Positions 1 through 64,000 of a stretch of DNA of 64,000 nucleotides are shown here, one piece after another; position 1 is the first letter of the stretch; every line of letters starts with the position of its first letter. Under the pieces are notes generated by a model. That model searched no databases. It had not been told where the DNA came from and saw only the letters and a list, made by a program, of their open reading frames with translations. The stretch comes from a virus. The position numbers were made by a program, and so were the translations under genes. The DNA lies in the IMG/VR virus record IMGVR_UViG_3300025834_000005; one strand, given 5' to 3'.

Positions 1-141
1 GATTTCTGATATGTTATATTTCGAATCAAAAAGAGCATACTTGAAAGCAAGAAAACTTATAAAAAAAGGTAGGCGAATCATACACTCGAAATTAGGGTAA
101 ATATTATATGATAAAATGTATAACAATTAATAATTATAAAA

Positions 142-606
142 ATGAAGAAGAAAGATTGTAATTTTGGATTAGAGTGGGATTATAAAGGTATGCTGAGCAC
201 ACCTTATCCTAATGGCAAGCAGAGTGATTGGAATCAGATATTGATGACCATCGTTAATCAAGTATCTGTTAACATTAATAAATTGTCATTTAGAGGCGGA
301 GCAACTCATATTGAAATTAACTCAAAGCTATTACCATTGCTTAAAACTATGGAGTATTATAATGATGACGAAAAAATGCTGTCGAGTTATCATGTTGTGA
401 TTAATGAGAAAACAGAAAAAGACACCATTATCATGTATAACAAGAGTTTGCTTGAGAATATTGACGCAATCCCAATTGTTAACGGTAATGAGGGCGAGAA
501 TGGTATGATCACATTTACATTTTATAAACCATCTGATTGTAGTAAAGAAGACGTGATTACGTATATGCGGAATTTGTGCGGTTACATTGACATTAAAAAT
601 TTTTAA
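142..606 (+). CDS. small protein homologous to the C-terminal third of the major capsid protein (capsid-fragment paralog)
   Basis: 154-aa ATG ORF. WDYKGMLSTPYPNGKQSDWNQILMTIVNQVSVNINKLSFRGGA aligns with MCP (6656-8302) WDYNGLRRQTTPYMGTQKDWNQTLLTKINQISAQIHKSTLRGGA. Confidence 0.6.
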   Translation: MKKKDCNFGLEWDYKGMLSTPYPNGKQSDWNQILMTIVNQVSVNINKLSFRGGATHIEINSKLLPLLKTMEYYNDDEKMLSSYHVVINEKTEKDTIIMYNKSLLENIDAIPIVNGNEGENGMITFTFYKPSDCSKEDVITYMRNLCGYIDIKNF

Positions 607-1794
607 ATGAAAAGTTATCAAAAAGTATTGAAGAAAATTCTCAAGAAAGGCGTTGAGAAAGAAAGCGGCAGAGCTAACATGCCAAATACGATTGGCTTAT
701 CGCATGCAGTGATACAAATGGATTTGCAAAAGGGCTTTCCATTGCTAACAACTAAGAAAATGCATTGGAAAGGCATTGTTCATGAATTGCTATGGTTTCT
801 CAGAGGTGAAACAAATATAAAATATCTTATCGATAATAACTGTAATATTTGGAATGCCGACGCTTATCGCTGGTATTTGAAATATGCTGAACTAAATTCG
901 CCTTCATCAACTAAAAGAAACATTTTGACTGATGGTGAAGATGGGACTGATCGAATTTTTACTATGGAAGAGTTTGTATTCGTGGTAAAAAATGTCGGCT
1001 CTAAAGGTTTACCTGTGTTTGAATATGAGTATGAAAAATATTATACCCTTGGTGATCTTGGTAAAGTTTATGGTCATCAGTGGAGAAATCAAAATGGTGT
1101 TGATCAGGTTGCTGAGGTATTGGACGGTTTGAAAAATAATCCGTATAGTCGTTATCACATTATCGATGGCTGGAATAAGGCAGATTTTAGAGAAATGGCT
1201 TTACCTCCTTGTCATTTATTGTATCAGTTTATCGTTAGACCTATTAGTACTGCGGAGAGAGTAAAAATGTATGATAATAATGGTGATATGATTCATCGTG
1301 TATTAGGTACAGCCATTTTCCCAGAGAATGTTTTGTATTTAGGCGAAAACAATTTATTCGAGGTTGAATACCCTGACCCTATTGGAATTGAGTATTCACA
1401 GGAAGATATCGATTATCTTGATGCCAAGAATATTCCTAAGTTCTATCTTGACTTGAATATGTATCAAAGATCGGTTGACACGGCACTTGGGTGTCCATAT
1501 AATATAGCATCAATGTCAATACTTCTAATGTTATTTGCAAAGGTGAACAATATGATTCCAAGTATAGCTACTTGGATTGGAGGTGATACACATTTATACG
1601 TGAATCATATAGAGACTGCTAAAGAACAGATAACAAGAGAGCCTTATCCGTTGTCAACGCTTAATATTAATAAGGAACTTAATTCTCTTGAAGATATATT
1701 AAGTTTATCTATTGATGATTTTGAATTGGTCGGTTATCAATCTCATCCAAAGATTAACTATGAGCTATTTGTGGGATTATCAAAAAAAGCATAA
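607..1794 (+). CDS. thyA: thymidylate synthase family enzyme (ThyA-like) with two large insertions
   Basis: Motifs HWKGIVHELLWFLRGETN, YGHQWR, ALPPCH (catalytic Cys) and MYQRSVDTALGCPYNIAS. 395 aa, against about 265-320 for typical ThyA. Confidence 0.85.
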   Translation: MKSYQKVLKKILKKGVEKESGRANMPNTIGLSHAVIQMDLQKGFPLLTTKKMHWKGIVHELLWFLRGETNIKYLIDNNCNIWNADAYRWYLKYAELNSPSSTKRNILTDGEDGTDRIFTMEEFVFVVKNVGSKGLPVFEYEYEKYYTLGDLGKVYGHQWRNQNGVDQVAEVLDGLKNNPYSRYHIIDGWNKADFREMALPPCHLLYQFIVRPISTAERVKMYDNNGDMIHRVLGTAIFPENVLYLGENNLFEVEYPDPIGIEYSQEDIDYLDAKNIPKFYLDLNMYQRSVDTALGCPYNIASMSILLMLFAKVNNMIPSIATWIGGDTHLYVNHIETAKEQITREPYPLSTLNINKELNSLEDILSLSIDDFELVGYQSHPKINYELFVGLSKKA

Positions 1795-1795
1795 T

Positions 1796-2035
1796 ATGAG
1801 AAAAAGACGAGACGATGTTGAGGTTGCGATAGTTAACATATTATTATCTGAATCTAAAGAAACAGTATTTAACACTGTTTGTGATGACGAGGTTCTTAGC
1901 ATGGCTATCGATTCTCTTCTTGATGATCTTTACTCTAAAAATATCGAAGTCTTTTTTAGGGACAGGAATATAGTTATAACTGAAAACGGATATTATGTTG
2001 CTGTTTATCCAAAAGACCTTATAAAGGTTGAATAA
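1796..2035 (+). CDS. hypothetical protein
   Basis: ATG 1 nt after the thyA stop. The track ORF 1712-2035 starts inside thyA; M29 is chosen as the start. Confidence 0.55.
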   Translation: MRKRRDDVEVAIVNILLSESKETVFNTVCDDEVLSMAIDSLLDDLYSKNIEVFFRDRNIVITENGYYVAVYPKDLIKVE

Positions 2036-2037
2036 AT

Positions 2038-2277
2038 ATGATTCTAAGTATAATAATATTAATATTAGCGATAATAATATTATTGCTGATATTATTATTA
2101 TCAAAAACATTAAAATCAGCTTTAATATTATCGAGTAAGGAAAAAGATTTCATTAAGTTCGCTTTTGATATCTTCATTGACTATGGCGACACATTAGGAA
2201 TTCAGTCCGAAGATCAGCGTAAGTTAATAACAGCCGAACTTGAAAAGATAAAAACAAAACTGGACAAACAACAATAG
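2038..2277 (+). CDS. small membrane protein
   Basis: N-terminal hydrophobic helix ILSIIILILAIIILLLILLL. Ends in TAG, which lies inside the loop of a terminator hairpin. Confidence 0.6.
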   Translation: MILSIIILILAIIILLLILLLSKTLKSALILSSKEKDFIKFAFDIFIDYGDTLGIQSEDQRKLITAELEKIKTKLDKQQ

Positions 2278-2292
2278 TTTGTCCAGTTTTTT
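2260..2292 (+). terminator. intrinsic terminator
   Basis: 9-bp stem ctggacaaa/tttgtccag followed by a T6 tract. Confidence 0.7.
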
Positions 2293-2316
2293 ATATTAAA
2301 TACAATCCATTTTTTA

Positions 2317-2402
2317 CTTCTATAACGGTAAAAGTTACCGCTTTACGGCTACCCACCTATGGTAATCGGGTAATATAGGTGCTATAGCGGTAATTATAGA
2401 AG
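2317..2402. other. cloverleaf-like structured element in a convergent intergenic region
   Basis: 9-bp closing stem cttctataa/ttatagaag encloses three hairpins (cggtaa-aag-ttaccg; tacccacc..gggta; atag-gtg-ctat). Three GGTAA repeats. Confidence 0.4.
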
Positions 2403-2600
2403 CATACCGTATAATTGAACTGAGTTGTTTCTAATATCGATGACACGACTCTTAACTAAGAATATATCATGTGAGTCGCCGAATAAAATATGATCGCCTA
2501 TAATAGGTACAGGAACTAAATAGGATTCATATGTATGAAACAGGCTGTGATTTACGAAATCATTATTCTCGTCGGTACTAACTATTAATGTTATTTCCAT
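2394..2600 (-). CDS. hypothetical protein
   Basis: 68-aa ORF, last gene of the tightly packed minus-strand operon 4264->2394. Confidence 0.5.
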   Translation of the reverse strand: MEITLIVSTDENNDFVNHSLFHTYESYLVPVPIIGDHILFGDSHDIFLVKSRVIDIRNNSVQLYGMLL

Positions 2601-2601
2601 A

Positions 2602-3135
2602 TTATTCGATATTTATTACATCTGATTTTACAGGTATGCATACGATTGACTTGAAATAAGGCTTGAATCCGCCAATGCTCTTATTAGTTGTGTCAGTTAC
2701 GTTGTTAGCTTTCTCAACCTCATAGAATCGACTCTTTTCGCCACTAAAGTTATACTCAATAATATCACCTCTGTTAATCTCGGCATTCTTTTCCTCTAAC
2801 TCCTTTAAATAGATTCCGAAAGTTAAATTACCTGTGTCATCACGTGTTATACCGCCGTTATCAGCACCGTAAAACACTTGTTCGCCGTCTTCGATTGTTA
2901 GCATCACATTCAACTTTATAACAGGCAGAAATTTCTTATCGGTACTCTTAGCTTGTCCGTATAAACTGTGCGACTTAGTTTCAATGATATTAATACGATG
3001 AAGATTTACATATTGAACGTTATCAGTTTTTAAAAACTGCCTACCATAGAATACATCAAGATCAAATGAGTTGTCACTCATAAATAAACCATATCTTTCG
3101 TCCTCTAAATTTATTCTATTTGCTTTCTTTCTCAT
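2602..3135 (-). CDS. hypothetical protein (late operon, possibly virion-associated)
   Basis: 177-aa ORF with 1-nt spacers to both neighbours. Confidence 0.55.
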   Translation of the reverse strand: MRKKANRINLEDERYGLFMSDNSFDLDVFYGRQFLKTDNVQYVNLHRINIIETKSHSLYGQAKSTDKKFLPVIKLNVMLTIEDGEQVFYGADNGGITRDDTGNLTFGIYLKELEEKNAEINRGDIIEYNFSGEKSRFYEVEKANNVTDTTNKSIGGFKPYFKSIVCIPVKSDVINIE

Positions 3136-3136
3136 A

Positions 3137-4264
3137 TTAAATAGCGATTATTGGGAATTGAATTGGCTGGAATCCTCTTTCCTTATTAATATTCTCTGCG
3201 ATAGTCGCTCTCTCCAACGTTAAATTAGCTTGTGACATTTTCTCTAAAGCATCCATTATGATTTTCTCAGTATCCTCTTTCAGTTTAGTTCCTTCATCAA
3301 GTAAGTGACGGTAATCCATAACAAGTGCTTTTTCAGCTACACCAAGTTCACCTGTGAAGAATCCACGAATACCACCGACAACTATTTTCACTTTAGCTAT
3401 TAATAGATTTCTTATTTGTTGTTTAGCAACGTCATTCAAATTCTCCCATTGAAGAACTTCTGTCGGAGCATCTGATGGTAATCGTACAATATCTTGGTTC
3501 TTCTTCAAGCATTTTTTACGATCTTTATCAGAAGTAAACATGGTGTCGTAATACCAATACCAAACCTTTCTACCAGCATAATGTTTACCCCATCCATAAG
3601 CAATTTCTCGTCTACCGCCTGGAATTGGGTATAAATGAAGCATCTTTTCACCTGATTCTAAGCCAGTTATACGATATGTTAAAATCGACTGTAATACTCT
3701 ACTTTTCATACTACGATCTTGTGCTGACAATAATGCAGAATATGTTGGCTGAACATACATCGACGGACGACCAAGGTATGACCACCCAGCCATGCCAGGC
3801 GTAAACGTGTTAAGTGCCATAGGATCAATCATTCCAGCGTCCACCTCTGGCGGAGTTTCCCATAAAACTTCGTTAACTTCTCGACCTGCTGGTATTATAT
3901 AATGTTGGGTGTTTTCGGCTGTTATAATATAATCCCTTTTTAATTCCCACCCAGCACCAGCTGGCGCATTCGTGCCTAACCCAACCTGTTTTGAGTACGC
4001 ATATGTGAATGATTTCATATAGTTGTTACTCTTGCTTGTGAATGCCGATACAAAGTCACTATTAACCTTATCCAAGCCCTCTAAGTTGATCCACTGCTGA
4101 TGAATCAACCATGCATTTACAAGTGATGAATAGTCTTCTATGACCATTTCAAGATATGACATCAACATATCGTCTTTTATTTCGAAAGGTCTTAAAGGGT
4201 AACCCATTTCATGTTTTACCTGAAGAAATAATTTATTTTTGTTTGTGCTTGCTATTATCGCCAT
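3137..4264 (-). CDS. putative virion structural protein
   Basis: 375-aa ORF, first gene after the phage motif at 4286-4298. No family recognised. Confidence 0.55.
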   Translation of the reverse strand: MAIIASTNKNKLFLQVKHEMGYPLRPFEIKDDMLMSYLEMVIEDYSSLVNAWLIHQQWINLEGLDKVNSDFVSAFTSKSNNYMKSFTYAYSKQVGLGTNAPAGAGWELKRDYIITAENTQHYIIPAGREVNEVLWETPPEVDAGMIDPMALNTFTPGMAGWSYLGRPSMYVQPTYSALLSAQDRSMKSRVLQSILTYRITGLESGEKMLHLYPIPGGRREIAYGWGKHYAGRKVWYWYYDTMFTSDKDRKKCLKKNQDIVRLPSDAPTEVLQWENLNDVAKQQIRNLLIAKVKIVVGGIRGFFTGELGVAEKALVMDYRHLLDEGTKLKEDTEKIIMDALEKMSQANLTLERATIAENINKERGFQPIQFPIIAI

Positions 4265-4285
4265 AATTAAGTATTTTTGTGCTTT

Positions 4286-4298
4286 TAATATAAATACT
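4286..4298 (-). promoter_or_regulatory. phage-specific upstream motif (sense AGTATTTATATTA)
   Basis: 22 nt upstream of ATG 4264. Member of the 19-copy motif family. Confidence 0.55.
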
Positions 4299-4311
4299 AA
4301 ATAATTGGAAT

Positions 4312-4782
4312 ATGTTTAAAATTGAATACAATGTAAAAATTGATGATGAGACTGGTGATCCGTATATTGATATCCCTGTCGATTATGAACAAAGACAAGA
4401 GGATAAGTTCTTCGCATTCGAAATTACGAGATATGTTTTACAGGACATCTTAAAAAAGGGTACATATAATTCAAACCCAATCCTTCTCAAAGCAATACAG
4501 GATAATTTTGATTTTATTAGCGATATTTCCGATGAATTAGGATCATTAATTGTAGACCAAATGAAAATAGCTGGCGAGATCAGCATGTCGTTTGATGTAA
4601 ATTATAATTTTAAGGTTGATACATATAATGACCTTTTATATAAAAATATGTATCATTATAAGGATAAATTATTCATGAAAGTACAAGGATTAACGGTATA
4701 CGTTAACGATACAAATGACATTTATGTTTATGACTTGGACGAGACCGATACATTAGCATGGATTAAAATAGTCGGAGCATGA
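4312..4782 (+). CDS. hypothetical protein
   Basis: 156-aa ORF whose stop overlaps the helicase start (ATGA). Confidence 0.6.
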   Translation: MFKIEYNVKIDDETGDPYIDIPVDYEQRQEDKFFAFEITRYVLQDILKKGTYNSNPILLKAIQDNFDFISDISDELGSLIVDQMKIAGEISMSFDVNYNFKVDTYNDLLYKNMYHYKDKLFMKVQGLTVYVNDTNDIYVYDLDETDTLAWIKIVGA

Positions 4783-6278
4783 AAATGATTCCAACTAAAG
4801 AACAGAAGACTATTTTTAATTTTGTTAAGAATAGACCCGAAAGTATTTTGATTGAAGCATTTGCTGGTAGTGGTAAAACAACCACAATTGTCGAAGCTGT
4901 TAAATTATTGCCAGAATCTTTAAAAATAACATTTTTGGCTTTCAATAAGCATATAAAAGAGGAACTTAGCTTAAAATTACCTGAACATGTTAAATGTTAT
5001 ACAACATATGGTCTCGGATATTCGGCGATTATGCGTAAATATAAGGACAAAATCAAATTTGACGAGTTTAAAATTGATAAACTGATTCAGAAGAAGGCTA
5101 AATCATGGGTTTTATCGGACAATATTAAAGACGAGTCCGATAAGTATCTATATTTTAATCAAATTAAGCGATTAGTTGATGCTTGTAGGCTAACTTTAAC
5201 AATGAAGCCCGAATATGTCCCATATATATCGGACAGATATGATATTGGTTTACATAAACCAGAGGATATTAAACGTGCGTTAAAAATATTAGATGCTGCA
5301 TCCACCGATAGAACCACATTCGATTATACCGACATGGTATATCTACCAGCTATCGATAATTCAATATGGATGTTTCCACAGGATGTTGTATTTGTTGATG
5401 AGGTACAGGATGTAAATCGTTGTCAGATAAAGATCATTGAGAAGATATTGAAAAAGGATAAAGTAACTGGTAAAACAATTGGTAGACTTATAGCCGTTGG
5501 CGATTACTACCAAGGTATATACGGATTTAATTATTCTGATGATAAATCCTTCCAATGGTTTAGAGATTATAAAGGAATTGAGACATTAAAACTATCATAT
5601 TCCTTTAGATGTGCTAAAAACGTCATTCTAAAGGCTAATGAGATTGTTCCAGATATTCTTGCATTGGAAACAGCACCAGATGGACTTGTTAGACAGGGTT
5701 CAGTATTAGCAGAAGCAGCAAGTGGAGATTTTGTTTTGTGTCGAACCACAGCACCTTTAATAAGGTTGTTTTTCGAATTACTTATTCAACATAAAAAAGC
5801 TGTTATCAAAGGTACTGATATTGGAATTGGTTTGGTTAACATGATCGGAGAGATAAAAACAGTTGATAAATTAATTTATCATTGGGAGACAAAACTTTTT
5901 AATATGAAAAGGGAGATATCAGCAACAGGTGTCATAAATCCTGAATTACATAGCGGATATGTTGCTTTGGAGGATAAAGTGCTTACATTAACATTTCTCG
6001 GAAGACTATCAAAAGATATTATTGATCTTAAATTAAAAATATCCATGATTTTTAGTGACGAAAATGGCGATGGTATTATTTTATCTACGGTGCATAAAGC
6101 AAAAGGTAGCGAAGCTGATAGGGTTTTTATAGTTAGACCAGATTTAATGCCTCTTCCAAATTCGAGAGGATGGCAAGCAGCCCAAGAACAGAATCTTATG
6201 TATGTTGCGTATACGAGAGCAAAAACAGAATTAATATTTGACATGGAATGGTCAGACGAAAAAATTAACGAAGAATAA
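4779..6278 (+). CDS. UvrD/PcrA-like superfamily 1 DNA helicase
   Basis: Walker A AFAGSGKTTT, Walker B VFVDEVQD, GDYYQGIYGF, LSYSFRC, STVHKAKGSEADRVFIV, YVAYTRAK. Confidence 0.85.
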   Translation: MKMIPTKEQKTIFNFVKNRPESILIEAFAGSGKTTTIVEAVKLLPESLKITFLAFNKHIKEELSLKLPEHVKCYTTYGLGYSAIMRKYKDKIKFDEFKIDKLIQKKAKSWVLSDNIKDESDKYLYFNQIKRLVDACRLTLTMKPEYVPYISDRYDIGLHKPEDIKRALKILDAASTDRTTFDYTDMVYLPAIDNSIWMFPQDVVFVDEVQDVNRCQIKIIEKILKKDKVTGKTIGRLIAVGDYYQGIYGFNYSDDKSFQWFRDYKGIETLKLSYSFRCAKNVILKANEIVPDILALETAPDGLVRQGSVLAEAASGDFVLCRTTAPLIRLFFELLIQHKKAVIKGTDIGIGLVNMIGEIKTVDKLIYHWETKLFNMKREISATGVINPELHSGYVALEDKVLTLTFLGRLSKDIIDLKLKISMIFSDENGDGIILSTVHKAKGSEADRVFIVRPDLMPLPNSRGWQAAQEQNLMYVAYTRAKTELIFDMEWSDEKINEE

Positions 6279-6293
6279 TATTAAATCAGAATT

Positions 6294-6605
6294 ATGAGAA
6301 GATATGTGAAAATTGATAATGTGGATAATTTAAGAATATCCGTTAGTTATGAGCCATTGGATAATGTTCTTATTTTTGAGGGAGAGCAGAAGTCGCCAAC
6401 GCTTATATGGGCAGTGATTACAAGGCAATCAGTTCCATATGTTCCAGAGATACTTGATAGCCTTCCACAGATATTGTATAGTGTACAGTTAAAAATGGAT
6501 GAAGTGCTTACAAATATGTTGCATATTAGCGATGTGCTTGCTCAACATAAGCTAATCGGAAGTATTGAAGAATCTGATGAGGCATTTAATCAGAAAAAAG
6601 CATAA
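6294..6605 (+). CDS. hypothetical protein
   Basis: 103-aa ORF followed by a terminator. Confidence 0.55.
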   Translation: MRRYVKIDNVDNLRISVSYEPLDNVLIFEGEQKSPTLIWAVITRQSVPYVPEILDSLPQILYSVQLKMDEVLTNMLHISDVLAQHKLIGSIEESDEAFNQKKA

Positions 6606-6634
6606 AAAAAGGTGGAATCTAATTCCACCTTTTC
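6604..6634. terminator. bidirectional intrinsic terminator
   Basis: ggtggaat-cta-attccacc hairpin flanked by A7 and T4, between convergent genes. Confidence 0.75.
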
Positions 6635-6655
6635 TATATTTAAGTCGTTAAACTC

Positions 6656-8302
6656 TTAGTTTAAATCGCCAATTCCGAATGTCTGAAGACCATCGCAGAA
6701 GATTCTACCGAAGTAACGGTTAAGAACCATTTTCTTAGCATAACGAGTGATGATACCACGTATTGGGGTAAAATCGAATGGGTTATACATGACAGGGGTC
6801 AACTGCATAGGAACATAAGGAGCATAGATATAACCAGTTTCAAGGATACTTGTTCCTTTGTGACCGATAAGGATCGTGTTTGCTGGTGCATATGGGTCAC
6901 GATACACAAGGTAACGTGAAGATAATGTACCTACTTTTTCGATACCCATGTTATACTTATCCTGTTCTGGATCAGCGTTTGACACGTGGAAATACTCTAA
7001 GTCATCCATTACGGCACTAACTTCTGGAGAAACAACAATCCAAGATGCACCACCACGAAGGGTTGATTTGTGAATCTGAGCAGAGATTTGGTTGATCTTG
7101 GTTAACAAGGTCTGATTCCAATCTTTCTGTGTTCCCATGTAAGGAGTTGTCTGACGTCTAAGACCGTTATAGTCCCAACGAGCAGTCCATGCTGCACCTC
7201 TACGAAGGTCACGAAGAATTTCTCTATCGATTTCAGCAGCCATTTGTTCTGACAATAAAGCAGTCAATTCAGCTTCGGCATCGATGTTGTGGAATGCGCT
7301 AACGTCCTGTGCAAGTTCTGGAGTCCACTGTGATCTCATTTTACGAGTCTCAACAGAAACAGTTACCTGATCAAGTACGAAAGTAACTTCAGCCATACGA
7401 GAGTCTTCTTCAAGATCGCTGTATGTTTTGTAAGTGTAAGTGAAAGATACACCTGATGTGGCAGCAGACAAAGCTTGGTAACCATCTGCACCTGGGTATG
7501 TTAAGTCAACAATAAGTTCGATACCGCCGTTTTTGTCAACGATAGCCTGACCGTATTTCTGAACCTTAACATTAAAAGGTAGGGTCATACCACTTGCAAT
7601 ACTTTCAGAGCCAAAAGCTACTGGTGCATTGAAGGCAACGTTTGAAGTGATCTTCAAACCTGCAAGGAATGATTCTGTATCCTGAGCAGCACCTTTAGGC
7701 CCGATCAATTTACCTTGCTCTGTAGCAGTGAAACCACTGAAACGAACGCTTACATATTTATCACCAGCGTTATAAGTACCAGCTGCAACGCCAGTTACGT
7801 TAGTGATTGCTCCCTTAGAATTGTCAAACAATGAAGTTCCTTCGTCACCATAAGACTGTGCATAGAATGCATCGTACAATGAGCGATCTTCAAACTGAGT
7901 TCCTGTACCATCGGTTTTGTGCTCAGCAGCATTTGTGTAAGCTCCCATAGGTGCTTTATGAACTGAGGTAGATGTTTTAGGATTGATGTAGTACAATTTA
8001 CCGATAGGTAAATTCAATGCCTGAACACTAACGATGTCGTTAGCAAGCAATTTTGCGAACACCCTACGGATAACAGGGAACGCTACAGTCTCAAACTGAC
8101 CTGATGATGCTGAATCGGTTGATTCGTTGATCATATAAGACAACTGATTCTCAAATAACTGAGCACAGTTTTCTTTTACGTGTCCGTCAAGACCCTTAAG
8201 TAGACCGATTTTTTCCCAACGGTTAGTGGTGATTTCACGTTGTTCTCTTAGCTGTTTCAAGCCAATATTTCCAACTTCATTCGATTCTGTTAAAAATCCC
8301 AT
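6656..8302 (-). CDS. major capsid protein (T4 gp23-like position)
   Basis: 548-aa ORF directly after protease and scaffold genes (gp21-gp22-gp23 order). N-terminal region carries L-x-E sites (QLFE, MINE, GQFE) before AFPVIRRVF. Confidence 0.75.
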   Translation of the reverse strand: MGFLTESNEVGNIGLKQLREQREITTNRWEKIGLLKGLDGHVKENCAQLFENQLSYMINESTDSASSGQFETVAFPVIRRVFAKLLANDIVSVQALNLPIGKLYYINPKTSTSVHKAPMGAYTNAAEHKTDGTGTQFEDRSLYDAFYAQSYGDEGTSLFDNSKGAITNVTGVAAGTYNAGDKYVSVRFSGFTATEQGKLIGPKGAAQDTESFLAGLKITSNVAFNAPVAFGSESIASGMTLPFNVKVQKYGQAIVDKNGGIELIVDLTYPGADGYQALSAATSGVSFTYTYKTYSDLEEDSRMAEVTFVLDQVTVSVETRKMRSQWTPELAQDVSAFHNIDAEAELTALLSEQMAAEIDREILRDLRRGAAWTARWDYNGLRRQTTPYMGTQKDWNQTLLTKINQISAQIHKSTLRGGASWIVVSPEVSAVMDDLEYFHVSNADPEQDKYNMGIEKVGTLSSRYLVYRDPYAPANTILIGHKGTSILETGYIYAPYVPMQLTPVMYNPFDFTPIRGIITRYAKKMVLNRYFGRIFCDGLQTFGIGDLN

Positions 8303-8345
8303 AATTTTTTTTATTATTAAATCTTATTTTTTATTTTCGCCTAAA

Positions 8346-9674
8346 TTATTTTCCACCTACATAGCTCATGTTCTTCATCAGTCTTCTCATGTGCTCATCA
8401 TTTACATAGGTTGTTTTTTCTGTCACCTCATCTAATTTTTGTTTTGAGGACGGTTGTATAGAGGCTGATACTTTCGACTCAAGACTTTCGGTAATAGGTT
8501 TCTTTCCTTTTTTCATTTCTGAAATAACGGACTTATACTTATTCTCTGATTCAGTGATGTCACTAATGTTTTTAAACTCATTAATAACGTTAATTTTTTC
8601 TTGCTGTGTTAATGCCAAATCTTCGTTTATAAGAATATTGTTAACGTGTGCAAGGTTAGTGTTGAATACAGCCATCTCTTTCAATTGGGTTCTGTATTTT
8701 CCTAAAGCTGTTTTGTATTTTTCAAGAGTTTCAGCAACTGTCTCATTCAATTTAACGGCGGCAATCAATTTCTTGGTTACTGTTTTGTTTTCATTGATAA
8801 GTCCAGCAATTTTTGCTTTAGATTCTTGCATAAATGCAGGTGACTGATCCAATTCTCCTTTGCTTAGATATTCACTATTAGGTAGATGTCTACCAACAGT
8901 ATTTCTCCTTGCAGTGTATGAAACACCGTGAGATTCTTCAATTTCATCCTCATTTACAACATCATTGTTACTGTTTAAAGCACTGTCAATTTCTTCATCA
9001 GATGGAAGTCTCATTTCATAAACTGAATCAAGATCATTATCGTCAGCAGCTGCATTGTCCGTGAATGATGTTTCTGCTCCAGCCTCTGCATCGTCGTTAC
9101 CAACTTCAGCAGTTTCTTCGCTATCAATACCCATTGCGGCAATAATACTATTTAACTTATCTCTCAATTCTTTAAGTTCATGACCGATATTCTCGTCATC
9201 AGCTTCGGCAGTTTCTTCGCCTGTGGCTTCAATACCTTCGATGCCTTGTGCACCAGCTTCTTCGCCCGTACCTTCTGCGCCTTCAATACCCGATAATTCT
9301 CTTTCAATTTCTTCCATTGTCAAAGTCATATCGCCAGCATTATCGTCAGCATATTCTGTTTGATCAAATTCTTCTTTGATTACATCCTTAACAGGAATGT
9401 CTTTACCTTTAACTTTTTTTACTTCGGTCTCTTTGGTTTTCATAACAGAATCTTTATTTTTTTTATCATCCGATTCTTCGGATTCTTTATTTTTGTCAAC
9501 ATCATCCTTATCGGATTCTTTTGCTGATTTTTTATTCTTCTTAAACTCTTCTTTAATCAATTCGCTTATTTTTGTTGGATACTCCTCAGCCAATTTATTC
9601 TTAGCATTTACACTTGCTGCTTCGAATAATTGATTGTATTCCACTAAAGCGTCTTTTAATAACTTGTTTGCCAT
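8346..9674 (-). CDS. scaffolding protein (acidic, coiled-coil)
   Basis: 442 aa, very D/E/K-rich with helical heptad-like stretches. Lies between protease and capsid genes. N-terminus has NQLFE. Confidence 0.65.
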   Translation of the reverse strand: MANKLLKDALVEYNQLFEAASVNAKNKLAEEYPTKISELIKEEFKKNKKSAKESDKDDVDKNKESEESDDKKNKDSVMKTKETEVKKVKGKDIPVKDVIKEEFDQTEYADDNAGDMTLTMEEIERELSGIEGAEGTGEEAGAQGIEGIEATGEETAEADDENIGHELKELRDKLNSIIAAMGIDSEETAEVGNDDAEAGAETSFTDNAAADDNDLDSVYEMRLPSDEEIDSALNSNNDVVNEDEIEESHGVSYTARRNTVGRHLPNSEYLSKGELDQSPAFMQESKAKIAGLINENKTVTKKLIAAVKLNETVAETLEKYKTALGKYRTQLKEMAVFNTNLAHVNNILINEDLALTQQEKINVINEFKNISDITESENKYKSVISEMKKGKKPITESLESKVSASIQPSSKQKLDEVTEKTTYVNDEHMRRLMKNMSYVGGK

Positions 9675-9705
9675 ATTAATAATGTCGAATTAATTTAATA
9701 TTTTA

Positions 9706-9718
9706 CTAATAAATACAC
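9706..9718 (-). promoter_or_regulatory. phage-specific upstream motif (sense GTGTATTTATTAG)
   Basis: 32 nt upstream of ATG 9674. Confidence 0.45.
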
Positions 9719-9760
9719 TTAGTTTGTAAAAAAGTATATAATTTTAATAAAATAATTTAT

Positions 9761-10441
9761 TTATAGTAAAAATATATCTAATGCATTTTTTAATTTATCC
9801 ACATTCTCGCTGAGTTTTTTTGTGGGTTGTTCTTCCTTTTCACTGTTTTCAGGAAATAAGAAAGCCCCAGGCGTACTCGGCGAACTAACTAAGTCAAAGC
9901 CAATTAGCTCAAAATCGTTCTGTACATAATTGTCTCCTCTAATCTCTTTTAATGTTCCAACGCCTCTTGAAGAAATACCCAGTTTAATCTTATTCATAAT
10001 GTACAATAAGATTTTATCACCTATAACTGATACAACGCCATGTCTTATGAAACCTGGACTTACGATCAATTTAAGCTTTCCGTATAGAGTATTTTCGTTA
10101 TCACCAGTGCCCCACCACATTTTTGTGATCATATGTGATATGTTCTGTAATGATATAACTGAGCTATCTGGATGGTCTGTTTCACCCATAGCCTGATTGT
10201 TGTCGACAAGCTTCTGGTATTCTATAACCTGTGGTAAAAGAACTTCTTTTGAATATATTCTACCGTTCTTATTCTTTACACCCCATTTCTGCAAGATACA
10301 AGTAACCATCACAGGTTCATTTTCTTTAAACTGAAAATTCTCTGAGATTAACTCCCTATTTAGCTCGTGAGATAAGTACCCAGAATCCTGTTCAATTAAT
10401 ATTCCGAATCCACATTCGCCTTTTTTTAATATATTGCTCAT
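9761..10441 (-). CDS. prohead protease (T4 gp21-type, S77-like)
   Basis: GETDHPDSS (catalytic His context) and GISSRGVG (Ser context). 226 aa, upstream of the scaffold gene. Confidence 0.8.
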   Translation of the reverse strand: MSNILKKGECGFGILIEQDSGYLSHELNRELISENFQFKENEPVMVTCILQKWGVKNKNGRIYSKEVLLPQVIEYQKLVDNNQAMGETDHPDSSVISLQNISHMITKMWWGTGDNENTLYGKLKLIVSPGFIRHGVVSVIGDKILLYIMNKIKLGISSRGVGTLKEIRGDNYVQNDFELIGFDLVSSPSTPGAFLFPENSEKEEQPTKKLSENVDKLKNALDIFLL

Positions 10442-10457
10442 CTAATGCGTTATTTTC

Positions 10458-10469
10458 TATATAAATAGT
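10458..10469 (-). promoter_or_regulatory. phage-specific upstream motif (sense ACTATTTATATA)
   Basis: 17 nt upstream of ATG 10441. Confidence 0.5.
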
Positions 10470-10504
10470 ATGAATAAAATTTAAAGTAGTATTTTTGTTT
10501 ATTA

Positions 10505-10519
10505 ACTATTTATTTTAAA
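10505..10519 (+). promoter_or_regulatory. phage-specific upstream motif (ACTATTTATTTTAAA)
   Basis: 9 nt upstream of ATG 10528. Confidence 0.45.
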
Positions 10520-10527
10520 TTCATATA

Positions 10528-13500
10528 ATGGCAGTCAATCTAATCGATCCAAACGCAGTAAATAACTCAAACACTATAAACGGAAGTCCTGTATATGAGG
10601 ATATGCATATTTTCGCCAAGCTAACAGCTGTTGGCAGAGATAGGACAATTATAACTATTAATGGTAATTCTGAGAGTATTGTCACTGAACACGGTAAAAC
10701 TGAGGGTGTTAATTTCTTAGGTGCTAATAGTGAATATAATTTTACCACTGATTGGTATGATGGAAGTACTGTTAATAATAATCAGGAGGCATTCGGTATT
10801 ACATCAATAAAAACAGTTATAAACTCATCATTCATTCCGCAAGTAAACATAAAATTTGTCGACGTCAGAGGATTATCATTTTTTAATAATGATGACTCTC
10901 CATATAGAATGATGTTTGATTTTCCGCCACCAATCTTTAATCTAACTATTAAGGGCTATTACGGTAAAGCCTTAACATATCAATTACATTTGGTTAAATA
11001 TACAAGTGAGTTTCAATCCGATTCAGGTAACTTTGTTATTGATGCTGATTTTGTGGCTTTAACGTATGCTCCATTATCGGACGTATTGTTACAATATACA
11101 GCGCATTTTCCTATGATGAATCCTGATGCTGTATTAACTGGCGATGTTAATAAAGAACCTATCAATACATTAGACCTTATAGTTAAGACACGTAGATTAT
11201 ATACTAAGTTGCCTGAGAAGATAAAGAATAGTGTTGAGAATATTAATTTTACAGAGGCTTCAAGAAGAATAGACATTTGTTATGAGGCTAATGAGTTTCT
11301 GTCGAACTATGTTATCGATGATGTTCTTACTGGTGTCGGCAGTCCGAAACTATATACATATAAAGAGTCCAACCCAACCTCAACGATTAAAACATTAGTA
11401 CCTATAAATAAGATCAGTAATTTTAATAGATATAGTACGGTTGATAATCATTTCCTTATCGGCTATGAAACTGGAAGCAGCGGAGGTACGACTAATTTTA
11501 ATATTCCTAATTATCAGGATTTTAAAAACAATACATATGCAATGAAAAACGCATTATTGGTTTATGGTAATAAACTCGCTAATGTTGTTGATTTATCGGG
11601 AGCATCTAAAGATATTAATTTAGTTGGTATGCCAGTTGTATTACAGGCTCAAAGTATTGAATATCCGAACACTCCTAAAGTGGTTGAGTTCGCATGTCTT
11701 GATATCACTAAAGCGTATAAACAGTTGACGAATAATTTTACTGTTAATCGTAATAAAAAGGAACTTGCAAAAACAGCTTTAAATAAATCGATTAATAATA
11801 TCGTATACAGTTTTCTTGGAATGGAACCCACTATATATAACGTATTTAAGATTATTTTAAATGACGTTGACGTGTTCTTCAATGAAATTAGAAAAACAGC
11901 CTATAACGCTCAGGGTATATATTCTGGGGCAGATGCTGTTAGTTTGATGGGTGATAATGCTGGAATAAGCAAAAGAGAGAAAAGCGGCAAGATCATATTT
12001 CCATTTCCTCAGATTATAAAAAATAACGAAAGGGCAACACCTCAAATGTATGAAGGTTCGTCAAGTATAGAATTTCCTGAACTCGATTTAATTGACAGAT
12101 ATATTTCAACCTATTTAAAGGTTACTAAGCAAATGAAAAAAATGGTTAGTAAGGAAAATTTATCAGAAGATGGAAATAATACTTGGATACCCTTCACATC
12201 TGCTGATAGTAGTTTGCCAGCTAATAGTAGTTCCGAAAATCCTTATGCATCATCATCAATAGATGTTCTATTCTCAACGCTATTAAAAAGGTACTATATA
12301 TTGTCACAGAATGTGTTGAAAAACGAAATGCTTAATGATCCTAAATATGTTGATTTATACGCTAAGTCTGAAGCTATAAATGCTTGTGATGCTATCACTG
12401 ATGCTCTTTTCACATCACAAATGCAGACAGCGTCAGATAATTATTCAGTTAATATAAATAATTTCTTTGATAAGATTTCTAAAAACGCTGAGCTTAATAG
12501 CTTGTTTACTTTAACTCAGAACTATGCTGGGTTGGACGATATTGAATTCAATGGTCATCATTTTGTAACATCACGAATGAAAGATACTGTTTATGATGGT
12601 TTTGAGATTATTGAAAGTAATGCGTCGCTTGAACCACGTAAGGAAACTGCTAACGGCGTCGATCCTATAACTCTATTTATAAAAGATGCTGAAACTCATA
12701 TATGGGAAAGAATCTGGAAAAAGAAAAGTAATACCGAATCAGGCAAATATATTTATACTGTTGATAATCTATTATTAGTTAAAGACACTAACGGAGATTC
12801 TGAGGACGAAACTAAATTTATTAAATCATCAAGTTCTGATATTGAATTCCTTACTATTGAGGATGATACCCTTAATATGAATTTGGTTGATGATTTATTA
12901 ATTAATGGAAATATTCTTTATGGCGATTCACAGATTTCGAAAAGCAAAGCCGAGTCGCTGAACATTCATACTGATTTTTATAGAACATGGTCGAATATTC
13001 TATCACTAAAGGGTGATATTATTGTTTCTAATGTTAATATAAGTGATGATGTTAAGGCTTTGATGTATTTGTCTAATTTCGGCAATACTTGTGGGATGTT
13101 TAATAAGTATCGTAATTATCTTAATGATTATGTATTTAGCAGAACCTCAATAATTGAAATGCCTAAATTTGTATCGGCATATATAGGTGCGATACTAACC
13201 ATTTCAAAAAGCCAAACGCTTATAGACGAGCTTAAGTCATTATATGCTGATCAGACAATGGCTGGAAATTTAATATTTGCTGATATACATGACTGTGTCG
13301 CTTATTTAAACACAACGTCAAAGTCTAAGTTTGAAACAAAATACACTAACTTTAAGACAAGTGATTTTGGCAAACTTAACACAGATATTATGCAAATAGT
13401 ATCAAATATTCAAACACAGAATATTGATAACACATATGACTTGAATGATGCTTATTATCGTAAAATGACTTCAGATAAAAATAAGTTTGCGTGTTTAATG

Positions 13501-15645
13501 GATCGTGAGTACTTCTTAAATTTTGATGAAATAACATTTAAAATGACAGACTTTAGCACCGATCAGCCAGCATATAAGTCTATATCATCGTTACAGAGTG
13601 GCACATCAGCACAATTTGTCAATTCATTTTTTAAAACATTTTTTATAAAAATGGCTGATATTCTTGTCTCAAGAAAAAAGGAGATTGTATCAGAGGATGC
13701 ACAATTTAAAAGCATGGCTAATGATTCGGATATTGTTAACCAAATGTATTACTCATTCAAGAATATTAACGATAAATGGATTTCGGGCTTACCAGCTAAG
13801 ATTGACGGCGGATATCCTTTTAATTTTAAAAGCGGTAAGCTTATCGATATGTTTGCATTTGTAGATAGAAATATGAGTCCTATCGGCGACACTATTATAA
13901 ACCCACAGGTTTTAGTAGACTTATTCGATAATGACGAGACTACGATATTTACAGTGTTGAGCACATTGCTATCCGTAAACGGCTTTGAGTTCTTTCCTTT
14001 ACAGAATTTTATGGTTGCAAATGATAAAACGAATTGGGAAGATTGTTTTAAAATTAGTAATACAACCATACAACCATCAAGTCCTACATATATTTGTATG
14101 TATGTAGGTGGATCGTCAAATTATTTAACCAACAATAGAAATTATGCTAATGACGGTATTGACGATATGGAAAAGGATTTCTATCCTTCAAGTAATTTAA
14201 ATTTAAATTCATATCCTAACAGTGATATGATGAATAATAATAAATCTATAAACTGGAATAATGTAAACGGATTTAAAGTTAGATTCGGCGCACAGAACCA
14301 GAGTATGTTTAAAGATATTAAGATTGATAGCAAAGAATTTCCTGAAACAAATGAGTCTTTGCAAATTTTAGCTAAACTTGCTGGGGATAATACAAAGATA
14401 GCACCAGTACCAAAAAGTCAAAGTCTTTATAACCTTTATGAAAATCGTGCCTATAAAGCAACGGTGTCTGGTTTGGGCAATGTTATGATTCAACCTACAC
14501 AGTATTTTCAGCTTGAAAATGTTCCAATGTATAATGGCGTTTATTTAATACTTGGCGTTGAGCATAATATAACTGAAAATAGTATGACAACCGAATTCAA
14601 TGGAACTAAGATATTGAAATACCCGATTCCAAGGGTAACTCAATCATCAACAGCTTTCGGATATGGCGGCGGAGACTCTGAAGAAACAGCCGTAGGTTTG
14701 GGTAAAGATAATGTTGGTGGAAATGGTACGCCTCCAGCGAATAGCAGCGATTTGCTATCAGGTGAAAAAAGTAATTATCAATCATTGTATACATTTAAAA
14801 TCGGCAATGGGTTTGTGCCTTTAATGCCCAAAGGCGAAGCATATATACGAAGCATATGTTCACAGCATGGTAACTCGTCATTTACTGGTAAGGGCAACCC
14901 TTTATATGTTGGTGATCCTCATCCTAATGTGACATGGGTTGCTAACCCCACATATACGAAAAGGACTTATGATGTCAGTGGTAATGTTGAATTATCATCA
15001 TCTGTTATAAATATGACAACTGGTAATATAGCTGACGCATTGATCTCAATGTATAATTATTACGCCAAACAATACAGTCTCGATGCTAATGTTATAGCCG
15101 CTCAACAATTTCGTGAATCGGCATATAAGCTGTGGGTTTATAATACTTATGAGGGTAATTTAAATGCTATGGGTTTACCTCAATTCTTGAGGGGAACTGT
15201 TACAGAGATGATTATTAATAATTCATATAATGTTTATCCTAAATTTACTAATGCAGAGATTGCAAAAATAACAAATGGCTTATCAAATCCTCATAATTTA
15301 TATGCTGTTGATGAGGATAAACGAGTTATTTTACAAAATGTGATGGATAATCCAGAGATCATGATAAAAGCGCAGTGTCGTTACATGAAAGCTATTTCCG
15401 AAAAATGTAATAACGTTACAGCTTCAACAATATTCTCGTATTATTTAGGGCCTGCTGTCTCTGCACCGACATATGCTGATACCACAAGAAAAGCACAATC
15501 AGTAGCTTCTGTTAATAAGGATAATATTCCTAAAGCTATTTCATATGTTGCATCGATATTCAGGGATTTGAATAAAAATTTCTTTGAACCTAATGTCTTA
15601 AAATTGAATGAGATTGCCGACGCACATCAATCCAATCAGGCATAA
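10528..15645 (+). CDS. giant virion-associated protein with C-terminal lytic transglycosylase-like domain
   Basis: 1705-aa uninterrupted ORF. SLT-like signature QQFRESAYKLW...NAMGLPQF near 15100-15190. Confidence 0.65.
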   Translation: MAVNLIDPNAVNNSNTINGSPVYEDMHIFAKLTAVGRDRTIITINGNSESIVTEHGKTEGVNFLGANSEYNFTTDWYDGSTVNNNQEAFGITSIKTVINSSFIPQVNIKFVDVRGLSFFNNDDSPYRMMFDFPPPIFNLTIKGYYGKALTYQLHLVKYTSEFQSDSGNFVIDADFVALTYAPLSDVLLQYTAHFPMMNPDAVLTGDVNKEPINTLDLIVKTRRLYTKLPEKIKNSVENINFTEASRRIDICYEANEFLSNYVIDDVLTGVGSPKLYTYKESNPTSTIKTLVPINKISNFNRYSTVDNHFLIGYETGSSGGTTNFNIPNYQDFKNNTYAMKNALLVYGNKLANVVDLSGASKDINLVGMPVVLQAQSIEYPNTPKVVEFACLDITKAYKQLTNNFTVNRNKKELAKTALNKSINNIVYSFLGMEPTIYNVFKIILNDVDVFFNEIRKTAYNAQGIYSGADAVSLMGDNAGISKREKSGKIIFPFPQIIKNNERATPQMYEGSSSIEFPELDLIDRYISTYLKVTKQMKKMVSKENLSEDGNNTWIPFTSADSSLPANSSSENPYASSSIDVLFSTLLKRYYILSQNVLKNEMLNDPKYVDLYAKSEAINACDAITDALFTSQMQTASDNYSVNINNFFDKISKNAELNSLFTLTQNYAGLDDIEFNGHHFVTSRMKDTVYDGFEIIESNASLEPRKETANGVDPITLFIKDAETHIWERIWKKKSNTESGKYIYTVDNLLLVKDTNGDSEDETKFIKSSSSDIEFLTIEDDTLNMNLVDDLLINGNILYGDSQISKSKAESLNIHTDFYRTWSNILSLKGDIIVSNVNISDDVKALMYLSNFGNTCGMFNKYRNYLNDYVFSRTSIIEMPKFVSAYIGAILTISKSQTLIDELKSLYADQTMAGNLIFADIHDCVAYLNTTSKSKFETKYTNFKTSDFGKLNTDIMQIVSNIQTQNIDNTYDLNDAYYRKMTSDKNKFACLMDREYFLNFDEITFKMTDFSTDQPAYKSISSLQSGTSAQFVNSFFKTFFIKMADILVSRKKEIVSEDAQFKSMANDSDIVNQMYYSFKNINDKWISGLPAKIDGGYPFNFKSGKLIDMFAFVDRNMSPIGDTIINPQVLVDLFDNDETTIFTVLSTLLSVNGFEFFPLQNFMVANDKTNWEDCFKISNTTIQPSSPTYICMYVGGSSNYLTNNRNYANDGIDDMEKDFYPSSNLNLNSYPNSDMMNNNKSINWNNVNGFKVRFGAQNQSMFKDIKIDSKEFPETNESLQILAKLAGDNTKIAPVPKSQSLYNLYENRAYKATVSGLGNVMIQPTQYFQLENVPMYNGVYLILGVEHNITENSMTTEFNGTKILKYPIPRVTQSSTAFGYGGGDSEETAVGLGKDNVGGNGTPPANSSDLLSGEKSNYQSLYTFKIGNGFVPLMPKGEAYIRSICSQHGNSSFTGKGNPLYVGDPHPNVTWVANPTYTKRTYDVSGNVELSSSVINMTTGNIADALISMYNYYAKQYSLDANVIAAQQFRESAYKLWVYNTYEGNLNAMGLPQFLRGTVTEMIINNSYNVYPKFTNAEIAKITNGLSNPHNLYAVDEDKRVILQNVMDNPEIMIKAQCRYMKAISEKCNNVTASTIFSYYLGPAVSAPTYADTTRKAQSVASVNKDNIPKAISYVASIFRDLNKNFFEPNVLKLNEIADAHQSNQA

Positions 15646-15676
15646 AAAAAGCCTCTGAAAATTCAGAGGCTTTTTC
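15645..15676. terminator. bidirectional intrinsic terminator
   Basis: gcctctga-aaat-tcagaggc hairpin flanked by A7 and T5. Confidence 0.8.
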
Positions 15677-15677
15677 T

Positions 15678-16436
15678 TTATAATATTCCCATTCGGAGTT
15701 CGTATAATTTCAATATATCGTCGTTAAAAGTTTCTTCTTTATATTTCATTTCATTTATTCGATTAATTGTTTTTGCAATCTTATCACTGTTCTCGTTTTC
15801 TCCAATAGATTTTAACAATAATGTGTTTTCAGCTATTAATTCATTGAATAATTCTTTCTTATCGTTACAGTTTATTACTTTTTTTATGAATTCTAATTCA
15901 GATTCGTTTAATTCAGAGTATTTTTCATTAAATTTACTCATTGCAATTTCAATCACTTCGTCACTGTATATTTCCTCTTCAATTTTGCTTTCAGTTATCT
16001 TTTCTTTTTTTATGTGATCAATAACAAAGTCAAGTGATTCATGTATTATGTTCACGTCAACATCGGTACTAATTTTTAAAGACTCTTGTATTAAATTACC
16101 TATAGATTCGAAAAGTTGTAGTCGATACTTATCAACCTTTTTTATTTCATCTTTTTTTATGAATTTTTTTAGTTTTAAATGTTCGTCATTTAATTCTTGT
16201 GTTGTATATGTTTCGAACAATTTTATGTTATTGTCAACATATCTCATTGCTTTAATGTCGTCTGATATTGTTTTATTCTCAATATTATCAAATACATTAA
16301 ATTCAAGTTGGAGCAACTCAGAGTCTTTTAATATATCATAAATCTCCGAGACCATCCCAACGCCCTCATTAAGGTTGTTTTCGATAATCTTATTTGATAT
16401 TACTAAATTAGCAATGCCGATATTAATATTATTCAT
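15678..16436 (-). CDS. acidic helical protein (possible prohead core/scaffold accessory)
   Basis: 252 aa, E/D/K/I-rich, directly downstream of the portal gene. Confidence 0.45.
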   Translation of the reverse strand: MNNINIGIANLVISNKIIENNLNEGVGMVSEIYDILKDSELLQLEFNVFDNIENKTISDDIKAMRYVDNNIKLFETYTTQELNDEHLKLKKFIKKDEIKKVDKYRLQLFESIGNLIQESLKISTDVDVNIIHESLDFVIDHIKKEKITESKIEEEIYSDEVIEIAMSKFNEKYSELNESELEFIKKVINCNDKKELFNELIAENTLLLKSIGENENSDKIAKTINRINEMKYKEETFNDDILKLYELRMGIL

Positions 16437-16454
16437 ATTTAGATATTTAATTTC

Positions 16455-16466
16455 TTAATAAATACT
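16455..16466 (-). promoter_or_regulatory. phage-specific upstream motif (sense AGTATTTATTAA)
   Basis: 19 nt upstream of ATG 16436. Confidence 0.5.
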
Positions 16467-16516
16467 TCAATTAAATCATTTGTTAAAATTATTTATCATT
16501 TATTATAACTTTGCTT

Positions 16517-18454
16517 TTATTTCCCTTCTCGCAAGTCTATATCTTTTATAAAATCGTTCACATCTCCAAGGTCACCGCTAATTAACTCATCAATCTCGTT
16601 GATCATATTGGTGGCTGTTTTGTTCGATTTATCCAATTCACTCTCAAAAATTACCTGAGCATCTGATTTTTTTACAATCTCATGTCCATAAACTAATTTT
16701 TCAAGATTTGTGTTAAATTCCGCTTCTGTCATTACTTTTCTCCTGTTAACGGATTCAGCTTCGATTGGTGGCAAGTCTGATGGCGATTGATTTGGTAATC
16801 CAGAACCTCCGAGATCAGCCATATTGATAGGTGGCATATCGCCGCCAACACCTCCACCAGCAGGTGGTGGCATTCCGCCTTCACCTCCACCATCAGGTGG
16901 TGCTGTTGTACCGCTTGCAGCAGCCATAGCTGTTGGGTCGCCATATCTCTTATCAATATCAGCGAATAATCCCGACTTCTTAATTGCGACAGGCGCATCA
17001 GCAAATTCTTGCATAATAACTTTCTCCATTTTCTGTTGTTTCAAGTCCTCAACGATTTCTCTGTCAGTCATATTAAACAACATTCTTTTTGCACCTGTAT
17101 GAGACATTGCAGCGATTCCGCCTTCTGATCTTGTAAGTTCAGTATATGTTTGAGATTTCTCTCTCATTAATTCAGATTTCTGAATATCGAGTTGTGTTGA
17201 TGGATTTGTTAATGTTAAAGTAAAATCATTAAAGTCTTCTGTACTGTAACCTAATAAGTATAAATGAATCATACCCATTTTTGTTAGCTCTTGTACCATA
17301 GCCTGTTGAATTCTATTTACCTTCTTAGCAAATCTAATATCAAATTGCGAGACGTTTTTACCACCACCGCTGGCATCTTGAAATGACAAAAATGGCTTAG
17401 GAATACCCAATCCCATGAATAAATTATCTCTCAAATATTCGATATCATGTATATCATTAAGATTAGTAGCACCTGGCAATGTTTCGATACCTGTCTGAGT
17501 ATTAGCGTTTCTAACAGGTAAAAAGTAATCTTCATCATTACCTAATATGTTAAATCGATAATCAATCTGACCATCATTAGGTGATACTTGCTGAACCTTT
17601 TTAAATTTAGTTGCTACCTTGTACATGTATTCTTCAATATCATCGTCATCGATGTTACCAACGTCTATTTTAAATACCTTTTTCTCGCCAGCACGAATAA
17701 TCCTATATGTTAGCATGGCATCCTCTGCCATTATAAGCTGTCTAAAAACTCTTCTTACTTTGTTTAGTAGCGATGATCCGTATGGAATGTATTTGTCATC
17801 GCCAAGCAATCTAAAGTGAGCTATTTCAAAGGCATTGAATTCATCACCAGTCATTCTTTCTTTGAAAAGAATGCTTGACTTACCGTTTATGATTCTTTCC
17901 GATCTTTCAATCTCAAAATTAACCATTTGCTTAATAGCTGTGATACCCTTTTTTCTTTCACCGAGCATTAATACGAAATTATCGCCGTATTTGCATGTGT
18001 TTCTTGTCCAGAAGGGTAAATTTGTGTTTACATTTAAGATATTATAGTAAAAATCCTCTAAAAGATATTTAATACGATCTTTATTCGAATAAATACTCAA
18101 CATTTTACCGTCTAAGCCTATTGTGGTGGCTTCTTCCATGAATAAGTCCAAAGCACTTGAAATAATTGGGTAGTATTCCATACCCTCATAATCCATGTAA
18201 GCAGGTAGTCTGGCAGATTCGTATTGTAATGCTTTCTGGTAATTCCTATCAGTTGTTTTTGTGAATTTATTTATAAGGCTTCTTTTCTGTTCAAGTTCAA
18301 GTCCTTTTCTATGAACCTCTTCAGGCGAATTACCTTTAATAATTACCTTATTATTTTTTACCTCATTATCAATGCCACCTGTTGTAGTTCCGAAGCCATC
18401 GAAATTAAATATTCCGTTTAGCTTTTGATATACTGTTCCTTTATCTTTATCCAT
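16517..18454 (-). CDS. portal protein (T4 gp20-like position)
   Basis: 645-aa ORF immediately downstream of the terminase on the same strand. Contains a G/P-rich low-complexity insert (TAPPDGGGEGGMPPPAGGGVGGDMPP). Confidence 0.7.
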   Translation of the reverse strand: MDKDKGTVYQKLNGIFNFDGFGTTTGGIDNEVKNNKVIIKGNSPEEVHRKGLELEQKRSLINKFTKTTDRNYQKALQYESARLPAYMDYEGMEYYPIISSALDLFMEEATTIGLDGKMLSIYSNKDRIKYLLEDFYYNILNVNTNLPFWTRNTCKYGDNFVLMLGERKKGITAIKQMVNFEIERSERIINGKSSILFKERMTGDEFNAFEIAHFRLLGDDKYIPYGSSLLNKVRRVFRQLIMAEDAMLTYRIIRAGEKKVFKIDVGNIDDDDIEEYMYKVATKFKKVQQVSPNDGQIDYRFNILGNDEDYFLPVRNANTQTGIETLPGATNLNDIHDIEYLRDNLFMGLGIPKPFLSFQDASGGGKNVSQFDIRFAKKVNRIQQAMVQELTKMGMIHLYLLGYSTEDFNDFTLTLTNPSTQLDIQKSELMREKSQTYTELTRSEGGIAAMSHTGAKRMLFNMTDREIVEDLKQQKMEKVIMQEFADAPVAIKKSGLFADIDKRYGDPTAMAAASGTTAPPDGGGEGGMPPPAGGGVGGDMPPINMADLGGSGLPNQSPSDLPPIEAESVNRRKVMTEAEFNTNLEKLVYGHEIVKKSDAQVIFESELDKSNKTATNMINEIDELISGDLGDVNDFIKDIDLREGK

Positions 18455-18475
18455 TTTATAAAATATTATAATTTT

Positions 18476-18486
18476 CTATAAATACT
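18476..18486 (-). promoter_or_regulatory. phage-specific upstream motif (sense AGTATTTATAG)
   Basis: 22 nt upstream of ATG 18454. Confidence 0.5.
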
Positions 18487-18509
18487 ATTTTTTTCTGCAA
18501 AAGTTCTAT

Positions 18510-18522
18510 AATATAAATAGTA
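18510..18522 (-). promoter_or_regulatory. second motif copy upstream of the portal gene (sense TACTATTTATATT)
   Basis: 56 nt upstream of ATG 18454, just after the terL stop. Confidence 0.4.
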
Positions 18523-18529
18523 TTTCGTT

Positions 18530-19822
18530 TTATTTTTGCCTCATACCACTAAATAACCATGAATTTGCGATATAAGGATTCAATGGTGAAGAGCTATTCG
18601 GCGAAATTTTTGGCACAGGCTTTTCACCCCTTTTCTCACCTATGGCTTTTATATCATTTGCTGATAATATGGATTTAAGCATACTTTCAGTTGTGCTGTT
18701 AGATTGTTTAAATCTTGCCATATCGAAATTAATAACAAATAAGCCAATGGCTAATCCCATAATAGAATCATCATGGAATGACCTCTTATGGTCAGCAACA
18801 CGATTACCAGCAACTGTTACGAATGTCTTCAACTCTGTTAATAATCTCAATGATCTTATAATAATATCTTCTAAATGTATTGATCTCTGTAACTCTAATA
18901 CCACTGATGCTCTGTTGTTTCCAATGAAAAAACCTGGAATTAAGTCAACATAAGATACTGCACCGTCAGACATTGTTTTCTGACCTTTTTTGATATAGCC
19001 AGCTAAACGATCTCTCGATGGTTTATGTGATACTTCAGCATAATGAACATTATCATAACCGATTTCAAGAAGTTTCTCAACAGCTTGTACACCGTATCCA
19101 CCAGTGATATCCACAACAGCATAAGCATTATTATAGGCTTTGCCATATTGATACACAATTTCAGCTAAACCTTGAGGTACAATCTTACCATAATATTCAG
19201 CGACTTGTTCTATTTTGAATTTTTTTAGCTTAACCTCTTTCTCTCTACCGTTCTTTACAATTATCTTTTTTTCTATATACTCCTTGCGTTTGAGGATGTT
19301 AACGGTTGAATTATCTTCTCCGTGACCTGGTGATGCATCGACAGCTATAACATATTGTTCTTCTGGAATAGGGTCTTCGAATATCCACATATTCTTATCC
19401 ACATATTCTTGACGGATAGGCGTTCTGATTTCATTATCTTGGATTCTTTTTAGATATTCTTCATCAATAAAGTTATCTCCTGATCCTAAAAATGAACAGT
19501 TATGATTTGAAAAGCCATTTGCAAAATAATCACAGTCCTTTGAATCTATTATATCAAAGAAATCGCAACCATCGATAATTTCAACAGATTTAACAAAATA
19601 ATCGCCATCTATAGTTGATACGTATGAAATATTTGGAACCAATGATTTAACATACATGTTTTTTCCATTGGCTAAAAATATATGATCGTCGCTCACCGTG
19701 ATCGTCATCTCATTTTCCAACGTGACTTTATACCCTATGTTTTTATGAGACTTACTAATCCCAGCGAAATCAACGAAGTCACCAGATGAGTTTAATATTT
19801 CATATTCTAAATTTATCAGCAT
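18530..19822 (-). CDS. terL: terminase large subunit, C-terminal fragment: intein C-part (aa 1-108) fused to the nuclease domain
   Basis: Intein block B TVSDDHIF and blocks F/G DFFDIIDSKDCDYFANGFSNHN followed by +1 Cys. Then RNaseH-like terminase nuclease motifs VIAVDASPGHGED and SFHDD. Confidence 0.8.
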   Translation of the reverse strand: MLINLEYEILNSSGDFVDFAGISKSHKNIGYKVTLENEMTITVSDDHIFLANGKNMYVKSLVPNISYVSTIDGDYFVKSVEIIDGCDFFDIIDSKDCDYFANGFSNHNCSFLGSGDNFIDEEYLKRIQDNEIRTPIRQEYVDKNMWIFEDPIPEEQYVIAVDASPGHGEDNSTVNILKRKEYIEKKIIVKNGREKEVKLKKFKIEQVAEYYGKIVPQGLAEIVYQYGKAYNNAYAVVDITGGYGVQAVEKLLEIGYDNVHYAEVSHKPSRDRLAGYIKKGQKTMSDGAVSYVDLIPGFFIGNNRASVVLELQRSIHLEDIIIRSLRLLTELKTFVTVAGNRVADHKRSFHDDSIMGLAIGLFVINFDMARFKQSNSTTESMLKSILSANDIKAIGEKRGEKPVPKISPNSSSPLNPYIANSWLFSGMRQK

Positions 19823-21105
19823 TTTATAAAGTTAATACATTCGTTGATTATCTCAACTGGTTTTTTATTTCTATTATATTCATCTGACGTTACTATCATT
19901 ATTTCATAGCCCATATCCTTCAATATGTCATATCTAATTTTATCCTTTTTTGAGTTATGCCAATAGTTTCCATTATATTCTATGATCTTGTTTTTGTGCT
20001 TAAAATCCAACATCATAATAATATTCTCATGATTATAAATTTCAGGAATTCTAAGTACGTATTCCTTATTTAAATCGTGAAAATATGTATCGTCTTTATT
20101 GTCCATCAAGTTATAAACGTTAAAAAAAAGTTCTTGAGATATTTTACTAAATCTGTTTGCTTTTAATAGCGACAGGGTTTCCATTTTATTGTTAACATAG
20201 TTTTTATATTTTTCTTCGCCGCTATTTCCATATTTTTTTTCAAACCATTTCAAACTATTAGTGCTATTCTCATGTACATTAGCCTTTCTATTTTTATGAT
20301 ATTGTTCCCAATCAGTACCATAAGTCGATTTAAACCATTCAGTGGATGGGTATTTTGGTTCGCATTTGGCGCAAATTATATTAAACACGCCATTAACGAA
20401 TTTCCAATGCTTTAGGTTTTTATGAATATCGCAATATGTATTAATTTTATTAACTAAAATATATAGCCTATGTGAAAACTTATTTAAGTTTTTATTAAGA
20501 TTATCCATGTGTGACGTGTGATAATAAAGACTTGCAAAGAGTTTAGTATCAGCTGCTATTAATTTTCTGTTTCCAGATTTTCCGAGATACTTGTAATAAT
20601 CATTTTGTAATAATTCAATAGTTTCATCCTTGGTATAGAATTCTTTAATAATATTTATTTTATTTGCTGTTAATTCCCATGATTTTTTTGCTGAGTTTTT
20701 TGCCTTCTCAATAAAATCGCCAGATATTCTATCATATACTAATATTTTACCATCCTTCGTTATTTTATCTATTTCGCCATTATATTTTTTTAGATATAAT
20801 AATTTAGGATATAATGATCTATTCATTGAGCATGTTTGTATTTCCTTTGTATGAATATCGATATCCTTTAGGAGATTCGGGAAATCTTTATTAAACATTC
20901 GGCTTCCACCCTGAATTTTATATTTTTCAATATATATAGTAATTATTTTATTAATTAATTTTTTTCGCATCTGATCATTTAGATATAAATACGTAGACGA
21001 ATTGTTTTGTTCTTTTAATTTATCATATAAATCCTCAATTCTAATTTTTTCGATTATGCCTGTTTGTTTATTTCTTATTGTTAGCAAAGCCTCGCCAAAA
21101 ACGCA
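19499..21105 (-). mobile_element. intein in terL carrying a PD-(D/E)xK-like nuclease domain, interrupted by a stop/start overlap (split-intein architecture)
   Basis: Starts at Cys366 (CVFGEALLTIRNKQTGIIEKIRIEDLYDKL). About 400-aa insert ending LDFKHKNKIIEYNGNYWH. ORF junction ATGCTGA at 19816-19822. Ends HN|C at 19499/19498. Confidence 0.75.
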
Positions 21106-22200
21106 TAGGATTTCCTGTGCGATTTTTTTCATATCGCCGTTGGCATCACGAACCTGTTCTTCGAACCAAGGTGATGAGGCTTCCCAGCCATCATCCATCA
21201 TTTTTATTCTCTGAGCATCTTCCCAACCCTCATCAACTATCTTAATTTCGGTGTCTTTCCCTTTATTTTTAAGCCATACGAGTCCTTTATTGTATCTTGG
21301 GTCGTTATACCACCACAACTCAATAGCACAGAAGTTATTCTTACCTTCCTTTCGTCTTGCACCTTCGAAATTCTTATAAAAAACAGGGTCTAATCCTGAT
21401 GGGGTGCTAACCATAATAGCTCTACCCCCTGTACTTAATGCAGGCTTTGCAGCTGTCCAAAACTTATCTGATTTTTCAGTCCAAGCAGTTTCATCCCAGA
21501 ATAATAACGTTGGCGTAGTACCACGAAGTCCACTCTTTGCTGAGAATGCACCCAAGGCTGAATTATTATCATAACGTTTTAATTTCTGAGTATCTTTATA
21601 ACTTTTATCAGTCCCAGCACCTTTACCTGTTTTTGGCTTAAGCCAATCAGGACAGCCCTCAATAAATTCTACAACATCATTCATCAACTCATCACGAGCT
21701 GTTTCAAGTTTATCTGCGACAATGGCAGCGGTTCTGTTACTATTAAACATAACATACCATGCGATATACGCACACGTAGCCGTTGAAATACCAGCCTGTC
21801 TATATTTATTAGCAATGTTAAATCTCTCATCGAGATATGATTGTATTAATCTTTTTTGGAATACGAATAATTTAAATGGCACAATTCGTCCAGCCACACC
21901 CTGCGTCTGGTCAAATATTGTTAAATAAGTTTCGATAAAATACATTGGACTTGATACACATCTGATAATCTCACATTCCTGTTCAGACATGTTTAATTCA
22001 CTTGCTTTTTTTATCGATCCATTTGCAGTGATTATAATGGGTTCTACTTTTCCAGAAGATTTACGTAAGTCTTTAGCCAGCTTTCTCTGTTCCTCTTTCT
22101 TTTGTAAGTCGGAAGCACTGAATGCTGCTACTGCTGGTATATGTTCGGGGAATTGATTGTCATCAATTTCTGACGAATCTTCTGATTTTTTTACTGCCAT
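19816..22200 (-). CDS. terL: terminase large subunit, N-terminal fragment: ATPase domain + short intein N-part + nuclease-like domain
   Basis: ATPase motifs YRQAGISTA (Walker A-like), LLFWDETAW (Walker B), MVSTPSG. Intein block A begins at aa 366. Confidence 0.8.
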   Translation of the reverse strand: MAVKKSEDSSEIDDNQFPEHIPAVAAFSASDLQKKEEQRKLAKDLRKSSGKVEPIIITANGSIKKASELNMSEQECEIIRCVSSPMYFIETYLTIFDQTQGVAGRIVPFKLFVFQKRLIQSYLDERFNIANKYRQAGISTATCAYIAWYVMFNSNRTAAIVADKLETARDELMNDVVEFIEGCPDWLKPKTGKGAGTDKSYKDTQKLKRYDNNSALGAFSAKSGLRGTTPTLLFWDETAWTEKSDKFWTAAKPALSTGGRAIMVSTPSGLDPVFYKNFEGARRKEGKNNFCAIELWWYNDPRYNKGLVWLKNKGKDTEIKIVDEGWEDAQRIKMMDDGWEASSPWFEEQVRDANGDMKKIAQEILCVFGEALLTIRNKQTGIIEKIRIEDLYDKLKEQNNSSTYLYLNDQMRKKLINKIITIYIEKYKIQGGSRMFNKDFPNLLKDIDIHTKEIQTCSMNRSLYPKLLYLKKYNGEIDKITKDGKILVYDRISGDFIEKAKNSAKKSWELTANKINIIKEFYTKDETIELLQNDYYKYLGKSGNRKLIAADTKLFASLYYHTSHMDNLNKNLNKFSHRLYILVNKINTYCDIHKNLKHWKFVNGVFNIICAKCEPKYPSTEWFKSTYGTDWEQYHKNRKANVHENSTNSLKWFEKKYGNSGEEKYKNYVNNKMETLSLLKANRFSKISQELFFNVYNLMDNKDDTYFHDLNKEYVLRIPEIYNHENIIMMLDFKHKNKIIEYNGNYWHNSKKDKIRYDILKDMGYEIMIVTSDEYNRNKKPVEIINECINFIKC

Positions 22201-22210
22201 GTTTTAAATA

Positions 22211-22687
22211 TTAAAATCTAATAGATGATACCTCGATAAACTCATCATTTTTTAGTATTATCTTTCGTCTGCTAAATATCTCTTTAACTCTCTCCAATGT
22301 CATTCCATAATGAAATACAAGTAGAGGCTTATCTTCCGAAGCTTCGATAAGTTTTTCGAATTGCTCATAGCCGTTATCGCTTTCTCTCTCAGTTTCATAT
22401 GCTAATGCATGTATAGTGTGAACACCATGCATGTATTCACGTGTCACGTCATCATGCAGACAAAATAAATCAAATGATGATGTTTTTAAACTTATGATAG
22501 CACCGATATATTCCTCTGCTGGTGGTATAGCGTTTCCATATGCTGGAATTAAATCCCAACACCATTCCTTAACCTCTATATTCGTAGGATCGTTTGAAAA
22601 GATAAATTCAAAAAGACCATCGCCCTTTGAATTATAACCTATTTTTAAAACATATATTAACTGCAAACCTTCTTCATCGTATTCCAT
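22211..22687 (-). CDS. hypothetical protein
   Basis: 158-aa ORF upstream of terL in the same operon. Confidence 0.6.
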   Translation of the reverse strand: MEYDEEGLQLIYVLKIGYNSKGDGLFEFIFSNDPTNIEVKEWCWDLIPAYGNAIPPAEEYIGAIISLKTSSFDLFCLHDDVTREYMHGVHTIHALAYETERESDNGYEQFEKLIEASEDKPLLVFHYGMTLERVKEIFSRRKIILKNDEFIEVSSIRF

Positions 22688-22698
22688 AACATTACTTT

Positions 22699-22712
22699 TA
22701 TATTAAATAGTG
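22699..22712 (-). promoter_or_regulatory. phage-specific upstream motif (sense CACTATTTAATATA)
   Basis: 12 nt upstream of ATG 22687. Confidence 0.45.
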
Positions 22713-22742
22713 TCTAATTTGTTTTTTACAATTTTTTATAAA

Positions 22743-22775
22743 AAACAAATGCCTCTATATAAGAGGCATTTGTTT
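22743..22775 (-). terminator. intrinsic terminator
   Basis: aaacaaatgcctc-tatataa-gaggcatttgttt hairpin downstream of the 861-aa ORF. Confidence 0.75.
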
Positions 22776-22793
22776 TATTTTCAATAATATTAA

Positions 22794-25379
22794 TTACTTT
22801 TTGTTCAATTTGATGAATTCAGCATACTGTTTATTAATAACAGCATCCAATCTTTTCATTTGCGGCGATTTAGCACTTTCGCTTAATCTTGCTTTCTTTT
22901 TTCCAGTCACTTCAAGTAAATGGTTTTGAACATATGTTTTGAAAACATCTTCAACTGTTTCATTTACTTTAGCTTTCTTTTTAGCTTTACCTTCGTTCAT
23001 CGTAACGTTTACTGTTTTTGACTGTGCGTCAACATTAACATTAACGCCAGCACCTGTGCTTACAGTTGCTAACGGCGACGGTGAAACTGCTCCGAGTGAT
23101 TGTGTGTCAGTTGCGAACATACTTTCAGGTTCGGTTTCGTTGGTATCGCCAACAGTATCGATATCAGGCTCGGTACTATCTTCCTTTCCAAGATCAATAT
23201 CTTCAATATTTTCAAGATCGTCATCAGCCTCATTAATACCATCTGATGCACCTGCAACAACATATGTTGCATCATTTCCGTATACATGATTAACACCAGC
23301 ATTCATCTTTTTGGCATATGCATCAGCTTCTTCTTTAGTATCGAAACCTTGTTTAAGTGTTCCTTTATCGTCTTTCTTATATTTATCCTTTTTAAAGTTT
23401 ACTTTGAATGGAAGATCATCCTCTTCTTTAATTAAAGTGTTACCACCCTCAAGTTCACCCTCATTTTGAGCATTAAACTTGCTTAGGTTTGTTTCGCCAT
23501 TAGGTACTCTTAATTGATTGCTTAATGTGTGCAATACAGAAGCATAGTTTACAGGTTTTCCACCGTTTTTAACGGTTGCAGCGTTCAATGCATCGATCTT
23601 TGCTTTCAACTCCTGAGCAATTTTAGCTACAGCACCGACAGCTGAATTCTGATTGCTATTTCTATAATCCTTTTCAACACTCTTATAAGCGTCTTTAGCA
23701 CCATTCGCTACAGCGTTAGCTGCATTACCTACGCCAGTTGCCACATTGTTAGCAGCACCAGCAACAGCATTACCCACACCCTTAGCGGCATTACCCACAC
23801 CAGTTGCTACATTGTTAGCAGCACCAGCAACAGCGTTACCCACACCCTTGGCAGCACCAGCAACAGCACCAGCACCTTTTCCAGCTAATTTACCAACACC
23901 TCTACCAACAGCACCAGCAAGATTCCCCCAGTTTAATTCATTAATCTTCAACTGTTTGTCTTCGTCTGTTGATTCGCTTAGTTTCATGATCTCTGGTTTA
24001 AGAACCTCATTAACATAAGTTTCGTGACCATAATCGTTTACTAATGATTCGTTTACGTCGTCATTGGTGTATAATGAAACTGTTTCAGCGTCGCCGTTAT
24101 TTTTTCCGTCTTTATGTGCGTTAGCATAACCAGAAATAAGACTTCCCATTTCATCGTCGCCACATTCCATAATGCTTTCTTTTGTGTAACCTCTTGATTC
24201 TGCGTATTGAACAAATCCACCGCACTCATTACAAGTCTCTGCGTTTTCATTCATTCTCATTACCTGATTCAATGGTATATTATATCCGTTTGGATCAATA
24301 ACTGGTTCTGATTCGCCAGTTTCTTCATTTGGGACATATTCAATTTCAAGCCAGTCAGATGTTTTTGGATCATCTGAACCAAATGCATCACGTACTTTTG
24401 CTGAATCTCCTGAACTATCTATCATAATCTCATATCCGCCACTATTTGATACAGTATACGACCCGTTTGGTGTGAATTCCTCGTCGCCGAATCCAGCTGT
24501 TTCATCAACTTCGTCTGGCATGCTATTTTCAAGGTCTTGTTCGCCACCAGTATTTGTTTTTAATATTTTGTTTGCAATCTCTTTTCTATCTTCAACCTCA
24601 ATTTCAGGTAGTTTGTCTTTAAAAGATGCTACAAGTGAAGCTAAATATGATTTGGTTTGTTCAGGAGTCATTTCAGCTTTTCTGATGGTGTTTGTTAACT
24701 TGCCAATTGATTTCTCAATCGCCTTATTAATGTCATCGCCCTCAGCACCTTCTTCGCCACCCATATCGGCAGGCATTTCTTCACCGCTCATATCAGCAGG
24801 CATCTCATCACCCATTTCTCCACCAGCACCCATATCGCCAGCACCGTCGCTCATATCAGCACCCATACCTGTTTCTGCTCCCATTTCGTCGCCAGCACCC
24901 ATGTTACCGCCATCATTAGCAGTAATTTCTGGTGATGCTTTTTCAGCGGCTGTTGCTGCTTCAAGATTATCTAAAGAATCTTCAGATTTTTCAATTTCAT
25001 CACCAGCAATATCTTCATTTAGAACCATTTTGCTAACATTACCGTTAACTTTGATCCCAGATGCTCTATTCATATCGGTAATCATGAAATTTCTCTGTTT
25101 TTCAGATTCAGCAAGCGTTGAAAATTGGAATGATGTGATATTCTCAAGTCCACCAATGTATGTAAAATCTGATGCGTCTGGATTTAATTTTGTACCACCT
25201 CTTTTTATGTAATAGTTATGGTTTTCCTTAATAATACCAAAGGCGATCCCTTCATTATTTCTCTTAATGTCTACCAAAGTACCGATATTTCTATCGTTGA
25301 TTTTAGCTTTAAAATCCTTTATTTCAGATAATTCTTGAAGTCTGTTGTAGAACGCTTCTTTAGATGTATTTTTTTTCAT
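22794..25379 (-). CDS. large low-complexity protein (acidic Met/Gly/Asp repeats, Gly/Ala/Val/Asn repeats, Lys-rich tail)
   Basis: 861-aa ORF. Antisense ORFs in the track are low-complexity shadows. N-terminus NRLQELSEI resembles the RLFE leader family. Confidence 0.65.
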   Translation of the reverse strand: MKKNTSKEAFYNRLQELSEIKDFKAKINDRNIGTLVDIKRNNEGIAFGIIKENHNYYIKRGGTKLNPDASDFTYIGGLENITSFQFSTLAESEKQRNFMITDMNRASGIKVNGNVSKMVLNEDIAGDEIEKSEDSLDNLEAATAAEKASPEITANDGGNMGAGDEMGAETGMGADMSDGAGDMGAGGEMGDEMPADMSGEEMPADMGGEEGAEGDDINKAIEKSIGKLTNTIRKAEMTPEQTKSYLASLVASFKDKLPEIEVEDRKEIANKILKTNTGGEQDLENSMPDEVDETAGFGDEEFTPNGSYTVSNSGGYEIMIDSSGDSAKVRDAFGSDDPKTSDWLEIEYVPNEETGESEPVIDPNGYNIPLNQVMRMNENAETCNECGGFVQYAESRGYTKESIMECGDDEMGSLISGYANAHKDGKNNGDAETVSLYTNDDVNESLVNDYGHETYVNEVLKPEIMKLSESTDEDKQLKINELNWGNLAGAVGRGVGKLAGKGAGAVAGAAKGVGNAVAGAANNVATGVGNAAKGVGNAVAGAANNVATGVGNAANAVANGAKDAYKSVEKDYRNSNQNSAVGAVAKIAQELKAKIDALNAATVKNGGKPVNYASVLHTLSNQLRVPNGETNLSKFNAQNEGELEGGNTLIKEEDDLPFKVNFKKDKYKKDDKGTLKQGFDTKEEADAYAKKMNAGVNHVYGNDATYVVAGASDGINEADDDLENIEDIDLGKEDSTEPDIDTVGDTNETEPESMFATDTQSLGAVSPSPLATVSTGAGVNVNVDAQSKTVNVTMNEGKAKKKAKVNETVEDVFKTYVQNHLLEVTGKKKARLSESAKSPQMKRLDAVINKQYAEFIKLNKK
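23722..23853 (-). repeat. tandem 2 x 66-nt in-frame repeat
   Basis: Near-identical copies at 23722-23787 and 23788-23853, encoding KGVGNAVAGAANNVATGVGNAA units. Confidence 0.8.
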
Positions 25380-25419
25380 TGTAAAATTTTTATCTTTTTA
25401 TTTCTTATTTACTAAGTTT

Positions 25420-25431
25420 TATATAAATAGT
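25420..25431 (-). promoter_or_regulatory. phage-specific upstream motif (sense ACTATTTATATA)
   Basis: 41 nt upstream of ATG 25379. Confidence 0.45.
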
Positions 25432-25473
25432 TTATTTTTTAGTAAAATAAACAATATCTTATTTTTTATTACT

Positions 25474-26241
25474 TTACTGATCTAAAGTCAGTTCATCGTC
25501 AAGTCTCTTATTTTTCTCTTCTATCAATTTTCTTAAATAGCCATTATTTCGTAAAATCTTGAAGACCAGATTTTCTACAGAGTACTCACCGTTAGCATCC
25601 AAGCCTGCTTTTCTATATTTTTTTAGTTTATTTAGGAATTTAGTATAAGATTTGTAGAAGTGATTATTATCCTTTATTGTGCCAAGTTCATCGATTGCAT
25701 CCATTATTTCATTTGCCTTTGTCATAATGGCACTCGTATCAATGTTTACAATTTTTTTTATTGGTTTTGCAAGCCACTCGTTTTTAATTAAAGAGTATAT
25801 ACCAGTCGATCTATGAGACTCTTTAGAATCTTGAACATATGTCTCAACATCATACCCTTTTACGGTTATCTCATGCTTATTAGACCATAAGTCCTTTTTT
25901 AATTTAAAGTAGTCATTTACGAACTCTTCGTTGTCAGATACCTGATCATAATCAAGTATGATATGTATGTCAATATCAGATGTTTCATTATAGTTATAAT
26001 TAGCCATGCTACCAGTTAATACAATATCATGATACTTCAAATTCTCAATATCGCAAAACTCTAAAAAACGTTTTACATTTAAAAGTAGTTGTTTTCTAAT
26101 CTCTGGCTTTAGATTATTTGATTCATCCCATATGGCTGGGTTTAGAACATCTTTCATTTTTAAAGCAGTTGCATCAACCTCTTCAGGCTGTAATACTTCT
26201 TTAATTAGCTTTGTGACATTACCTTTATTAATATGATTCAT
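25474..26241 (-). CDS. Pol-beta-superfamily nucleotidyltransferase-fold protein
   Basis: LTGSMANYNYNETSDIDIHII matches hG[GS]-x(9-13)-DhDh. A third acidic residue is possible in YDVETYV. Confidence 0.6.
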   Translation of the reverse strand: MNHINKGNVTKLIKEVLQPEEVDATALKMKDVLNPAIWDESNNLKPEIRKQLLLNVKRFLEFCDIENLKYHDIVLTGSMANYNYNETSDIDIHIILDYDQVSDNEEFVNDYFKLKKDLWSNKHEITVKGYDVETYVQDSKESHRSTGIYSLIKNEWLAKPIKKIVNIDTSAIMTKANEIMDAIDELGTIKDNNHFYKSYTKFLNKLKKYRKAGLDANGEYSVENLVFKILRNNGYLRKLIEEKNKRLDDELTLDQ

Positions 26242-26283
26242 TTCTGATTATTTATTGTTTCGAATATTCAACGTAATTTTTTT

Positions 26284-26296
26284 ATTATAAATACAG
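26284..26296 (-). promoter_or_regulatory. phage-specific upstream motif (sense CTGTATTTATAAT)
   Basis: 43 nt upstream of ATG 26241. Confidence 0.45.
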
Positions 26297-26315
26297 TCCT
26301 ATAATATATTAAATC

Positions 26316-26326
26316 AGTATTTATAT
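26316..26326 (+). promoter_or_regulatory. phage-specific upstream motif (AGTATTTATAT)
   Basis: 23 nt upstream of ATG 26349. Heads the first fibre operon. Confidence 0.55.
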
Positions 26327-26348
26327 ATTAAAAACATTTAAACCATAA

Positions 26349-28046
26349 ATGAGTATAAATAAAGAGTTAATAAACAGTCTGGCGGTTAATATCGATATTA
26401 GCGATAATAAATCGTGGAATCTTGGCAATGAGTACATTGTCAAAAGTATTAATGGAATTAATTCCGTAAAGGTTAATGAATTAACTTTGCCAGATTTTGG
26501 TTTAACTGGTATTGATAATGGTAGAGTGCCTCATATTGGCGATGGCTATTATATTAATCCTTCCGATAATAAATTAATTCTAAAAAGAGTTGGCTATTAT
26601 TCGGTGTCTGGTGACACCATTAATTATGATGGCTATGAGGTGAATCCTGTTACAGGCACAACTGTGGGAAATTATCTTAGTCTTGTCGATGGATATTTTC
26701 AAGGATTCTTCAAATTAAATGGCTATGATTATGAATTATTACCTGCTCGTTATAATAATGGTATAACAATTGAAACTTTAATCGAAATATTGCCTGAAAG
26801 TGCTGGCATATTCTATTCGATGGGTCTTAGATCAGAAGATAAATATTCTCAAGCATATTACGGTGAAACATATATTGTAAGCGGAACAACCATAGCATAT
26901 AACGGAAACTTATCAGGCACAACATATACTTTAACAGGTGTTACAACATCAATGGGTCATTACCTTGCTGGGTATGACAAATTAGATGCAACGTATTCTA
27001 ACTTTAGACAGCCAGAAGATTCAAAGGTTGTTATTGATCTTGACATTTTACAGGTTGAAAACATTAAAAACAATATCATTGCTTTTGAGATCACAAGTGA
27101 TAAAAGAGTTGGCTGTAAATATGTTAATTCGGATGGGAATTTAATTCAGATTTGTTCACCAAATACCATAACCAGAACAGGCTGGACATTAATAGATATT
27201 GTGTTCACTCCTGATAATCTTATTGCTAATTACGATCCTGATAAAGCTCAATGCTATAAGCAGAGAAAAGGCACATTAAGCATTTATCTTAACGGCGGTT
27301 TATTCTGGTCAATAACTAATTTTGATGAATTTTATTTTAGGGGTATAAAAAACGATGATGAAAAACAACTTGGTATACCTTATAATATAAGCTGGGGTGG
27401 CGGAACATTTGGGTTGAAACATTCATTGCATTATACAGACTTCGATAAGACTTCGTTAACTCTTGATCCTTCTAAATATGATCAGTTTATGGAGCATAAC
27501 TTCGATAGTTCATATATTGGTAATATTCAGATTCTTAGAGTGTATGATAAAGCACTTGTGAATGATGAGGTTCGAAAAAATGCATTACTTTTAGCGTTAT
27601 CCAATGAGTTCTACGGAATGCCTATGTTGAGAGGCGGCAGATTAATAAACAGATTAAGTCAGAATATTGCTGTGTATCAAATAAATGCTGGGTCTGATAT
27701 CAGAAAATCTATAAAATATAGAAATACCGACGGTACATATAAAAACTTGTTTGGTATGCTTGACATAAAAGTAGTTATAAAGAGTAGAAGCAATCCATCA
27801 GTCGAAATTGTTAAGTATAAAAAGATGGCAGAAACTGGATGGATTTCATTAATTTATGTTAATGATTATCTGTATGACTTTATTGTTCCTAATGATATAA
27901 CTGCATTATATCCTAATGAGGTGCTATTCGCCGAGATTAAATTCCAATGGACTGATTTATCAGATATCGATGGCGTTTATGATAAGATATTTATAACGAA
28001 TATTATTAATACTGGCTTGGTTGATAATTCAGTAAAAAATTATTAA
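26349..28046 (+). CDS. putative tail/baseplate-associated structural protein (possible ConA/LamG-like fold)
   Basis: 565-aa ORF, first in the fibre operon. GTLSIYLNGGLFW resembles a LamG core strand. Weak assignment. Confidence 0.45.
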   Translation: MSINKELINSLAVNIDISDNKSWNLGNEYIVKSINGINSVKVNELTLPDFGLTGIDNGRVPHIGDGYYINPSDNKLILKRVGYYSVSGDTINYDGYEVNPVTGTTVGNYLSLVDGYFQGFFKLNGYDYELLPARYNNGITIETLIEILPESAGIFYSMGLRSEDKYSQAYYGETYIVSGTTIAYNGNLSGTTYTLTGVTTSMGHYLAGYDKLDATYSNFRQPEDSKVVIDLDILQVENIKNNIIAFEITSDKRVGCKYVNSDGNLIQICSPNTITRTGWTLIDIVFTPDNLIANYDPDKAQCYKQRKGTLSIYLNGGLFWSITNFDEFYFRGIKNDDEKQLGIPYNISWGGGTFGLKHSLHYTDFDKTSLTLDPSKYDQFMEHNFDSSYIGNIQILRVYDKALVNDEVRKNALLLALSNEFYGMPMLRGGRLINRLSQNIAVYQINAGSDIRKSIKYRNTDGTYKNLFGMLDIKVVIKSRSNPSVEIVKYKKMAETGWISLIYVNDYLYDFIVPNDITALYPNEVLFAEIKFQWTDLSDIDGVYDKIFITNIINTGLVDNSVKNY

Positions 28047-28050
28047 TATA

Positions 28051-30588
28051 ATGGATAAAAACATTCTTGAATTTAGTGAATCAACAAATCAGTCGAATAA
28101 TAAAGTTACAGTTATTGAACTGGTGGATGTCTCAAAACCATCCAATGGTTTATCTGATAATGCTGGCGATATATTAATAATATCTGATAATTTAAATCCA
28201 TCTACAATATTAACTGATCCATCAAAAGCATTATCTATAAACTACACGCCCGTAAATGGTATGGTATCGATAAACGTTCAGGATGCTATTGATGAGTCGC
28301 AATCATATAACTTGCAATTAATTAGTGAATTTACAGAACATGCTGATGATGTCGCTATACATTACCCAATGTCTGGTATTACCATAACAGAATCACAGAT
28401 AACTGGTTTGCTCGATAATTTAGATTCTAAATCAGATACTGGACACACTCATAATTATGACACAATAAATAATGTGCCAAATCTAACGGTTTATCAGTCT
28501 ATTAGCGGCTTTACGGAACATGTTGATGATATTAATATACATTATCATCAGTCAGGCATTACAATCACGGAATCCCAAGTAACTAATTTGATTGATGATT
28601 TAAATTCTAAGTCAGATACAGGACATACGCATAATTATGACATAATAACCAATATTCCTGATTTATCGGTTTATCAATCAGTTAGTGGCTTTACGGAGCA
28701 TGTCGATGATGTTAGTATACATTATCCTCAGTCTGGCATCACAATTACAGAGTCACAGGTGACTGGCTTGCTTAATAAATATAGTTTATCTGGACATACT
28801 CATGATCAATATTTGATATCATCCGATTTAAATGAATATGCGACCATTGTAGAAACTGAAAGTCTTATCAATGGTGCTGTTTCTGGTTTAACATCTTCAT
28901 GGACTGAGATAACTGATAAACCCTCATGGCTTTCAGGTGATACTATGGGTGAATTTCAAACGAGTCATACGCATAATTATGATAATTTAGATAATCTGCC
29001 TAATTTATTTGATGGTAATTATATCTCATTGTCTGGTACGCCAGATTTAGCTGTTTACCAATCCGTTAGTGGATTTACAGAGCATGTTGATGATATGGAT
29101 ATACACTTTACGCAGTCGGGTATTACTATTAATGAAAATCAGATTCTTAATTTAGTCGGCGATTTAGCTAATAAGGAAAACATCGGCATAGCTGCTCAAT
29201 TAATATCCGATCTAAAAAATGGCGTTATTAGTGATGGTGACACGTTGAAAAAATTATATAATTTAATCGTATCATCGTATAGCGAAGTTACCGTTGAAAC
29301 ATTAGCATTGCGTGATGCATATAATGTGACAAAACTACCTACAGCCGTATTTGTTCTTGATGATGGTGACGCTAAATGGGCATTATATAAAGCGATTACA
29401 ACAGGAACTACGGCAACATATGTGAAACTATCAGACCCTGATCTTTTAAACGCTGTGATGACGGCAACACAGATACAAGCAGCTTATGAAAGTAATACCG
29501 ATGTGAATCGATTCTCAGATGTTATAAAAGCCAAATTAGACTCAATAACCGCTATATTTACATCGGCATTGAAAACAGCTTATGATACTGCAAGTGATTG
29601 GATTGTAACCAACGGTGTAAACATATTAAATCATATTAGTATTATAGCTGGTAATCCTCATGGGACAACAAAATCTGATATTGGGTTAGGCAGCGTTGAT
29701 GATACATCCGACATGGGTAAACCCGTTAGCACCGCACAATCAACCGCAATTAACTCAAAACAAGATGCATTGCCAGACCAAACGGAAAATGTTGTTAAAT
29801 ATTTATCGAATAATGGAACGATATTAAGTTGGGAAATTGTAGAAGCTGGTGGTACTCCAACTGCATCGGTTACGCCATTTACATCGCAATTAAGTGTTAC
29901 AGTATCACATAACTTCGAAACATACCCAATGGTTGAGGTAATTGACTCTAATGGTGTTGTTTTAATACCAATGTCAATTATACATAATAATATTTCACCA
30001 TTGTTATGTACTGCCGTAACAATTACCTTTAGTGCTGCTGTAAGCGGATTTATAATATTAACATATGGAGCAATAAAAGGTAGTAAAGGTGATAAAGGAG
30101 ACACTGGTGCTGGGATGACTTTATTTGCTGGTGGTACTACAGGTCAAGCTTTAATTAAGGGAAGTATTGAAGACTATGTTTATGCTTGGGGTAATGCATT
30201 GGCTGGCCCTCTTACTGGTGATGTAACAACAACAGGATCAGGTGTTTCAACAACATTAAGCGATTCGGTTGTTTCTTACTCTAAGCTGTCGCAAAACTTA
30301 GTAAGTAGCTTAAGTAGTAATACTGGAATATATAACTTTTCAGCAAATGGGATCATAAATGCAACGTTGTCGGCTACCACAGCAATTACTTTTAATAATT
30401 TACAATTGAATAAAAGCATAAAAATGAAATTAACTATTTCTAACGGTGCTGTTATAACATTTCCAGCATATTGTATAAAAATGTCTGGAAGTCAGACGTT
30501 AGGCGATGGAATATTTTATTTATATTTTGATTGTTGGAATGTTGCAAACGGTACTGAATTAGTTATTTATAGTATAATGAAACAATAA
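28051..30588 (+). CDS. tail fibre protein with 60-aa HxH-containing repeats and a short collagen-like GxY run
   Basis: Repeats SGFTEHVDDxxIHYxQSGITITESQVTxL..SKSDTGHTHNYD. GSKGDKGDTGAG segment. Confidence 0.7.
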   Translation: MDKNILEFSESTNQSNNKVTVIELVDVSKPSNGLSDNAGDILIISDNLNPSTILTDPSKALSINYTPVNGMVSINVQDAIDESQSYNLQLISEFTEHADDVAIHYPMSGITITESQITGLLDNLDSKSDTGHTHNYDTINNVPNLTVYQSISGFTEHVDDINIHYHQSGITITESQVTNLIDDLNSKSDTGHTHNYDIITNIPDLSVYQSVSGFTEHVDDVSIHYPQSGITITESQVTGLLNKYSLSGHTHDQYLISSDLNEYATIVETESLINGAVSGLTSSWTEITDKPSWLSGDTMGEFQTSHTHNYDNLDNLPNLFDGNYISLSGTPDLAVYQSVSGFTEHVDDMDIHFTQSGITINENQILNLVGDLANKENIGIAAQLISDLKNGVISDGDTLKKLYNLIVSSYSEVTVETLALRDAYNVTKLPTAVFVLDDGDAKWALYKAITTGTTATYVKLSDPDLLNAVMTATQIQAAYESNTDVNRFSDVIKAKLDSITAIFTSALKTAYDTASDWIVTNGVNILNHISIIAGNPHGTTKSDIGLGSVDDTSDMGKPVSTAQSTAINSKQDALPDQTENVVKYLSNNGTILSWEIVEAGGTPTASVTPFTSQLSVTVSHNFETYPMVEVIDSNGVVLIPMSIIHNNISPLLCTAVTITFSAAVSGFIILTYGAIKGSKGDKGDTGAGMTLFAGGTTGQALIKGSIEDYVYAWGNALAGPLTGDVTTTGSGVSTTLSDSVVSYSKLSQNLVSSLSSNTGIYNFSANGIINATLSATTAITFNNLQLNKSIKMKLTISNGAVITFPAYCIKMSGSQTLGDGIFYLYFDCWNVANGTELVIYSIMKQ
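28321..28812 (+). repeat. tandem 180-nt (60-aa) repeats, about 2.7 copies, plus a diverged copy near 29059-29170
   Basis: Units start at 28321, 28501 and 28681. Directly visible in both nucleotide and protein sequence. Confidence 0.8.
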
Positions 30589-30589
30589 T

Positions 30590-31441
30590 ATGATACCAAG
30601 TATAGGAATACCGATGATGTTAGTGGGTGGATCGTTTGAGGCTACTTTTAGTTCGCCAGCATTGGCAACTTATTATAGAAATACTAACGCTCTTCAAGCT
30701 AATGCATATGGTAATACATTAGCTGAATTCACAGCATTCTATGTTGGAACTACTTTAGAATCAATGCTTGCCGCTGGTACTATGAAAATACCTTTAAACG
30801 GTTATCAATGGTTTTTAGTACCTGAAACAGGTAATTATAAAATTGAAGCTCAGGGCGGTATTGGTGGTTATACAAATGTTTCAGGAAGAACTGGTTGTAA
30901 TTTAAAAGCAACATTTTCATTAGCTAAAAATGACATTTTATGGATTGCATGTGGTCGTGCAGGTTCAACTGGCAATGAATTAGCAAATGATAGATGTTCA
31001 GCTGGTGGTGGTGGTGCTACTGTTGTTGCTTATACGCCATCAGATACATCAATATCTAAAGTATCTATAGGTAGCATTACTCGATGCCTTATAATGGCTG
31101 CTGGTGGATTAGGAGCAAAAGAAAATATTCGAAATGGTGGTTTAAGACCAGCAGTATCACGTTCAGCTATTCCTTTAGACGGTACTCAATTTGGCTTTAA
31201 TGCTTTTAAATTGAATACAGTTAATGGTGTAGCTGGAGGTTATGGTGGTTATTATGGTTGTGGTGGTTTTATGGGTGGTAGCGCAACAGACGATAGCGAG
31301 GGCGGTGCTGGTGGTTATAATAATATGTGGGTAATCAACCCAAATAGTTTTGTAGACCCTTCAGGAACTAATATAACGAGAATAGATGAGGGTAATTTAA
31401 TATGGCCAGCTTCTGGATATGTAAAAATAACAAAAATATAA
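30590..31441 (+). CDS. glycine-rich fibre-associated protein
   Basis: AGGGGATVVAY, AAGGLGAKE, GVAGGYGGYYGCGGFMGG, EGGAGGYNN. Confidence 0.5.
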   Translation: MIPSIGIPMMLVGGSFEATFSSPALATYYRNTNALQANAYGNTLAEFTAFYVGTTLESMLAAGTMKIPLNGYQWFLVPETGNYKIEAQGGIGGYTNVSGRTGCNLKATFSLAKNDILWIACGRAGSTGNELANDRCSAGGGGATVVAYTPSDTSISKVSIGSITRCLIMAAGGLGAKENIRNGGLRPAVSRSAIPLDGTQFGFNAFKLNTVNGVAGGYGGYYGCGGFMGGSATDDSEGGAGGYNNMWVINPNSFVDPSGTNITRIDEGNLIWPASGYVKITKI

Positions 31442-31453
31442 AAATAGAAATTA

Positions 31454-31747
31454 ATGAAAATAGACAAACCAACAATTAATGATTTTACTAATGCACCGCA
31501 TACACATTCAGATGCAATAAATGGTGGACTAATTATTGATAATAATGTCGAGATAAATATTGATTTTACTGTTGTAACTCCATTAGTATATAACGTACCG
31601 AAAGCGATGATGCTTACTTCTCAAATAAGCGAGGGTTCAGCTGCTACATTAAGTACGCCATTAAATACAAATATGCCTAAATATAGAAAACTGATAATAA
31701 CACCAACTCAGATCGGATTGGTGACATTAATTGGACATTTAAATTAA
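31454..31747 (+). CDS. hypothetical small fibre-operon protein
   Basis: 97-aa ORF. APHTHSDAINGG echoes the HTH motif of the fibre repeats. Confidence 0.5.
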   Translation: MKIDKPTINDFTNAPHTHSDAINGGLIIDNNVEINIDFTVVTPLVYNVPKAMMLTSQISEGSAATLSTPLNTNMPKYRKLIITPTQIGLVTLIGHLN

Positions 31748-31754
31748 AAATAGT

Positions 31755-33509
31755 ATGAGAGAATATATACAAGTAAATCCCGTTGGTGGCGGCTCAACAC
31801 CTGTACTTCCTTGGGTTGAGCCTTCAGATTGGATAGATATTTCTGTGGTTGGAAATAATGAAATAAATTTATTAGTTACAAACAGTGCTTTAATTGCTTT
31901 TATTACTAAAGTGAATACAGGTACAGGAACGTTTTCAGTTGATTGGGGTGATGGTATTATCGAAGATAATTTGGTGGGTGATGGTACAACAGTATTTCAA
32001 CATCAACATTTAACTGGCGGAACATCTTGCAGCTTGGGCTATAATACTTGGAAGATCAGAATTTTTAATGCTTCTGGGAATATAACTATTTGGAAAATCG
32101 GAAAACCTAATAATGATTACGTAACATCATCACCTGTATTATCGGTAAATATTGGCGCATCATATATTACTAATTATGCTTCTACTTTTAGCATGAATAG
32201 TGTGTATTGTTATAGATTAAATAAATGTGTAATTTCATCATTTATAGCATGTGGCGATTGTAATATGATGTTTTTATATTGTAACTCATTAAAATCGGTG
32301 CAACTACCATCATCTTGGGGTGGCGTAAGTAATACAAATCAAATGTTTGTGAATTGTTATTCTTTAGAATCAATTAATATACCAGCAACTTGGGGCACTG
32401 GTATTACTAATACGAGTCAAATGTTTCAGGGCTGTACGTCATTAACTACTTTAACATTGCCAGCAACATGGGGAAATAACATATCCAACGTATCAAGTAT
32501 GTTTATAAATTGTTATTCGCTAAGTTCAATTACATTACCAACATCTTGGAATAACATATCCAACGTATCAAGTATGTTTCAGGGCTGTGGTTCGTTACAA
32601 TCGATTACATTACCATCATCTTGGGGCGGTATATATAATATAGCTCAAATGTTTGTTAGTTGTACTTCCCTAAAAAGTGTTAACTTACCAGCAGTATGGG
32701 GAGTTAGCATAACTTCAACTACAAGTTTGTTTAGTGGATGCGGTTCATTAAAAAATATAATCTTACCAACATCTTGGGGTAGTGTTAGCAATATTGTAAC
32801 TATGTTTTACGGCTGTACAGCATTACAGTCTGTTACATTTCCAACATCTTGGGGCAGTGTTAGCAATATTGCAACTATGTTTTATAATTGCACTTCATTG
32901 ATTACAATTACGTTTCCAACATCTTGGGGTGATATAACAAATGCGTCATCTGTGTTCCAGAACTGTACAGCATTACAGTCAGTTACATTACCAGCAACAT
33001 GGGGTAATGTAAATAATACTTCAAGCATGCTTTACGGATGTGCCTCATTAGCTTCTGTAGATTTAAGTAGCGGTACTAATAATATTACTAATTTTAGTTA
33101 TATGTTTTATAATTGTCCTACATTAAAATCCATAACGAACCTAAATACTCTTGGAAGCCTTATATCAACAGTAAATGGTGCTGGATTCCTTGGCTATTGC
33201 GCGTTATATAATTCACCAATTGTTATAACATCATTGCTTTCAAGTATTTCATTTTGCGGAAGTTATAATGGAAAAACAAAGATAACATCAATCAGACTTA
33301 CAAATGCAGCATCCACATTTACAGGTAGTGCGCCACATGTTGATGTTTCATATAATGAACTTTCGCAAGCAGCACTTGTAACATTATTTGGTGATCTACC
33401 TACACTTGTTGGAAAAACCATAAATATAACTCAGTGTACTGGTGCTGCCGCATTAACAGCAGGTGAAAGAGCAATTGCAACTGGAAAGGGTTGGACTATA
33501 ACTGGTTAA
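31755..33509 (+). CDS. BspA/DUF285-like 26-residue leucine-rich-repeat surface protein
   Basis: About 10 tandem units of C-x-SL-x-S-[IV]-x-LP-x-[ST]-WG-x-[IV]-x-N-x-x-x-MF. Confidence 0.7.
   Translation: MREYIQVNPVGGGSTPVLPWVEPSDWIDISVVGNNEINLLVTNSALIAFITKVNTGTGTFSVDWGDGIIEDNLVGDGTTVFQHQHLTGGTSCSLGYNTWKIRIFNASGNITIWKIGKPNNDYVTSSPVLSVNIGASYITNYASTFSMNSVYCYRLNKCVISSFIACGDCNMMFLYCNSLKSVQLPSSWGGVSNTNQMFVNCYSLESINIPATWGTGITNTSQMFQGCTSLTTLTLPATWGNNISNVSSMFINCYSLSSITLPTSWNNISNVSSMFQGCGSLQSITLPSSWGGIYNIAQMFVSCTSLKSVNLPAVWGVSITSTTSLFSGCGSLKNIILPTSWGSVSNIVTMFYGCTALQSVTFPTSWGSVSNIATMFYNCTSLITITFPTSWGDITNASSVFQNCTALQSVTLPATWGNVNNTSSMLYGCASLASVDLSSGTNNITNFSYMFYNCPTLKSITNLNTLGSLISTVNGAGFLGYCALYNSPIVITSLLSSISFCGSYNGKTKITSIRLTNAASTFTGSAPHVDVSYNELSQAALVTLFGDLPTLVGKTINITQCTGAAALTAGERAIATGKGWTITG
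32280..33140 (+). repeat. array of about 78-nt coding repeats (26-aa LRR units)
   Basis: Includes an exact 27-nt duplicate aacatatccaacgtatcaagtatgttt (near 32475 and 32553). Confidence 0.7.
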
Positions 33510-33570
33510 TTTGACAAGTAATTTATTATATCGATAATAATGGCATTGCTATGTCTGATTGTTATATACT

Positions 33571-33583
33571 TAGTATTTATATA
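33571..33583 (+). promoter_or_regulatory. phage-specific upstream motif (TAGTATTTATATA)
   Basis: 14 nt upstream of ATG 33597. Heads the second fibre operon. Confidence 0.55.
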
Positions 33584-33596
33584 AAACAAATTATTA

Positions 33597-34691
33597 ATGA
33601 AAGCAGTAATTATAAAAGACGGCGTTACAACTGGCAGAGAATTCGCCAAAACTATTAATGATAATTTCGCAGAAAATACAGGCAAGATCGTAACATTAGA
33701 AAGCACTGCGAATGCTTTAACAGCAGCTGTTGAGGACGTATTACTTGAAAATGCAGCAATTGCTACAGGTATAACAGAATTACATCTTGTTGACGTTGAT
33801 TTACAAAATCAAATTACTTCTGGCTTTACTGAGTTACATCAGGCTAATATTGATCTCGGAATACGCATAGATGATATAGTTGTCGGAAGTGGTGGAACTT
33901 CAACAACCACATATACCAATTTAACTCCAACACCATCAGCTTTAGGTGGATGGGTTGCTGGTAGTACATTTTCAGGCGTGACAACACAGCAAATGTTTGA
34001 TGGTTTATTTTATCCATATCAAACACCGACATTGGGAAGTTTTGCTATTACAGGTCAAGTTGGGTTAGTTGAGGTTGGCACTAATTTATCAGGATCAAAA
34101 ACATTTACATGGTCGAAAACTAACAACTCGAATATTAAACCTAATATAGGCTTAATTAGAGATACTGGCGATAATTCTGTTGTTGAATCAGGAATCAATG
34201 TTTTTGGTCTTGCAAGTAAGATTAGTACATTAACAATAAATAATTCATCGCCGATTACAAAAACATATAGACTTGAGTCTGAAAATACTAACAATCAAAC
34301 AATTCTAAGTAGTTCATTTTCATTTAGGTCTATTTTTCCAGTATTTTCTGGATTTGTTACACAGGTTGGCAGACCATTATCATCAGCATTGAATATTGTT
34401 AATTCTAATAAGAGGATTGTACTTAGTAACGGTGATACAGTGTTTACAATTAATTCTGCCGCCACCGATTATAGTTGGGTAGCGATTCCTCAAACAGGAA
34501 ATACTCAGTATACAAACTGGTTTATTACTGCTCTTAATAGCGGTAGCATTGGGGGATCAAGCAACTTGTTTGATACAGGCGAAAGTATTTTATTAACATC
34601 AGCAACAGGGCTATGGACAAACATCCCTTATTGGATATACATTACAAATTATCGCACACCAATAGCATCAATAACTTTAAAACGATCATAA
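33597..34691 (+). CDS. fibre-like protein
   Basis: 364-aa ORF. N-terminal helical/coiled segment, then a Ser/Thr/Asn/Gly-rich beta-type region. Confidence 0.5.
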   Translation: MKAVIIKDGVTTGREFAKTINDNFAENTGKIVTLESTANALTAAVEDVLLENAAIATGITELHLVDVDLQNQITSGFTELHQANIDLGIRIDDIVVGSGGTSTTTYTNLTPTPSALGGWVAGSTFSGVTTQQMFDGLFYPYQTPTLGSFAITGQVGLVEVGTNLSGSKTFTWSKTNNSNIKPNIGLIRDTGDNSVVESGINVFGLASKISTLTINNSSPITKTYRLESENTNNQTILSSSFSFRSIFPVFSGFVTQVGRPLSSALNIVNSNKRIVLSNGDTVFTINSAATDYSWVAIPQTGNTQYTNWFITALNSGSIGGSSNLFDTGESILLTSATGLWTNIPYWIYITNYRTPIASITLKRS

Positions 34692-34692
34692 A

Positions 34693-36630
34693 ATGGCAAT
34701 ACAATTAAGTGATAATATAAGCATAAACGCAGCCAAACCAGATGGTGCAAGATATTTTAATAGAGCTAACAGACCTTACGAAAGTGTTCAACAGGTTTTA
34801 AGTGAACTTGCTCAATCTGTCTTACATGAAGGACTTACAGTCAATGTAATGGGAATCGAATATTGGTTTCCAGATGGTATTAATATAGAGGTTAAATCAT
34901 CAGGAACAGGTAGTGTAGGCGTTACAGACGTTACATATAATGAGTTGATTACTATGATTGACGACGGCGGATTGGTGACAGGTGCTCAATATCGTATAAC
35001 CGATTATAAGACAATTCATAATATGCTTGATTATGCTGATTTAAGCGTATTACTTGACTATGATAATTCTGTGCCAGCTCCTACTAATATAGTTGTTACG
35101 CCAAATGCTGTTGGGGCAAACCCTGTAACATATTATTGCGTTGCTTTCGGCTTATTTGATGTACGCTATAAATTGAATGATACGTATGTTTCACTATTTT
35201 CAGAAGAATTTACATATACCGAAGGCGATGACACAACGTCAACCATGATTAGTTATGATTTTGGCTATATTGATAATGTTGACCTTATCAATATTGTAAT
35301 ATTAAGGGGAATTGAATCTGGCGTGTATACGTCTTATTTGGATGGCATAAGTAAATATGAACCGCTGCCATATGATATGTACAGCCAATTTTCTATTGGC
35401 AATACATCAGATTATTATAATTATAGCGGCTACCCTATAAACGTTGTTAACACAGGTGATCCAGAAGCTTTAATTGTGACAGCTAATGATTCAAATTCAA
35501 TAGACAAGTTGGCACGATCAGAAACATATCCACAGGATATTATTTATTATGATTGGAATCCAGATAAATGGAAATTAGACTCAGCTTTTTCAAACTATAG
35601 TGATTTTAACAATAGTAATGCTGATAGCTTAACTATTGTTGATGGATTTAAAGGCGTAATTTATTTTAGACATGATACATATAATGATAATTATATGGGT
35701 TACGATTTTAGAAATGTTAAATATCGTAGATGGGAGATCATGGAAATGCCTTGGGAGGCTACAAATGTATATAACAAGGGTGTATATGTTACGTATAATA
35801 ATATTTTATATATTTCTATCTCTGAAAGTAATTTAGGCTTCACCCCTCAATTTAACAATCTTAAATGGGGTGGTGTATTAACTTTAACTGATAAATTTTT
35901 TGTAGCTGAGATGAATTATAGTAATGGTAAATTCCAAGCTGGATCGGCATATGTAGACGTCAAGACGTTTGATTTAGACCCAACATTAGGCAATACCGCA
36001 ACATATGAAAAATCATGCTTATCAAATCATTTTTCATCTTATAGAGATGATACTGATAAATGGAATTCTGTTGGAAGCATACTTACTAATAATGTGTTCT
36101 TTTTAAATACTGAACCTCAGATTTATATGAATGCTTATGGTTATAGCTTTGCTAATAACACATGTTTTGGTGCTTTTAATGATTCTAATGTGGGCGATAA
36201 TTGTCAGTTCAACCTATTTATTGGTGGTTTCAGTTTTAATAATGCTTTAACTAAATTTTATAATAATGTAGTGAAAAATATGGATTCCTGTGATATTGCT
36301 ACTAACTTTAATTATAATTTTATTGACAACAATGTTAGTAGCAATACTTTTAAAAATAACGTACAGAATAGTATATTCAATAATGGTTTTTACGGAAATA
36401 CTGTAAACAATAGCGTTAATGGCGTTGTTGTTAGTAGCTATGCATCAAAGTGCGTATTTGACGATGGGGTATCTAATATTAACTTAAACTCGAATACTGA
36501 AGTGTCTGATATGATCAGATACTCAAATTATAATCATAGAATATTTATAGGTAATGGTAACTCTGTTTTCATCGAATGGTTCGACGAATTCTATGATAAA
36601 AATATTTTACAAATTCAGAAAAATAATTAA
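34693..36630 (+). CDS. receptor-binding/fibre protein sharing its N-terminal module with the 39679 gene
   Basis: MAIQLSDNISINAAKPDGARYFNRANRPYESVQQVLSE...GIEYWFPDGINIE is paralogous to the N-terminus of the 39679 gene. Confidence 0.6.
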   Translation: MAIQLSDNISINAAKPDGARYFNRANRPYESVQQVLSELAQSVLHEGLTVNVMGIEYWFPDGINIEVKSSGTGSVGVTDVTYNELITMIDDGGLVTGAQYRITDYKTIHNMLDYADLSVLLDYDNSVPAPTNIVVTPNAVGANPVTYYCVAFGLFDVRYKLNDTYVSLFSEEFTYTEGDDTTSTMISYDFGYIDNVDLINIVILRGIESGVYTSYLDGISKYEPLPYDMYSQFSIGNTSDYYNYSGYPINVVNTGDPEALIVTANDSNSIDKLARSETYPQDIIYYDWNPDKWKLDSAFSNYSDFNNSNADSLTIVDGFKGVIYFRHDTYNDNYMGYDFRNVKYRRWEIMEMPWEATNVYNKGVYVTYNNILYISISESNLGFTPQFNNLKWGGVLTLTDKFFVAEMNYSNGKFQAGSAYVDVKTFDLDPTLGNTATYEKSCLSNHFSSYRDDTDKWNSVGSILTNNVFFLNTEPQIYMNAYGYSFANNTCFGAFNDSNVGDNCQFNLFIGGFSFNNALTKFYNNVVKNMDSCDIATNFNYNFIDNNVSSNTFKNNVQNSIFNNGFYGNTVNNSVNGVVVSSYASKCVFDDGVSNINLNSNTEVSDMIRYSNYNHRIFIGNGNSVFIEWFDEFYDKNILQIQKNN

Positions 36631-36650
36631 TAAAAATATAAAAATATATT

Positions 36651-38363
36651 ATGGAAGCAACAACCACAACAACTTTAACACCAGCATTAGAATTAATATT
36701 TTTTAGCTTAGCAGATGCGGATACTTTAATTGGCGGATCATCATCCGATGTTAGTCTTTGGAATGCATTTTTTCAATTGCCAGATAATGGCAATCCCTTT
36801 ACATCTGTAACTACTGAATTCAATACGGTTAAATTAAGTGGCGGCTCAAGCATAAATATAGCACCTAATTTATTTGCGAATAGCACTGTATTATCATCAG
36901 TAAACGATTATGCTAACAGTGTAAAAATTATACGTAGCGGCGCATTTTTTAATGCTGATATATTGACTGAAATTAATTTACCTGCTGTTATCAGTATTGA
37001 CAATCAAGCATTTCAGGATTGTCAATACTTGAATGCTGTGATTATGCCTTCTGTAGCATCTATCAGTAATCAGTGTTTTATGAACTGTATAAATTTAGGC
37101 TATACCGATATTAAATCTGTTACATCTATTGGCGATTATGCTTTTTATGGTTGTACATCTTTGGGTAATATTAACATACCTGTTTGCACCTCTATTGGTA
37201 GTAGCACAGGCAATAATAATGTATTTACAGGTATAAATAGTCGTAATATTACTATAACAATTCCCTCATCATTGATGATAATAAATAACGGTAATCCTGA
37301 TGGGGATATTGTTGAATTACAAGCTCATAATTATGTTGGCGTGATTCAGATTTATCCAGCATTGGAGTTAACATTTGATGAGTTAAGTAATGCTGATTTA
37401 CTAATAGTAGGATCGTCATCAGATATATCTGTATGGAACGCATTCTTTGATTTGCCTAATTACGGCACGCCATTCACATCTGTTGCTGTTGATGGCAATA
37501 TAGTAAAATTATCTGGTTCATCGGATATTACTTTAAGGAATAATATTTTTTATTCAAACACGTCGATACTTTCAGTTGATGATAAGTCTAATTGCATTAC
37601 AACAGCTGGAGGTGATTGTTTTAATAGTTGTACAGCAGTAACAAGCTTCAGCTTACCAGCCTTAACAACTGCTGGATATAGCTGTTTTCAGAGTTGCACA
37701 GCAGCAACAAGCTTCAGCTTACCAGCCTTAACAACAGCTGGTGATGGCTGTTTTAATGGTTGCACAGCAACAAGTTTTAGTTTACCTGCTTTAACAACAG
37801 CTGGGTATAATTGTTTTTATAACTGTGTAGCAACAAGCTTTAGTTTACCAGCCTTAACAACAGCTGGTGATTTTTGTTTTAATAGTTGCACAGCTGCAAC
37901 AAGCTTTGATCTTAGCTCTTGTACTAATTTAGGCTCAACTGTCACAGATAATGAGATATTTGCTGGAATATCTGGTAATACTATTAGTTTAACAATACCA
38001 TCAGCCTTAATGACTATTAATGGTGGAAGTCCAGACGGTGATATTATTTATTTACAGTCTAATAACACTGTAACATTAAATTTAATACTCCTGATGGCGT
38101 TACAGAAGAAGATTCAGCCTAAAATATTTTTTAATCGTGATCCATCTGTCAATGATAATATGATTGCTGGTTTCTCAATTGGTCAGATTTGGCGTAACAC
38201 ATCAGCCAATAAAGAGTTTTTACATAGAACTGATGGTGAATGGATACCCTTAAGCTTTATTGTTAATAATTCATTTAATGGAATTCATGTTATAACGCAA
38301 GTAGACTTTGACGCATTGGTGACAATTGGTGAGAGTACAGTATATATAATAAAGAATACATAA
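36651..38363 (+). CDS. BspA-type leucine-rich-repeat (LRR_5-like) protein with internal duplication
   Basis: AF..C..L..I.[IL]P..V..I units. The N-terminal half is duplicated near aa 235. Five near-identical TTAG.xCFxxC(T/V)A(x)TSFSLPAL cassettes. Confidence 0.65.
   Translation: MEATTTTTLTPALELIFFSLADADTLIGGSSSDVSLWNAFFQLPDNGNPFTSVTTEFNTVKLSGGSSINIAPNLFANSTVLSSVNDYANSVKIIRSGAFFNADILTEINLPAVISIDNQAFQDCQYLNAVIMPSVASISNQCFMNCINLGYTDIKSVTSIGDYAFYGCTSLGNINIPVCTSIGSSTGNNNVFTGINSRNITITIPSSLMIINNGNPDGDIVELQAHNYVGVIQIYPALELTFDELSNADLLIVGSSSDISVWNAFFDLPNYGTPFTSVAVDGNIVKLSGSSDITLRNNIFYSNTSILSVDDKSNCITTAGGDCFNSCTAVTSFSLPALTTAGYSCFQSCTAATSFSLPALTTAGDGCFNGCTATSFSLPALTTAGYNCFYNCVATSFSLPALTTAGDFCFNSCTAATSFDLSSCTNLGSTVTDNEIFAGISGNTISLTIPSALMTINGGSPDGDIIYLQSNNTVTLNLILLMALQKKIQPKIFFNRDPSVNDNMIAGFSIGQIWRNTSANKEFLHRTDGEWIPLSFIVNNSFNGIHVITQVDFDALVTIGESTVYIIKNT
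37599..37922 (+). repeat. five tandem 63-66-nt cassettes
   Basis: Repeated agcttcagcttaccagccttaacaac(a/t)gctgg blocks. Confidence 0.8.
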
Positions 38364-38382
38364 GCTTCTTAATAAAAAAAAT

Positions 38383-39480
38383 ATGTCTATAACAACATTT
38401 ATATCAACTTGGAATACTGTAAACATTAGTGCTGGGTCATCAGCAAATAATCAGATTATGCTTCCTCTCGCAAATGGTGGACATAATTTCATTGTCGATT
38501 GGGGTGACGGCAATACAGATACTATAACAGGCACTACGTCGCCAGAAAGAATACACACATATGCTTCAAGTGGAGTTTATACCATTCAAATTGACGGATT
38601 GATCAATGGTTGGAGTTTTAATAATATAGGCGATAAACTTAAACTATTAGATATTGTACAGTGGGGTGATTTACATATCGGAAATGGTGGATATTATTTC
38701 TGGGGTTGCTCAAATATGACGTGTTCAGCTACGGATAATTTGTATTTAGCTGAAACTAATTCAATGTTGTATATGTTCTACGGCTGTATTAATTTTAGTG
38801 GTAATCTTAGCGGATGGAATGTTAGCACCATATATAACATGAACGGTGCTTTCTATGCATGCGCTTTATTTAATAGTGATATTAGCGGATGGAACGTCTC
38901 AAATGTTGCTGACATGTATCAAACATTTTATGGATGCTCATCATTTAATAATAATATTAGCGGATGGATGTTCACGAGTCTATTAAATCTTCATAGCACA
39001 TTTGGTTGGTGCACATCCTTTAATCAGCCTATAGGTGCATGGGATGTTAGCCAAATGGTTGATATGTCAAATGCTTTTTATAATTGCAGCTCTTTTGATC
39101 AAGATTTAAGTGCATGGGATGTGTCAAGCGTTGCTGATATGACAGGCGTATTTCAAGGTTGCGGAATCTCTTCTGTTAATTATGATAAATTACTTGAATC
39201 GTGGGCATTATTATCTGTACAATCAAATGTCGTATTTGATGTCGCACCTTCTAAGTTCACATTCTCGGCTTTGGCATCGAGAGAAGTATTAAGATCATCA
39301 CCTAATAATTGGAGCATTACAGACGGCGGTATGATTGGCGATATTCCAACTACGTCAATTGGTAATCCTATTGGAGCATTCTTTGGCGTTGATAAGATAA
39401 TTTCAGTATATTTTAACGGCGATAAGATATATGATTGGAGTGGTAATGCCACTACAACCACGACAACTATAGCACCATAA
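38383..39480 (+). CDS. DUF285/BspA-like 26-residue-repeat protein
   Basis: LSGWNVSTIYNMNGAFYAC..FNSDISGWNVSNVADMYQTFYGC..FNNNISGW...IGAWDVSQMVDMSNAFYNC..FDQDLSAWDVSSVADMTGVFQGC. Confidence 0.75.
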   Translation: MSITTFISTWNTVNISAGSSANNQIMLPLANGGHNFIVDWGDGNTDTITGTTSPERIHTYASSGVYTIQIDGLINGWSFNNIGDKLKLLDIVQWGDLHIGNGGYYFWGCSNMTCSATDNLYLAETNSMLYMFYGCINFSGNLSGWNVSTIYNMNGAFYACALFNSDISGWNVSNVADMYQTFYGCSSFNNNISGWMFTSLLNLHSTFGWCTSFNQPIGAWDVSQMVDMSNAFYNCSSFDQDLSAWDVSSVADMTGVFQGCGISSVNYDKLLESWALLSVQSNVVFDVAPSKFTFSALASREVLRSSPNNWSITDGGMIGDIPTTSIGNPIGAFFGVDKIISVYFNGDKIYDWSGNATTTTTTIAP

Positions 39481-39620
39481 GTAATTCCTGATGGAAATTA
39501 GAATGTATGATTATCATTAAAATCAATCAAAGCAATTGATGTGATATCAAAAAGGATTATTATTTGACTTAAGTCGTATTGTAATAATGCTTATAAATAT
39601 CGAGATATTGTAATAATATT

Positions 39621-39631
39621 AGTATTTATAT
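39621..39631 (+). promoter_or_regulatory. phage-specific upstream motif (AGTATTTATAT)
   Basis: 48 nt upstream of ATG 39679. Heads the third fibre operon. Confidence 0.5.
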
Positions 39632-39678
39632 TTAAAACTAATAATGAAAGCATTATCAACATCTAAAAATATAAAAAA

Positions 39679-42297
39679 ATGGCTATTGAATTAAATGATA
39701 ATATTAAAATATTAGCACCTAAACCCGATAGTTCACGATATTGGAATCTTGCCAACACGCCATATACTGATACGGTACAAGTATTGTCAGAAATACCTAT
39801 AGGATTACGATTTATCGGAATGCTTGTGAATGTTAATGGTACTGAATACTGGTTTAGAGACGGTATTAATCTCGAATTATATAATAAACCTTTAACTGGT
39901 CTGGATATGGTAGCGGCACTTCAAGCACTGCCATTAGCCGATAAATTAACAGCAAATGATATAACATATAATGCTGTATTATTGAAGACATTTCTGGATA
40001 ATTTAACAGGATCTAATCTTGGTGTACTTGAGATAGAAACGACGTATAATGGTAATTTTTTTAATGGAATGCGTGTAGCATTTTATGATAATACTGATAC
40101 GTTGATAAAAATTGTCGAAACTTTAACAGGATCTACACTGACGACGCTTCCCATTGGCGTTTACACTGCTGTATTACTGCCTCCTACAGGATATATTACA
40201 GATATGGTTACGATCACTGATGCTAATAATTCTGACAACGCTTCCACCGTAACAACAATTAGCGGAATAACTATTAATAGTAGCATTAAATGCACTATTA
40301 ATATTGTATTAGTTCCCGAAGCAATCCCTGTGCTCAATTATATGTTAATTAATAATGGCGATTTATTTTCATCAATTTCATTATTATCAATAACACCAAA
40401 TTCAGTTGGTGTTATTGATCAGTATATGCTTTCAGAGAGTTCAACATTTGCTGGCGCATTGTGGATTAACTATACAGGGGTTATAAATTATAATAAGGAC
40501 TATATTTCAGATATAACAGTAGTCCTTTATTTGAAATTAAGGAATTCTAAGGGCGTTAGTAATAGTGCAAGTGATAGTATAACCATGACAAATGGCTTCC
40601 ATCGTAGCGACGTGAGTGATACGTATAACTTATTAGGTGACGCTATTAACGCTGTTATTGCCGATTATAATGGTAATTTAACTCAAGATGTGATGATTAC
40701 TTGCGTTGGTATGACTATAAATACCAGAAATACTGGATCATATTTAATAGACGTAAATGCTCTAAATAAAAATTCAGATTATGTATTGATTATTGACGGG
40801 ACAAATAGACTAACACTGGACTGCGCAAGTCTTGGGGGAATACGAATAAAAGATAGTAAAAATATTCTAATTAATGATATAAATTTTATTAATGTGGGTT
40901 CGCAATTAACTGAAGCAGCACCTGAAGAACTTGCAGCTGTTTTTTCACAAGGAACTCCATTGAAACCCTGCAATAATATTGTTATAAAATCTTGCCATGT
41001 TGATTGTAGAGAGACTTACAACGGAATTACAAAGGACGGCAGTTATGGTTTTATCGCTAAAAATACTACGAATTTTAGCACTTTTGAAAATAATATCATA
41101 AATGCGGCTGCTGTGTTGATAAAATGTTCATTTGTTAATAATCTCAATGTCATAAAAAATATTTTTAGAGGTACACAAGTTATCGGTATTGTTAGCCAGC
41201 CTACATTAGTATTAAATACTAACGGTAAACGTGTATATATTTCTGATAATGACTTCAATGGCGATACATTTGACACTGGACTCATTATTGATGCCAGATA
41301 TGTGACAATAATTAGAAATAAATTCCACAGCCTCAATGGTGAATCAATTAGAATGATCAACACAACAAGAGGCGTTAGTCTTGATATAAGCTCCAATTCA
41401 TTTTATAACAACTTGTTAGTAGCTCCATATCCTTGGGTAAAATATACTATAATCCTTAATAATTATTTTGAAACAGTGAGATTTGTATCAAACACTTGTG
41501 AAATGAGAGGTGTAAATTATAGTGGAACTGGTGAATCTTTGATTAGAGGATATAATTGTACGATTAATAAATTAATATTTTCAAACAACATTATTTATAT
41601 TAATTGTCCAGATCCACGATACGCTAATAATACAAGCGGTGGTAATATATTGAATTTTAGTGATATTGTTACATTGGAGTCAAATAATAATATCTATTTA
41701 GACATATCTGCTGACAACAACACTTTAAATACGCCCATTATAACAACAGACACAACATCGACAACAGTGTTGAGATTCATGAACAAGATAAGTGATCTTA
41801 ATGCATTAGGCTATGAAATAGATTCAAGGGTTATACCAATTAATTCCGATTTATTTGTGAGTAAATTGGGTTATGATTACAAGCTAACAATCAATGGAAG
41901 CGTACTTGCCGTAAAATTGTCAGGCGATGTTAATGTTATTGATAATAATTATAAATTAACTGGCTCAACTGTTAATTCTGGCGCATTTGGTTATAATTAT
42001 AACGCTATTTCTGAGACGGATTTATCGACGGATTATATTGCCACTGATCTTGATACCGATACTGTTTATACGATAAATGACGTTATAAACGTATTGTCAA
42101 CACAAGAGCTTTTGTTTGAAACACTTAACAAGAATAGAACCGCTGTGCTTTCATGGAAAATAATAGATAGTTCTAATCAGCATATTGTAAATTCGTTATT
42201 AGGATTATCTGGGTTTGTATCTGTATTTTCAAATTTAAACCCTGATGGCACTTATTTATCAGATGCTTCATATAATATTGAAATAAATTTAATTTAA
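39679..42297 (+). CDS. tailspike-like protein with right-handed beta-helix repeats (putative depolymerase)
   Basis: Shared N-terminal module (MAIELNDNIKILAPKPDSSRYWNLANTPY...). PbH1-like repeats: NNIINAAAVLIKCSFVNN, IKNIFRG, ISDNDFNG, IRNKFHS, SSNSFYNN. Confidence 0.6.
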   Translation: MAIELNDNIKILAPKPDSSRYWNLANTPYTDTVQVLSEIPIGLRFIGMLVNVNGTEYWFRDGINLELYNKPLTGLDMVAALQALPLADKLTANDITYNAVLLKTFLDNLTGSNLGVLEIETTYNGNFFNGMRVAFYDNTDTLIKIVETLTGSTLTTLPIGVYTAVLLPPTGYITDMVTITDANNSDNASTVTTISGITINSSIKCTINIVLVPEAIPVLNYMLINNGDLFSSISLLSITPNSVGVIDQYMLSESSTFAGALWINYTGVINYNKDYISDITVVLYLKLRNSKGVSNSASDSITMTNGFHRSDVSDTYNLLGDAINAVIADYNGNLTQDVMITCVGMTINTRNTGSYLIDVNALNKNSDYVLIIDGTNRLTLDCASLGGIRIKDSKNILINDINFINVGSQLTEAAPEELAAVFSQGTPLKPCNNIVIKSCHVDCRETYNGITKDGSYGFIAKNTTNFSTFENNIINAAAVLIKCSFVNNLNVIKNIFRGTQVIGIVSQPTLVLNTNGKRVYISDNDFNGDTFDTGLIIDARYVTIIRNKFHSLNGESIRMINTTRGVSLDISSNSFYNNLLVAPYPWVKYTIILNNYFETVRFVSNTCEMRGVNYSGTGESLIRGYNCTINKLIFSNNIIYINCPDPRYANNTSGGNILNFSDIVTLESNNNIYLDISADNNTLNTPIITTDTTSTTVLRFMNKISDLNALGYEIDSRVIPINSDLFVSKLGYDYKLTINGSVLAVKLSGDVNVIDNNYKLTGSTVNSGAFGYNYNAISETDLSTDYIATDLDTDTVYTINDVINVLSTQELLFETLNKNRTAVLSWKIIDSSNQHIVNSLLGLSGFVSVFSNLNPDGTYLSDASYNIEINLI

Positions 42298-42306
42298 AAA
42301 TACGCT

Positions 42307-45084
42307 ATGACAATTTATAATAATAAAATATTAGTTAGCCAACGTAGGACTCAGTCAAAATTCATTATTGACAACTATTTTCCTGTTATTAATAGTGATG
42401 TTAATTTAATAAGCGAATCAATTGAGGCTGATAATAGCGTGTGGTCATTAAATGACGGTGTTACTCCCGTATCTATATCAGGGGTAACAGGAACAACATT
42501 AACCCCAAGAATTGCAGCACCTCTTATGCAATCGTTGCAAACCGTAAATCGTGTTGGCAATAATGTTTATACAAAATTTGTGTACCCTATATATGCTCCA
42601 ACAAGGGTATATTCAGACATTGTTGTTGATAAGGAAATTATTAGAATCGGCGAATCTGTTACAATCAGTGCTGTTGATTTTAACACTGTGAGTGGATCAA
42701 CTCCGAGTTATTTATTTAGAGTGTATGACAGTAATAGTAATGCTCTGGTAAAGATATTAACAAATAAAATTAATACCACAACTTTTTCAACATTAGGAGC
42801 TTATGATATTGTGTTGGAGATCACAACAAATGGATCGATAGTTAAACAAACTATTCGAAAGTTGCTGACTGTTACGCCCTCATTATCTAATATAGGGGAC
42901 GCTATAATATGTGAATTAGTTCCAGTTACTCAATTGGTTACTAAACAAGATTTTGGTGATAGTAATATTTCTGCTGGTTCGACTATTATTATAAGACTTC
43001 CAGTGTTACCACCCGAAGGTTCGATGTATAGATTATCATTGAATAATTTACAGGGGACTGCGTTAAACCCAATTGTGATTACATTCGATTCGAATACACA
43101 AATTGAGTTTAATTTTAATAGCTATTATGGATTTTTGATGTATAATTGTCAACATGTTATTTTTGATGGCAGAGGCTATAATAATTTAAAATATGGGATA
43201 CATATAACCAAATATGAGTCAACAGATATTGCTATAACTGGTTTTGGTGTAGGTTATTTATGTAGCGATATACAAATATTCGGTGTTGAAATATCAAAAG
43301 CAAGTTTTGCTGGCTTATTAGCAAAAACAGACCCCAACCCAAATGATCCTACAACATGGAGGGAAAATTATTCGTTTAACAATTTTTCATTGCATCATAA
43401 TTATTTCCATGACACCAGCTCAGAGGGCAATTATATTGGATATTTTAGTCCTGAAACACATACAGCCTTGAATAGTACTGGTGGAACTGTGACATATAGA
43501 GCACATGAAATGCGTTCGGCAAAAATTTATAGAAACACTTATTTAAGAACAGGCTGGGACAGTATTCAATTAAATAATGGAACAACAAATTGTGAAATAT
43601 GCTATAATGACATAACAGATGCCTCAATTTATCCTGAAGCTGATCAGGCAAGCTTTATGTCATTATCTATGGACGGATCTATACATCATAATACAATGGC
43701 AAACTCAGGAGGCGTTGGTATCCAATTTGGTTCATTTACTGGTATTGATATTTATAATAATACTATGACAGGCGTTGCCACAGGGTATAGCGGATTGTTA
43801 TTGCTTAGTTCCATAAATGTTCCTGAACAATATGGAACTAACGGTACTAATTCAGGCACAACTATAAATGTTTATAATAACACTATTTTATGCTCTGGTA
43901 CATTTTTTAATGCTCAGAATGTTGTACAATTTAGTAGCGTGTACGTAAAGAATAATTTATTAAAATATGAAGGTTCTTTATTTAGCGGACAAGATACAGT
44001 AACCGAAGCTAATTGGATTGCAAATGCTGAATCTAATTTTAGAATTACTGACGACGGCTCAGCATATCAATTAGCCAATATAGATGATAATGATTTACAG
44101 ATATCATCAAATTCAAATTTAATTGATACAGGTGTAAATTTTGGATCAAACGATGATATAAGAGGCTTTGAGAAATGGAATGTGCCTACAAAGCATATAG
44201 GTGCGTTTTCAGGTTATAGAAGACTGAGTCAATCCATTCTAACATTAACAAATTTTAATTTAAATAGTAGCGGCATAACGACCAGTAATAGACTTGTAAC
44301 AGTATCGTATGCATCAATAGGCTCTCCCACTCAGTATATGATAGGCGAAGACCCTTCATTAATTGGTTCGTCATGGATTGATATCACAGGTGGAACTATC
44401 ACCTACACGCTTACAGAACCAGACGGTTTAAAAACAGTGTATTTTAAATTGAAAAATGCTTCTGACGCTGTTAGTAGTATATTGAGTTATTCGATAAATC
44501 TAAATAGACAAAAGCGAATACTGGTTGACATAGGATCGTCAAATGCATCATATCAAACAGGCACAATGGGTAATCCTCAGACAACTGATAATGTTTGGAA
44601 TAATTTATATTCGGCTGCAAATGCAACACCTGTGGCAACAGGCAATACAGTATCGCCATTGGTTGACGTAAGCGGCGCAGCGACATCATTTTCAATGGTA
44701 GTTTCCACCTCTTTCAGTGATTGGGAGGCAAACGGTGGTGCTGATAATCCTTTGGCTATATATCCGTATACAGCATATAAGGATTCATTCATTGCTAATT
44801 TTGGCACTGTCGGCGAGCTTACGCTATTGAATTTAAACCCAGCTAATTTATATACTGTTAAATGTTTTGGGGCAAGAGGATTTACCAGTAATAGAACTAT
44901 TTACACTATTGACGGAGTATCACAGCCATTATTAACACAAAATAATATTAGTAGTGTTGTTACTTTTAGCGGAGTATCTCCAGATATTAATAATAACATT
45001 ATTATAAGAGTCGGAGGAACTGCTGGTTATCCTGATACAAATGGCTATATCTCAGTCTTAGACATATATGAGCAGATCGTATGA
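42307..45084 (+). CDS. second beta-helix protein (putative polysaccharide lyase/hydrolase tailspike)
   Basis: HHNYFHDTSSEGNYIGY, IYRNTYLRTGWDSIQLNN, CYNDI, IHHNTMANSGGVGIQFG, IYNNTM, VYNNTI. Confidence 0.6.
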   Translation: MTIYNNKILVSQRRTQSKFIIDNYFPVINSDVNLISESIEADNSVWSLNDGVTPVSISGVTGTTLTPRIAAPLMQSLQTVNRVGNNVYTKFVYPIYAPTRVYSDIVVDKEIIRIGESVTISAVDFNTVSGSTPSYLFRVYDSNSNALVKILTNKINTTTFSTLGAYDIVLEITTNGSIVKQTIRKLLTVTPSLSNIGDAIICELVPVTQLVTKQDFGDSNISAGSTIIIRLPVLPPEGSMYRLSLNNLQGTALNPIVITFDSNTQIEFNFNSYYGFLMYNCQHVIFDGRGYNNLKYGIHITKYESTDIAITGFGVGYLCSDIQIFGVEISKASFAGLLAKTDPNPNDPTTWRENYSFNNFSLHHNYFHDTSSEGNYIGYFSPETHTALNSTGGTVTYRAHEMRSAKIYRNTYLRTGWDSIQLNNGTTNCEICYNDITDASIYPEADQASFMSLSMDGSIHHNTMANSGGVGIQFGSFTGIDIYNNTMTGVATGYSGLLLLSSINVPEQYGTNGTNSGTTINVYNNTILCSGTFFNAQNVVQFSSVYVKNNLLKYEGSLFSGQDTVTEANWIANAESNFRITDDGSAYQLANIDDNDLQISSNSNLIDTGVNFGSNDDIRGFEKWNVPTKHIGAFSGYRRLSQSILTLTNFNLNSSGITTSNRLVTVSYASIGSPTQYMIGEDPSLIGSSWIDITGGTITYTLTEPDGLKTVYFKLKNASDAVSSILSYSINLNRQKRILVDIGSSNASYQTGTMGNPQTTDNVWNNLYSAANATPVATGNTVSPLVDVSGAATSFSMVVSTSFSDWEANGGADNPLAIYPYTAYKDSFIANFGTVGELTLLNLNPANLYTVKCFGARGFTSNRTIYTIDGVSQPLLTQNNISSVVTFSGVSPDINNNIIIRVGGTAGYPDTNGYISVLDIYEQIV

Positions 45085-45137
45085 TAAGGGTAGATATTGA
45101 CGAAATCTATTTATGACTATCGCTAATTAATAATCGC

Positions 45138-45148
45138 CGTATTTATAG
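45138..45148 (+). promoter_or_regulatory. phage-specific upstream motif (CGTATTTATAG)
   Basis: 13 nt upstream of ATG 45161. Confidence 0.45.
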
Positions 45149-45160
45149 AAAATATTGATC

Positions 45161-45376
45161 ATGAGTGTACTTGAAGAGATTTATACAGGATGGAAAAACT
45201 TCGTATTTGAAAACGAAGCAGTTGAGGAAATAGCAAAAAAACGAATCATCATATGTGTTGATTGTGAATTCTTTACAGTTTTAAAAACATGCACGAAATG
45301 TGGGTGCTATATGCCGTTTAAAACAAGAAGTCCTTTATCATCATGCGCATTACCCGAACCTTTAAAAAAATGGTAA
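45161..45376 (+). CDS. small Cys-rich (zinc-ribbon-like) protein
   Basis: CVDC...CTKCGC...C pattern. ATG at 45161 is preferred over the TTG track start. Confidence 0.55.
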   Translation: MSVLEEIYTGWKNFVFENEAVEEIAKKRIIICVDCEFFTVLKTCTKCGCYMPFKTRSPLSSCALPEPLKKW

Positions 45377-45981
45377 TGATAGACAATAGACAACGATTAT
45401 TCGAAATAATGGAAAGGGTTAATCCCGAATTCATTAATGAGGCTGGCGTTATCGGCAATGCTTTTAGATCAGCTAATAATGCTGTGTTTGGTGCTGCTGA
45501 TAAAGCCGCAGCAGCTACAGTCGATAAAGCAAAAGCAGCGATCTCAAATAAATTGGGCGATAACTTCCAATTAAGAACATATGGCGATTTAAATAAAGCC
45601 ATCAATGTTATAACAGGCGTAAAAAAGGGCGAATTAGTTGGAGCTGAGTTGTCAAATGTGGGTGTTGACTTTCTATTAGGCTTATTACCAGGACTTAGTG
45701 CAGCGAAATCAGCAATGGATGTATATTCGGCAATGTTTAAAGCACCTGATGATAAAAAAACAAATACATGGCTTGATAAGCTAAATGTTGACGATGATTT
45801 ATCGGCTATTGTTGATGATACTGTTGAAACAGGCTTTATGACTGAATTATCACAGCTTATAGCTAATGAGCCTCCAACAAAACCTCTTGAGCCTAATTTC
45901 GATATCAATGCAAAGATGGTTGATTTTTTATCACGAAAATATAATAAAAGAACTGTTGCAGGTGTTCCGCCGAAAGTTTAA
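45376..45981 (+). CDS. RLFE-leader family protein A
   Basis: TAATG overlap with the upstream stop. N-terminus MIDNRQRLFEIMERVNPEF. The opposite-strand ORF 45318-45908 is judged a shadow. Confidence 0.6.
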   Translation: MIDNRQRLFEIMERVNPEFINEAGVIGNAFRSANNAVFGAADKAAAATVDKAKAAISNKLGDNFQLRTYGDLNKAINVITGVKKGELVGAELSNVGVDFLLGLLPGLSAAKSAMDVYSAMFKAPDDKKTNTWLDKLNVDDDLSAIVDDTVETGFMTELSQLIANEPPTKPLEPNFDINAKMVDFLSRKYNKRTVAGVPPKV

Positions 45982-45982
45982 T

Positions 45983-46006
45983 TGCTCAGTTATTTAAACT
46001 GAGCAA
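45983..46006. terminator. hairpin between convergent genes (weak T-tract)
   Basis: ttgctcagt-atttaa-actgagcaa, 9-bp stem. Confidence 0.45.
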
Positions 46007-46541
46007 TATTATCGGCAACCATATCGTATAGATACTGTTTTGCAAAAATTCCTTTAATCTTTGGCGATGCTTTACTTAAAGCAACAAAAGCAATTTCTTC
46101 TCCGCCTTTTGTATAAAGAGTAACATCAATATCGCTCCACTCAACATGGCTTATAAGTGATGTTGCGTCATCAGGAACGTCATAATCTCCACTGCGAACA
46201 GTATTGGTATCCATTTGACATGGAACATTGATACCACTCATGTATAATTGAAACGTAATAGGCTCTTTAGCTGGGTCAAATGCATAAACAATATCGCTAA
46301 TATATTCAAGGTCAAAATTACAACTATCGTTATCTTCCATTTCTTTAATATTCGAGTCAATAACATTCTCCTTAATCTTACTCCTATTCGAGATAGAATC
46401 AATTATAAACTGTTTTTGGAAGTCCTCGCTACCAAGTAACTGCGCTCTTTCGTCCTCTCCAACTTGCTTATCGTTATTAAGATAGTCAAATTCTGATATC
46501 ACTTCATTTATGGCTTTAATAATTCTCTTATCAATATTCAT
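45990..46541 (-). CDS. hypothetical acidic protein
   Basis: 183-aa ORF with the phage motif upstream. Confidence 0.6.
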   Translation of the reverse strand: MNIDKRIIKAINEVISEFDYLNNDKQVGEDERAQLLGSEDFQKQFIIDSISNRSKIKENVIDSNIKEMEDNDSCNFDLEYISDIVYAFDPAKEPITFQLYMSGINVPCQMDTNTVRSGDYDVPDDATSLISHVEWSDIDVTLYTKGGEEIAFVALSKASPKIKGIFAKQYLYDMVADNIAQFK

Positions 46542-46551
46542 ATCAATATTT

Positions 46552-46564
46552 TAATATAAATACG
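46552..46564 (-). promoter_or_regulatory. phage-specific upstream motif (sense CGTATTTATATTA)
   Basis: 11 nt upstream of ATG 46541. Confidence 0.5.
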
Positions 46565-46589
46565 AGGGAAATAAATATTGTTAAAACAC

Positions 46590-46620
46590 TTGCATGTTAA
46601 TATTATATTGCATATATTTG
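46590..46620 (+). promoter_or_regulatory. Bacteroidota sigma-A-type promoter
   Basis: cTTGca-N20-TAtaTTTG, upstream of the DUF2158-like ORF. Confidence 0.6.
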
Positions 46621-46639
46621 CAGTCTAAAATATAATAAT

Positions 46640-46804
46640 ATGAGCGAGTTAAAATGTGGCGACGTAGTCGAATTAAAATCTGGAAGTCCTAAAATGACAT
46701 TAGGTATATATGACGAGGATGAGGATAGTTGGTATTGCCAATGGTTTAGAGAATCCGATCTTAATGAGGGCGATTTTTATGCTGATCAACTTAAATTGGT
46801 TTAA
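46640..46804 (+). CDS. DUF2158 (YodC)-like small protein
   Basis: 54 aa, below the track cutoff. MSELKCGDVVELKSGSPKMTLGIY...WYCQWF matches the GDVVxLKSGGPxMTV...C.WF pattern. Confidence 0.65.
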   Translation: MSELKCGDVVELKSGSPKMTLGIYDEDEDSWYCQWFRESDLNEGDFYADQLKLV

Positions 46805-46849
46805 AATAACGAATAATTAAACTTTTTTTAAAAAAATTACTATTTATAG

Positions 46850-46879
46850 TTGCAGGTTACAAAATAATGATTACTTTTG
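46850..46879 (+). promoter_or_regulatory. Bacteroidota sigma-A-type promoter of leader unit 1
   Basis: ACTATTTATAgTTGca-N19-TActTTTG. Conserved with units 2 and 3. Confidence 0.65.
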
Positions 46880-46907
46880 TACCGAAATAAAAAAATAATT
46901 AGAAACA

Positions 46908-46979
46908 ATGAGAACAATTTTTAACATAGTACCGCAACATCAACCACAACAATTGAAATCTTTTCAATCGAATGGCTGA
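46908..46979 (+). CDS. leader peptide 1 (MRTIFNIVPQHQPQQLKSFQSNG)
   Basis: Conserved context AGAAAcaATGAGA. The run Pro-Gln-His-Gln-Pro-Gln-Gln matches the downstream tRNA-Pro/His/Gln genes. Confidence 0.6.
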   Translation: MRTIFNIVPQHQPQQLKSFQSNG

Positions 46980-47008
46980 ACTATGTAAAAAATAAGCATA
47001 CATAATGA

Positions 47009-47042
47009 TCCCCTTTAATTGAAAGATTAAAGGGGATTTTTT
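47009..47042 (+). terminator. intrinsic terminator (attenuator 1)
   Basis: 11-bp stem tcccctttaat/attaaagggga plus T6. Lies 30 nt after the leader stop and 3 nt before the first tRNA-like gene. Confidence 0.8.
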
Positions 47043-47044
47043 AT

Positions 47045-47131
47045 ATAGGCGTAGACCTGTAGTTGGTAGCAGTCCTGATTTGGGATCAGGCGTAGTAAAA
47101 TACCTCGTGAGTTCGAGCCTCACCGCTTATA
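47045..47131 (+). tRNA. atypical tRNA-like gene, anticodon UGG (Pro codons), with Leu-like D-arm and 16-nt variable region
   Basis: Acceptor ataggcg/cgcttat. Anticodon arm cctga-tttggga-tcagg. T-arm gtgag-ttcgagc-ctcac. No nucleotide left for position 26. Confidence 0.5.
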
Positions 47132-47142
47132 CAAATTTTTAA

Positions 47143-47667
47143 ATGATTTATATGGAAAAAATTAATAATATTATGATTGTCGCTGTTAATAAAGGATATT
47201 ACGCCAATGAAAATGGTGATATATTCTCAGTGAAGAAAAAGTTAATATTAGGAAAGTCAAAAAATGGTTATCTTCGTTTTTCGATTAGATGCAATGGATA
47301 TAGAGAGGTTGTCTTCGTTCACAAATTTGTAGCATATTTAAAGTATGGCGACAAGATGTTTGAAGATAATATTGAGGTTAGGCATTTTAATGGCGATTCA
47401 TCAGATAATTCATTTGAAAATATATTACTTGGGACACACTCAGATAATATGCAAGATATTTCAAAAATAGTGCGGATAACAAAAGCCTTAATAGCATCAA
47501 AAAAAGTAAGGGCTTTTGATGACGACACTGTTAATGAAATATTAAATGATAGAAAATTTGGAATGACATATAAAGACCTTTGCGCTAAATATGATACGAG
47601 TAAGTCAACGTTGAGTTACTTTTTCAATCATGCATATTATAGTGGTCTCAGAGAATTGAAAGAGTGA
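47143..47667 (+). CDS. HNH homing endonuclease
   Basis: VRHFNGDSSDNSFENILLGTHSDN (HNH_3-type) plus C-terminal helix-turn-helix. Inserted between tRNA genes. Confidence 0.8.
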   Translation: MIYMEKINNIMIVAVNKGYYANENGDIFSVKKKLILGKSKNGYLRFSIRCNGYREVVFVHKFVAYLKYGDKMFEDNIEVRHFNGDSSDNSFENILLGTHSDNMQDISKIVRITKALIASKKVRAFDDDTVNEILNDRKFGMTYKDLCAKYDTSKSTLSYFFNHAYYSGLRELKE

Positions 47668-47673
47668 ATATAC

Positions 47674-47747
47674 AGGGTAGTTATGCAGAGACTATACAAC
47701 GCAAGTTTGGAACTTGCGGTTCGTGGGTTTGAATCCCACCTACCCTA
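47674..47747 (+). tRNA. atypical tRNA-like gene, anticodon UGG, degenerate D-arm (no GG) and T-loop tttgaat (no C56)
   Basis: Acceptor agggtag/ctaccct. Anticodon arm gcaag-tttggaa-cttgc. T-arm gtggg-tttgaat-cccac. Confidence 0.45.
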
Positions 47748-47768
47748 CAAATTATTAGTTTGTAATAT

Positions 47769-47841
47769 AGAGTAGTATATCAATTGGCAGATTACCGCAT
47801 TTGGGATGCGGAGGTTCTGGGTTCGAGTCCCAGTTACTCTA
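47769..47841 (+). tRNA. tRNA-Pro (UGG)
   Basis: Acceptor agagtag/ttactct. Loop tttggga. T-arm ctggg-ttcgagt-cccag. D-loop has GG. Confidence 0.75.
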
Positions 47842-47882
47842 CTGATTATCAATTAGTTGATAGTTATTAAATGGTGTTTGTA

Positions 47883-47957
47883 GCTTAAATGGATAAAGCG
47901 CATGCCTGTGAAGCATGTACATGCGAGATCGTACCTCGTCTAACACCCTAATTTTAA
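47883..47957 (+). tRNA. tRNA-His (GUG) with G-1:C73
   Basis: Extra 5' G pairs with C73. Loop ctgtgaa. T-loop atcgtac (A54/U58 swapped). Confidence 0.75.
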
Positions 47958-47967
47958 ATTAAAGATC

Positions 47968-48732
47968 ATGTATTACGTTGTACAGAAGAATGTTTTTAGA
48001 GAAGAAAATTACGATAATTTGATTATCGCTTTGAATCGGTTAGAGTTGCCTTATGAAATCGTTGATGTGCTACCATTCGTAGACACCTTCGAATTCAAGA
48101 CAACCAGAAAGGATGTATTTCCTTTTGGTGCTGTGAAAATGTCGAGAATTGCCAAAGAATTGGACTGGAATCCAGGCTCTCAATTGTGTGACAATCATGA
48201 TTATAACGTATATAGTAAGTATTATAAGGAGAACTTACTTAATTACGATTCAAAGATCATTAAATTCGGTGATGACTTCTTTCAAACAGAAAGGTTCTTT
48301 GCAAGACCAACATTAGATACGAAAGTGTTTACAGGTAAAGTATTCGACATGGGCGAGTGGATTGAATTCAGAGATAATTCCTTTGCCAATGGACATAGCA
48401 CTTTACTGAACGCCGATACAGAAATTCAGATTTCTTCTGTTAAGAACATTCAGAACGAAATAAGATTCTGGATTGTGAAGGGCGAAATCGCCACAGCAAG
48501 TCAGTATTCTCTGGGTGGAAGATTCTGTGTGAATGCAAACGTTGATCAATCGGCATATGACTTTGTAAACAGAATGATAAAGATATTCGAATTAAACGAC
48601 ACCTTTATCATGGATGCATGCCTTGTTAATGGCGAATACAAAATAGTTGAATGCGGTTGCACTAATAGTGCTGGCTTCTACAGAGCAGACATGCAAAAAC
48701 TGCTTATGAAATTGGAAGACGCTTTCAATTAA
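47968..48732 (+). CDS. ATP-grasp-like protein (tentative)
   Basis: 254 aa. FARPTLDTKVFTGKVF, EIRFWIVKGEI, ECGCTNSAGFY resemble phage R2K-type ATP-grasp proteins. From memory only. Confidence 0.45.
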   Translation: MYYVVQKNVFREENYDNLIIALNRLELPYEIVDVLPFVDTFEFKTTRKDVFPFGAVKMSRIAKELDWNPGSQLCDNHDYNVYSKYYKENLLNYDSKIIKFGDDFFQTERFFARPTLDTKVFTGKVFDMGEWIEFRDNSFANGHSTLLNADTEIQISSVKNIQNEIRFWIVKGEIATASQYSLGGRFCVNANVDQSAYDFVNRMIKIFELNDTFIMDACLVNGEYKIVECGCTNSAGFYRADMQKLLMKLEDAFN

Positions 48733-48739
48733 TATAAAT

Positions 48740-48812
48740 TGTTTCGTGGTGTAATTGGTAACACGTCTGACTCTGAATCAGTTGAGTGCAGGTTCGATCC
48801 CTGCCGAAACAA
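48740..48812 (+). tRNA. tRNA-Gln (CUG)
   Basis: U1-A72 acceptor tgtttcg/cgaaaca. Loop ctctgaa. T-arm gcagg-ttcgatc-cctgc. Confidence 0.75.
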
Positions 48813-48823
48813 CTAAACTATAT

Positions 48824-48895
48824 TGCCCTGTTATGTAATGGTTAGCATACGACACTTTGAATGTCGGAGTCATGGTTCGAGTCCATGCAGGGCAA
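48824..48895 (+). tRNA. tRNA-Gln (UUG)
   Basis: Acceptor tgccctg/cagggca. Loop ctttgaa. T-arm catgg-ttcgagt-ccatg. Confidence 0.8.
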
Positions 48896-48904
48896 CATTT
48901 TCAC

Positions 48905-48935
48905 TTGCATGTTATTTAAAAAATAACTACTTTTG
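48905..48935 (+). promoter_or_regulatory. Bacteroidota sigma-A-type promoter
   Basis: cTTGca-N20-TActTTTG. Confidence 0.6.
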
Positions 48936-48948
48936 CATAAAAAATTTT

Positions 48949-49152
48949 ATGAACTCAGAAAAATTATTGCTACAGATTAAGAAAGATTTAACACCGTTAG
49001 ATATTGGGAAGATAATTGTATTACCATGCAAGGGAGACCCAAGGGTACTACAAAATGAAGTATCGTTTGCAATAATGGGAGAGAATGAAGGCATTATTCA
49101 ATATATTGTAACTGTTGAGAAACTTAATAACAAAACCAATGGGAAACTATAA
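48949..49152 (+). CDS. hypothetical protein
   Basis: The ATG at M43 of track ORF 48823-49152 is chosen because the 5' part overlaps tRNA-Gln. Confidence 0.5.
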   Translation: MNSEKLLLQIKKDLTPLDIGKIIVLPCKGDPRVLQNEVSFAIMGENEGIIQYIVTVEKLNNKTNGKL

Positions 49153-49540
49153 CCTATTCCTTGATGATTTTAGATCGCCAGAGGACGCTTTCTATTACAT
49201 GCGCAATAGCGATTATTTGAAACTTGAATGGGTAATCGTTCGAAGTTATAATGAGTTTGTGAGCTATATCGAGAAGAATGGTATGCCAGCTACGATTAGC
49301 TTCGACCATGATCTTGCCGATATTCATTATGAACAACAAACAAATATCAACTATGATAATGCTGACGATGATGAGAAGACTGGATATCATTGCGCTAAAT
49401 GGCTTATCGATTACACAATGGATAACGATGTTGAATTACCAGCATATATGTTGATACATTCAATGAATACAGTTGGTAGCCGAAACATTAAATCATTGTT
49501 TGAAAACTACAAGCATTTTGTAAAAAAAGGAGCATCATAA
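49139..49540 (+). CDS. receiver-like domain protein (possibly the cyclic-phosphate-processing REC family)
   Basis: NLFLDDFRSP...ISFDHDLA...TGYHCAKWL...HSMNTVGSRNI pattern. Recalled from memory, unverified. Confidence 0.45.
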   Translation: MGNYNLFLDDFRSPEDAFYYMRNSDYLKLEWVIVRSYNEFVSYIEKNGMPATISFDHDLADIHYEQQTNINYDNADDDEKTGYHCAKWLIDYTMDNDVELPAYMLIHSMNTVGSRNIKSLFENYKHFVKKGAS

Positions 49541-49556
49541 TGATACTCCTTTTTTG
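49522..49556 (+). terminator. intrinsic terminator
   Basis: aaggag.atca-taa-tgat.ctcctt hairpin plus T6. Confidence 0.65.
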
Positions 49557-49563
49557 TTTATAT

Positions 49564-49577
49564 TAGTATTTATTATA
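49564..49577 (+). promoter_or_regulatory. phage-specific upstream motif (TAGTATTTATTATA)
   Basis: 12 nt upstream of ATG 49589. Confidence 0.5.
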
Positions 49578-49588
49578 AATTTGATATT

Positions 49589-50587
49589 ATGAGTGATAAG
49601 TATAGCAAAAATAGGCTCTTCGAAATGATGGGCAGGGTGGATAATAATTTCAATGAGGAGTCAACAGCCTCTGATGGTGGCTATCATAGTAAGCATGTAA
49701 ATAATCCACAATCAGCTGGAAAAGAAATACAGAATTGGCTAAATGGCATAGGTCAGGAAAAAACAACGCAAATATATTATAGAATGGCTGACGAATTTAG
49801 AGACATAGTAATTGATGACTCTGATCTATCATATATGCGTTCAGAATCGCCTGATGATTTGGATTATGGCTTTGTTGAAGCATTGGCATGTTATAAGCAT
49901 GACTATAATGAGGATAGTCCTTATATGTACTTCGTTAATTTCTTACTAAGCACTAAATATAGATTCAATCCAAAAACCACATTTAGTTATCGTGCAGAAG
50001 ACTTGGATGAGAAAGGTAAAGCTATTTATAATACTCTTTCAAATGGTGATGACCATTATGGTGAATTGTATGAAGATTTGCTTTATGATCAGGCTGAACA
50101 AGATGATAACAATAATGACCGCAACGGTTATGATGAAAGCGTTAAAAAAAGACTCTCAACTATTTTTGAAATTAAAAACATCGAAGCTCAGAGAAATGGT
50201 AAGAAGAAAGTTTTAAACGAAACTAAGCTTTTTGGCATGATTAATAAACTTGAAAGTAAACGCAAGCTCAATGAATGGGGTGATGAAAATGACTCTGATT
50301 ACGAGAATGATTCAAGTAATTATAGTGAACAAGGTGATTATGATGATCACGAGGGCAGTAGCAGCAATTATGGCGCAAATGACCGTGAAGCCGACAATAC
50401 AGATCATATGGATGAGGAATTATCAACAGAAGACCCTCATTTTCAAATAGGGTCTTTGAGACAGAAACTTAACTCTCATTTAGATCAGGTTCAAAGACTG
50501 TTCACTTATCTGGATGAAAAACCTTCAATAGAAGCTGTTAAGGGGTTTGTAGGAAGCGTTCTAAATGGTTGGGAAAAAGAAAAATAA
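49589..50587 (+). CDS. RLFE-leader family protein B (very acidic)
   Basis: N-terminus MSDKYSKNRLFEMMGRVDNNF. 332 aa, D/E/N-rich. Confidence 0.65.
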   Translation: MSDKYSKNRLFEMMGRVDNNFNEESTASDGGYHSKHVNNPQSAGKEIQNWLNGIGQEKTTQIYYRMADEFRDIVIDDSDLSYMRSESPDDLDYGFVEALACYKHDYNEDSPYMYFVNFLLSTKYRFNPKTTFSYRAEDLDEKGKAIYNTLSNGDDHYGELYEDLLYDQAEQDDNNNDRNGYDESVKKRLSTIFEIKNIEAQRNGKKKVLNETKLFGMINKLESKRKLNEWGDENDSDYENDSSNYSEQGDYDDHEGSSSNYGANDREADNTDHMDEELSTEDPHFQIGSLRQKLNSHLDQVQRLFTYLDEKPSIEAVKGFVGSVLNGWEKEK

Positions 50588-50626
50588 AAATATTTTAAAC
50601 TTTTTTGAATTATTTACTATTTATAT

Positions 50627-50656
50627 TTGCAGGTAATAAAAAAAGCATTACCTTTG
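50627..50656 (+). promoter_or_regulatory. Bacteroidota sigma-A-type promoter of leader unit 2
   Basis: ACTATTTATAtTTGca-N19-TAccTTTG. Confidence 0.65.
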
Positions 50657-50709
50657 TACCGAAATTAATATTTACTTCCTTTAGGGAATCAAAAAAAAGA
50701 ATAGAAACG

Positions 50710-50844
50710 ATGAGAAATTTACTTAACATGGCACATTACATAGTCAATTCTAATGGGAATCAAAAGAACATGGAATTATTGGCAGTGGAACAGGTCAACC
50801 TCCTATTATGGGCGGATGAGGATACATTGTGCAATGCTGGTTAA
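50710..50844 (+). CDS. leader peptide 2 (MRNLLNMAHYIVNSNGNQKNMELLAVEQVNLLLWADEDTLCNAG)
   Basis: Conserved AGAAAcgATGAGA context. 21 of 44 codons are Leu/Glu/Ala/Val/Trp/Asp, the identities of the downstream tRNA array. Confidence 0.6.
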   Translation: MRNLLNMAHYIVNSNGNQKNMELLAVEQVNLLLWADEDTLCNAG

Positions 50845-50869
50845 GTAGAGTTTAATAATAATATTAAAT

Positions 50870-50902
50870 AAAACCTCCAGCATACGTGTTGGAGGTTTTT
50901 TG
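50870..50902 (+). terminator. intrinsic terminator (attenuator 2)
   Basis: aacctcca/tggaggtt stem plus T7. 44 nt before tRNA-Asp. Confidence 0.8.
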
Positions 50903-50945
50903 TTTATATGCGTTTTTTGACATGTTGGAATTGAAATTAAAAATT

Positions 50946-51017
50946 GGTGCTGTTGTCCAGTGGTAGGATGACTCGTTGTCTGCGAGAGGGTCGTGGGTTC
51001 GAATCCCATCAGCACCG
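50946..51017 (+). tRNA. tRNA-Asp (GUC), unusual U37
   Basis: Acceptor ggtgctg/cagcacc, G73. Loop ttgtctg. T-arm gtggg-ttcgaat-cccat. Confidence 0.65.
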
Positions 51018-51081
51018 CAAAACGTTTATCGGAAGGTAAACGCAGCAGAGTTTAATAGTAACGTTTTAAAATAACTCTGAT

Positions 51082-51153
51082 AGTTCCGTAGTTTATATTG
51101 GTGTGAATCCACGCAGGGTCGTGGGGTTGCTGGTTCAAATCCAGTCGGGACTG
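51082..51153 (+). tRNA. tRNA-like gene of undetermined identity (6-nt anticodon loop as folded)
   Basis: Acceptor agttccg/cgggact. D-loop has TTGGT. T-arm gctgg-ttcaaat-ccagt. The central arm ccacg-cagggt-cgtgg does not give a canonical loop. Confidence 0.35.
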
Positions 51154-51211
51154 CTTTAGCATTATGAGAGTACTTACCCTTAAGGTATGCCAACCTAAAT
51201 TGCTTTTTTAT

Positions 51212-51286
51212 ACTATCATAGGGGAGTTGGTCGTCCCTGCAAGCCTGTCACGCTTGAGATCACGGGTTCGAATCCCGTTGGTAGTG
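51212..51286 (+). tRNA. tRNA-Asp (GUC)
   Basis: Acceptor actatca/tggtagt, G73. Loop ctgtcac. T-arm acggg-ttcgaat-cccgt. Confidence 0.7.
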
Positions 51287-51318
51287 CGAGTTTCATAAAC
51301 GATATGAAACATTTAGAT

Positions 51319-51393
51319 GCCGCTGTTGACAAATTGGAATAAGTCACCACCCTTTCAAGGTGGATATTGCGAGTTCGAACCTCGTCGGCGGTA
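51319..51393 (+). tRNA. tRNA-Glu (UUC)
   Basis: Acceptor gccgctg/cggcggt. Loop ctttcaa. T-arm gcgag-ttcgaac-ctcgt. Confidence 0.7.
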
Positions 51394-51402
51394 CAAATTT
51401 AT

Positions 51403-51483
51403 GGCTTAGTGGTGGAACGGTATACACAGTAGTTTCAAAAGCTACCGCCACACGGCATGAGAGTTCAAATCTCTCCTGAGTCA
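51403..51483 (+). tRNA. tRNA-Leu (CAA), long variable arm
   Basis: Loop ttcaaaa. Variable arm gcc-acac-ggc. T-arm gagag-ttcaaat-ctctc. Confidence 0.75.
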
Positions 51484-51488
51484 CATAT

Positions 51489-51564
51489 GCTTCTTTCGCT
51501 TAGTTGGTTTTAAAGCGTCTGTTTTACACACAGAAGACCGATGGTTCGAATCCATCAAGAAGTA
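51489..51564 (+). tRNA. tRNA-Val (UAC)
   Basis: Acceptor gcttctt/aagaagt. Loop tttacac. T-arm gatgg-ttcgaat-ccatc. Confidence 0.75.
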
Positions 51565-51573
51565 CAATTACAA

Positions 51574-51660
51574 GGCCTCGTGATGAAATTGGCAGTACAT
51601 AGCAGACTTAAAATCTGCTGCTCTGAGAAGGGCGTGTGGGTTCGAAGCCCATCGAGGTCA
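51574..51660 (+). tRNA. tRNA-Leu (UAA), long variable arm
   Basis: Loop cttaaaa. 17-nt variable region. T-arm gtggg-ttcgaag-cccat. Confidence 0.75.
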
Positions 51661-51670
51661 CAAATTATAT

Positions 51671-51743
51671 GGATCGGTAGACCAACGGTAGAGTCAGTAG
51701 CCTTAGAAACTATTCAGTGAGGGTTCGAATCCCTCTCGATCTA
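51671..51743 (+). tRNA. tRNA with anticodon UAG (Leu codons), Leu-like D-arm but only a 5-nt variable loop
   Basis: D-arm gac-caacggtaga-gtc. Loop cttagaa with a C-A mismatch at the closing pair. T-arm gaggg-ttcgaat-ccctc. Confidence 0.55.
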
Positions 51744-51754
51744 CAATATTTAAT

Positions 51755-51843
51755 GGGGAATTGGTGGAATTTGGTAGACACGCTTGTCTAAGAAGCAAGT
51801 GCGAAATAATAGTAGCGTGTGAGTTCGAGTCTCACATTCCTCA
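51755..51843 (+). tRNA. tRNA-Leu (AAG, A34), long variable arm
   Basis: Loop ctaagaa. 19-nt variable region. T-arm gtgag-ttcgagt-ctcac. Confidence 0.65.
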
Positions 51844-51931
51844 CGCAATCAATGGGAACGCATGTGCTAAGCAGATGGGAATCAGACAGGGAGCATGCCA
51901 AGAATCTTGTACAGGGTTGGAGATTCATTTA
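51844..51931 (+). ncRNA. unassigned structured spacer inside the tRNA array (two hairpins)
   Basis: gcatg(t)..catgc stem (51860-51898) and gaatct-N13-agattc stem (51902-51926). No cloverleaf could be folded. Confidence 0.3.
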
Positions 51932-51932
51932 T

Positions 51933-52006
51933 GGGGTCGTAGCTTAATTGGCTAAAGCACTTGATTTGCACTCAAGAGAGTGAGGGTTCGATGCCCTTCG
52001 ACTCCA
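51933..52006 (+). tRNA. tRNA-Ala (UGC) with G3:U70
   Basis: Acceptor ggggtcg/cgactcc gives G3-U70. Loop tttgcac. T-arm gaggg-ttcgatg-ccctt. Confidence 0.8.
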
Positions 52007-52034
52007 CTGATAATCAGGAGATTATCTATTTCAC

Positions 52035-52107
52035 ACGCATGTACCAGAGCGGCTAATGGCACAGCTTCCAACCCTGATGTTCGTGGGTTCGAGTCCTACC
52101 ATGCGTG
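52035..52107 (+). tRNA. tRNA-Trp (CCA), weak anticodon stem
   Basis: A1-U72 and G73, as in bacterial tRNA-Trp. Loop ttccaac. T-arm gtggg-ttcgagt-cctac. Only 3 Watson-Crick pairs in the anticodon stem. Confidence 0.55.
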
Positions 52108-52111
52108 CCTT

Positions 52112-52156
52112 AAGAATAAATGTTGCAAATTTTTGTAACATTTATTCTTTTTTTTC
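52112..52156 (+). terminator. strong intrinsic terminator ending the tRNA array
   Basis: 13-bp stem aagaataaatgtt/aacatttattctt plus T8. Confidence 0.85.
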
Positions 52157-52176
52157 GTATAATTAAGAAAAACAAT

Positions 52177-52422
52177 ATGCGTGATCATAGGGAAATAATA
52201 AATGAATGCTGTGCTGATGTTAATTGCGAAGGTATAATTGAGATCGCTGAATCAGCAATAGGAAAAGCATTAAAAGAATATAATGATGAAATTGTTGAAA
52301 CGCTTCAGAATGCCTCAAATCTTTACACTGTTATTGACGGCAATTACGTTATCCAGAAAATGGATTTAGATCACATAATTGCAGACTTGGAATACAATAC
52401 TAAATTTAAATTATATGAATGA
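52177..52422 (+). CDS. hypothetical protein
   Basis: ATG (M20 of the track ORF) chosen because the 5' part lies inside the terminator. Confidence 0.5.
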   Translation: MRDHREIINECCADVNCEGIIEIAESAIGKALKEYNDEIVETLQNASNLYTVIDGNYVIQKMDLDHIIADLEYNTKFKLYE

Positions 52423-52588
52423 ACTTTTTAGTTTCCTAAACCAACAAAATGTCGATAGATTGATCGGCTATAGTTTTGTTTTCTTGGTGTCATTATATCT
52501 TATCACTGAATGTGTATCGGTTATTTTCAGATCAGCGTTTGCCGCTATTAGGCGTTCAAGAGTGGAAAAACCAAAAACAGAAAAATAA
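52415..52588 (+). CDS. small membrane protein
   Basis: ATGAATGA overlap with the upstream stop. Hydrophobic helix LIGYSFVFLVSLYLI. Confidence 0.5.
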   Translation: MNELFSFLNQQNVDRLIGYSFVFLVSLYLITECVSVIFRSAFAAIRRSRVEKPKTEK

Positions 52589-52591
52589 TAT

Positions 52592-53527
52592 TTATAAAGA
52601 AAATCCTTTTGATGATGACTTAGTGCCATTTAATACATGATAAATCGATGTTTCGTCTAATTTATGATCTTTACAAAATAGTTTTACACTGGCAAAAGTA
52701 TATTGTAAGTTATCACGATAAAGTATATATTCTTTTCCATGATCTATTTCTATGCGATTTCTCAACTCTGATAGTGAAAAATTTTGTTTATTGAAAGCAG
52801 TCCAACCATTAAGAAACGTCATTTTTAATGTTCTTAAATATAGAGGCATCATCATTTTAGCGTTTAATTTATGTGATTTACAAAATTCAGTGAAATTAAT
52901 TACCCTGTGAAATTTATTATCAGTTAAATTGTAAAAAATATAATTATACCATTTTTTACATAAAGAATATTTTATCTTAACATCTGCATAGTATTTGTCA
53001 TTATTTATAATCGTACTAATTGTTGGCGAGGACAGATTATAATATTTAGAAATTTCACGATAATTTAATCCGTTGTTATATTTATCAAAAATACTAATTA
53101 TATTTAAATCGGTTAAATTTTGCTTGGAATCTGATATTGCTTTTTTATGGCTATCCCTCATTTTTCCTGAATTAACAATACCTGCTAATGGCGTCGAGTT
53201 ATATCCGTTGTTATATGATTCATATTTATCTATATAATATTGTTCCCTAATCTGCGAATTATTTTTTGTTATTTCTTCAAATAGTATGAATTCCCATTTA
53301 CTAAAATCGCATTCGTATTTATTAAATGAGCGTTGTAATTTTTCGGAATGGTGCGAATTAGTCCTTAAATTGTAAATATGTCTCGCAATTCTTATATACA
53401 CGCCAAGTTTATTTATTGTCGATCCTATGTAATATTTGTTAGTAATCATATTTCTAATTCCATAAACATATGGCTTATTTTTATTATCAGCAGTAATACA
53501 TTCAATATTTATATTTCGTATGTTCAT
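52592..53527 (-). CDS. GIY-YIG homing endonuclease
   Basis: VYGIRNMITNKYYIGST (GIY-x10-YIG), R..H, REQYYIDKY, NGYN. C-terminal helix-turn-helix YREISKYYNLSSPTIS. Confidence 0.8.
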   Translation of the reverse strand: MNIRNINIECITADNKNKPYVYGIRNMITNKYYIGSTINKLGVYIRIARHIYNLRTNSHHSEKLQRSFNKYECDFSKWEFILFEEITKNNSQIREQYYIDKYESYNNGYNSTPLAGIVNSGKMRDSHKKAISDSKQNLTDLNIISIFDKYNNGLNYREISKYYNLSSPTISTIINNDKYYADVKIKYSLCKKWYNYIFYNLTDNKFHRVINFTEFCKSHKLNAKMMMPLYLRTLKMTFLNGWTAFNKQNFSLSELRNRIEIDHGKEYILYRDNLQYTFASVKLFCKDHKLDETSIYHVLNGTKSSSKGFSL

Positions 53528-53538
53528 AATTAATCTTT

Positions 53539-53550
53539 AATATAAATACG
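53539..53550 (-). promoter_or_regulatory. phage-specific upstream motif (sense CGTATTTATATT)
   Basis: 12 nt upstream of ATG 53527. Confidence 0.5.
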
Positions 53551-53590
53551 TATAAAATTTCTAAAAATAAAGACTATTGAAAAATAATGT

Positions 53591-53621
53591 TTGTAAATGC
53601 AAAAAAAAATACATATCTTTG
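53591..53621 (+). promoter_or_regulatory. Bacteroidota sigma-A-type promoter
   Basis: gTTGta-N20-TAtcTTTG. Confidence 0.55.
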
Positions 53622-53646
53622 CATTCAAATAAAAAAAATATGACTT

Positions 53647-54333
53647 ATGCTTATATTGAGTAACGGCAAGAAAGATTATTATGATGGTGTTGTTCAAACG
53701 ACAGGTATTGATAAAACAATCGTTTATAACAGGCATCAAAATGATATCGAAAACTCGTTTAAGGATTACAAAAACCTACCAAAGGATTTGATTAAACTTG
53801 TTGAAGGTATCACAGCTTTCAATATCGATCTTAAGAAAACCACAATCGAATTTCAGGGGATATATGTGATTGCTTTTTGTGGCAAAATGCATGTATTATG
53901 GCATCTATTAAATAAAACATCATTCAACGATGTTAATCCTGAATCAATCTTCACATATAATTTAAATGATGTGAAGGGTATTGTTAAAACCATTGCATGG
54001 CATCAACAGGGAGACGTTACAGAGGCTTATAAAGCCATTACTAATTACGACCCTATGAGTCTTCATCGTTTACATAATACGCCTGTATTCGCCATTAATA
54101 CGTCATTCGGAAGATATGGCGGACGTGACTCAAACTTTATTATAAATCCTATATTGAAACCCTACAGATTTTATAAGGTTTTCAATTCCTTCGCAGCTTT
54201 ACAGGAAATTCAGATGTTTATCTCTGGTGTATTAGGCACAAATGAAAATAGTATCATTGAATTAAGTGATCAATCAAAAATAGCAAAACATGGATTCGAC
54301 AAAAACTCCTTTAGAAAAGAAAAAAGAACCTGA
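53647..54333 (+). CDS. hypothetical protein
   Basis: 228-aa ORF downstream of a host-type promoter. Confidence 0.6.
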   Translation: MLILSNGKKDYYDGVVQTTGIDKTIVYNRHQNDIENSFKDYKNLPKDLIKLVEGITAFNIDLKKTTIEFQGIYVIAFCGKMHVLWHLLNKTSFNDVNPESIFTYNLNDVKGIVKTIAWHQQGDVTEAYKAITNYDPMSLHRLHNTPVFAINTSFGRYGGRDSNFIINPILKPYRFYKVFNSFAALQEIQMFISGVLGTNENSIIELSDQSKIAKHGFDKNSFRKEKRT

Positions 54334-54390
54334 TAATTGCTGCGGTAAGACCGCTAATGCGATTGAACAGAGAAAGAATAATAAAGCAAT

Positions 54391-54421
54391 AAAAAAGGGA
54401 AGCTAAGTGCCTCCCTTTTTT
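54391..54421. terminator. bidirectional intrinsic terminator
   Basis: A6-gggaag-ctaagtg-cctccc-T5 between convergent genes. Confidence 0.6.
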
Positions 54422-55355
54422 AGTATTTTGCGAACATTTTAAAATCGTTCTTGGTTAACGCTGAATCCACAGTGTCAACATTACCTCTTATTTTCTCGTA
54501 AAGTTTCTTAGCTAATTTAGCATTATAAATTAAAAGATTCACCATTTGAGGATTAAACTCATATTTTTCGATATTTTTCAAATATTCATCGTCATTGGGA
54601 CTGTACATGAATGTTAAAGCTAAATTTCTATCTTGTGAAAAGAATGAAAAAGCGAAAATATCACCATTGCCAACACCTCTCATTTCAACCTTAACGAATT
54701 TGAATTTGGTTGGTTGACTTTCGCCATTCGATCTATCAACAACCAACAAGGGTAATTCAGGTTTATTCATGAATTTACCAAACATATTATCGAGAACATC
54801 TTGTCTTATTTTTCTTGTTCTTGAATCAGGTCTATCGGTTTTAAATGCTTTTGAACCCATTTCAGCACCGATCTCATTAATCTTAGCACTATCGACAGCA
54901 TTGATGCCATCGTGTGAGCTATTACCAATAGTATCGTCCTCTGTACCATCGCTGAGGTTAGCTTCATCCATTTCTGAATCAGTGTTAAAGAAATTTTCTC
55001 TCTTATCTACGAAATCGCCCCATGAGGTTACTAAAAATTGTCTCTCCTTTGTATCGTAAACAATTGTTTTCTCATATGTATCGCCCATATTTATATACAA
55101 GCCGATAGCGTCTCTCCAATAATTATCAACAGATTCGTTTTCATCAGTTATTGTTTCAACGCCATAACCCTCTAAATACTTGTTAGCATTGTCCATAGCA
55201 TCTTCAACAGAATTTTGTGATAGATGTTCTCCGTTAAGTTTCTCAGCATATCTCTCAATAACATTGCTTTCGTCATCGATTTCATTCACGCTTCCGAAAT
55301 GTTGATCAATTCTTCCCATTACCTCAAATAACCTTTGTTTACTATTTTTTTTCAT
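54420..55355 (-). CDS. RLFE-leader family protein C (acidic)
   Basis: N-terminus MKKNSKQRLFEVMGRIDQHF. Confidence 0.65.
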   Translation of the reverse strand: MKKNSKQRLFEVMGRIDQHFGSVNEIDDESNVIERYAEKLNGEHLSQNSVEDAMDNANKYLEGYGVETITDENESVDNYWRDAIGLYINMGDTYEKTIVYDTKERQFLVTSWGDFVDKRENFFNTDSEMDEANLSDGTEDDTIGNSSHDGINAVDSAKINEIGAEMGSKAFKTDRPDSRTRKIRQDVLDNMFGKFMNKPELPLLVVDRSNGESQPTKFKFVKVEMRGVGNGDIFAFSFFSQDRNLALTFMYSPNDDEYLKNIEKYEFNPQMVNLLIYNAKLAKKLYEKIRGNVDTVDSALTKNDFKMFAKY

Positions 55356-55365
55356 GTTGATATTT

Positions 55366-55797
55366 TTAATTAAAACTTACTGTGCATGTATTATTTTTAA
55401 AATCGAATTGAAGATCAGTAGCGTATAAAGTACCACCGTTTGTTAGATTGGCTTCACCAATTATGAATCTCCATTTATATTCGTCTATGTTCTTTTCGGT
55501 ATTCGATATTAATTCATCTGTGTTCTTGTCTCTGAGTTCAAGACTAAATGTTCCTTCCAATCCTATGATAACTATTTTCATATACCCGATACCTTGTTCA
55601 TCAGGATTAAACCCAATACCCCAATTAATAACGATATTGCTGTCATTAATGTCTGATTCATATTCAGATGATATGTTGTCATAGTTGAAAAAATGAGATT
55701 GCTCAATAACGGATTTGAATGTGAACTGACCATTAGCGTATACGTAATTTTCGCTTATTAGCCTGATTTCATCGTTGATAATCTTATTAATATTCAT
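55366..55797 (-). CDS. hypothetical protein
   Basis: Start moved to M14 (MNINK...) because the phage motif lies inside the first 13 track codons. Confidence 0.5.
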   Translation of the reverse strand: MNINKIINDEIRLISENYVYANGQFTFKSVIEQSHFFNYDNISSEYESDINDSNIVINWGIGFNPDEQGIGYMKIVIIGLEGTFSLELRDKNTDELISNTEKNIDEYKWRFIIGEANLTNGGTLYATDLQFDFKNNTCTVSFN

Positions 55798-55811
55798 ATT
55801 GTCAATATTTT

Positions 55812-55824
55812 TATAATAAATACT
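55812..55824 (-). promoter_or_regulatory. phage-specific upstream motif (sense AGTATTTATTATA)
   Basis: 15 nt upstream of ATG 55797. Confidence 0.5.
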
Positions 55825-55854
55825 TATTTTTTTCAAATTATTTACTATTTATAC

Positions 55855-55885
55855 TTGCACATGTGATTTATTTGAATTACTTTTG
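55855..55885 (+). promoter_or_regulatory. Bacteroidota sigma-A-type promoter of leader unit 3
   Basis: ACTATTTATAcTTGca-N20-TActTTTG. Confidence 0.65.
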
Positions 55886-55913
55886 TGCCAGTTAAAATAA
55901 TTAAAAAATAGAA

Positions 55914-55991
55914 ATGATGAATGCAACACTTAAATACGGAAAGACTACTAAATCTTATAAAAAATATAAGATGAAGAAGGACTGTGTGTAA
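55914..55991 (+). CDS. leader peptide 3 (MMNATLKYGKTTKSYKKYKMKKDCV)
   Basis: Conserved AGAAAtgATGA context. 8 Lys (AAA and AAG) and 3 Tyr (TAC and TAT) codons precede the Lys/Tyr tRNA array. Confidence 0.6.
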   Translation: MMNATLKYGKTTKSYKKYKMKKDCV

Positions 55992-56013
55992 GTGAACTAT
56001 ATATAATATATTC

Positions 56014-56048
56014 AAAAACCCAGTCTTAATTTAAGTCTGGGTTTTTTT
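56014..56048 (+). terminator. intrinsic terminator (attenuator 3)
   Basis: cccagtctt-aattt-aagtctggg plus T7. 15 nt before the first tRNA. Confidence 0.8.
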
Positions 56049-56062
56049 ATGTTAAAAAATTC

Positions 56063-56134
56063 GCTCCTATAGCTTAATGGTAAAGCCTTCGACCTTTAAT
56101 CGAATGACCCCTGAATCAGTATCAGGTGGGAGCA
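56063..56134 (+). tRNA. tRNA-Lys (UUU)-like variant with C33 and a non-canonical T-loop
   Basis: Acceptor gctccta/tgggagc. Loop cctttaa. T-arm cctga-atcagta-tcagg. Confidence 0.55.
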
Positions 56135-56150
56135 CAGAGTATAATAAGTC

Positions 56151-56221
56151 GCTTCTATAGCTCAATGGTAGAGCTTGTAACTTTTAATTATAAGACCTCG
56201 GTTCGATTCCGAGTAGGAGCA
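56151..56221 (+). tRNA. tRNA-Lys (UUU)
   Basis: Acceptor gcttcta/taggagc. Loop cttttaa. T-arm ctcgg-ttcgatt-ccgag. Confidence 0.8.
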
Positions 56222-56230
56222 CAAAATATT

Positions 56231-56304
56231 GCCTTCGTAGCTTAAATGGATAAAGCTACGCCCTCTTAAGGCGAGGACTGTGGGATCGTACCCCACCGAG
56301 GGCA
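56231..56304 (+). tRNA. tRNA-Lys (CUU)
   Basis: Acceptor gccttcg/cgagggc. Loop ctcttaa. T-arm gtggg-atcgtac-cccac. Confidence 0.75.
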
Positions 56305-56379
56305 CTAACTGAAACACGAATCCAAGTTTCTGTCAACTCATTCGCTTAGAGTGAGAAGAGTTTAGAGGATTCATATATT

Positions 56380-56473
56380 GGGAGTCTAACGGCAGCAGAC
56401 TGTAAATCTGCCCTGCTTTAAAAAATTGTCGTACTGGAATAGCAGTAGAAAGGTTCGAATCCTTTGGCTCTCA
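56380..56473 (+). tRNA. aberrant tRNA-Tyr (GUA)-like gene: no room for a normal D-arm and a 37-nt variable region
   Basis: Acceptor gggagtc/ggctctc. Anticodon arm gcaga-ctgtaaa-tctgc. T-arm aaagg-ttcgaat-ccttt. Only 8 nt between acceptor and anticodon stem. Confidence 0.4.
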
Positions 56474-56484
56474 CAAATAAATAA

Positions 56485-56566
56485 GGGTAAGATGGTAAAT
56501 TGATTAAATCAGAGGCTTGTAACACCTTCGTCATCGACTATGTAGGTTTGATTCCTACCTTACCCA
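56485..56566 (+). tRNA. tRNA-Tyr (GUA), long variable arm
   Basis: Perfect acceptor gggtaag/cttaccc. Loop ttgtaac. Variable cgtcatcgactat. T-arm gtagg-tttgatt-cctac. Confidence 0.7.
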
Positions 56567-57221
56567 CAATGATCGCAGTAATTATATTTAAGAATTTCTG
56601 CGATGTCTGTTCTTTGAAATATTTTTGGGTTGATGTATCGATGATACAAAATTCGATTCCATGTTCAATACATGCTTGAAATTTACGATCATCGTTATTT
56701 TGAATTTTAACCAGTTTATCTTGACCGTAGATTGGCTCGTAATGAAATATTCCATTTAGCTCGAAAGCAAGTTTTAATGACGGAATATAAATATCAAGTT
56801 CTGAATTAATAGCTTCTTTACGATTGAAATGAATTTCAAGACAAGGATAAAGCTTTGTAAGTTCTATTTCAAGATATACTTCAAGTTTTGATCGTCTATT
56901 GCCAGTCGTCTTATGTTTATTATTATAAGTGGCTGCACATGACTTACAACAGAAGTTATTAACATTATCTTTCACTGATGAAAATTTCTTTAAAAAGGAT
57001 ATTCCACAATTATTGCATTTTACGTTTATCTTTGTAATCTGTGATAGTGCCATGCATTTTCTTGAGCAAAAATCAATACTGTTAGTCGTGTTACCTTTCA
57101 AATAGTACTTAATTAGTTTCTTTTCAACAAAAAAGGTATTTTCACATGTTAAGCATTTGCATGGCAATTTGTCAGTGCCCTTAGCTTGGTCGTATTCAAT
57201 ATCAATGTATAATGGATTCAT
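56538..57221 (-). CDS. zinc-finger + PD-(D/E)xK (Vsr/DUF559-like) homing endonuclease
   Basis: Two CxxC...FCSxxC modules, then ELDIYIPSLKLAFELNGIFHY, paralogous to LDFKHKNKIIEYNGNYWH in the terL intein. The TAG stop and last 29 nt are antisense to tRNA-Tyr. Confidence 0.7.
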   Translation of the reverse strand: MNPLYIDIEYDQAKGTDKLPCKCLTCENTFFVEKKLIKYYLKGNTTNSIDFCSRKCMALSQITKINVKCNNCGISFLKKFSSVKDNVNNFCCKSCAATYNNKHKTTGNRRSKLEVYLEIELTKLYPCLEIHFNRKEAINSELDIYIPSLKLAFELNGIFHYEPIYGQDKLVKIQNNDDRKFQACIEHGIEFCIIDTSTQKYFKEQTSQKFLNIITAIIVGKVGIKPT

Positions 57222-57229
57222 ATTCTTTT

Positions 57230-57241
57230 ATTATAAATACT
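57230..57241 (-). promoter_or_regulatory. phage-specific upstream motif (sense AGTATTTATAAT)
   Basis: 9 nt upstream of ATG 57221. Confidence 0.5.
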
Positions 57242-57316
57242 ATCAATTTTGAAATTCGAAACACCATACGCCCACAAATATTTTATTAATAGAAATTACT
57301 TTAAAATTAATTAGTT

Positions 57317-57556
57317 ATGGAAACATTAGTAGAGATCATCAAAGGAAATCGTGCAATTATGTCGCACGTATGTAATGGTAAGGCTTATTTTACCATCGAG
57401 ACAATGAATAACAAGTATCAACTTGAAATGGATACCACTGATCGTGATTGGAAGACAACTCATATGCAAACTGAGTATGCTGCAATTACTTTGATGCGTT
57501 GGATTCGAAGAGGTTTAGACGAAAAGGACGGTACATTTATATCACTATATGAGTAA
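57317..57556 (+). CDS. hypothetical protein
   Basis: 79-aa ORF followed by a terminator. Confidence 0.55.
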   Translation: METLVEIIKGNRAIMSHVCNGKAYFTIETMNNKYQLEMDTTDRDWKTTHMQTEYAAITLMRWIRRGLDEKDGTFISLYE

Positions 57557-57582
57557 CTTATAATCAGCTTGGAAACAAAAGT

Positions 57583-57612
57583 GCGATTGAAGAAATTTAA
57601 TCGCCATTTTTT
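57583..57612 (+). terminator. intrinsic terminator
   Basis: gcgatt-N10-aatcgc hairpin, then caT6. Confidence 0.55.
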
Positions 57613-57651
57613 GTAACCTTTTCACTTTCTCAACGTATAAGAATGAAAATT

Positions 57652-57726
57652 GGCTCATTATATTAGCGGTCAGATGGCGGAATTCTAAACTCCGAGACGT
57701 GGGTTCGAGTCCCACACGAGCCACCA
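57652..57726 (+). tRNA. suppressor-type tRNA, anticodon CUA (reads UAG), with genomically encoded CCA
   Basis: Acceptor ggctcat/acgagcc (one A-C mismatch), A73, then cca. D-loop agcggtca. Anticodon arm cggaa-ttctaaa-ctccg. T-arm gtggg-ttcgagt-cccac. Confidence 0.6.
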
Positions 57727-57744
57727 AAATTTATAAATAAGTAA

Positions 57745-58032
57745 ATGAATAAAATAATTGCGGAAGATTTATATTCTGAAAGTCCTGATAAATTTAAGGT
57801 GTTTAGAGAATGGGGTGCTGTTAATGCGTCAGTTACAAAATTTTTGTATAACGCAACACCTAAGACATTTATATTTCTTTTTGGTGAAGATGAAGGAATG
57901 AGACTTTGGGGACATTTTTGTAATGACTGCAATAGAAAAGATTTTACGTTATTTAAGACGTATTTATCGTCAACACAATTTAATGATCTGCTTGTGAATA
58001 TCCATTACAATGAATTAATATTCTGCTTATGA
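57745..58032 (+). CDS. hypothetical protein
   Basis: 95-aa ATG ORF. Confidence 0.55.
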   Translation: MNKIIAEDLYSESPDKFKVFREWGAVNASVTKFLYNATPKTFIFLFGEDEGMRLWGHFCNDCNRKDFTLFKTYLSSTQFNDLLVNIHYNELIFCL

Positions 58033-58074
58033 AATGAATATTTATAAATCAATAAAAGAATTTAAAAAAAAGAC

Positions 58075-58105
58075 TTGCATAATTGAATTATTTAGTTTAT
58101 TTTTG
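58075..58105 (+). promoter_or_regulatory. Bacteroidota sigma-A-type promoter
   Basis: cTTGca-N20-TAttTTTG, 35 nt before ATG 58140. Confidence 0.6.
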
Positions 58106-58139
58106 CAGAGTTAAGTATTTAATATAAAAACGTAGTATT

Positions 58140-58472
58140 ATGAAGAAGTAGATTAAGTTAGTAACGATCACCAGAAAAGACCTGAAAGCAGGTTACCAGT
58201 TATGCCAAACCTCACATTCTGTGGCCGAGTTTGCATACACTTATCCAGATCATTTCAATGATTGGATGCGAGATTCCAAATATCTCATTTCATTGTCTGT
58301 CGATAATGAAGACCACCTCAAAACCCTTTTTGACAAATTAAAGACCAATGGTGCTACTATTGTGGCATTCACTGAACCTGATATTAACGATCAGCTGACA
58401 TCGATATGTTATTACGGCACACCTGAGTTGAGAAAATTAACTGACCATTTGGATTTAGCATTAAAAAATTAA
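58140..58472 (+). CDS. PTH2-family peptidyl-tRNA hydrolase-like protein with an in-frame TAG at codon 4 (58149-58151)
   Basis: Reads MKK-TAG-IKLVTITRKDLKAGYQLCQTSHSVAEFAY...W...ISLSV..E..L..L...LKTNGA....FTEP....TSICYYG......LTDHLDL. This matches the PTH2 pattern LVVRxDLKMGKGKxAAQCSHAA. The track ORF starts only at GTG 58221 and would lose that conserved N-terminus. Confidence 0.55.
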
Positions 58473-58523
58473 CGTTATGAGAAAGATATAGATACGCCCT
58501 CCATAACGTCATGGGAAACCATG

Positions 58524-58542
58524 AATTTGCGATTCGCAAATT
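58524..58542. promoter_or_regulatory. perfect 9-1-9 palindrome AATTTGCGA-T-TCGCAAATT
   Basis: Read directly from the sequence. Intergenic, between the PTH2-like gene and gene 58620. Confidence 0.4.
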
Positions 58543-58619
58543 GCAAATCAACCGCAGAGGTTATTCAGAATGATTAATGCGTATTAATTAAAAATGTTAA
58601 AATTTAAATAAAAAATATC

Positions 58620-59063
58620 ATGGAAACAGTAGTAAATAGTTTGAAAATTGTATCAAAAGATACTAAAGATTTAGTAAATGGCATCGTTAACGTAATTGAG
58701 GTGATTAATAATAAGATCAAAACAACTGATTGGCAGAAATCGGCTTCATTGGAAGCATACGTCAATCCAAAGTTATCTTCATTGGTTAATGATTTGGGGA
58801 CATGTGACAGAAAAAGATTGAAAAGAATGTTAAACAGATGTATGTCTAAACCTTCTATCAGAAACATTAATTCGGTTATTCATTTTCTATCAAAAACAGT
58901 GTATAACAATCTAATCCCTACGTCTTATGTACGTGTATCAGCGAAAGAAGCAAGTATCATTGCTTTACGTAAGAAGTATGTGGAATCTCGTAAAGCTACA
59001 ATAGCTATATACGATGAGTATAAGAGTGTTAAGGGTGATTATTATAAAACTAAATCAATTTAA
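58620..59063 (+). CDS. hypothetical protein
   Basis: 147-aa ATG ORF. Confidence 0.6.
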   Translation: METVVNSLKIVSKDTKDLVNGIVNVIEVINNKIKTTDWQKSASLEAYVNPKLSSLVNDLGTCDRKRLKRMLNRCMSKPSIRNINSVIHFLSKTVYNNLIPTSYVRVSAKEASIIALRKKYVESRKATIAIYDEYKSVKGDYYKTKSI

Positions 59064-59098
59064 TTGTAAAATAAAGTTGAATTTATTTAAAAAAATCA

Positions 59099-59129
59099 TT
59101 GCCTAATAAAAATAGAACAGGTATATTTG
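59099..59129 (+). promoter_or_regulatory. Bacteroidota sigma-A-type promoter (nrdJ)
   Basis: aTTGcc-N20-TAtaTTTG. The -7 element sits in the loop of terminator hairpin 59111-59156. Confidence 0.6.
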
Positions 59130-59156
59130 CAGAATGTATCGGTTCTATTTTTTTTG
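59111..59156 (+). terminator. terminator hairpin overlapping the nrdJ promoter
   Basis: 8-bp stem aatagaac/gttctatt with a 23-nt loop, then T8. Confidence 0.5.
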
Positions 59157-59216
59157 TGCTAAAAACATGGAAAAATTTATAAATCGATCCTATTTATAAA
59201 AGCAAAAATTAAGTAT

Positions 59217-61766
59217 ATGACAAAAGAAAATGATTTGAAACCTATCTCGCCAGAGATTATAAAGGCAGCATCACTATCGTATTTTAAAGGCGATGCATTA
59301 GCGGCAGAAGTTTGGATGAATAAGTATTGCCTGAAAGATGAGAATAATTTTTACGAGTTATCTCCAGATGCGATGCACCACCGAATTGCCAGAGAGATCG
59401 CAAGGATTGAAAATAATTACCCAAATCCTGTATCGGAAGAAGCGATATACGATTCATTAAAGAATTTTATTAGGATTGTACCACAGGGAGGGCCTATGAG
59501 TGGCATTGGAAATAATCTACAAATCGTATCATTAAGCAATTGCTTTGTGATCGGAGATAAGGGTGTATCTGATTCATATGGCGGAATTTTGAAAATTGAT
59601 CAGGAGCAAATTCAGCTAATGAAACGACGTGGTGGAGTTGGACACGATTTATCGCACATCAGACCAACAGGTTCGCCAGTGAAAAACAGTGCATTAACAT
59701 CAACAGGCATTGTTCCGTTTATGACACGTTTTAGCAACTCAACAAAAGAAGTTGCACAAGATGGTAGACGTGGTGCTTTAATGCTCTCAATAGCTATTAA
59801 ACACCCAGATTCAGAGGCATTTATTGATGCCAAATTAGAAAAGGGTGAAATATCTGGAGCTAATATATCTGTTAAATTGGATGACGAGTTTATGAAAAGT
59901 CGCTATCTACCTAATGGCGAATTCGTTCAGCAGTACCCAATTAACAGTGAAAATCCTACTGTTACGAAGACTATTAACTCTAATAAACTGTGGGATAAGA
60001 TCATTCATAATGCTTGGAAATCAGCAGAACCTGGAATTCTGTTCTGGGATACCATTATAAAAGAATCTATTCCAGATTGCTATAAGGATTTTGGTTTCAA
60101 AACAGTATCGACTAATCCATGCGGTGAGATACCTCTCTGTCCTTATGATAGTTGCAGGCTTTTAGCTTTAAATCTATTTGGCTATGTTATCAATCCTTTC
60201 ATGCCAAATGCATCATTCGATTGGAAATTATTCAAGTCTGACGTTCGTTTAGGTATGAGATATATGGATGATATTATTGATCTTGAAATTGAAAAGATTG
60301 ATTCAATATTGTTGAAGATCGAAAATGATCCAGAAGATGCGTTTATCAAAATGTATGAAAAGAATCTTTGGGAGCAGATAAAAGCAATGACGATCAAAGG
60401 TAGACGTACTGGCTTAGGCATCACAGCAGAGGGTGATATGCTTGCTTCTTTAGGCTTACGTTATGGAACTGATCTTGCTAATGACTTCGCAGAAGAAGTT
60501 CAAAAAACGCTTAAATTAGAGGCTTATAGGGCATCTGTTGAAATGGCTAAAGAACGTGGTGCATTTCCTATTTATGACGCTAAGCTTGAAGAAAATAACC
60601 CTTTCATTGTAAGAATTAAAGAAGAAGATCCAGAGTTGTATGCCGATATGTTGAAATATGGTCGTAGGAATATTGCCGCATTAACAATCGCACCAACAGG
60701 AACAGTGAGTTTAATGACACAGACAACATCAGGTATTGAACCTTGTTTTATGCCAGTTTATATGCGTCGTAGAAAAATTAATCCACAGGAAAAAAATGTT
60801 CGTATTGACTTTACAGACTCAGAAGGTATTTGCTGGACAGAGTACCCAATCTTTCATCATAAATTTGAACTATGGTTAAAAATAAATGGCTACGATGTTG
60901 AAGCTGTTAAGCTTATGAAACCGTCAGAGGTTGAGGAGATTACAAAATTAAGTCCTTATTATCTCGCCACAGCTAATGATGTTGATTGGGTGAAAAAAGT
61001 TGAAATGCAGGGTAGATTACAAAAACATGTTGATCATAGTATTTCTGTAACGGTTAATCTTAAAGCTGACGCAACAGAAGAACTTGTCTCCAAAGTATAT
61101 GAAACTGGATGGAAAACAGGCTGCAAAGGTATTACAGTTTATCGTGATGGATGTCGTGATGGCGTTTTGGTTAGCGCAACCGATAAAAAGGAAAATGATA
61201 AGATCAAAGCATTCCATGATACACAAGCACCTAAGCGTCCAAAACGTTTAAAGGGTGATATTATTAGGTTCAATAATAATAGCGAAAAATGGATTGGTGT
61301 TGTAGGCTTAATCGATGGCAGACCTTACGAATTGTTTACAGGTAAACTTCAAAACGGATTAGCTTCGATTCCTGTTTATGTTAAAGACTGTGTGATTATA
61401 AAAATGAAATTAGCCGATGGGACATCACGGTATGATGTTGAATACACCGATAATGTAGGTGTTGCTCATATTGTTGAAGGCTTATCATATAAATTCCTTC
61501 CCGAATACTGGAATTATGCTAAGCTTGTTTCAGGTATTTTACGTCATGGAATGCCACTTATTTATGTTAAAGAATTGGTTGAGTCATTAAATCTTAATGA
61601 TGACAATTTGAATACATGGAAGAATGGCGTTGTCCGTATCATCAAAAGATATATTCCAAATGGTATAAAGGGTAAAGGTGTTTGTGATGTTTGCGGCGGA
61701 GACCGACTTGAATACGTCGAAGGATGCCTCACTTGTAAAGATTGCGGAAATAGTAAATGTTCGTAA
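59217..61766 (+). CDS. nrdJ: class II (adenosylcobalamin-dependent) ribonucleotide reductase
   Basis: STNPCGEIPLCPYDSCRLLALNL active-site loop. 849 aa. C-terminal CxxC...CxxC zinc ribbon (CDVCGG...CLTCKDCG). Confidence 0.8.
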   Translation: MTKENDLKPISPEIIKAASLSYFKGDALAAEVWMNKYCLKDENNFYELSPDAMHHRIAREIARIENNYPNPVSEEAIYDSLKNFIRIVPQGGPMSGIGNNLQIVSLSNCFVIGDKGVSDSYGGILKIDQEQIQLMKRRGGVGHDLSHIRPTGSPVKNSALTSTGIVPFMTRFSNSTKEVAQDGRRGALMLSIAIKHPDSEAFIDAKLEKGEISGANISVKLDDEFMKSRYLPNGEFVQQYPINSENPTVTKTINSNKLWDKIIHNAWKSAEPGILFWDTIIKESIPDCYKDFGFKTVSTNPCGEIPLCPYDSCRLLALNLFGYVINPFMPNASFDWKLFKSDVRLGMRYMDDIIDLEIEKIDSILLKIENDPEDAFIKMYEKNLWEQIKAMTIKGRRTGLGITAEGDMLASLGLRYGTDLANDFAEEVQKTLKLEAYRASVEMAKERGAFPIYDAKLEENNPFIVRIKEEDPELYADMLKYGRRNIAALTIAPTGTVSLMTQTTSGIEPCFMPVYMRRRKINPQEKNVRIDFTDSEGICWTEYPIFHHKFELWLKINGYDVEAVKLMKPSEVEEITKLSPYYLATANDVDWVKKVEMQGRLQKHVDHSISVTVNLKADATEELVSKVYETGWKTGCKGITVYRDGCRDGVLVSATDKKENDKIKAFHDTQAPKRPKRLKGDIIRFNNNSEKWIGVVGLIDGRPYELFTGKLQNGLASIPVYVKDCVIIKMKLADGTSRYDVEYTDNVGVAHIVEGLSYKFLPEYWNYAKLVSGILRHGMPLIYVKELVESLNLNDDNLNTWKNGVVRIIKRYIPNGIKGKGVCDVCGGDRLEYVEGCLTCKDCGNSKCS

Positions 61767-61784
61767 AAAAAGTTAAAAAAATCC

Positions 61785-61815
61785 TTGCTGATTTAAAAAT
61801 AAATAATTAAATTTG
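61785..61815 (+). promoter_or_regulatory. Bacteroidota sigma-A-type promoter
   Basis: cTTGct-N20-TAaaTTTG. Followed by a 5'-UTR hairpin gggtcta-N11-tagaccc. Confidence 0.6.
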
Positions 61816-61873
61816 CAGAGAATATTAACAAGGGTCTATCGTTAATTCGGTAGACCCATATTAAAAAAAGTAT

Positions 61874-62095
61874 ATGGCATTTAAACACATAACCGAAAAA
61901 GAACAATTAAAACTACAATCCTTTGAGGGACAGCAAGCAAAGATTATTGGAAATCATGTGCATAGTGGTGACATCGTGCAATGCTTGAAATTAGTAATGA
62001 CAGCTGTTGGCTATGGCTTACGTGTGGAAAATACAAAGGGCGATATCTATTATATCTTCAAGCCCAAACAACTGGAAAAATTAATTGTAAAATAA
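61874..62095 (+). CDS. hypothetical protein
   Basis: 73-aa ATG ORF. Confidence 0.55.
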   Translation: MAFKHITEKEQLKLQSFEGQQAKIIGNHVHSGDIVQCLKLVMTAVGYGLRVENTKGDIYYIFKPKQLEKLIVK

Positions 62096-62121
62096 ATAAG
62101 TAAAGTAAATAAATTGTAATT

Positions 62122-64000
62122 ATGTTAAGAACTGTAAAGATTTCGGATGGGTTTTATTTAAACGCCCAAAAAGTGGAAAAAGAACAAGTATTTGTTCAGA
62201 CGAATTCAACAAATCATATTTTTGTTGTTGACGTATCAGGCTCAATGAGTTATGAACTACCATTGATCAGGAAGCAACTAAAGAATAAACTGTCAACGGT
62301 AATGCGTGATGGCGATACTATCTCAATTATCTGGTTTTCGGGTGACAGAGAGAGTGGGATTCTTAAGGAAGAGGTCGAGGTTAAATCATTAAAGACATTA
62401 TCAGAATTAAATGATGCTGTTGATAAATGGTTGCAGCCTGTATGCTTGACAGCTTTCCGTAAGCCGTTAATTCTTGCCAAGGAATTGGTTGAGAGAGTTA
62501 AGAAAAATCGACCAAACACAGCATTCTCACTAATCTTCCTAACGGACGGTTATAACAATGACTGTAGCTGGAGTAGTGTTGTGGATGCATTGAATGATCT
62601 TACTGATGATATTTCATCATCGACATTTGTTGAGTACGGTTATTATGCTGACACTAAAAGGATTCAGGAAATGGCTGCTATTTTAGGCGGCGAGAAAATT
62701 AACACATCAGACTTTGATGAATTCGAACCGATCTTCGATAAGAAAATTTCAACAGGCGGTGGTACAACTAAGAAAATCAGCGTAACAATCGATTCGAAAA
62801 ATGCTTTATATGGGTTGGTTTATAGCTGCGATCAAGATGGCTCAATTATTCTGTATAATATCGTTGACGGAAAAGTATCTGTTAATGAATCTGTTAACAA
62901 TATTTATTTCTTCTCAGATGTTGCTAACACATCAGTTGCTCTAACTGGCGATGACGTTGACACTGCATTATATGTTGCTATTTACGTATTGTCGGATAAT
63001 CTACAGTACGACGAAGCTGAAAAATTGTTTATGATTCTTGGTGACTCTTATTACTATAAAGAGTTGATGGCTGCTTACGGTAAACAGAAGTTGAATAACT
63101 TCAAGATATCTATGAAAGCATGTATCACTGACAATAGATTTAGGTTTCCAAATGGCAAATCATCGATAAAAGCTGTTGATGACAATGCTTATTGTGTCAT
63201 GAATCTTATTTCAGACCTTGGAAAAATTGATAACTGCCTACTATTCACAGGACATAAAGATTTTGTTTATAACAGAATCGGTGCAAAACGAGTGGCGGTT
63301 GGTAGTACTCTTACAGAGGGCGAAAAGGAAAAATTGGCTAATGCTAAGAATGTTGCTGAAATGATTGAGATTAGTAAAGACCTTGAGAAAAACAAAGTCG
63401 ATCTTACATTCACCACAACAGACCCAAACGCTGGAAGTCCTTTAACCAATCTTGTTTGGAACGAAGAAAGAGCTAATTTATCCATCTTAGTGAAATATGA
63501 TGGTAACGTATCACTCCCAAAAAATGAGTTCGGAATTGAGAGCGTAGCAAGCTTTAAATACAATACATATACCGTTATTAAAGATGGTATCTTGAATGTG
63601 AAAAACTTGCCAGTTTCTTATTCTAAGGAACTTGAGACATTGTTAATTGCTAATGGCGTATCGTATTACAATGATTATTTTGAGGACGATTTCATTGACC
63701 CGATCAACCCAAAAAATTCTGTTGTTCATTACGAGCCTCAGTTCATTGTAATTGATCTCGCATCGCTTCCAATAGTAAACAGAGGAATGGTAAAAACTAT
63801 TTCAGCTAATGAGTTATCAAGGCTTGAATGGGAATTAACCAAACTTCAAGGTACAAAGAAGGTTGTTGACTATTACAGAGGACTCTTGTTTCCAAAAACA
63901 AGTAAATCATTCGCCGACATGGTTAGCCCTGAATGTGCTGAATGGCTTAAAACTATTGGAATCACTGATTACAATGGCTTTGCTCCTAAAAGCATGGCAA
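62122..64000 (+). CDS. von Willebrand factor A (vWA) domain protein, 3'-truncated by the window edge
   Basis: Open frame from ATG 62122 to the window end, absent from the track because it has no stop. MIDAS motif FVVDVSGSM, then IFLTDGYNN. Confidence 0.7.
   Translation, partial: MLRTVKISDGFYLNAQKVEKEQVFVQTNSTNHIFVVDVSGSMSYELPLIRKQLKNKLSTVMRDGDTISIIWFSGDRESGILKEEVEVKSLKTLSELNDAVDKWLQPVCLTAFRKPLILAKELVERVKKNRPNTAFSLIFLTDGYNNDCSWSSVVDALNDLTDDISSSTFVEYGYYADTKRIQEMAAILGGEKINTSDFDEFEPIFDKKISTGGGTTKKISVTIDSKNALYGLVYSCDQDGSIILYNIVDGKVSVNESVNNIYFFSDVANTSVALTGDDVDTALYVAIYVLSDNLQYDEAEKLFMILGDSYYYKELMAAYGKQKLNNFKISMKACITDNRFRFPNGKSSIKAVDDNAYCVMNLISDLGKIDNCLLFTGHKDFVYNRIGAKRVAVGSTLTEGEKEKLANAKNVAEMIEISKDLEKNKVDLTFTTTDPNAGSPLTNLVWNEERANLSILVKYDGNVSLPKNEFGIESVASFKYNTYTVIKDGILNVKNLPVSYSKELETLLIANGVSYYNDYFEDDFIDPINPKNSVVHYEPQFIVIDLASLPIVNRGMVKTISANELSRLEWELTKLQGTKKVVDYYRGLLFPKTSKSFADMVSPECAEWLKTIGITDYNGFAPKSMA

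Follow-up and report, generated by a model that had tools for sequence, protein, structure and literature searches.

The window, i.e. the whole stretch of 64,000 nucleotides analyzed in this study, belongs to a T4-like genome, as indicated by homologues of gp23, gp20 and TerL. HNH and GIY-YIG homing endonucleases lie among its clustered tRNA genes. Three paralogous units were found in the window, each composed of a putative promoter, a short ORF, a terminator and a tRNA array (Table 1). The second of them, Unit 2, is the main subject here. ARAGORN detected 11 tRNA genes in this unit, at 50946-52109. The array is closed by a terminator at the position given in the first-pass annotation, the stem of which consists of 17 pairs and not of the 13 reported there.

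Table 1. Features of Unit 2 and location of its two sister units
Feature	Position	Strand	Description
Sister Unit 1	46908-47038	+	leader MRTIFNIVPQHQPQQLKSFQSNG 46908-46979, terminator 47007-47038; Pro, Pro, His, Gln, Gln tRNAs
Unit 2 putative promoter	50626-50656	+	Bacteroidota sigma-A type; -33 TTTG 50626-50629, 19-nt spacer, -7 TACCTTTG 50649-50656
Leader ORF	50710-50844	+	44 sense codons and TAA (50842-50844); peptide MRNLLNMAHYIVNSNGNQKNMELLAVEQVNLLLWADEDTLCNAG
Asn-rich in-frame insertion	50725-50766	+	42 nt (14 codons); direct repeat AACATGG on flanks; alignment
Putative sensor run	50773-50829	+	codons 22-40, ELLAVEQVNLLLWADEDTL; 15 of 19 codons for array-served amino acids
Antiterminator 5' strand, ATGCTGG	50834-50840	+	codons Asn-Ala-Gly; stop codon begins after 1 nt
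Small A/U hairpin	50850-50869	+	within antiterminator helix; predicted in both folds; role inferred
Putative attenuator (intrinsic terminator)	50870-50901	+	13-pair stem, 4-nt loop, T-tract; hairpin to 50899
Antiterminator 3' strand, CCAGCAT	50877-50883	+	top of terminator 5' arm and first loop base
Conserved box TTTGACATGTTGG	50916-50928	+	just 5' of first tRNA-Asp; function unknown
tRNA-Asp(GUC)	50946-51018	+	ARAGORN; Rfam 53.5 bits
tRNA-like gene	51082-51154	+	6-nt anticodon loop, identity undetermined; ARAGORN; Rfam tRNA 33 bits
tRNA-Asp(GUC)	51212-51287	+	ARAGORN, Rfam
tRNA-Glu(UUC)	51319-51394	+	ARAGORN, Rfam
tRNA-Leu(CAA)	51403-51484	+	ARAGORN, Rfam
tRNA-Val(UAC)	51489-51565	+	ARAGORN, Rfam
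tRNA-Leu(UAA)	51574-51661	+	ARAGORN, Rfam
tRNA-Leu(UAG)	51671-51744	+	ARAGORN, Rfam
tRNA-Leu(AAG)	51755-51844	+	ARAGORN, Rfam
tRNA-Ala(UGC)	51933-52007	+	ARAGORN, Rfam
Last tRNA	52035-52109	+	ARAGORN: Gly(UCC); by homology plausibly Trp(CCA), weak anticodon stem
Closing terminator	52112-52156	+	17-pair hairpin 52112-52149, T-run to 52156
Sister Unit 3	55917-56043	+	leader MNATLKYGKTTKSYKKYKMKKDCV 55917-55991, terminator 56017-56043; three Lys and Tyr-like tRNAs

The sigma-A consensus of Bacteroidota consists of TTTG near -33 and TAnnTTTG near -7, separated by 19-21 nt (PMC7366714; a consensus is also available from PMC9723704). The putative promoter of Unit 2 matches this pattern exactly. Both boxes are invariant across four homologues, while the spacer diverges, and the promoter box is also found before Units 1 and 3 (TTACTATTTATAnTTGCA, three matches against 0.09 expected). 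That this element acts as a promoter is inferred, since no transcription start has been mapped. Searches of viral contigs with the promoter pattern TTACTATTTATANTTGCA gave 32 matches, all by chance and none with a downstream box or tRNAs, and the pattern ATTACYTTTGTACCGAAAT gave none.

The leader ORF starts 54 nt past the promoter box (TTTG-N19-TACCTTTG) and is preceded by an A-rich region. A Shine-Dalgarno sequence is absent upstream of the ORF, as it is for all genes of this phage. In the alignment of Unit 2 homologues the start context AGAAAC(A/G)ATGA(G/A)AAA is kept, and the indels within the ORF (42, 3 and 3 nt) are all multiples of three. Translation of the ORF is inferred. The ORF was left uncalled by the gene caller on an identical public contig.

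Leader composition and tRNA arrays

The first-pass annotation had described a 44-codon leader that uses all four types of Leu codon, together with Glu, Ala, Val, Trp and Asp codons, and had taken this composition to mirror the downstream array. The leader, its codons and the accompanying motifs were all located as described. The Leu codons are TTA (three), TTG (two), CTT, CTC and CTA, and the other matched codons are GAA (two), GAG, GCA (two), GCG, GCT, GTC (two), GTG, TGG and GAT (two). The count of 21 array-matched codons among 44 (43-44 in our counts) was reproduced. The mirroring itself could not be established from this unit. The six amino acids account for 32.5% of the proteins of the phage, giving an expectation of 14 of 44 codons; 5.6% of the 44-codon windows from real genes reach 21, and the binomial P is about 0.02-0.03 (0.018 for 21/43). 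All four Leu codon classes are present in about 5% of such windows. Taken alone, the codon match of Unit 2 is thus only marginally distinguishable from chance (P of about 0.02-0.06), and its significance rests on the paralogues and orthologues.

Three paralogous leaders in the same window are each enriched in codons for their own array: Pro, His and Gln in Unit 1 (8 of 22 codons cognate, P=7e-5), Leu, Asp, Glu, Val, Ala and Trp in Unit 2, and Lys and Tyr in Unit 3 (11/23, P=2e-5). In more than 10 independent units of related phages, leader composition likewise tracks the unit's own array. Among the Unit 2 orthologues, the leader of L035 has 23 cognate codons of 29 (P=3e-7) and that of L041 has 17 of 29 (P=3e-4). 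Leaders matched to other arrays were found in L038 (Gln/Leu, 10/25, P=1e-4), L062 (Ile/Thr/Ser, 17/24, P=9e-7), LR756501 (Arg/Thr/Val/Ala/Gly/Pro, 25/41, P=7e-5) and LR756500 (His/Glu/Val/Trp/Leu, 11/23, P=5e-3). These relatives include published huge phages of 735 kb (LR756501) and 462 kb. When leaders were compared with arrays in a cross-matrix, the matrix was diagonal, and its summed z of 47.4 (5.7 +/- 6.8 in permutations) was reached in 1 of 200,000 permutations. The first-pass annotation had accepted that leader homologues of unrelated composition would refute its reading; the homologues instead follow their arrays. The correspondence is also specific to the reading frame, with a cognate fraction of 0.51 in the ORF frame vs 0.16-0.17 in the other two. 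Together, paralogues, relatives and frame specificity support the mirroring that Unit 2 by itself leaves near chance.

The Unit 2 leader peptides form an unnamed family of at least 54 clusters, 29-45 aa in length, in which the six amino acids make up 70% of residues on average against a background of 32%. In the middle part of the peptides the order of residues varies and the composition does not. The core of the putative sensor run, TCCTATTATGGGC (L-L-W-A), is kept at the nucleotide level, and 23 homologous units were retrieved from viral contigs with the pattern TCCTATTATGGGCRG.

It had also been considered that Asn, which is abundant in the leader, might be sensed. The leader contains eight Asn codons (P=0.03 in this Asn-rich proteome), of which five lie inside the 42-nt insertion. 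The insertion is specific to the window, as no other member of the family (L041, L035 and L036 included) carries it, and ARAGORN found no tRNA-Asn gene in the window. Asn was therefore rejected as part of the sensor.

The distribution of such leaders has limits. Scattered tRNAs in L056, L064, L076 and other parts of L062 have no recognizable leader; a leader is therefore not universal among the arrays of these relatives. A megablast search of positions 49500-53500 against 50,697 phage records returned only a 49-nt chance match, and a search for related loci with the 332-aa upstream protein gave no match. In bacterial genome contigs, the sensor pattern gave no real leader among the 120 matches listed, and absence from bacteria remains unproven.

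Terminator and antiterminator pairing

The hairpin between the leader ORF and the array has the form of an intrinsic terminator, although its activity in the unknown host is inferred; the fold gives -30.4 kcal/mol (z = -2.7). Relative to L041 it carries a compensatory change (CCTCC/GGAGG to CCCCC/GGGGG). Over 14 Unit 2 homologues, the helix is 96% paired with five compensatory pairs, and the covariation score was reached by 0 of 500 shuffles.

The complementarity of ATGCTGG to CCAGCAT, noted in the first-pass annotation, was present. In the window alone a 7-bp complement of this kind is not significant (p=0.12 vs shuffles), but ATGCTGG is the top RNAduplex partner of the terminator 5' arm (dG -11.2), and the equivalent helix covaries in the family: over the 14 homologues, it is 92% paired with four compensatory pairs, a score again reached by 0 of 500 shuffles. 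When the best partner of the terminator 5' arm was sought in 11 units, it overlapped either the final 20 nt of the leader ORF or the stop codon in nine of them (Fisher combined p = 4e-11). The exceptions are Unit 1 of the window, in which no significant antiterminator was found (p=0.26), and L058. The helices themselves differ by lineage, being ATGCTGG:CCAGCAT, AGTCGGGT:ACCCGACT, GGTCGAGA:TCTCGACC and GAATGGGG:CCCCATTC.

The minimum-energy fold of Unit 2 is the terminator; when the terminator 3' arm is left out, it is the antiterminator. The antiterminator is far weaker (-11 vs about -16 to -20 kcal/mol for the terminator) and pairs only with the upper half of the terminator 5' arm. It must act kinetically. 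A hairpin equivalent to the small A/U hairpin within the antiterminator helix is found in L041 with a different sequence.

Four short G/C blocks had also been pointed out (CCTCC at 50799 and 50874, GAGGA at 50818 and GGAGG at 50891), and all four are present. A hairpin is predicted at about 50795-50819, in which the first CCTCC would face GAGGA. As a conserved helix this pairing is not supported: it is broken in the closest relative, L041 (GAG to GAA), and its covariation in the family is not significant (89% paired, 132 of 500 shuffles as good). A convincing counterpart of the 1:2 element of the trp and his attenuators, whether as anti-antiterminator or as pause hairpin, was not found. An untranslated leader is therefore predicted to read through.

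Possible control of the array by leader translation

We consider it highly probable that the phage tRNA operon of Unit 2 is controlled by a ribosome-mediated (leader-peptide) transcription attenuator lying ahead of it. The central claim of the first-pass annotation, a discrete regulated operon with a translated leader that mirrors the array and can pair through its 3' end with the terminator 5' arm, is strongly supported by paralogues, relatives and covariation. In the proposed scheme, transcription would begin at the host-type Bacteroidota sigma-A promoter, and a ribosome would translate the 44-codon leader while RNA polymerase heads for the terminator hairpin. Fast decoding of the sensor run, with its codons for Leu, Asp, Glu, Val, Ala and Trp, would bring the ribosome to the last codons and the stop, where it would mask ATGCUGG, so that the terminator forms and transcription stops before the tRNA genes. 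If a matching charged tRNA is scarce, the ribosome would stall more than about 12 nt upstream, leaving ATGCUGG free to pair with CCAGCAU. The terminator would then not form, and the polymerase would enter the 11 tRNA genes and proceed as far as the closing terminator. Since the products feed back on the sensor, tRNAs would be made in proportion to the decoding shortfall. The direction of this response and the dependence of read-through on charged tRNA are inferred.

Other interpretations are possible. The leader might report the general status of translation, or act by another mechanism such as ribosome protection from Rho or RNases, with its codons merely tuning the speed of translation. The absence of a detectable anti-antiterminator fits this possibility, since any failure of leader translation should then read through, and composite sensors of up to 6-7 amino acids resemble an overall decoding gauge more than a single-amino-acid switch. 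Within one genome, however, the leaders are specialized differently, each for the amino-acid set of its own array, which a general sensor would not need, and the covarying antiterminator/terminator pair favors intrinsic termination. We thus regard a general sensor as unlikely. Direct sensing of tRNA by a non-coding leader, with the ORF incidental, has the appeal that in the T-box (RF00230) too the status of tRNA is coupled to the choice between antiterminator and terminator before translation-related genes. The T-box, however, recognizes one uncharged tRNA directly by means of a specifier codon, independently of translation, whereas Unit 2 has an ORF, inferred to be translated, and would sense many tRNA species; specifier positions for six tRNAs are too many for one short RNA. 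When positions 50600-50945 were compared with the T-box and with Leu_leader, His_leader, Thr_leader, Trp_leader and other Rfam leaders, none matched at the gathering threshold or at E<=1; nor did any other Rfam family. In addition, the codon enrichment is frame-specific, the ATG is conserved and the indels keep the frame. A riboswitch is in our view very improbable. The sole leader-type Rfam match was a sub-threshold one of PyrG_leader on the Unit 1 terminator (31 bits vs 65).

It is also conceivable that the leader ORF is simply one of the ordinary small genes of the phage, with a terminator of its own, that transcription of the array is independent of it and starts, for example, at the box TTTGACATGTTGG, and that the codon match is a coincidence. 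The near-chance match of Unit 2 alone is compatible with such a gene, as is the resemblance of the Unit 2 peptides to a short hydrophobic helix with an acidic tail. Leaders of other units are nevertheless not hydrophobic (PQHQPQQ, KYGKTTKSYKKYKMKK, SSISISTTITSSS, GTGTGTGT) and each fits its own array, to the degree found in the permutations; the middle of the Unit 2 peptide changes in order and not in composition; and the end of the ORF covaries with the terminator arm. The box itself deserves attention, because a functional promoter between 50902 and 50946 accounting for all tRNA transcription had been named in the first-pass annotation as fatal to its reading. The box contains TTGACA and overlaps a sigma-70-like match (TTGACA-16-AAAAAT) at 50917-50944. 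It is invariant in all Unit 2 homologues, with one copy per genome and none elsewhere, and it still adjoins the tRNA in L112 despite an insertion of about 190 nt downstream of the terminator. We rejected the sigma-70-like promoter on geometry and conservation: a single nucleotide separates its -10 from the tRNA, the box of the relatives lies 10 nt from the tRNA without a -10, and the promoters conserved 5' of the leaders are of the TTTG / TAnnTTTG type. No promoter of the latter type was found by eye between the terminator and the tRNA in the window, although a TAnnTTTG-like box sits there in L062. The box might provide RNA polymerase with a second point of entry. Even so, a coincidental small gene seems quite unlikely, somewhat more so than a general sensor.

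Leader-peptide attenuation is well established for trpL, hisL, leuL, thrL, ilvL and pheL and for pheM of the pheST synthetase operon, mainly in Proteobacteria. Like them, Unit 2 has a short ORF close to the promoter and rich in regulatory codons, followed by an intrinsic terminator ahead of the genes under control. Its antiterminator and terminator exclude each other, a ribosome that has reached the leader end would cover the antiterminator 5' strand, and the read-out is inferred to be the supply of charged tRNA. Unlike them, it is virus-encoded and would regulate tRNA genes rather than enzymes, the product acting directly back on the sensor; no clear 1:2 hairpin was found in it, nor any relationship to known leaders in sequence or in Rfam. 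In place of a run of a single amino acid, each phage sensor combines 2-7 amino acids in keeping with its array. Clusters of tRNA genes, as in this T4-like genome, are in themselves familiar from T4, T5, KVP40 and huge phages, where ordinary early or middle promoters are described as driving their transcription. A text search of the huge-phage study of Al-Shayeb et al. 2020 (PMC7162821) found no mention of a leader peptide or attenuator, and a full-text literature search did not find such control of tRNA genes described. Leader-peptide attenuation has been inferred 5' of amino-acid operons in Flavobacterium (PMC9723704). In our opinion the best explanation of Unit 2 is attenuation of tRNA genes by a multi-amino-acid sensor, a new and experimentally untested variant of a known mechanism.

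In a broader sense, it seems likely, if less firmly so, that the composite leader peptides constitute an undescribed class of attenuator, which senses decoding capacity and switches viral arrays on only when matching tRNAs are short. Such a shortage might arise because the codon usage of phage and host is mismatched, because the phage induces the decay of host tRNA, or through anticodon-nuclease defenses of the host. The role of phage tRNAs is debated between compensation of codon usage, replacement of degraded host tRNAs and evasion of tRNA-cleaving defenses. If the sensor is real, the phage gauges decoding capacity and delivers tRNAs as they are needed, and the de-attenuation of a given unit under a given stress would reveal which tRNAs are limiting in infection. 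The units would then be self-regulating supply modules widespread in T4-like and huge Bacteroidota phages, including the largest published phage genomes, and attenuation would extend to tRNA genes, to viruses, to multi-amino-acid sensors and to Bacteroidota, a group in which little is known of the signals for gene expression. For synthetic biology, the units would also be compact, modular parts with codon-specific responses.

Array genes of uncertain identity

The rule that leader composition predicts array content could aid the annotation of odd phage tRNAs. For the last tRNA gene of Unit 2, it favors Trp over Gly. The Trp tRNA assumed in the first-pass annotation is at variance with the ARAGORN call, but an alignment shows that the acceptor stem and T arm are shared with the Trp(CCA) tRNA of L035, and in L041 a Trp(CCA) gene occupies the equivalent place after Ala(UGC), with a poorer sequence alignment. 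If read in an alternative register, the anticodon loop contains CCA. Because of this homology and the alternative register, assignment to Trp(CCA) is plausible but not certain.

The 88-nt spacer at 51845-51932 is conserved with L041; it has no tRNA or Rfam match and a fold z of 0. The tRNA-like gene at 51082-51154, with its 6-nt anticodon loop, is homologous to L036 13735-13811, in which the loop has 8 nt.

Leader composition and the tRNA arrays

The sequence features named in the first-pass annotation were all found in Unit 2, at the positions given there. The leader ORF has 44 codons with exactly the usage listed there, and 21 of them, as had been counted, encode Leu, Glu, Ala, Val, Trp or Asp. 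The ORF is followed by a terminator of 13 pairs with a T-run and by an array of 11 tRNA genes. The terminator said to close the array is present, with 17 pairs instead of the 13 claimed. ARAGORN assigned the last tRNA to Gly(UCC). Since this tRNA has the acceptor stem and T arm in common with a Trp(CCA) tRNA of the related locus L035, since Trp(CCA) occupies the equivalent position in the closest relative, L041, and since CCA is present in its anticodon loop, the earlier assignment to Trp, judged from these sequences, is probably right.

Unit 2 taken alone is close to chance. The six amino acids make up 32.5% of this phage's proteins, 5.6% of 44-codon windows from real genes reach 21 cognate codons, and all four Leu codon classes occur in about 5% of such windows. 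The 7-bp complement ATGCTGG/CCAGCAT gave p=0.12 against shuffles. The leader in the window contains a 14-codon (42-nt) in-frame insertion, flanked by a 7-nt direct repeat (AACATGG) and absent from the leaders of all relatives; without it, 19 of 29 codons are cognate. Asn, whose abundance in the leader had raised the question of a cognate tRNA, lies outside the sensor: five of the eight Asn codons fall in the insertion, and the window has no tRNA-Asn. The overall reading of Unit 2 in the first-pass annotation was nevertheless supported, chiefly by comparative evidence beyond the sequence alone.

In each of the three paralogous modules of the window, Unit 2 among them, the leader is spelled in codons read by its own array. 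Three copies of a promoter-like box, TTACTATTTATAnTTGCA with ATTACyTTTGTrCC after it, are present where chance would give 0.09 matches; behind each copy come, in order, a short ORF whose start (AGAAAyrATGAGAA) is homologous among the units, an intrinsic terminator and tRNA genes. The box of Unit 2, TTTG-N19-TACCTTTG, exactly matches the Bacteroidota sigma-A consensus, which has TTTG at -33 and TAnnTTTG at -7 (PMC7366714).

Relatives were sought with the ATP-grasp (R2K) protein whose gene lies within the tRNA region. This probe yielded 7 viral and 68 metagenomic loci, together with LR756501 (735 kb) and LR756500 (462 kb), both of them huge-phage genomes already published. Units of leader, terminator and array were found again in the relatives, and the leader differs along with the array. 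The cross-matrix of leaders and arrays was diagonal. When the arrays were permuted among 11 leaders, the summed z was 5.7 +/- 6.8 versus an observed 47.4, a value attained in 1 of 200,000 permutations. The cognate fraction was 0.51 in the ORF frame versus 0.16 and 0.17 in the other two.

Leaders and tRNA arrays of the units in the window and in relatives
Unit or locus	Leader	tRNAs of the array	Cognate residues	P
Unit 1	MRTIFNIVPQHQPQQLKSFQSNG	Pro, Pro, His, Gln, Gln	8/22	7e-5
Unit 2	MRNLLN...LLLWADEDTLCNAG (44 aa)	Asp, Glu, Leu x4, Val, Ala, Trp	21/43	0.018
Unit 3	MNATLKYGKTTKSYKKYKMKKDCV	Lys x3 and Tyr-like tRNAs	11/23	2e-5
L041 (closest relative)	MRNLLNIELLAVDQVNLLLWADEDRLCHAG	Asp x2, Val, Leu x4, Ala, Trp		
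L035	MKKLLDILVAVLMVDVLLWAAEEDDLCEVG	Asp x2, Glu x3, Val x2, Leu x4, Ala x2, Trp	23/29	3e-7
L038	MKNSVNILLQQLQLLQLRSCGRFCIM	Gln x3, Leu x4		
L062	MRSSISISTTITSSSITAWIDNALS	Ile, Thr x2, Ser x2		
LR756501	...FTPAPAVAFRRGTGTGTGTCVPAGCGFEG...	Arg, Thr, Val, Ala, Gly, Pro		
LR756500	MKAISVHIIHIWEHLLEEVNINIM	His, Glu, Val, Trp, Leu		

In an alignment of four Unit 2 homologues, the leader ATG and its context were conserved, and indels were of 42, 3 and 3 nt within the ORF and of arbitrary length outside it. The string TCCTATTATGGGC (Leu-CTA, Leu-TTA, Trp-TGG, Ala) was invariant at the nucleotide level; when viral contigs were scanned with it, another 23 units came to light, all with an Asp-Glu-Val-Leu-Ala-Trp array on their 3' side. 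A profile of Unit 2-type leaders searched against public data gave at least 54 clusters of peptides of 29-45 aa, none with a Pfam domain or any name except 'hypothetical protein'. The six amino acids account for a mean of 70% of these peptides, in the middle section of which the order is variable and the composition is not.

Terminator and antiterminator helices

For 11 units, the best partner of the terminator 5' arm was sought between the leader ATG and the terminator. It overlapped the last 20 nt or the stop codon of the leader ORF in nine of them; several individual p values were <=0.003, and the combined p by Fisher's method was 4e-11. No significant antiterminator was found in Unit 1 (p=0.26). 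The antiterminator sequences vary by lineage with constant topology: ATGCTGG:CCAGCAT in the window and L041, and AGTCGGGT:ACCCGACT, GGTCGAGA:TCTCGACC, GAATGGGG:CCCCATTC and GGGTGTGGGT:ACCCACACCC in other lineages.

Covariation was observed among 14 Unit 2 homologues in a MAFFT alignment that had not been fitted. Pairing was 92% in the antiterminator helix, with four pairs altered on both sides, and 96% in the terminator helix, with five such pairs. The covariation score of either helix was reached by none of 500 shuffles and collapsed in slid registers. A comparison of the window with L041 shows a compensatory change in the terminator, from CCTCC/GGAGG to CCCCC/GGGGG. A conserved helix between the CCTCC and GAGGA blocks to which the first-pass annotation had drawn attention was not supported: the pairing is interrupted in L041 and lacks significance across the family.

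The predicted fold of 50790-50905 is the terminator (-30.4 kcal/mol, z = -2.7); without the terminator 3' arm it is the ATGCUGG:CCAGCAU helix around a small A/U hairpin. The window antiterminator is short, its 7 bp being limited to the top of the terminator 5' arm, and no convincing 1:2 anti-antiterminator was found. The codons just before the antiterminator strand are mostly non-cognate (T-L-C-N in the window, K-L-C-T in relatives), which, by inference, is the pattern expected if only a ribosome stalled 12 nt or more upstream leaves the strand free.

Proposed attenuation and its alternative

These results support Unit 2 as a case of classical ribosome-mediated attenuation. They establish the sequence elements with their conservation and covariation; use of the promoter, translation of the leader, termination in the host, which is unidentified, and which way the response runs rest on inference. 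Fast decoding of the sensor run would bring the ribosome to the stop codon and mask the antiterminator strand, so that the terminator would form and the tRNA genes stay silent. If a cognate charged tRNA were scarce, the ribosome would stall and leave the strand free, the antiterminator would form, and the polymerase would continue into the tRNA genes, whose products would relieve the stall in a negative feedback. This reading is directly testable.

A promoter between the terminator and the array had been named as a possible refutation. A sigma-70-like scan match is indeed overlapped by a 13-nt box, TTTGACATGTTGG, which is invariant, occurs once per genome, lies just 5' of the first tRNA-Asp in every Unit 2 homologue, and still adjoins this gene in a homologue with an insertion of about 190 nt behind the terminator. 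The -10 of the match, however, would end 1 nt before the tRNA, relatives have TTGACA 10 nt from the tRNA without a -10, and the host-type promoters here are not sigma-70-like. We therefore did not accept it as the promoter of the array, although the box counts as a weak point of the attenuation reading; no Bacteroidota or sigma-70 promoter was recognisable in it.

In logic and anatomy, the attenuator proposed for Unit 2 resembles the trp, his, leu, thr, ilv and pheA leaders and pheM-pheST. Unlike these, it would regulate tRNA genes, has a composite sensor and is viral. It belongs to no curated RNA family: Rfam leader families and the T-box gave no match, even at E<=1. In the full-text literature searched, control of tRNA genes by leader-peptide attenuation was nowhere described, although the search was incomplete and an earlier description elsewhere cannot be excluded; the paper that published the two unit-carrying huge-phage genomes (PMC7162821) contains neither 'leader' nor 'attenuat'. 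The evidence thus supports a known kind of regulation in a new form, leader-peptide attenuation of tRNA genes.

Phage setting and unusual tRNAs

The AT-rich window (GC about 33%) is part of the genome of a distant T4-like phage, with genes for homologues of the gp23-type major capsid, gp20-type portal and T4-type large terminase proteins and for a ribonucleotide reductase; the nearest capsid relatives are those of uncultured huge phages and of Flavobacterium and Microcystis phages. No window gene has a Shine-Dalgarno sequence and the upstream regions are instead A/T-rich, which fits a Bacteroidota host (PMC9723704). The motif (A)GTATTTATA is repeated 20-30 nt 5' of many structural genes and probably serves as a (late) promoter belonging to the phage itself, different from the host-type one in front of the tRNA units.

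Features of the window and of related loci
Feature	Position	Remark
Motif (A)GTATTTATA, examples	26318, 33574, 39623 (+); 4296, 18484, 25429 (-)	many further sites
Promoter-like boxes	46837, 50614, 55842	
Sister attenuator, Unit 1	46837-47038	leader rich in Pro/His/Gln
Pro(UGG)-like tRNA	47051-47131	long extra arm; missed by ARAGORN
Homing endonuclease genes (HNH, GIY-YIG)	47143-47667, 52592-53527	within and beside tRNA arrays
ATP-grasp protein (R2K_3 / RimK-like) gene	47968-48732	between Pro/His and Gln tRNAs
Unit 2 leader ORF	50710-50844	ATG 50710, TAA 50842-50844
Leader insertion	50725-50766	
Unit 2 attenuator terminator	50870-50899	
Invariant box TTTGACATGTTGG	50916-50928	
tRNA-like gene	51082-51154	6-nt anticodon loop
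Its homologue in L036, a related locus	13735-13811	8-nt loop (ARAGORN 'gatt')
Spacer between tRNA-Leu(AAG) and tRNA-Ala	51845-51932	88 nt
Closing terminator	52112-52149	
Sister attenuator, Unit 3	55842-56043	leader rich in Lys/Tyr
Lys(UUU)-like tRNA	56063-56134	C33 in place of U33; missed by ARAGORN
Two Tyr(GUA)-like tRNAs	56380-56475, 56486-56566	missed by ARAGORN
Amber-suppressor-type tRNA	57652-57726	anticodon CUA; terminator 5' of gene
The same in related loci	L041 20108, L064 9905, L089 140, L110 17166	
tmRNA genes in relatives	L035 20044-20394, L036 17518-17873	3' of tRNA arrays

ARAGORN found 19 tRNA genes in 46.8-57.8 kb, among which HNH and GIY-YIG endonuclease genes are scattered; there are several weaker tRNA-like genes besides (47051, 56063, 56380, 56486). 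Some phage tRNAs escape anticodon nucleases, and the altered anticodon loops of the tRNAs missed by ARAGORN may be likened to these. The tRNA-like gene in Unit 2 shares with its homologue both its place, second in the Asp array, and its acceptor and T arms; it could be a non-decoding or frameshift-type tRNA. The spacer is about 90% conserved with L041, which has 18 nt more, and showed no tRNA or Rfam match and no significant fold. The T4 tRNA cluster includes a small stable RNA, and by analogy the spacer could be one.

The amber-suppressor-type tRNA is called 'Pyl' by ARAGORN. Read in the standard code, the structural genes of the window are open; TAG recoding, if there is any, would therefore be located elsewhere or be stage-specific. 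The position of the ATP-grasp gene between tRNAs is kept in more than 70 loci, LR756501 among them, and a homologue of its product is annotated 'ribosomal protein S6 glutaminyl transferase' in one phage record. The order of the tRNA arrays is unlike even between the window and L041, a 95% relative.

Follow-up and report, generated by a model that had tools for sequence, protein, structure and literature searches.

The DNA analysed here, one strand of 64,000 nucleotides of the IMG/VR virus record IMGVR_UViG_3300025834_000005 (the whole stretch is called the window; G+C 34%), carries three tRNA units, of which the third, Unit 3, combines a promoter-like module, a short leader ORF, an intrinsic terminator and an array of three tRNA-Lys and two tRNA-Tyr-like genes. 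Its features are:

55842..55890, plus strand: promoter-like module, common to the window's three tRNA units, with two candidate boxes
55914..55991, plus strand: leader ORF of 25 codons (translation MMNATLKYGKTTKSYKKYKMKKDCV), with 8 Lys and 3 Tyr
55927..55939, plus strand: region 1, the predicted 5' strand of an anti-antiterminator (codons T5-G9, including K7 and Y8), from the minimum-free-energy fold of the free RNA
55952..55972, plus strand: inner hairpin AUCUUAUA/UAUAAGAU (codons S14-K19), from the fold and the family alignment
55978..55994, plus strand: region 2, the predicted switch strand, with the stop codon (55989-55991) inside it, from folding with a masked ribosome footprint
56014..56048, plus strand: intrinsic terminator AAAAACCCAGUCUUAAUUUAAGUCUGGGUUUUUUU, comprising regions 3 and 4 and the U-tract, -15.7 kcal/mol
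56063..56134, plus strand: variant tRNA-Lys(UUU), found by Rfam only (53.5 bits), with no ARAGORN call
56151..56222, plus strand: canonical tRNA-Lys(UUU), found by ARAGORN and Rfam (71.3 bits)
56231..56305, plus strand: tRNA-Lys(CUU), found by ARAGORN and Rfam (54.5 bits)
56380..56475, plus strand: atypical tRNA-Tyr(GUA)-like gene, read from the sequence, with no ARAGORN or Rfam call
56486..56566, plus strand: tRNA-Tyr(GUA) whose variable arm is long; its Rfam score, 25.1 bits, falls short of the gathering threshold

An earlier, sequence-only reading of this locus had listed the array as two tRNA-Lys(UUU), one tRNA-Lys(CUU) and two tRNA-Tyr(GUA), and all five genes were found, the one at 56380-56475 being called by no tool and recognised as Tyr-like by homology. 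In that gene the D arm is missing, the acceptor, anticodon and T arms are present, and the variable arm carries an insertion of ~37 nt; the gene is homologous to positions 4134-4199 of crAss001, which are unannotated there. The tRNA-Tyr(GUA) that follows aligns with canonical, ARAGORN-called Tyr tRNAs of relatives (e.g. L082_8712 and L036_41), and the first gene of the array has the anticodon loop CCUUUAA, with an unusual C33, and a non-canonical T loop.

The promoter-like module, at which the three units of the window were aligned with each other, begins with the 18-mer TTACTATTTATANTTGCA (55842-55859), which contains TAtaCTTG, and has a second candidate box of the TAnnTTTG type, TACTTTTG, at 55880-55887. 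In sequence it resembles the Bacteroidota -33/-7 promoter, and either candidate box may represent the -7 element. The exact 18-mer occurs three times in the window (46837, 50614 and 55842), always 5' of a leader/tRNA unit, and relatives have a similar CGTATTTAT..TACATTTG motif at the equivalent position. A scan of IMG/VR with the 18-mer gave 32 matches, all of them chance, intragenic and unrelated.

Downstream of the module lies the leader ORF, which the gene callers had missed on the source contig and in which Lys and Tyr occupy 11 of the 25 codons (AAA four times, AAG four times, TAT twice and TAC once). A comparison of its Lys and Tyr frequency with background, proposed in the sequence-only reading, places the enrichment far above that of AT-rich sequence: the ORF ranks top among 527 short ORFs in the window, its count is reached by just 0.02% of stop-free 25-codon windows in six frames and in 3 of 20000 dinucleotide shuffles of the ORF, and the binomial P against the window proteome is 3e-5.

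The ORF is homologous to the family leader M.TFGTYYYGKKSYKK..., the core K-S-Y-K-K being common in a protein alignment to Unit 3 and 21 relatives, and a homologous leader with a terminator is found in about 35 related jumbo-phage contigs. A strict DNA pattern of the leader core matched 34 IMG/VR contigs, with Lys/Tyr tRNAs downstream in 32 of the 32 that are not truncated there; among relatives recovered through the ribonucleotide reductase (RNR) gene, all non-truncated ones with a Lys/Tyr array have the homologous leader and terminator upstream of it. In GenBank phages, nucleotide searches with Unit 3 and with a leader of the core family returned tRNA-level matches only, the leader being found in no cultured relative, and tblastn with a 925-aa neighbour protein returned one distant metagenomic match. 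Leader-like composition was also absent from the ORFs adjoining the tRNA arrays of crAss001, so this system is no general property of the tRNA arrays of phages. A host search with the leader core against a genome collection gave a single match, in a contig filed under a Candidatus Paceibacterota MAG; since this contig and the IMG/VR viral contig IMGVR_UViG_3300029288_000055 (L082) are both 362,763 bp long, the match carries no host information.

Other tRNA arrays in these phages have leaders of their own, with an amino-acid content that mirrors each array, the further array types being T/S/R/N/G/I/F/C, T/R/I, N/F/L/S/G/C, P/H/Q and D/E/L/V/A/G. Residues cognate to the leader's own array make up a fraction of 0.48 in the ORF frame and 0.23 in the other two frames, and the match between leaders and arrays across the six array types (48 units) was reached in none of 20000 permutations of arrays among leaders. 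Eighteen of 19 amino acids are commoner in leaders when the matching tRNA lies downstream. The correspondence follows the tRNAs when they move: in the L096/L042 lineage, the Thr, Arg and Ile tRNAs have been split off into a separate unit with a leader rich in T, R and I, and the leader of the remaining unit has lost T and R and gained L alongside Leu tRNAs. Within the leaders the cognate residues cluster ahead of region 2 (0.59, compared with 0.30 from there on).

Between the leader ORF and the tRNA genes stands the intrinsic terminator, which a simple terminator scan had skipped because of one T.T mismatch. Its U-tract lies 15 nt from the first tRNA (56063), too short a distance to accommodate a separate promoter. 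The gap is at most 30 nt in 22 of the 48 units; in some relatives it measures 100-390 nt and could house extra promoters.

The RNA of leader and terminator is strongly structured (z = -5.73 against shuffles). In the minimum-free-energy fold of the ribosome-free leader, which includes the terminator, region 1 is paired with 55982-55994 and thus with most of region 2, whose other predicted partner, through 55978-55989 (AAGGACUGUGUG), is the terminator 5' arm at 56018-56027. The core of this predicted antiterminator is the 7-bp pairing of AGGACTG (55978-55984) with CAGTCTT (56021-56027) that had been proposed from the sequence alone, and both motifs, as well as AAGACT (55941-55946), lie exactly where they had been placed; the suggested pairing of AAGACT with the same arm does appear in folding, where it is a weak alternative of -5.9 kcal/mol. 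At -10.1 kcal/mol the Unit 3 antiterminator duplex has in its own arm the best of 27 arms, and taken alone it is not significant against shuffles (z = -1.4, p = 0.10). As a structure the antiterminator (-12.2 kcal/mol) is less stable than the terminator (-15.7 kcal/mol), so a model of attenuation at this locus depends on kinetics.

Which of the two pairings prevails in the predicted folds depends on where a ribosome is placed. With a modelled footprint on K7..Y18 the antiterminator becomes the minimum-free-energy structure, which is no longer so once the footprint sits on K19, on K22 or on the stop codon; in these models, stalls at K19, K21 and K22, close by region 2, would favour termination. 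The core family behaves like Unit 3 in this respect. For Units 1 and 2, folding with a ribosome mask gave ambiguous results and was left out as support. Unit 3, which the sequence-only reading had ranked as the least statistically compelling of the three, is not the weakest of them and shows the cleanest folding behaviour.

Comparison across units gives the alternative helices a firmer footing than a single sequence can. Complementarity between the 3' part of an ORF and the terminator 5' arm of the same unit has a mean z of -3.07 against dinucleotide shuffles and reaches p<=0.05 in 77% of units. When ORFs were swapped among 27 distinct arms, own pairs averaged -12.8 and cross pairs -8.9 kcal/mol (permutation p<5e-5), and the Unit 3 ORF ranked first with its own arm, ahead of 26 others. 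For the K/Y family, RNAalifold chose the antiterminator helix. In the alignment of that family the helix between regions 1 and 2 is paired in 86% of cells (40-49% in slid controls), with double changes in 8 pairs and a score reached by none of 500 shuffles; the inner hairpin, kept across the family as UCUUAUAAG/CUUAUAGGA, is paired in 91% of cells with compensatory changes in 2 pairs. Both the antiterminator helix, by the swap test, and the anti-antiterminator helix, in the K/Y alignment, covary.

In classical attenuators a short leader ORF rich in regulatory codons precedes RNA that can fold as a 1:2 helix, a 2:3 antiterminator or a 3:4 terminator, and a ribosome stalled in region 1 frees region 2. 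Unit 3 and its family present the same predicted arrangement of codon-rich leader, four RNA segments and a region 2 freed by stalling: the leader is enriched in the amino acids of the genes behind it (11 of 25 codons Lys or Tyr), an intrinsic terminator lies between ORF and tRNA genes with a promoter-free gap, the antiterminator uses the terminator 5' arm with an availability set by ribosome position, and in the predicted folds the 1:2 helix overlaps the regulatory codons and untranslated RNA terminates. Unit 3 is most likely, on sequence grounds, a ribosome-mediated transcription attenuator of the trp/his/ilv type for the phage's tRNA-Lys/tRNA-Tyr array, and the earlier suggestion that the leader ORF, the terminator and the competing pairings form a regulatory switch is strongly supported by the approximately 35 homologues, the match over six array types and the covariation.

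From this anatomy, its conservation, the leader-array match and the covarying helices we infer that the leader is translated, that ribosome and polymerase are coupled, in which direction the switch responds and what triggers it in the cell, in the following scheme. Transcription would start at the promoter-like module, around 55850-55890, and the 25-codon leader would be translated while RNA polymerase progresses. With Lys- and Tyr-tRNA plentiful, the ribosome would reach the end of the ORF, covering region 2 (55978-55994) and the stop codon; after its release region 1 (55927-55939) would capture region 2, the terminator (56014-56048) would form, and transcription would halt 15 nt short of the first tRNA. 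Leaders of the core family have their stop codon ~9 codons past region 2, so termination in the replete state would rely on the 1:2 helix re-forming behind the ribosome. Slow decoding of Lys or Tyr would instead stall the ribosome on K7...Y18, melting region 1 and leaving region 2 free to engage the terminator 5' arm (56018-56027) in pairing while the 3' arm is still to be made, with read-through into the tRNA genes. The new phage tRNAs would relieve the stall, a negative feedback matching tRNA supply to demand. The inducer could be any shortage of tRNA-Lys or tRNA-Tyr, whether from host anticodon nucleases, from phage-induced loss of host tRNA or from heavy codon demand by the phage itself.

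A first alternative, which we regard as unlikely, is that the attenuator is real and senses general translation capacity or infection stage, the amino-acid match being secondary; any slowing or absence of leader ribosomes, through lost coupling or a translation apparatus changed by the phage, would then alter termination. The alternative helices are indeed supported independently of codon identity, and the promoter type and an M-R/K-T start are common to all units, which could point to co-regulation as a class. The match at codon level between leader codons and encoded anticodons is also weak, being marginal at 0.77 against 0.74 for proteome codon usage. In Unit 3 both AAA and AAG and both TAT and TAC are used, as the sequence-only reading had pointed out and the codon counts agree, yet this carries no signal: use of AAG in leaders is the same with or without a tRNA-Lys(CUU), and the point was dropped as evidence. 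A general sensor would, however, have no need of unit-specific composition, yet the leaders track their arrays through six types, even where tRNAs have moved, and the cognate residues are located exactly where a stall would free region 2. Because the free RNA already folds with the terminator, moreover, absence of ribosomes would give termination and not induction.

Somewhat less credible still is a purely RNA-based element, in which the ORF is untranslated and the RNA either signals processing or stability of the tRNA precursor or senses tRNA directly, as a T-box does. Its attraction lies in the strong RNA structure and in the very high nucleotide conservation of the K/Y core, where the excess of substitutions at third codon positions is only mild (0.33 vs 0.26), a weak period-3 signal owing to which coding constraint is not cleanly separable from RNA-structure constraint. 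T-boxes, which are recognised by a Stem I with a specifier loop and by the conserved T-box antiterminator sequence, act without translation, by direct binding of uncharged tRNA at the specifier codon and the T-box sequence; Unit 3 resembles them in its predicted conditional termination and antitermination by the state of specific tRNAs ahead of translation-related genes, and differs in having a predicted translated ORF. Neither a T-box nor another known riboswitch or other family matched in Rfam, and the T-box assignment was rejected. What speaks for translation is that all 48 unique units retain a start codon and an open frame of comparable length although their sequences differ greatly, that replacements in the leader stay within the cognate set (e.g. 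GKK to GYK, or AAG AAA to AAA AAG), and that the composition matches the array in the ORF frame only.

A third alternative, that the ORF is the gene of a small basic peptide with an independent role, that the hairpin is no more than the end of this gene and that the tRNAs arise from leaky read-through or another promoter, would accord with the conservation of the peptide in about 35 contigs. We think this very improbable, since it leaves unexplained why each array type has a different peptide composed of its own tRNA amino acids and why terminator arm and 3' part of the ORF covary, and since another promoter cannot fit between the terminator of Unit 3 and its first tRNA. Mere chance, an AT-rich spacer with a fortuitous K/Y-rich ORF and hairpin, might be suggested by the AT-rich Lys and Tyr codons in a window of 34% G+C and by a Unit 3 antiterminator that is not significant alone, but it is opposed by the background tests, homologues and permutation tests, is refuted by the comparative data and can be given practically no weight.

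Among known systems, attenuation of the kind preferred here is closest to the Proteobacteria leader-peptide attenuators (trpL, hisL, leuL, thrL, ilvL/ivbL and pheL), and in particular to those that respond to several amino acids, thrL (Thr and Ile) and ilvL (Ile, Leu and Val). Unit 3 departs from these in that its cargo is tRNA genes rather than enzymes, in that the regulated genes themselves contribute to its predicted signal, aminoacyl-tRNA supply, which would give direct autoregulation, in that leaders of these phages list up to 8-9 amino acids, and in that its bearer is a jumbo phage with Bacteroidota-type promoter motifs. Between 46500 and 58200 no Rfam amino-acid leader family (Trp_leader, His_leader, Leu_leader, Thr_leader and related) matched at the gathering score or at E<=1, and with this and its tRNA cargo Unit 3 falls outside the family of classical amino-acid operon attenuators. 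A nearer parallel in function is pheM, the leader attenuator of the E. coli pheST operon (phenylalanyl-tRNA synthetase), where a leader peptide controls a translation component for the same amino acid; Unit 3 would likewise control a component of the translation apparatus for the amino acids it monitors, whereas pheM governs a synthetase gene, responds to a single amino acid and is cellular, not viral.

Leaders of this kind stand before arrays that cover most amino acids, an indication that phage tRNAs are under general supply-and-demand control. We consider it probable, judging from the sequences compared, that this jumbo-phage lineage controls its tRNA arrays by leader-peptide attenuation, each mini-ORF spelling out the amino acids of its array and transcription proceeding only upon a stall, as a sensor that counteracts depletion of tRNAs, including depletion by anticodon nucleases; this would be the first such case for tRNA genes. 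In the literature searched in full text, no account was found of a leader peptide or of attenuation ahead of tRNA genes, whether in phages or in cells; one paper matching 'tRNA operon' together with attenuation proved irrelevant. If the reading is right, leader-peptide attenuation extends from enzyme and synthetase genes to tRNA genes and to viruses, as well as to leaders by which as many as nine amino acids are monitored simultaneously. The phage would then treat tRNA supply as a regulated quantity, and the leader sequence would record the decoding shortages that it expects. Annotators would also gain a simple means of recognising such units, left blank by current gene callers, and synthetic biology, should the mechanism hold, a set of compact and modular aminoacyl-tRNA sensors.

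The reason for tRNA genes in phages has been debated for ~50 years, mainly with codon compensation on one side and the replacement of tRNAs destroyed by host defences on the other, as set out in PMC10264068. PMC11464382 and PMC10264068 describe tRNA-Lys as a known target of host nucleases, a tRNA-Lys variant of T5 as neutralising PARIS, and phage tRNA clusters as being used against tRNA-targeting defences; the abstracts of both make no mention of demand-sensing control of phage tRNA expression. Like such anti-defence clusters, the Unit 3 array encodes tRNA-Lys, here together with tRNA-Tyr; in contrast to those reports, the novelty lies in the regulatory module and not in the tRNAs. The defence-responsive trigger suggested in the sequence-only reading, by anticodon nucleases of the PrrC or colicin E5 type, is a plausible possibility, and general supply-and-demand control would respond to tRNA cleavage too. 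Under the attenuation model the defence hypothesis becomes testable, in that cleavage of tRNA-Lys should switch Unit 3 on. The altered anticodon loop of the first tRNA-Lys(UUU) (56063-56134; CCUUUAA, with C33) may hint at a tRNA insensitive to such nucleases.

The predicted anatomy of Unit 3 is that of a classical four-segment leader-peptide attenuator, a reading we favor because of its conservation, a frame-specific match in composition, covariation in both alternative helices and where the cognate codons lie. The window (34% G+C) derives from a ~328-kb contig that recurs in 15 assemblies, of which 11 fall in the 0.2-1 Mb size class, which makes its source a jumbo phage. About two dozen tRNA genes lie at 46.8-57.7 kb with homing-endonuclease ORFs scattered between them. 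Annotation of the Unit 3 leader region is blank, without gene-caller predictions, and the first of five tRNA or tRNA-like genes starts 15 nt past the hairpin and U-tract.

55842-55890, promoter-like module, followed by an A-rich untranslated stretch
55914-55991, leader ORF, MMNATLKYGKTTKSYKKYKMKKDCV
56014-56048, hairpin and U-tract (terminator)
56063-56134, tRNA-Lys(UUU), detected by Rfam only
56151-56222, tRNA-Lys(UUU), canonical
56231-56305, tRNA-Lys(CUU), canonical
56380-56475, tRNA-Tyr(GUA)-like gene that lacks a D arm, reads GUA in its anticodon loop and carries ~37 extra nt at the variable-arm position
56486-56566, tRNA-Tyr with a GUA anticodon, below the Rfam threshold, aligning with canonical Tyr tRNAs of related phages
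59217-61766, ribonucleotide reductase (RNR) gene, 3 kb downstream of Unit 3

Re-reading the DNA gave the same leader peptide as the sequence-only reading, with the AAA/AAG and TAC/TAT usage it had noted (AAA 4, AAG 4, TAT 2, TAC 1), and its motifs lie exactly where it placed them (AGGACTG at 55978-55984, CAGTCTT at 56021-56027, AAGACT at 55941-55946). Its array of three Lys and two Tyr tRNAs is likewise confirmed, though three of these five genes are non-canonical. That reading had also warned that Lys and Tyr codons are AT-rich and had proposed a comparison with background, and there the enrichment stands out: of the window's 527 ORFs with an ATG start and a length of 15-60 codons, this one has the highest K+Y fraction; of all stop-free stretches of 25 codons in the six frames, just 0.02% reach its 11 K+Y, as do only 3 of 20000 dinucleotide-preserving shuffles of its own sequence; and the binomial probability given amino-acid usage in the window's long ORFs is 3e-5. 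The four tests agree, and the enrichment is not due to chance.

An 18-mer, TTACTATTTATANTTGCA, occurs in exactly three mismatch-free copies in the 64 kb, each ~70-100 nt upstream of a short ORF with a terminator and then a tRNA array behind it. Units 1 and 2 share with Unit 3 this promoter 18-mer, an M-R-(T/N) start, the leader ORF and the terminator.

46837-47044, Unit 1, leader MRTIFNIVPQHQPQQLKSFQSNG, tRNAs Pro x3, His, Gln x2
50614-50906, Unit 2, leader MRNLLNMAHYIVNSNGNQKNMELLAVEQVNLLLWADEDTLCNAG, tRNAs Asp, Asp, Glu, Leu x4, Val, Ala, Gly

The motif PQHQPQQ precedes the Pro/His/Gln tRNAs of Unit 1 (cognate enrichment P = 7e-5), and ELLAVEQVNLLLWADED..AG precedes the Asp/Glu/Leu/Val/Ala/Gly tRNAs of Unit 2, where enrichment is P = 0.06 for the whole leader and 6e-4 for its second half; the first half is Asn-rich, yet none of the tRNAs detected in the array is a tRNA-Asn.

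Homologues of the RNR, 60-70% identical, are present on 80 IMG/VR contigs, the longest of 363 kb, and at almost all of these loci ARAGORN detects Lys/Tyr tRNAs clustered 1.5-4 kb upstream of the RNR gene, with further arrays on its downstream side. Every such Lys/Tyr array with enough sequence is preceded by a promoter motif of the TAnnTTTG type, an ORF of 22-31 codons that reads M(R/K/I)TFGTYYYGKKSYKKQLIGIGN..MSK.. and the terminator AACCCGATTCGAAAGATTCGGGTTTTTT, and the Unit 3 leader aligns with these leaders (the K/Y family) through a common K-S-Y-K-K core. A strict DNA pattern of the leader core matches 34 IMG/VR contigs; 2 of these end just past the match, and in the remaining 32 Lys/Tyr tRNAs come directly afterwards. 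One contig, L042, was considered as an exception without Lys/Tyr tRNAs and rejected, one Tyr and one Lys tRNA having been missed or mis-typed by ARAGORN. None of these related phages is present in the GenBank phage collection. A K/Y leader was also seen in JBAZIW010000001.1 (L114; 362,763 bp), deposited as a 'Candidatus Paceibacterota bacterium' MAG; its length equals that of the IMG/VR viral contig IMGVR_UViG_3300029288_000055 (L082), and it most likely represents a jumbo phage whose genome was binned as a CPR bacterium.

For a comparison across all loci, a unit was defined by the longest ATG-initiated ORF of 12-60 codons ending at most 90 nt upstream of a terminator, with a tRNA no more than 600 nt past the terminator, which yielded 48 unique units, each followed by two or more tRNAs. 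Several types of leader were found.

K/Y, before Lys/Tyr arrays
..STSTSSRNGNGIFCS.FTGRN.., before Thr-Cys-Asn-Ile-Ser-Phe-Gly(-Arg) arrays
MKNLIKITRITRKRRTTSSNGFIV, before Thr-Arg-Ile in the lineage of contigs L096 and L042
MKLVNLNNNFCNLNSNSISGSNFFGSC.., before Asn-Phe-Ile-Ser-Gly-Leu-Cys in the same lineage
P/H/Q and D/E/L/V/A/G, in Units 1 and 2 of the window

Residues cognate to the unit's own array make up on average 48% of the leader, against 23% in the other two frames of the same nucleotides, and random reassignment of arrays to leaders never reached the observed match (0 of 20000); related sequences are non-independent here, but several unrelated types of leader contribute to the signal, which does not come from copies of a single one. 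Leader frequency is higher with a matching tRNA downstream than without for 18 of 19 amino acids. The L096/L042 lineage reads as a natural swap experiment, in which Thr and Arg tRNAs stand in a separate unit whose leader now holds T and R, while Leu tRNAs joined an array whose leader gained L. The match at the level of codons and encoded anticodons is weak, and period-3 conservation in the leaders is mild.

Within the leaders of the K/Y family, the segment GGAATCGGGAAT (codons for IGIGN) is identical to the terminator 3' arm and can thus pair with the 5' arm CCCGATTC; RNAalifold on 20 members picks exactly this antiterminator helix. In divergent members the two strands are altered together.

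Leader ORF segment and terminator 5' arm, by sequence
L096: GTGAAGATCGG, CTGATCTTCAC
L042: GTGAAGATCAG, CTGATCTTCAC
L102: GGATCAGG, CCTGATTC
L082 (T/S/C unit): AGATACGGGTTCT, AGAACCCGTATC
L037: GTGTCGGG, CCCGACAC
L067: CGAGTCTT, AAGACTCG
Window Unit 3: AAGGACTG, CAGTCTT

Over the 48 units the ORF-to-arm duplex is on average 3.07 SD better than with dinucleotide-shuffled ORFs (p<=0.05 in 77%); the Unit 3 antiterminator, short and AT-rich, gives p = 0.10 when tested alone. When 27 distinct arms were swapped, own arms gave -12.8 and foreign arms -8.9 kcal/mol, with 0 of 20000 permutations as good, and the Unit 3 ORF ranked its own arm first. The competing anti-antiterminator joins the 5' part of the ORF, cognate codons included, to the switch strand (region 2) and its flank. 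On the family alignment 86% of cells are paired, against 40-49% with the partner slid by 1-3 columns, and the covariation score is reached by 0 of 500 shuffles, the structure having been derived from one alignment member; eight pairs show double changes (for example columns 13/78, G-C 10, A-U 6).

Cognate residues occupy 59% of positions upstream of region 2 and 30% from region 2 onward, peaking at 73% six to ten codons before it. We folded the Unit 3 transcript at the stage when the terminator 3' arm has yet to emerge, with 28 nt masked as the ribosome footprint. Placing the A site on K7, K13, K16, K17 or Y18 gives the antiterminator 55978-55989/56018-56027 (-12.2 kcal/mol) as the minimum free energy structure; this helix does not form when K19, K22 or the stop codon occupies the A site. 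In the ribosome-free fold 55982-55994 (region 2) is held by 55927-55939 (region 1), the terminator forms in the full-length RNA, and leader plus terminator fold far better than shuffles (z = -5.73). Simulations of Units 1 and 2 were less clear. Two core-family members fold like Unit 3, but in them the ORF continues for about nine codons past region 2 before its stop, so that termination in the replete state must rely on the region 1:region 2 helix re-forming behind the ribosome.

These features and statistics were obtained in silico, and we infer that the leader is translated, that the polymerase is coupled to the ribosome, and in which direction and to what trigger the unit responds. Since the regulated tRNAs decode the same codons that the leader would monitor, the arrangement would provide direct negative feedback on decoding capacity. 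The sequence-only reading had proposed a defence-responsive switch. As reported for PARIS and T5, tRNA-Lys is a proven target of phage-defence nucleases and a phage tRNA-Lys can neutralise such defence (PMC11464382), and it has been proposed that phage tRNAs counter enzymes of the PrrC, VapC, colicin D and colicin E5 types in general (PMC10264068). An attenuator sensing stalls at Lys/Tyr codons would respond to anticodon-nuclease attack. Equivalent leaders precede arrays for most amino acids, which argues for general supply-and-demand control rather than a Lys/Tyr-specific alarm. Full-text searches of the literature yielded no account of leader peptides or attenuation upstream of tRNA genes, phage or cellular, and Rfam holds no family matching the leader/terminator element. 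The mechanism, ribosome-mediated attenuation, is known; Unit 3 and its relatives combine tRNA cargo, a multi-amino-acid design and a viral setting, and these are new.

Among the tRNA genes, the Lys(UUU) gene at 56063-56134 has the anticodon loop CCUUUAA, in which C33 replaces the U33 found almost universally, and its T loop is non-canonical; the copy may be decaying, or may be a variant that evades nucleases. The Tyr-like gene at 56380-56475 is homologous (80% over 66 nt) to positions 4132-4301 of Bacteroides phage crAss001 (MH675552.1), in an unannotated gap between tRNA-Lys and tRNA-Phe, and neither copy is called by ARAGORN or Rfam; crAss001 lacks such leaders despite sharing this odd tRNA. 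The spacer 56305-56380 between Lys and Tyr tRNAs (CTAACTGAAAC...GTTTCTGT...AGAAGAGTTTA) is conserved in a distant relative (L148, 9873-9799, minus strand) and may be a processing signal or small RNA.

Terminator-to-tRNA spacers are long in some relatives. In L090 (5870-6240; also L034, L040, L067, L092 and L104) a conserved element of ~300 nt sits between the K/Y terminator and the first tRNA-Lys; it includes GAGCAGAGGAAGGTTCTGACAGGCA as well as a tRNA-like gene whose anticodon loop is enlarged (L090 6156-6239, Rfam tRNA 38 bits). In L039, L043, L082 and L094, 150-200 nt past the K/Y terminator, the spacer before the tRNAs has repeated motifs (GCATAAAAACGCATA; TGAAAAAC(A/G)..TAT), which could be protein-binding sites or an extra promoter. 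Elsewhere in the window, HNH and GIY-YIG homing-endonuclease ORFs (47143-47667, plus strand; 52592-53527, minus strand) lie inside or adjoin tRNA arrays, an R2K ATP-grasp protein (47968-48732) lies between His and Gln tRNAs, and a tRNA-like gene in the Unit 2 array (51082-51154; ARAGORN 'tRNA-???', Rfam 33 bits) has an aberrant anticodon loop. A tRNA with the amber-suppressor-type anticodon CUA at 57652-57726, labelled 'Pyl' by ARAGORN and also present in the relatives L080 and L096, suggests TAG reassignment in part of the phage genome.

What the first reader, a model, noticed from the sequence alone, without database searches (positions are those of the whole stretch)
57652..58472. Amber-suppressor tRNA (CUA) next to a PTH2-like gene that needs TAG read-through at codon 4
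Seen in sequence:
- A cloverleaf with anticodon loop TTCTAAA (CUA) and an encoded CCA lies at 57652-57726.
- 414 nt downstream, a host-type promoter (58075-58105) is followed by ATG AAG AAG TAG ATT AAG TTA GTA ACG...
- The frame after the TAG encodes IKLVTITRKDLKAGYQLCQTSHS, the conserved N-terminal strand and helix of PTH2-type peptidyl-tRNA hydrolases.
- The only conventional start after the TAG is GTG 58221, which deletes that segment.
- Elsewhere in the window TAG acts as an ordinary stop (2275-2277 and 56538-56540). No other long ORF is TAG-interrupted, so this is not genome-wide recoding.

Inference: production of the hydrolase may be gated by the phage suppressor tRNA, as a timing or feedback device within the translation island. 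Alternatively the gene is a fresh pseudogene, or it uses a non-canonical start (ATT 58152).
Basis: partly seen in the sequence, partly recalled or inferred. Interest (0 to 1): 0.8.

Follow-up and report, generated by a model that had tools for sequence, protein, structure and literature searches.

The report
Suppressor tRNA gates phage PTH2 gene
A giant phage carries a stop-codon-reading tRNA next to a peptidyl-tRNA-hydrolase-like gene that has a matching stop codon four codons in. The same pairing recurs in 86 distinct relatives, and the stop codon and the tRNA anticodon change together, so it looks like a natural translational switch, not a broken gene.

Summary
tRNA(CUA) lies at 57652-57726 (ARAGORN; Rfam 51 bits). 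The gene reads ATG AAG AAG TAG ATT... at 58140-58472. The protein after the TAG has a PTH2 fold (pLDDT 96; Foldseek TM 0.8 to archaeal Pth2).

Comparative data make the case:
- All 86 distinct homologous genes from phage contigs have an ATG, then 0-8 further codons, then an in-frame stop one or two codons before the conserved KLV strand.
- The stop is TAG in 81 and TAA in 5, never TGA. The next codon is GTA, GTT, ATT or ATA, never a canonical start.
- Where a suppressor tRNA was found, all 67 TAG loci have a co-oriented tRNA(CUA), and all 3 TAA loci, on separate branches, have tRNA(UUA).
- A relative without the stop has no suppressor tRNA nearby.
- The window, and the complete genome of cultured Tenacibaculum phage pT24, have no other TAG-interrupted gene. 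This is gene-specific gating, not code 15.
- The "Gln" at this position in database homologues is a gene-caller artefact.

The pseudogene and ATT-start readings are rejected. What the gate is for remains inferred; coupling hydrolase dose to suppressor activity is the best guess. I found no prior description. Interest is high.

The parts
57652..57726 (+). Amber suppressor tRNA, anticodon CUA, loop UUCUAAA, discriminator A73, encoded CCA
   Evidence: ARAGORN; Rfam tRNA 51 bits. A tRNA(CUA) or tRNA(UUA) on the same strand as the gene is found within about 4 kb of the homologous gene in 70 of 86 distinct loci. The other 16 all have less than 1 kb of upstream flank.
58140..58148 (+). Leader: start codon ATG plus two Lys codons (AAG AAG) before the in-frame stop
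   Evidence: All 86 distinct homologues have an in-frame ATG 1-9 codons before the stop, 82 of them within 4 codons. The codon before the stop is AAG or AAA in 62 of 86.
58149..58151 (+). In-frame TAG at codon 4, the proposed read-through site, followed by a purine (ATT)
   Evidence: The stop sits at the same place in 86 of 86 homologues: TAG 81, TAA 5, TGA 0. It covaries with the neighbouring tRNA's anticodon.
58152..58472 (+). PTH2-like (peptidyl-tRNA hydrolase 2 fold) coding sequence, 106 codons plus TAA stop. The full proposed CDS is 58140-58472.
   Evidence: Pfam PF01981 at 23.0 bits, with 25 of 27 family members matching. Family profile against PDB: 2zv3 at E 4.4e-7. AlphaFold model pLDDT 96. 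Foldseek's top 13 hits are all Pth2 chains, TM about 0.8. Codon-level purifying selection begins at the first codon after the stop.
58221..58223 (+). GTG used as the start by automatic gene callers (83-aa product P0001). Rejected as the real start.
   Evidence: A product starting here would lack strand 1 and most of helix 1, including the invariant Gln19 and His22. Pfam drops to 15.4 bits. Calls on long contigs are truncated in the same way.

Best explanation
The gene at 58140-58472 encodes a PTH2-type (peptidyl-tRNA-hydrolase-like) protein. Translation starts at ATG 58140 and continues past codon 4 (UAG) only when the co-encoded tRNA(CUA), 413 nt upstream on the same strand, decodes that UAG in competition with the release factor that reads UAG (RF1 in bacteria). 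Without the tRNA, ribosomes make only Met-Lys-Lys and release. With it they make the full 110-residue enzyme. The amount of hydrolase therefore follows the level of active, charged suppressor tRNA.

Shown here:
- the sequence anatomy and the PTH2 fold;
- the same ATG-stop arrangement in 86 distinct relatives;
- no canonical start after the stop in any of those 86;
- protein-level selection beginning right after the stop;
- co-orientation and proximity of the tRNA;
- covariation of stop codon with anticodon on at least three separate branches;
- no other TAG-interrupted gene in the window or in one complete related genome.

Inferred:
- the tRNA is charged, presumably by a host synthetase, with an unknown amino acid. 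Any residue would probably do in this N-terminal tail;
- read-through is efficient at this site;
- the purpose of the gate. My preferred reading (about 0.35) is feed-forward coupling. A suppressor tRNA makes ribosomes run through normal stops, which produces stalled ribosomes and peptidyl-tRNA. The enzyme that recycles peptidyl-tRNA is made only when, and as much as, suppression is active. A negative-feedback version, in which the hydrolase acts on the suppressor tRNA's own acylated form, and a pure timing version are not excluded.
For: 1. The tRNA is real.
2. The frame and the PTH2 identity of the post-TAG protein are supported.
3. In 86 distinct homologous genes from viral, metagenome and genome collections, an in-frame stop sits 1-2 codons before the KLV strand (TAG 81, TAA 5, TGA 0). 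Every one has an upstream in-frame ATG.
4. The codon after the stop is GTA 30, ATT 28, GTT 25, ATA 3, never ATG/GTG/TTG.
5. Every TAG locus where a suppressor tRNA was found has CUA (67/67). Every such TAA locus has UUA (3/3: L009, L019, L057). All are on the gene's strand. My hand-computed Fisher exact p is 1/54,740.
6. The TAA cases fall at four separate places in a neighbour-joining tree of the proteins. Their UUA tRNAs belong to two different tRNA sequence classes, each shared with CUA tRNAs, so there were at least two independent co-switches.
7. The UUA tRNAs pass Rfam (65, 65 and 54 bits) and have normal 7-nt loops.
8. L027, a homologue without the stop, has no suppressor tRNA in 20 kb. 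The Aeromonas phage homologue without the stop has no tRNA in the 10-kb locus fetched.
9. The conserved Gln16 and Gln19 codons are CAA or CAG in all 77 and 78 sequences (of 79) that have Gln there, never TAG. Arg8, Thr5 and Ser23 each use 4-5 synonymous codons, so the frame is translated and TAG is not a general Gln codon.
10. The window has no other TAG-split or TAG-leader ORF.
11. The complete 234,670-bp genome of cultured Tenacibaculum phage pT24 has the same ATG AAA TAG ATT leader on its PTH2-like gene and a tRNA(CUA) 2.5 kb upstream. ARAGORN finds only 3 tRNAs in that genome. No other gene has a TAG leader, and the 5 same-frame splits at TAG look like adjacent genes or antisense frames. 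TAG ends 33 of 272 long ORFs.
12. 61 of 77 distinct suppressor tRNAs, on unrelated backbones, share the loop CUCUAAA. From memory, this is the loop used in efficient engineered amber suppressors.
13. No terminator-like site lies between the tRNA and the gene on the + strand.
Against: - There is no protein-level or reporter evidence. Charging of the tRNA and the residue inserted are unknown, and nearest-neighbour comparison with other phage tRNAs gave no consistent isotype.
- The window's tRNA has two stem mismatches and a weak D stem.
- TAG and TAA remain ordinary terminators in these phages: TAG ends 12% of long ORFs in pT24, and TAA ends 68% in the UUA loci. Suppression must therefore be tolerated or modest, and its efficiency at the leader is unknown.
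- In cluster C mycobacteriophages the codon after TAG is GTG, with GAAGG 7 nt upstream. Those phages could start after the TAG without suppression.
- 16 loci show no suppressor tRNA. All have less than 1 kb of upstream flank, and two of them are TAA loci.
- Four uncultured huge-phage loci (L118, L119, L121, L134) show no suppressor tRNA within 6 kb.
- The Lys that is catalytic in archaeal Pth2 (my recollection of the literature) aligns with Tyr here, so hydrolase activity itself is unproven.
Confidence: 0.75

Rival explanations
1. Leader mini-ORF with re-initiation. ATG-AAG-AAG-TAG is a real three-codon ORF, and terminating ribosomes restart at the next codon (ATT here). The hydrolase is then made without read-through, and the neighbouring suppressor tRNA is incidental or only adds to expression.
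For: The ATG-to-stop distance is very short and conserved. In cluster C mycobacteriophages the stop is followed directly by GTG, with a Shine-Dalgarno-like GAAGG 7 nt upstream. ATT and ATA are weak start codons in bacteria (general knowledge).
Against: 55 of 86 homologues have GTA or GTT after the stop, which are not known start codons. The model gives no reason for the stop codon to covary with the anticodon of the adjacent tRNA or for the tRNA to stay next to the gene. Any decoding of the stop by the tRNA yields the in-frame full-length protein anyway, so this rival changes only the basal level.
Confidence: 0.12
2. Genome-wide TAG reassignment (code 15, TAG = Gln). This gene would be just one recoded gene of a phage whose late genes lie outside the window.
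For: A suppressor tRNA(CUA) is present. Only 64 kb of a 328-kb contig is visible. Automatic gene callers translated the TAG as Gln on short contigs. One huge-phage relative (L120) has a second in-frame TAG inside the gene and two tRNA(CUA) genes.
Against: No other ORF in the window is TAG-interrupted, and TAG ends at least two ORFs. About 790 kb of related loci show only adjacent-gene junctions. The complete pT24 genome is standard-code. Within the gene, TAG occurs only at the leader position, and conserved Gln codons are never TAG. TAA/UUA variants do not fit code 15.
Confidence: 0.04
3. UAG is the start codon, read by an amber initiator tRNA, so the protein would begin Met-Ile-Lys-Leu-Val.
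For: The PTH2 domain begins exactly one codon after the stop. Archaeal Pth2 begins M-K-M-V-V.
Against: From my knowledge of initiator features, an initiator tRNA should have a 1:72 mismatch and three G:C pairs at the foot of the anticodon stem. These tRNAs have a paired 1:72 and lack the three G:C pairs. The upstream in-frame ATG is conserved in 86 of 86, which this model does not need.
Confidence: 0.03
4. Recent pseudogene: a nonsense mutation at codon 4 of a decaying gene.
For: A premature stop, with gene callers reporting only a truncated ORF.
Against: The same stop is present in 86 distinct sequences down to about 43% identity, and in cultured phages. The downstream frames are intact, with synonymous variation.
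Confidence: 0.01

Closest known systems
Stop-codon-recoded (code 15, TAG to Gln) phages with suppressor tRNAs (Borges et al., bioRxiv 10.1101/2021.08.26.457843; Peters et al. PMC9523058; jumbo-phage survey PMC13037316)
   Same: A phage-encoded tRNA(CUA) decodes in-frame TAG. Those authors propose that suppressor tRNA expression gates translation of a set of genes.
   Different: In those phages many genes, mostly late and lysis genes, carry TAG at many positions, and TAG is abandoned as a stop. Here the code is standard and a single gene carries one stop at one fixed 5'-proximal position. TAG still terminates other genes, and ochre (TAA/UUA) versions exist.
Programmed stop-codon read-through in viruses (Qbeta A1 protein, retroviral gag-pol; from general knowledge and reviews PMC7026636, PMC13517186)
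   Same: A conserved in-frame stop is decoded as sense to make a longer protein. The amount made is set by competition with the release factor.
   Different: Those cases use host near-cognate tRNAs, act at the end of a complete protein to add a C-terminal extension, and are leaky (a few percent). Here the virus brings its own cognate suppressor. The stop is at codons 2-5 in 82 of 86 relatives (up to codon 10), so termination yields only a tiny peptide.
Engineered suppressor-tRNA gene gates and feed-forward loops (PMC7969014, PMC13276491)
   Same: The circuit logic is the same: an early amber codon in the target gene plus a separately supplied suppressor tRNA acts as an AND gate.
   Different: Those are synthetic. 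This would be a natural, evolutionarily conserved example.
Pth2 / PTRH2 (Bit1) peptidyl-tRNA hydrolases, Pfam PF01981; PTH2 genes already noted in jumbo phages (Iyer et al. PMC7824862) and in cluster C mycobacteriophage tRNA arrays, alongside tRNA isotypes the authors call unusual (Morgado and Vicente PMC5966550)
   Same: Same fold and family, and the same location inside phage tRNA islands. In the passage read, Morgado and Vicente describe the cluster C tRNA arrays as holding two unusual tRNA isotypes beyond the 20 standard ones, and a PTH2-like gene.
   Different: Neither paper links the tRNA to a stop codon in the gene. The phage clade replaces the Lys of the G-K motif with Tyr (alignment; the role of that Lys is from memory). 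Activity is untested.
Lambda bar minigenes and Pth (from memory)
   Same: A two-to-four-codon ORF and peptidyl-tRNA hydrolase appear in one story. Very short ORFs favour peptidyl-tRNA drop-off.
   Different: bar minigenes are toxic to Pth-deficient hosts and do not sit in frame ahead of a hydrolase gene. No suppressor tRNA is involved.

Membership tests
PTH2 peptidyl-tRNA hydrolase (PF01981) | Sequence match to the family profile at or above the curated cut-off | tested here: met
   The window protein scores 23.0 bits against a cut-off of 23 (borderline). 25 of 27 family members match, best E 8e-8. The pT24 homologue scores 32 bits. The family profile against PDB gives Pth2 2zv3 at E 4.4e-7.
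PTH2 peptidyl-tRNA hydrolase (PF01981) | PTH2 alpha/beta fold | tested here: met
   The AlphaFold model has pLDDT 96 and pTM 0.88. Foldseek's top 13 PDB hits are all Pth2 or Bit1 chains, E down to 2e-8, TM 0.73-0.82.
PTH2 peptidyl-tRNA hydrolase (PF01981) | Active-site residues (Lys of the G-K motif; Asp and Thr of the D-x-G-x-T-Q motif in archaeal Pth2, from memory) | tested here: inconclusive
   The motif Q-x-x-H and an E-P-D-x-x-x-Q-L-T motif are invariant or nearly so. The Lys position aligns with Tyr, Gln or His. No structural superposition of side chains was possible.
PTH2 peptidyl-tRNA hydrolase (PF01981) | Hydrolysis of peptidyl-tRNA | not testable with these tools
   Needs an enzyme assay.
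Nonsense suppressor tRNA | Canonical tRNA with a stop-complementary anticodon in a 7-nt loop (U33, purine 37) | tested here: met
   Window: loop UUCUAAA, Rfam 51 bits. Relatives: CUCUAAA in 61 of 77. The UUA tRNAs score 54-65 bits.
Nonsense suppressor tRNA | A client stop codon that tracks the anticodon | tested here: met
   TAG with CUA 67/67 and TAA with UUA 3/3, on separate branches.
Nonsense suppressor tRNA | Aminoacylation and decoding in vivo | not testable with these tools
   Isotype assignment by nearest neighbour was inconclusive.
tRNA-Pyl (ARAGORN's label) | tRNAPyl architecture (from memory: 3-nt variable loop, 6-bp anticodon stem, small D loop, non-canonical T loop) and pyl genes | tested here: not met
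   The cloverleaf is an ordinary elongator shape with a 5-position anticodon stem, a variable loop of about 5 nt and a GTTCGAG T loop. The label follows only from the CUA anticodon. Pyl biosynthesis genes were not searched for.
Code 15 (TAG-recoded) phage | Many genes interrupted by in-frame TAG, and TAG not used as a terminator | tested here: not met
   In the window, only this gene is interrupted and TAG ends at least two ORFs. Complete pT24 genome: none besides the PTH2-like gene, and TAG ends 33 of 272 long ORFs. The other 264 kb of the window's own contig could not be read.
Programmed stop-codon read-through | A conserved in-frame stop with protein-level selection continuing downstream in the same frame | tested here: met
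   86 of 86 distinct homologues. Synonymous variation under amino-acid conservation starts at the first codon after the stop.
Programmed stop-codon read-through | A read-through product detected | not testable with these tools
   No proteomic data were available.

The most novel reading that the evidence does not exclude
The suppressor tRNA and the stop-gated PTH2-like enzyme form a self-regulating suppression module. The enzyme's synthesis reports the cell's current amber (or ochre) suppression level. Its activity then limits that level or cleans up after it. This lets phages that use the standard code carry a nonsense suppressor safely, and it would be the standing intermediate from which full stop-codon reassignment in phages evolves. 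It would also explain why suppressor tRNAs persist in standard-code phages such as cluster C mycobacteriophages and pT24.
Probability: 0.25. Interest if true: 0.95.

Novelty: new variant of a known kind. Interest (0 to 1): 0.85.

Why it matters
- It gives a concrete job to suppressor tRNAs found in phages that use the standard code. That job is a dedicated, co-evolving client gene.
- It would be a natural example of a gene-specific translational gate of the kind synthetic biologists build.
- It corrects a systematic annotation error. Across public data this gene is called truncated on long contigs, or with a spurious Gln on short ones. In cultured phages its start is placed after the stop.
- The same arrangement occurs in cultured phages: Tenacibaculum phage pT24 and, in a form with a caveat, more than 200 cluster C mycobacteriophages. 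The hypothesis can therefore be tested at the bench.
- It links nonsense suppression to peptidyl-tRNA recycling, which bears on how stop-codon reassignment can begin without killing the phage.

Tried and rejected
1. I first read the 'Q' at the TAG position in full-length database homologues as evidence that TAG replaces Gln. This was wrong. The encoding contig of P0012 has TAG there (ATG AAA AAG TAG ATT), so the Q is a code-15 translation by the gene caller.
2. blastn of the 1.5-kb region against GenBank phages found no match.
3. The amino-acid identity of the suppressor could not be assigned. Nearest-neighbour comparison with 375 other phage tRNAs gave no consistent isotype, and the tRNA backbones fall into several unrelated classes.
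5. I looked for other suppressor-gated genes with the pattern ATG, up to 4 codons, a stop, then a long ORF without an early start. Across all loci almost all TAG hits are this gene. The few others are ORFs that run out of tRNA genes or have later starts.
6. A second 'MK*IKITI' after the gene in L122 is a 12-codon remnant, not a gene.
7. The flanking 95-aa and 147-aa ORFs are not conserved partners. They were found in 7 and 10 loci respectively, and have no Pfam hit.
8. An enrichment of 31:39 mismatches in the suppressor tRNAs (12 of 77 against 13 of 374) is real but not general.
It was redone with the window's own sequence.
Full report
**1. The observation**

The window has 33.7% G+C. It is part of a 328,453-bp metagenomic contig that carries many tRNA genes and phage-type genes.

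ARAGORN finds 19 tRNAs in the window. The last is a 75-nt tRNA at 57652-57726 (+) with anticodon CUA, loop UUCUAAA, discriminator A and an encoded CCA. Rfam's tRNA model scores it 51 bits against a threshold of 29. The cloverleaf is ordinary apart from A6.C67 and A31.C39 mismatches and a weak D stem. It has none of the special features of tRNAPyl, so ARAGORN's 'Pyl' label reflects only the anticodon.

The sequence 413 nt downstream reads ATG AAG AAG TAG ATT AAG TTA GTA ..., open to TAA at 58470-58472. The first ATG, GTG or TTG after the TAG is GTG 58221. TAG ends ORFs at 2275-2277 and 56538-56540. No other long ORF of the window is split by TAG or carries a TAG leader.

**2. The protein**

- The 106 residues after the TAG match Pfam PTH2 from profile position 1, at exactly the curated cut-off (23.0 bits).
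- 25 of 27 relatives match, with E-values down to 8e-8.
- A family profile finds archaeal Pth2 structures in the PDB (2zv3, E 4.4e-7).
- An AlphaFold model built on 39 sequences has pLDDT 96. Its 13 best Foldseek matches are all Pth2 or Bit1 chains, with TM about 0.8.
- Strand 1 (residues 2-8) and most of helix 1, with the invariant Gln19 and His22, lie between the TAG and GTG 58221. The 83-aa product that gene callers report cannot be a complete domain.
- The Lys of the archaeal G-K motif aligns with Tyr, so the fold is certain but the activity is not.

**3. Relatives**

A search of the large protein collection gave 120 relatives. Those on long contigs (100-360 kb) were called truncated at the N-terminus. 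Those on contigs of 0.5-3 kb were called full-length, with 'MK(K)Q[VI]KLV'. The Q is an artefact. The contig that encodes P0012 reads ATG AAA AAG TAG ATT, so a gene caller had switched to code 15.

I then fetched the DNA of homologous loci from the viral, metagenome and genome collections and read the frame directly. Among 86 distinct genes:

- All have an in-frame stop one (79) or two (7) codons before the Lys of the KLV strand.
- All have an in-frame ATG 1-9 codons before that stop: 58 at two codons, 13 at three.
- The stop is TAG in 81, TAA in 5, and never TGA.
- The following codon is GTA (30), ATT (28), GTT (25) or ATA (3), never a canonical start.
- From the first codon after the stop, the alignment shows synonymous change under amino-acid conservation. 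Arg8 uses five codons, and Thr5 and Ser23 use four to five.
- Every sequence with Gln at the conserved positions 16 and 19 (77 and 78 of 79) encodes it with CAA or CAG, never TAG.

So the region is translated in this frame. TAG is not a general Gln codon, and the stop is a selected feature of this one position.

**4. The tRNA link**

ARAGORN on the same loci gives the tally below.

| Leader stop | Loci with a suppressor tRNA found | Anticodon | Loci with none found |
|---|---|---|---|
| TAG (81) | 67 | CUA in all 67 | 14 |
| TAA (5) | 3 (L009, L019, L057) | UUA in all 3, no CUA | 2 |

- The tRNA is always on the gene's strand. It lies 0.16-3.8 kb upstream in the main clade and 1-2.2 kb downstream in a second clade.
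- The 16 loci without a hit all have less than 1 kb of upstream sequence.
- The UUA tRNAs pass Rfam at 65, 65 and 54 bits and have normal loops.
- In a neighbour-joining tree of the proteins, the TAA genes sit at four separate places.
- The UUA tRNAs of L009 and L019 belong to one backbone class and that of L057 to another. Each class is shared with CUA tRNAs. The codon and the anticodon therefore switched together at least twice, probably three times. There is no mismatched pair among 70 (Fisher p 1/54,740 by hand, ignoring phylogeny).
- L027, a 48%-identical homologue with an uninterrupted N-terminus, has no suppressor tRNA in 20 kb. An Aeromonas phage homologue is also uninterrupted, and no tRNA was found in its 10-kb locus.
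- The suppressor tRNAs are otherwise very diverse, yet 61 of 77 share the loop CUCUAAA.

**5. Not genome-wide recoding**

About 790 kb of related loci show same-frame ORF pairs separated by a stop only where two genes abut. A scan for the pattern 'ATG, up to 4 codons, a stop, then a long ORF without an early start' returns essentially only this gene for TAG.

I read the complete genome of cultured Tenacibaculum phage pT24 (234,670 bp, 28.7% G+C).

- ARAGORN finds three tRNAs there, one of them tRNA(CUA).
- Its PTH2-like gene reads ATG AAA TAG ATT, and the deposited annotation starts it 43 codons late.
- No other gene carries a TAG leader. The five same-frame ORF pairs split by TAG look like adjacent genes or antisense frames.
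- TAG ends 33 of 272 long ORFs.

In that genome this gene is the suppressor's only in-frame client detectable by this scan.

**6. Breadth**

tblastn against GenBank phages finds the family in 222 records.

- Six uncultured huge-phage records of 0.46-0.74 Mb (two with identical hit coordinates) all have the ATG, 1-3 codons, TAG leader. One of them, L120, also has a second internal TAG and two tRNA(CUA) genes, so it may be recoded more widely.
- 205 records are cluster C mycobacteriophages. Bxz1, Alice and RoMag read GAA GGC ATG TAG GTG, and Phabba reads GTG TAG GTG. A tRNA(CUA) lies roughly 130-300 nt downstream of the gene's end. Alice's record even names it 'tRNA-suppressor (cta)'.
- In those four phages, however, a GTG follows the stop, and in the three Bxz1-like ones GAAGG lies 7 nt upstream of it. 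An ordinary start after the TAG is possible there, so I count them as compatible, not as proof.

**7. Mechanism**

*Shown:* the anatomy, the conservation, the lack of a start after the stop, the selection on the frame, and the covariation.

*Inferred:* ribosomes start at ATG 58140. At codon 4 the suppressor tRNA competes with the release factor for UAG. Read-through gives the full enzyme, and termination gives a tripeptide.

A stop this close to the start is a sensible place for a gate. Nothing costly is made when it is closed, and the inserted residue lies in a tail ahead of strand 1, so any amino acid would do. That fits the diversity of tRNA backbones. No terminator-like site separates the tRNA from the gene, so they may share a transcript.

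Whatever the basal level, any decoding of the stop by this tRNA produces the in-frame protein. The dependence 'more suppressor, more hydrolase' therefore holds even under the re-initiation rival.

*Purpose (inference only):* the phages keep TAG, or even TAA, as common terminators. An active suppressor must therefore cause read-through of normal stops, with ribosomes stalling on 3' ends and peptidyl-tRNA accumulating. Several relatives carry a tmRNA in the same island. Slaving a peptidyl-tRNA hydrolase to suppressor activity would supply the recycling enzyme when and as needed. Negative feedback on the suppressor itself, or a simple timer that reports that phage tRNAs are mature and charged, fit the data equally well.

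**8. What is known**

PTH2 genes in jumbo phages were noted by Iyer et al. (PMC7824862). Morgado and Vicente (PMC5966550) noted that cluster C tRNA arrays hold two unusual tRNA isotypes beyond the 20 standard ones, and a PTH2-like gene. Neither paper connects the tRNA to a stop codon in the gene.

Work on recoded phages (10.1101/2021.08.26.457843, PMC13037316) treats suppressor tRNAs as agents of genome-wide code change and does not mention a hydrolase. Five full-text searches found no description of this pairing. This is absence in the library searched, not proof of absence.

I class the finding as a new variant of a known kind. The known kind is suppressor-tRNA-mediated recoding or read-through in phages. 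The variant is a dedicated, covarying tRNA-gene pair in standard-code phages.

**9. Verdict**

- The pseudogene reading is refuted, and the ATT start is rejected as a general explanation.
- Confidence that the suppressor tRNA gates this gene is about 0.75.
- Confidence in the specific purpose is about 0.35.
- Interest is 0.85.

Noticed in passing
Relatives only, e.g. L002:9081, L011:7808, L018:9140, L061:2106, L084:5210 (not in the window): A gene of about 100 aa ending '...LN' abuts a gene starting 'MKDFELLKRTYP' (89 aa in most loci read), in the same frame and with zero spacing. In 29 distinct sequences the separating stop is TAG 22, TAA 7, TGA 0, although TAG is only about 9.5% of stops of long ORFs in these loci. 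This may be a second client of the amber suppressor (a read-through fusion). The 7 TAA cases sit beside CUA tRNAs, so there is no strict covariation.
   Followed up: partly
Protein collection hits P0002-P0120; L116:1441-1773: There is a systematic annotation artefact for this gene family. On short contigs the gene caller switched to code 15 and wrote Gln for the TAG. On long contigs the gene is called truncated at an internal GTG or ATG. Some sources name these proteins 'chaperonin GroEL' or 'lactoylglutathione lyase'.
   Followed up: yes
L113 (JBAZIW010000001.1), the same contig as L002 and L039: A 362,763-bp contig deposited as a 'Candidatus Paceibacterota bacterium' MAG is the same sequence as an IMG/VR viral genome, and it carries the tRNA island with this module. 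It is probably a phage placed in a bacterial bin.
   Followed up: no
window 51082-51154 and 56063-56134: ARAGORN calls an odd 'tRNA-???' with a two-base anticodon at 51082-51154, which Rfam does not report. Rfam reports a tRNA at 56063-56134 (53.5 bits) that ARAGORN misses. ARAGORN's tRNA-Pro at 47674-47748 is also absent from the Rfam list.
   Followed up: no
L021/L028:18598-18998, L025:16015-16434, L123:11280-11716 (Bxz1): tmRNA genes lie in the same translation islands as the suppressor/PTH2 module in several relatives. None was found in the part of the window scanned with Rfam (45-64 kb).
   Followed up: no
L124:4953-5900 (Tenacibaculum phage pT24, record 194089-195036): The pT24 homologue is a fusion: a PTH2 domain (32 bits) followed by about 200 further residues with only a weak, sub-threshold HD-domain hit (E 0.06). 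The deposited CDS starts 43 codons after the TAG.
   Followed up: partly
L120 (LR756501.1, 735 kb) around 5992-6312 and 8421-8575: This huge-phage homologue has the leader TAG plus a second in-frame TAG in mid-gene, and two tandem tRNA(CUA) genes 2.4 kb downstream. This genome may use TAG as a sense codon more widely.
   Followed up: no
Suppressor tRNAs of all loci; window 57652-57726: The suppressor tRNAs fall into several unrelated backbone classes, yet 61 of 77 share the anticodon loop CUCUAAA. Non-Watson-Crick 31:39 pairs, as in the window's A31.C39, are more frequent in them (12 of 77) than in the other tRNAs of the same loci (13 of 374).
   Followed up: partly
L122:6319-6380: Right after the PTH2-like gene of this huge phage there is a 12-codon copy of the leader and first residues (ATG AAG TAG ATT AAA ATT ACT ATT...), apparently a duplication remnant.
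   Followed up: yes
window 56538-57221 (-): The only long ORF (100 aa or more) in the window that ends in TAG is a 227-aa Cys-rich protein, and it would run on for 39 more codons if read through. Two 311-aa ORFs on the opposite strand lie within the tRNA island. One has a weak GIY-YIG hit in the contig look-up, so they may be homing endonucleases.
   Followed up: no
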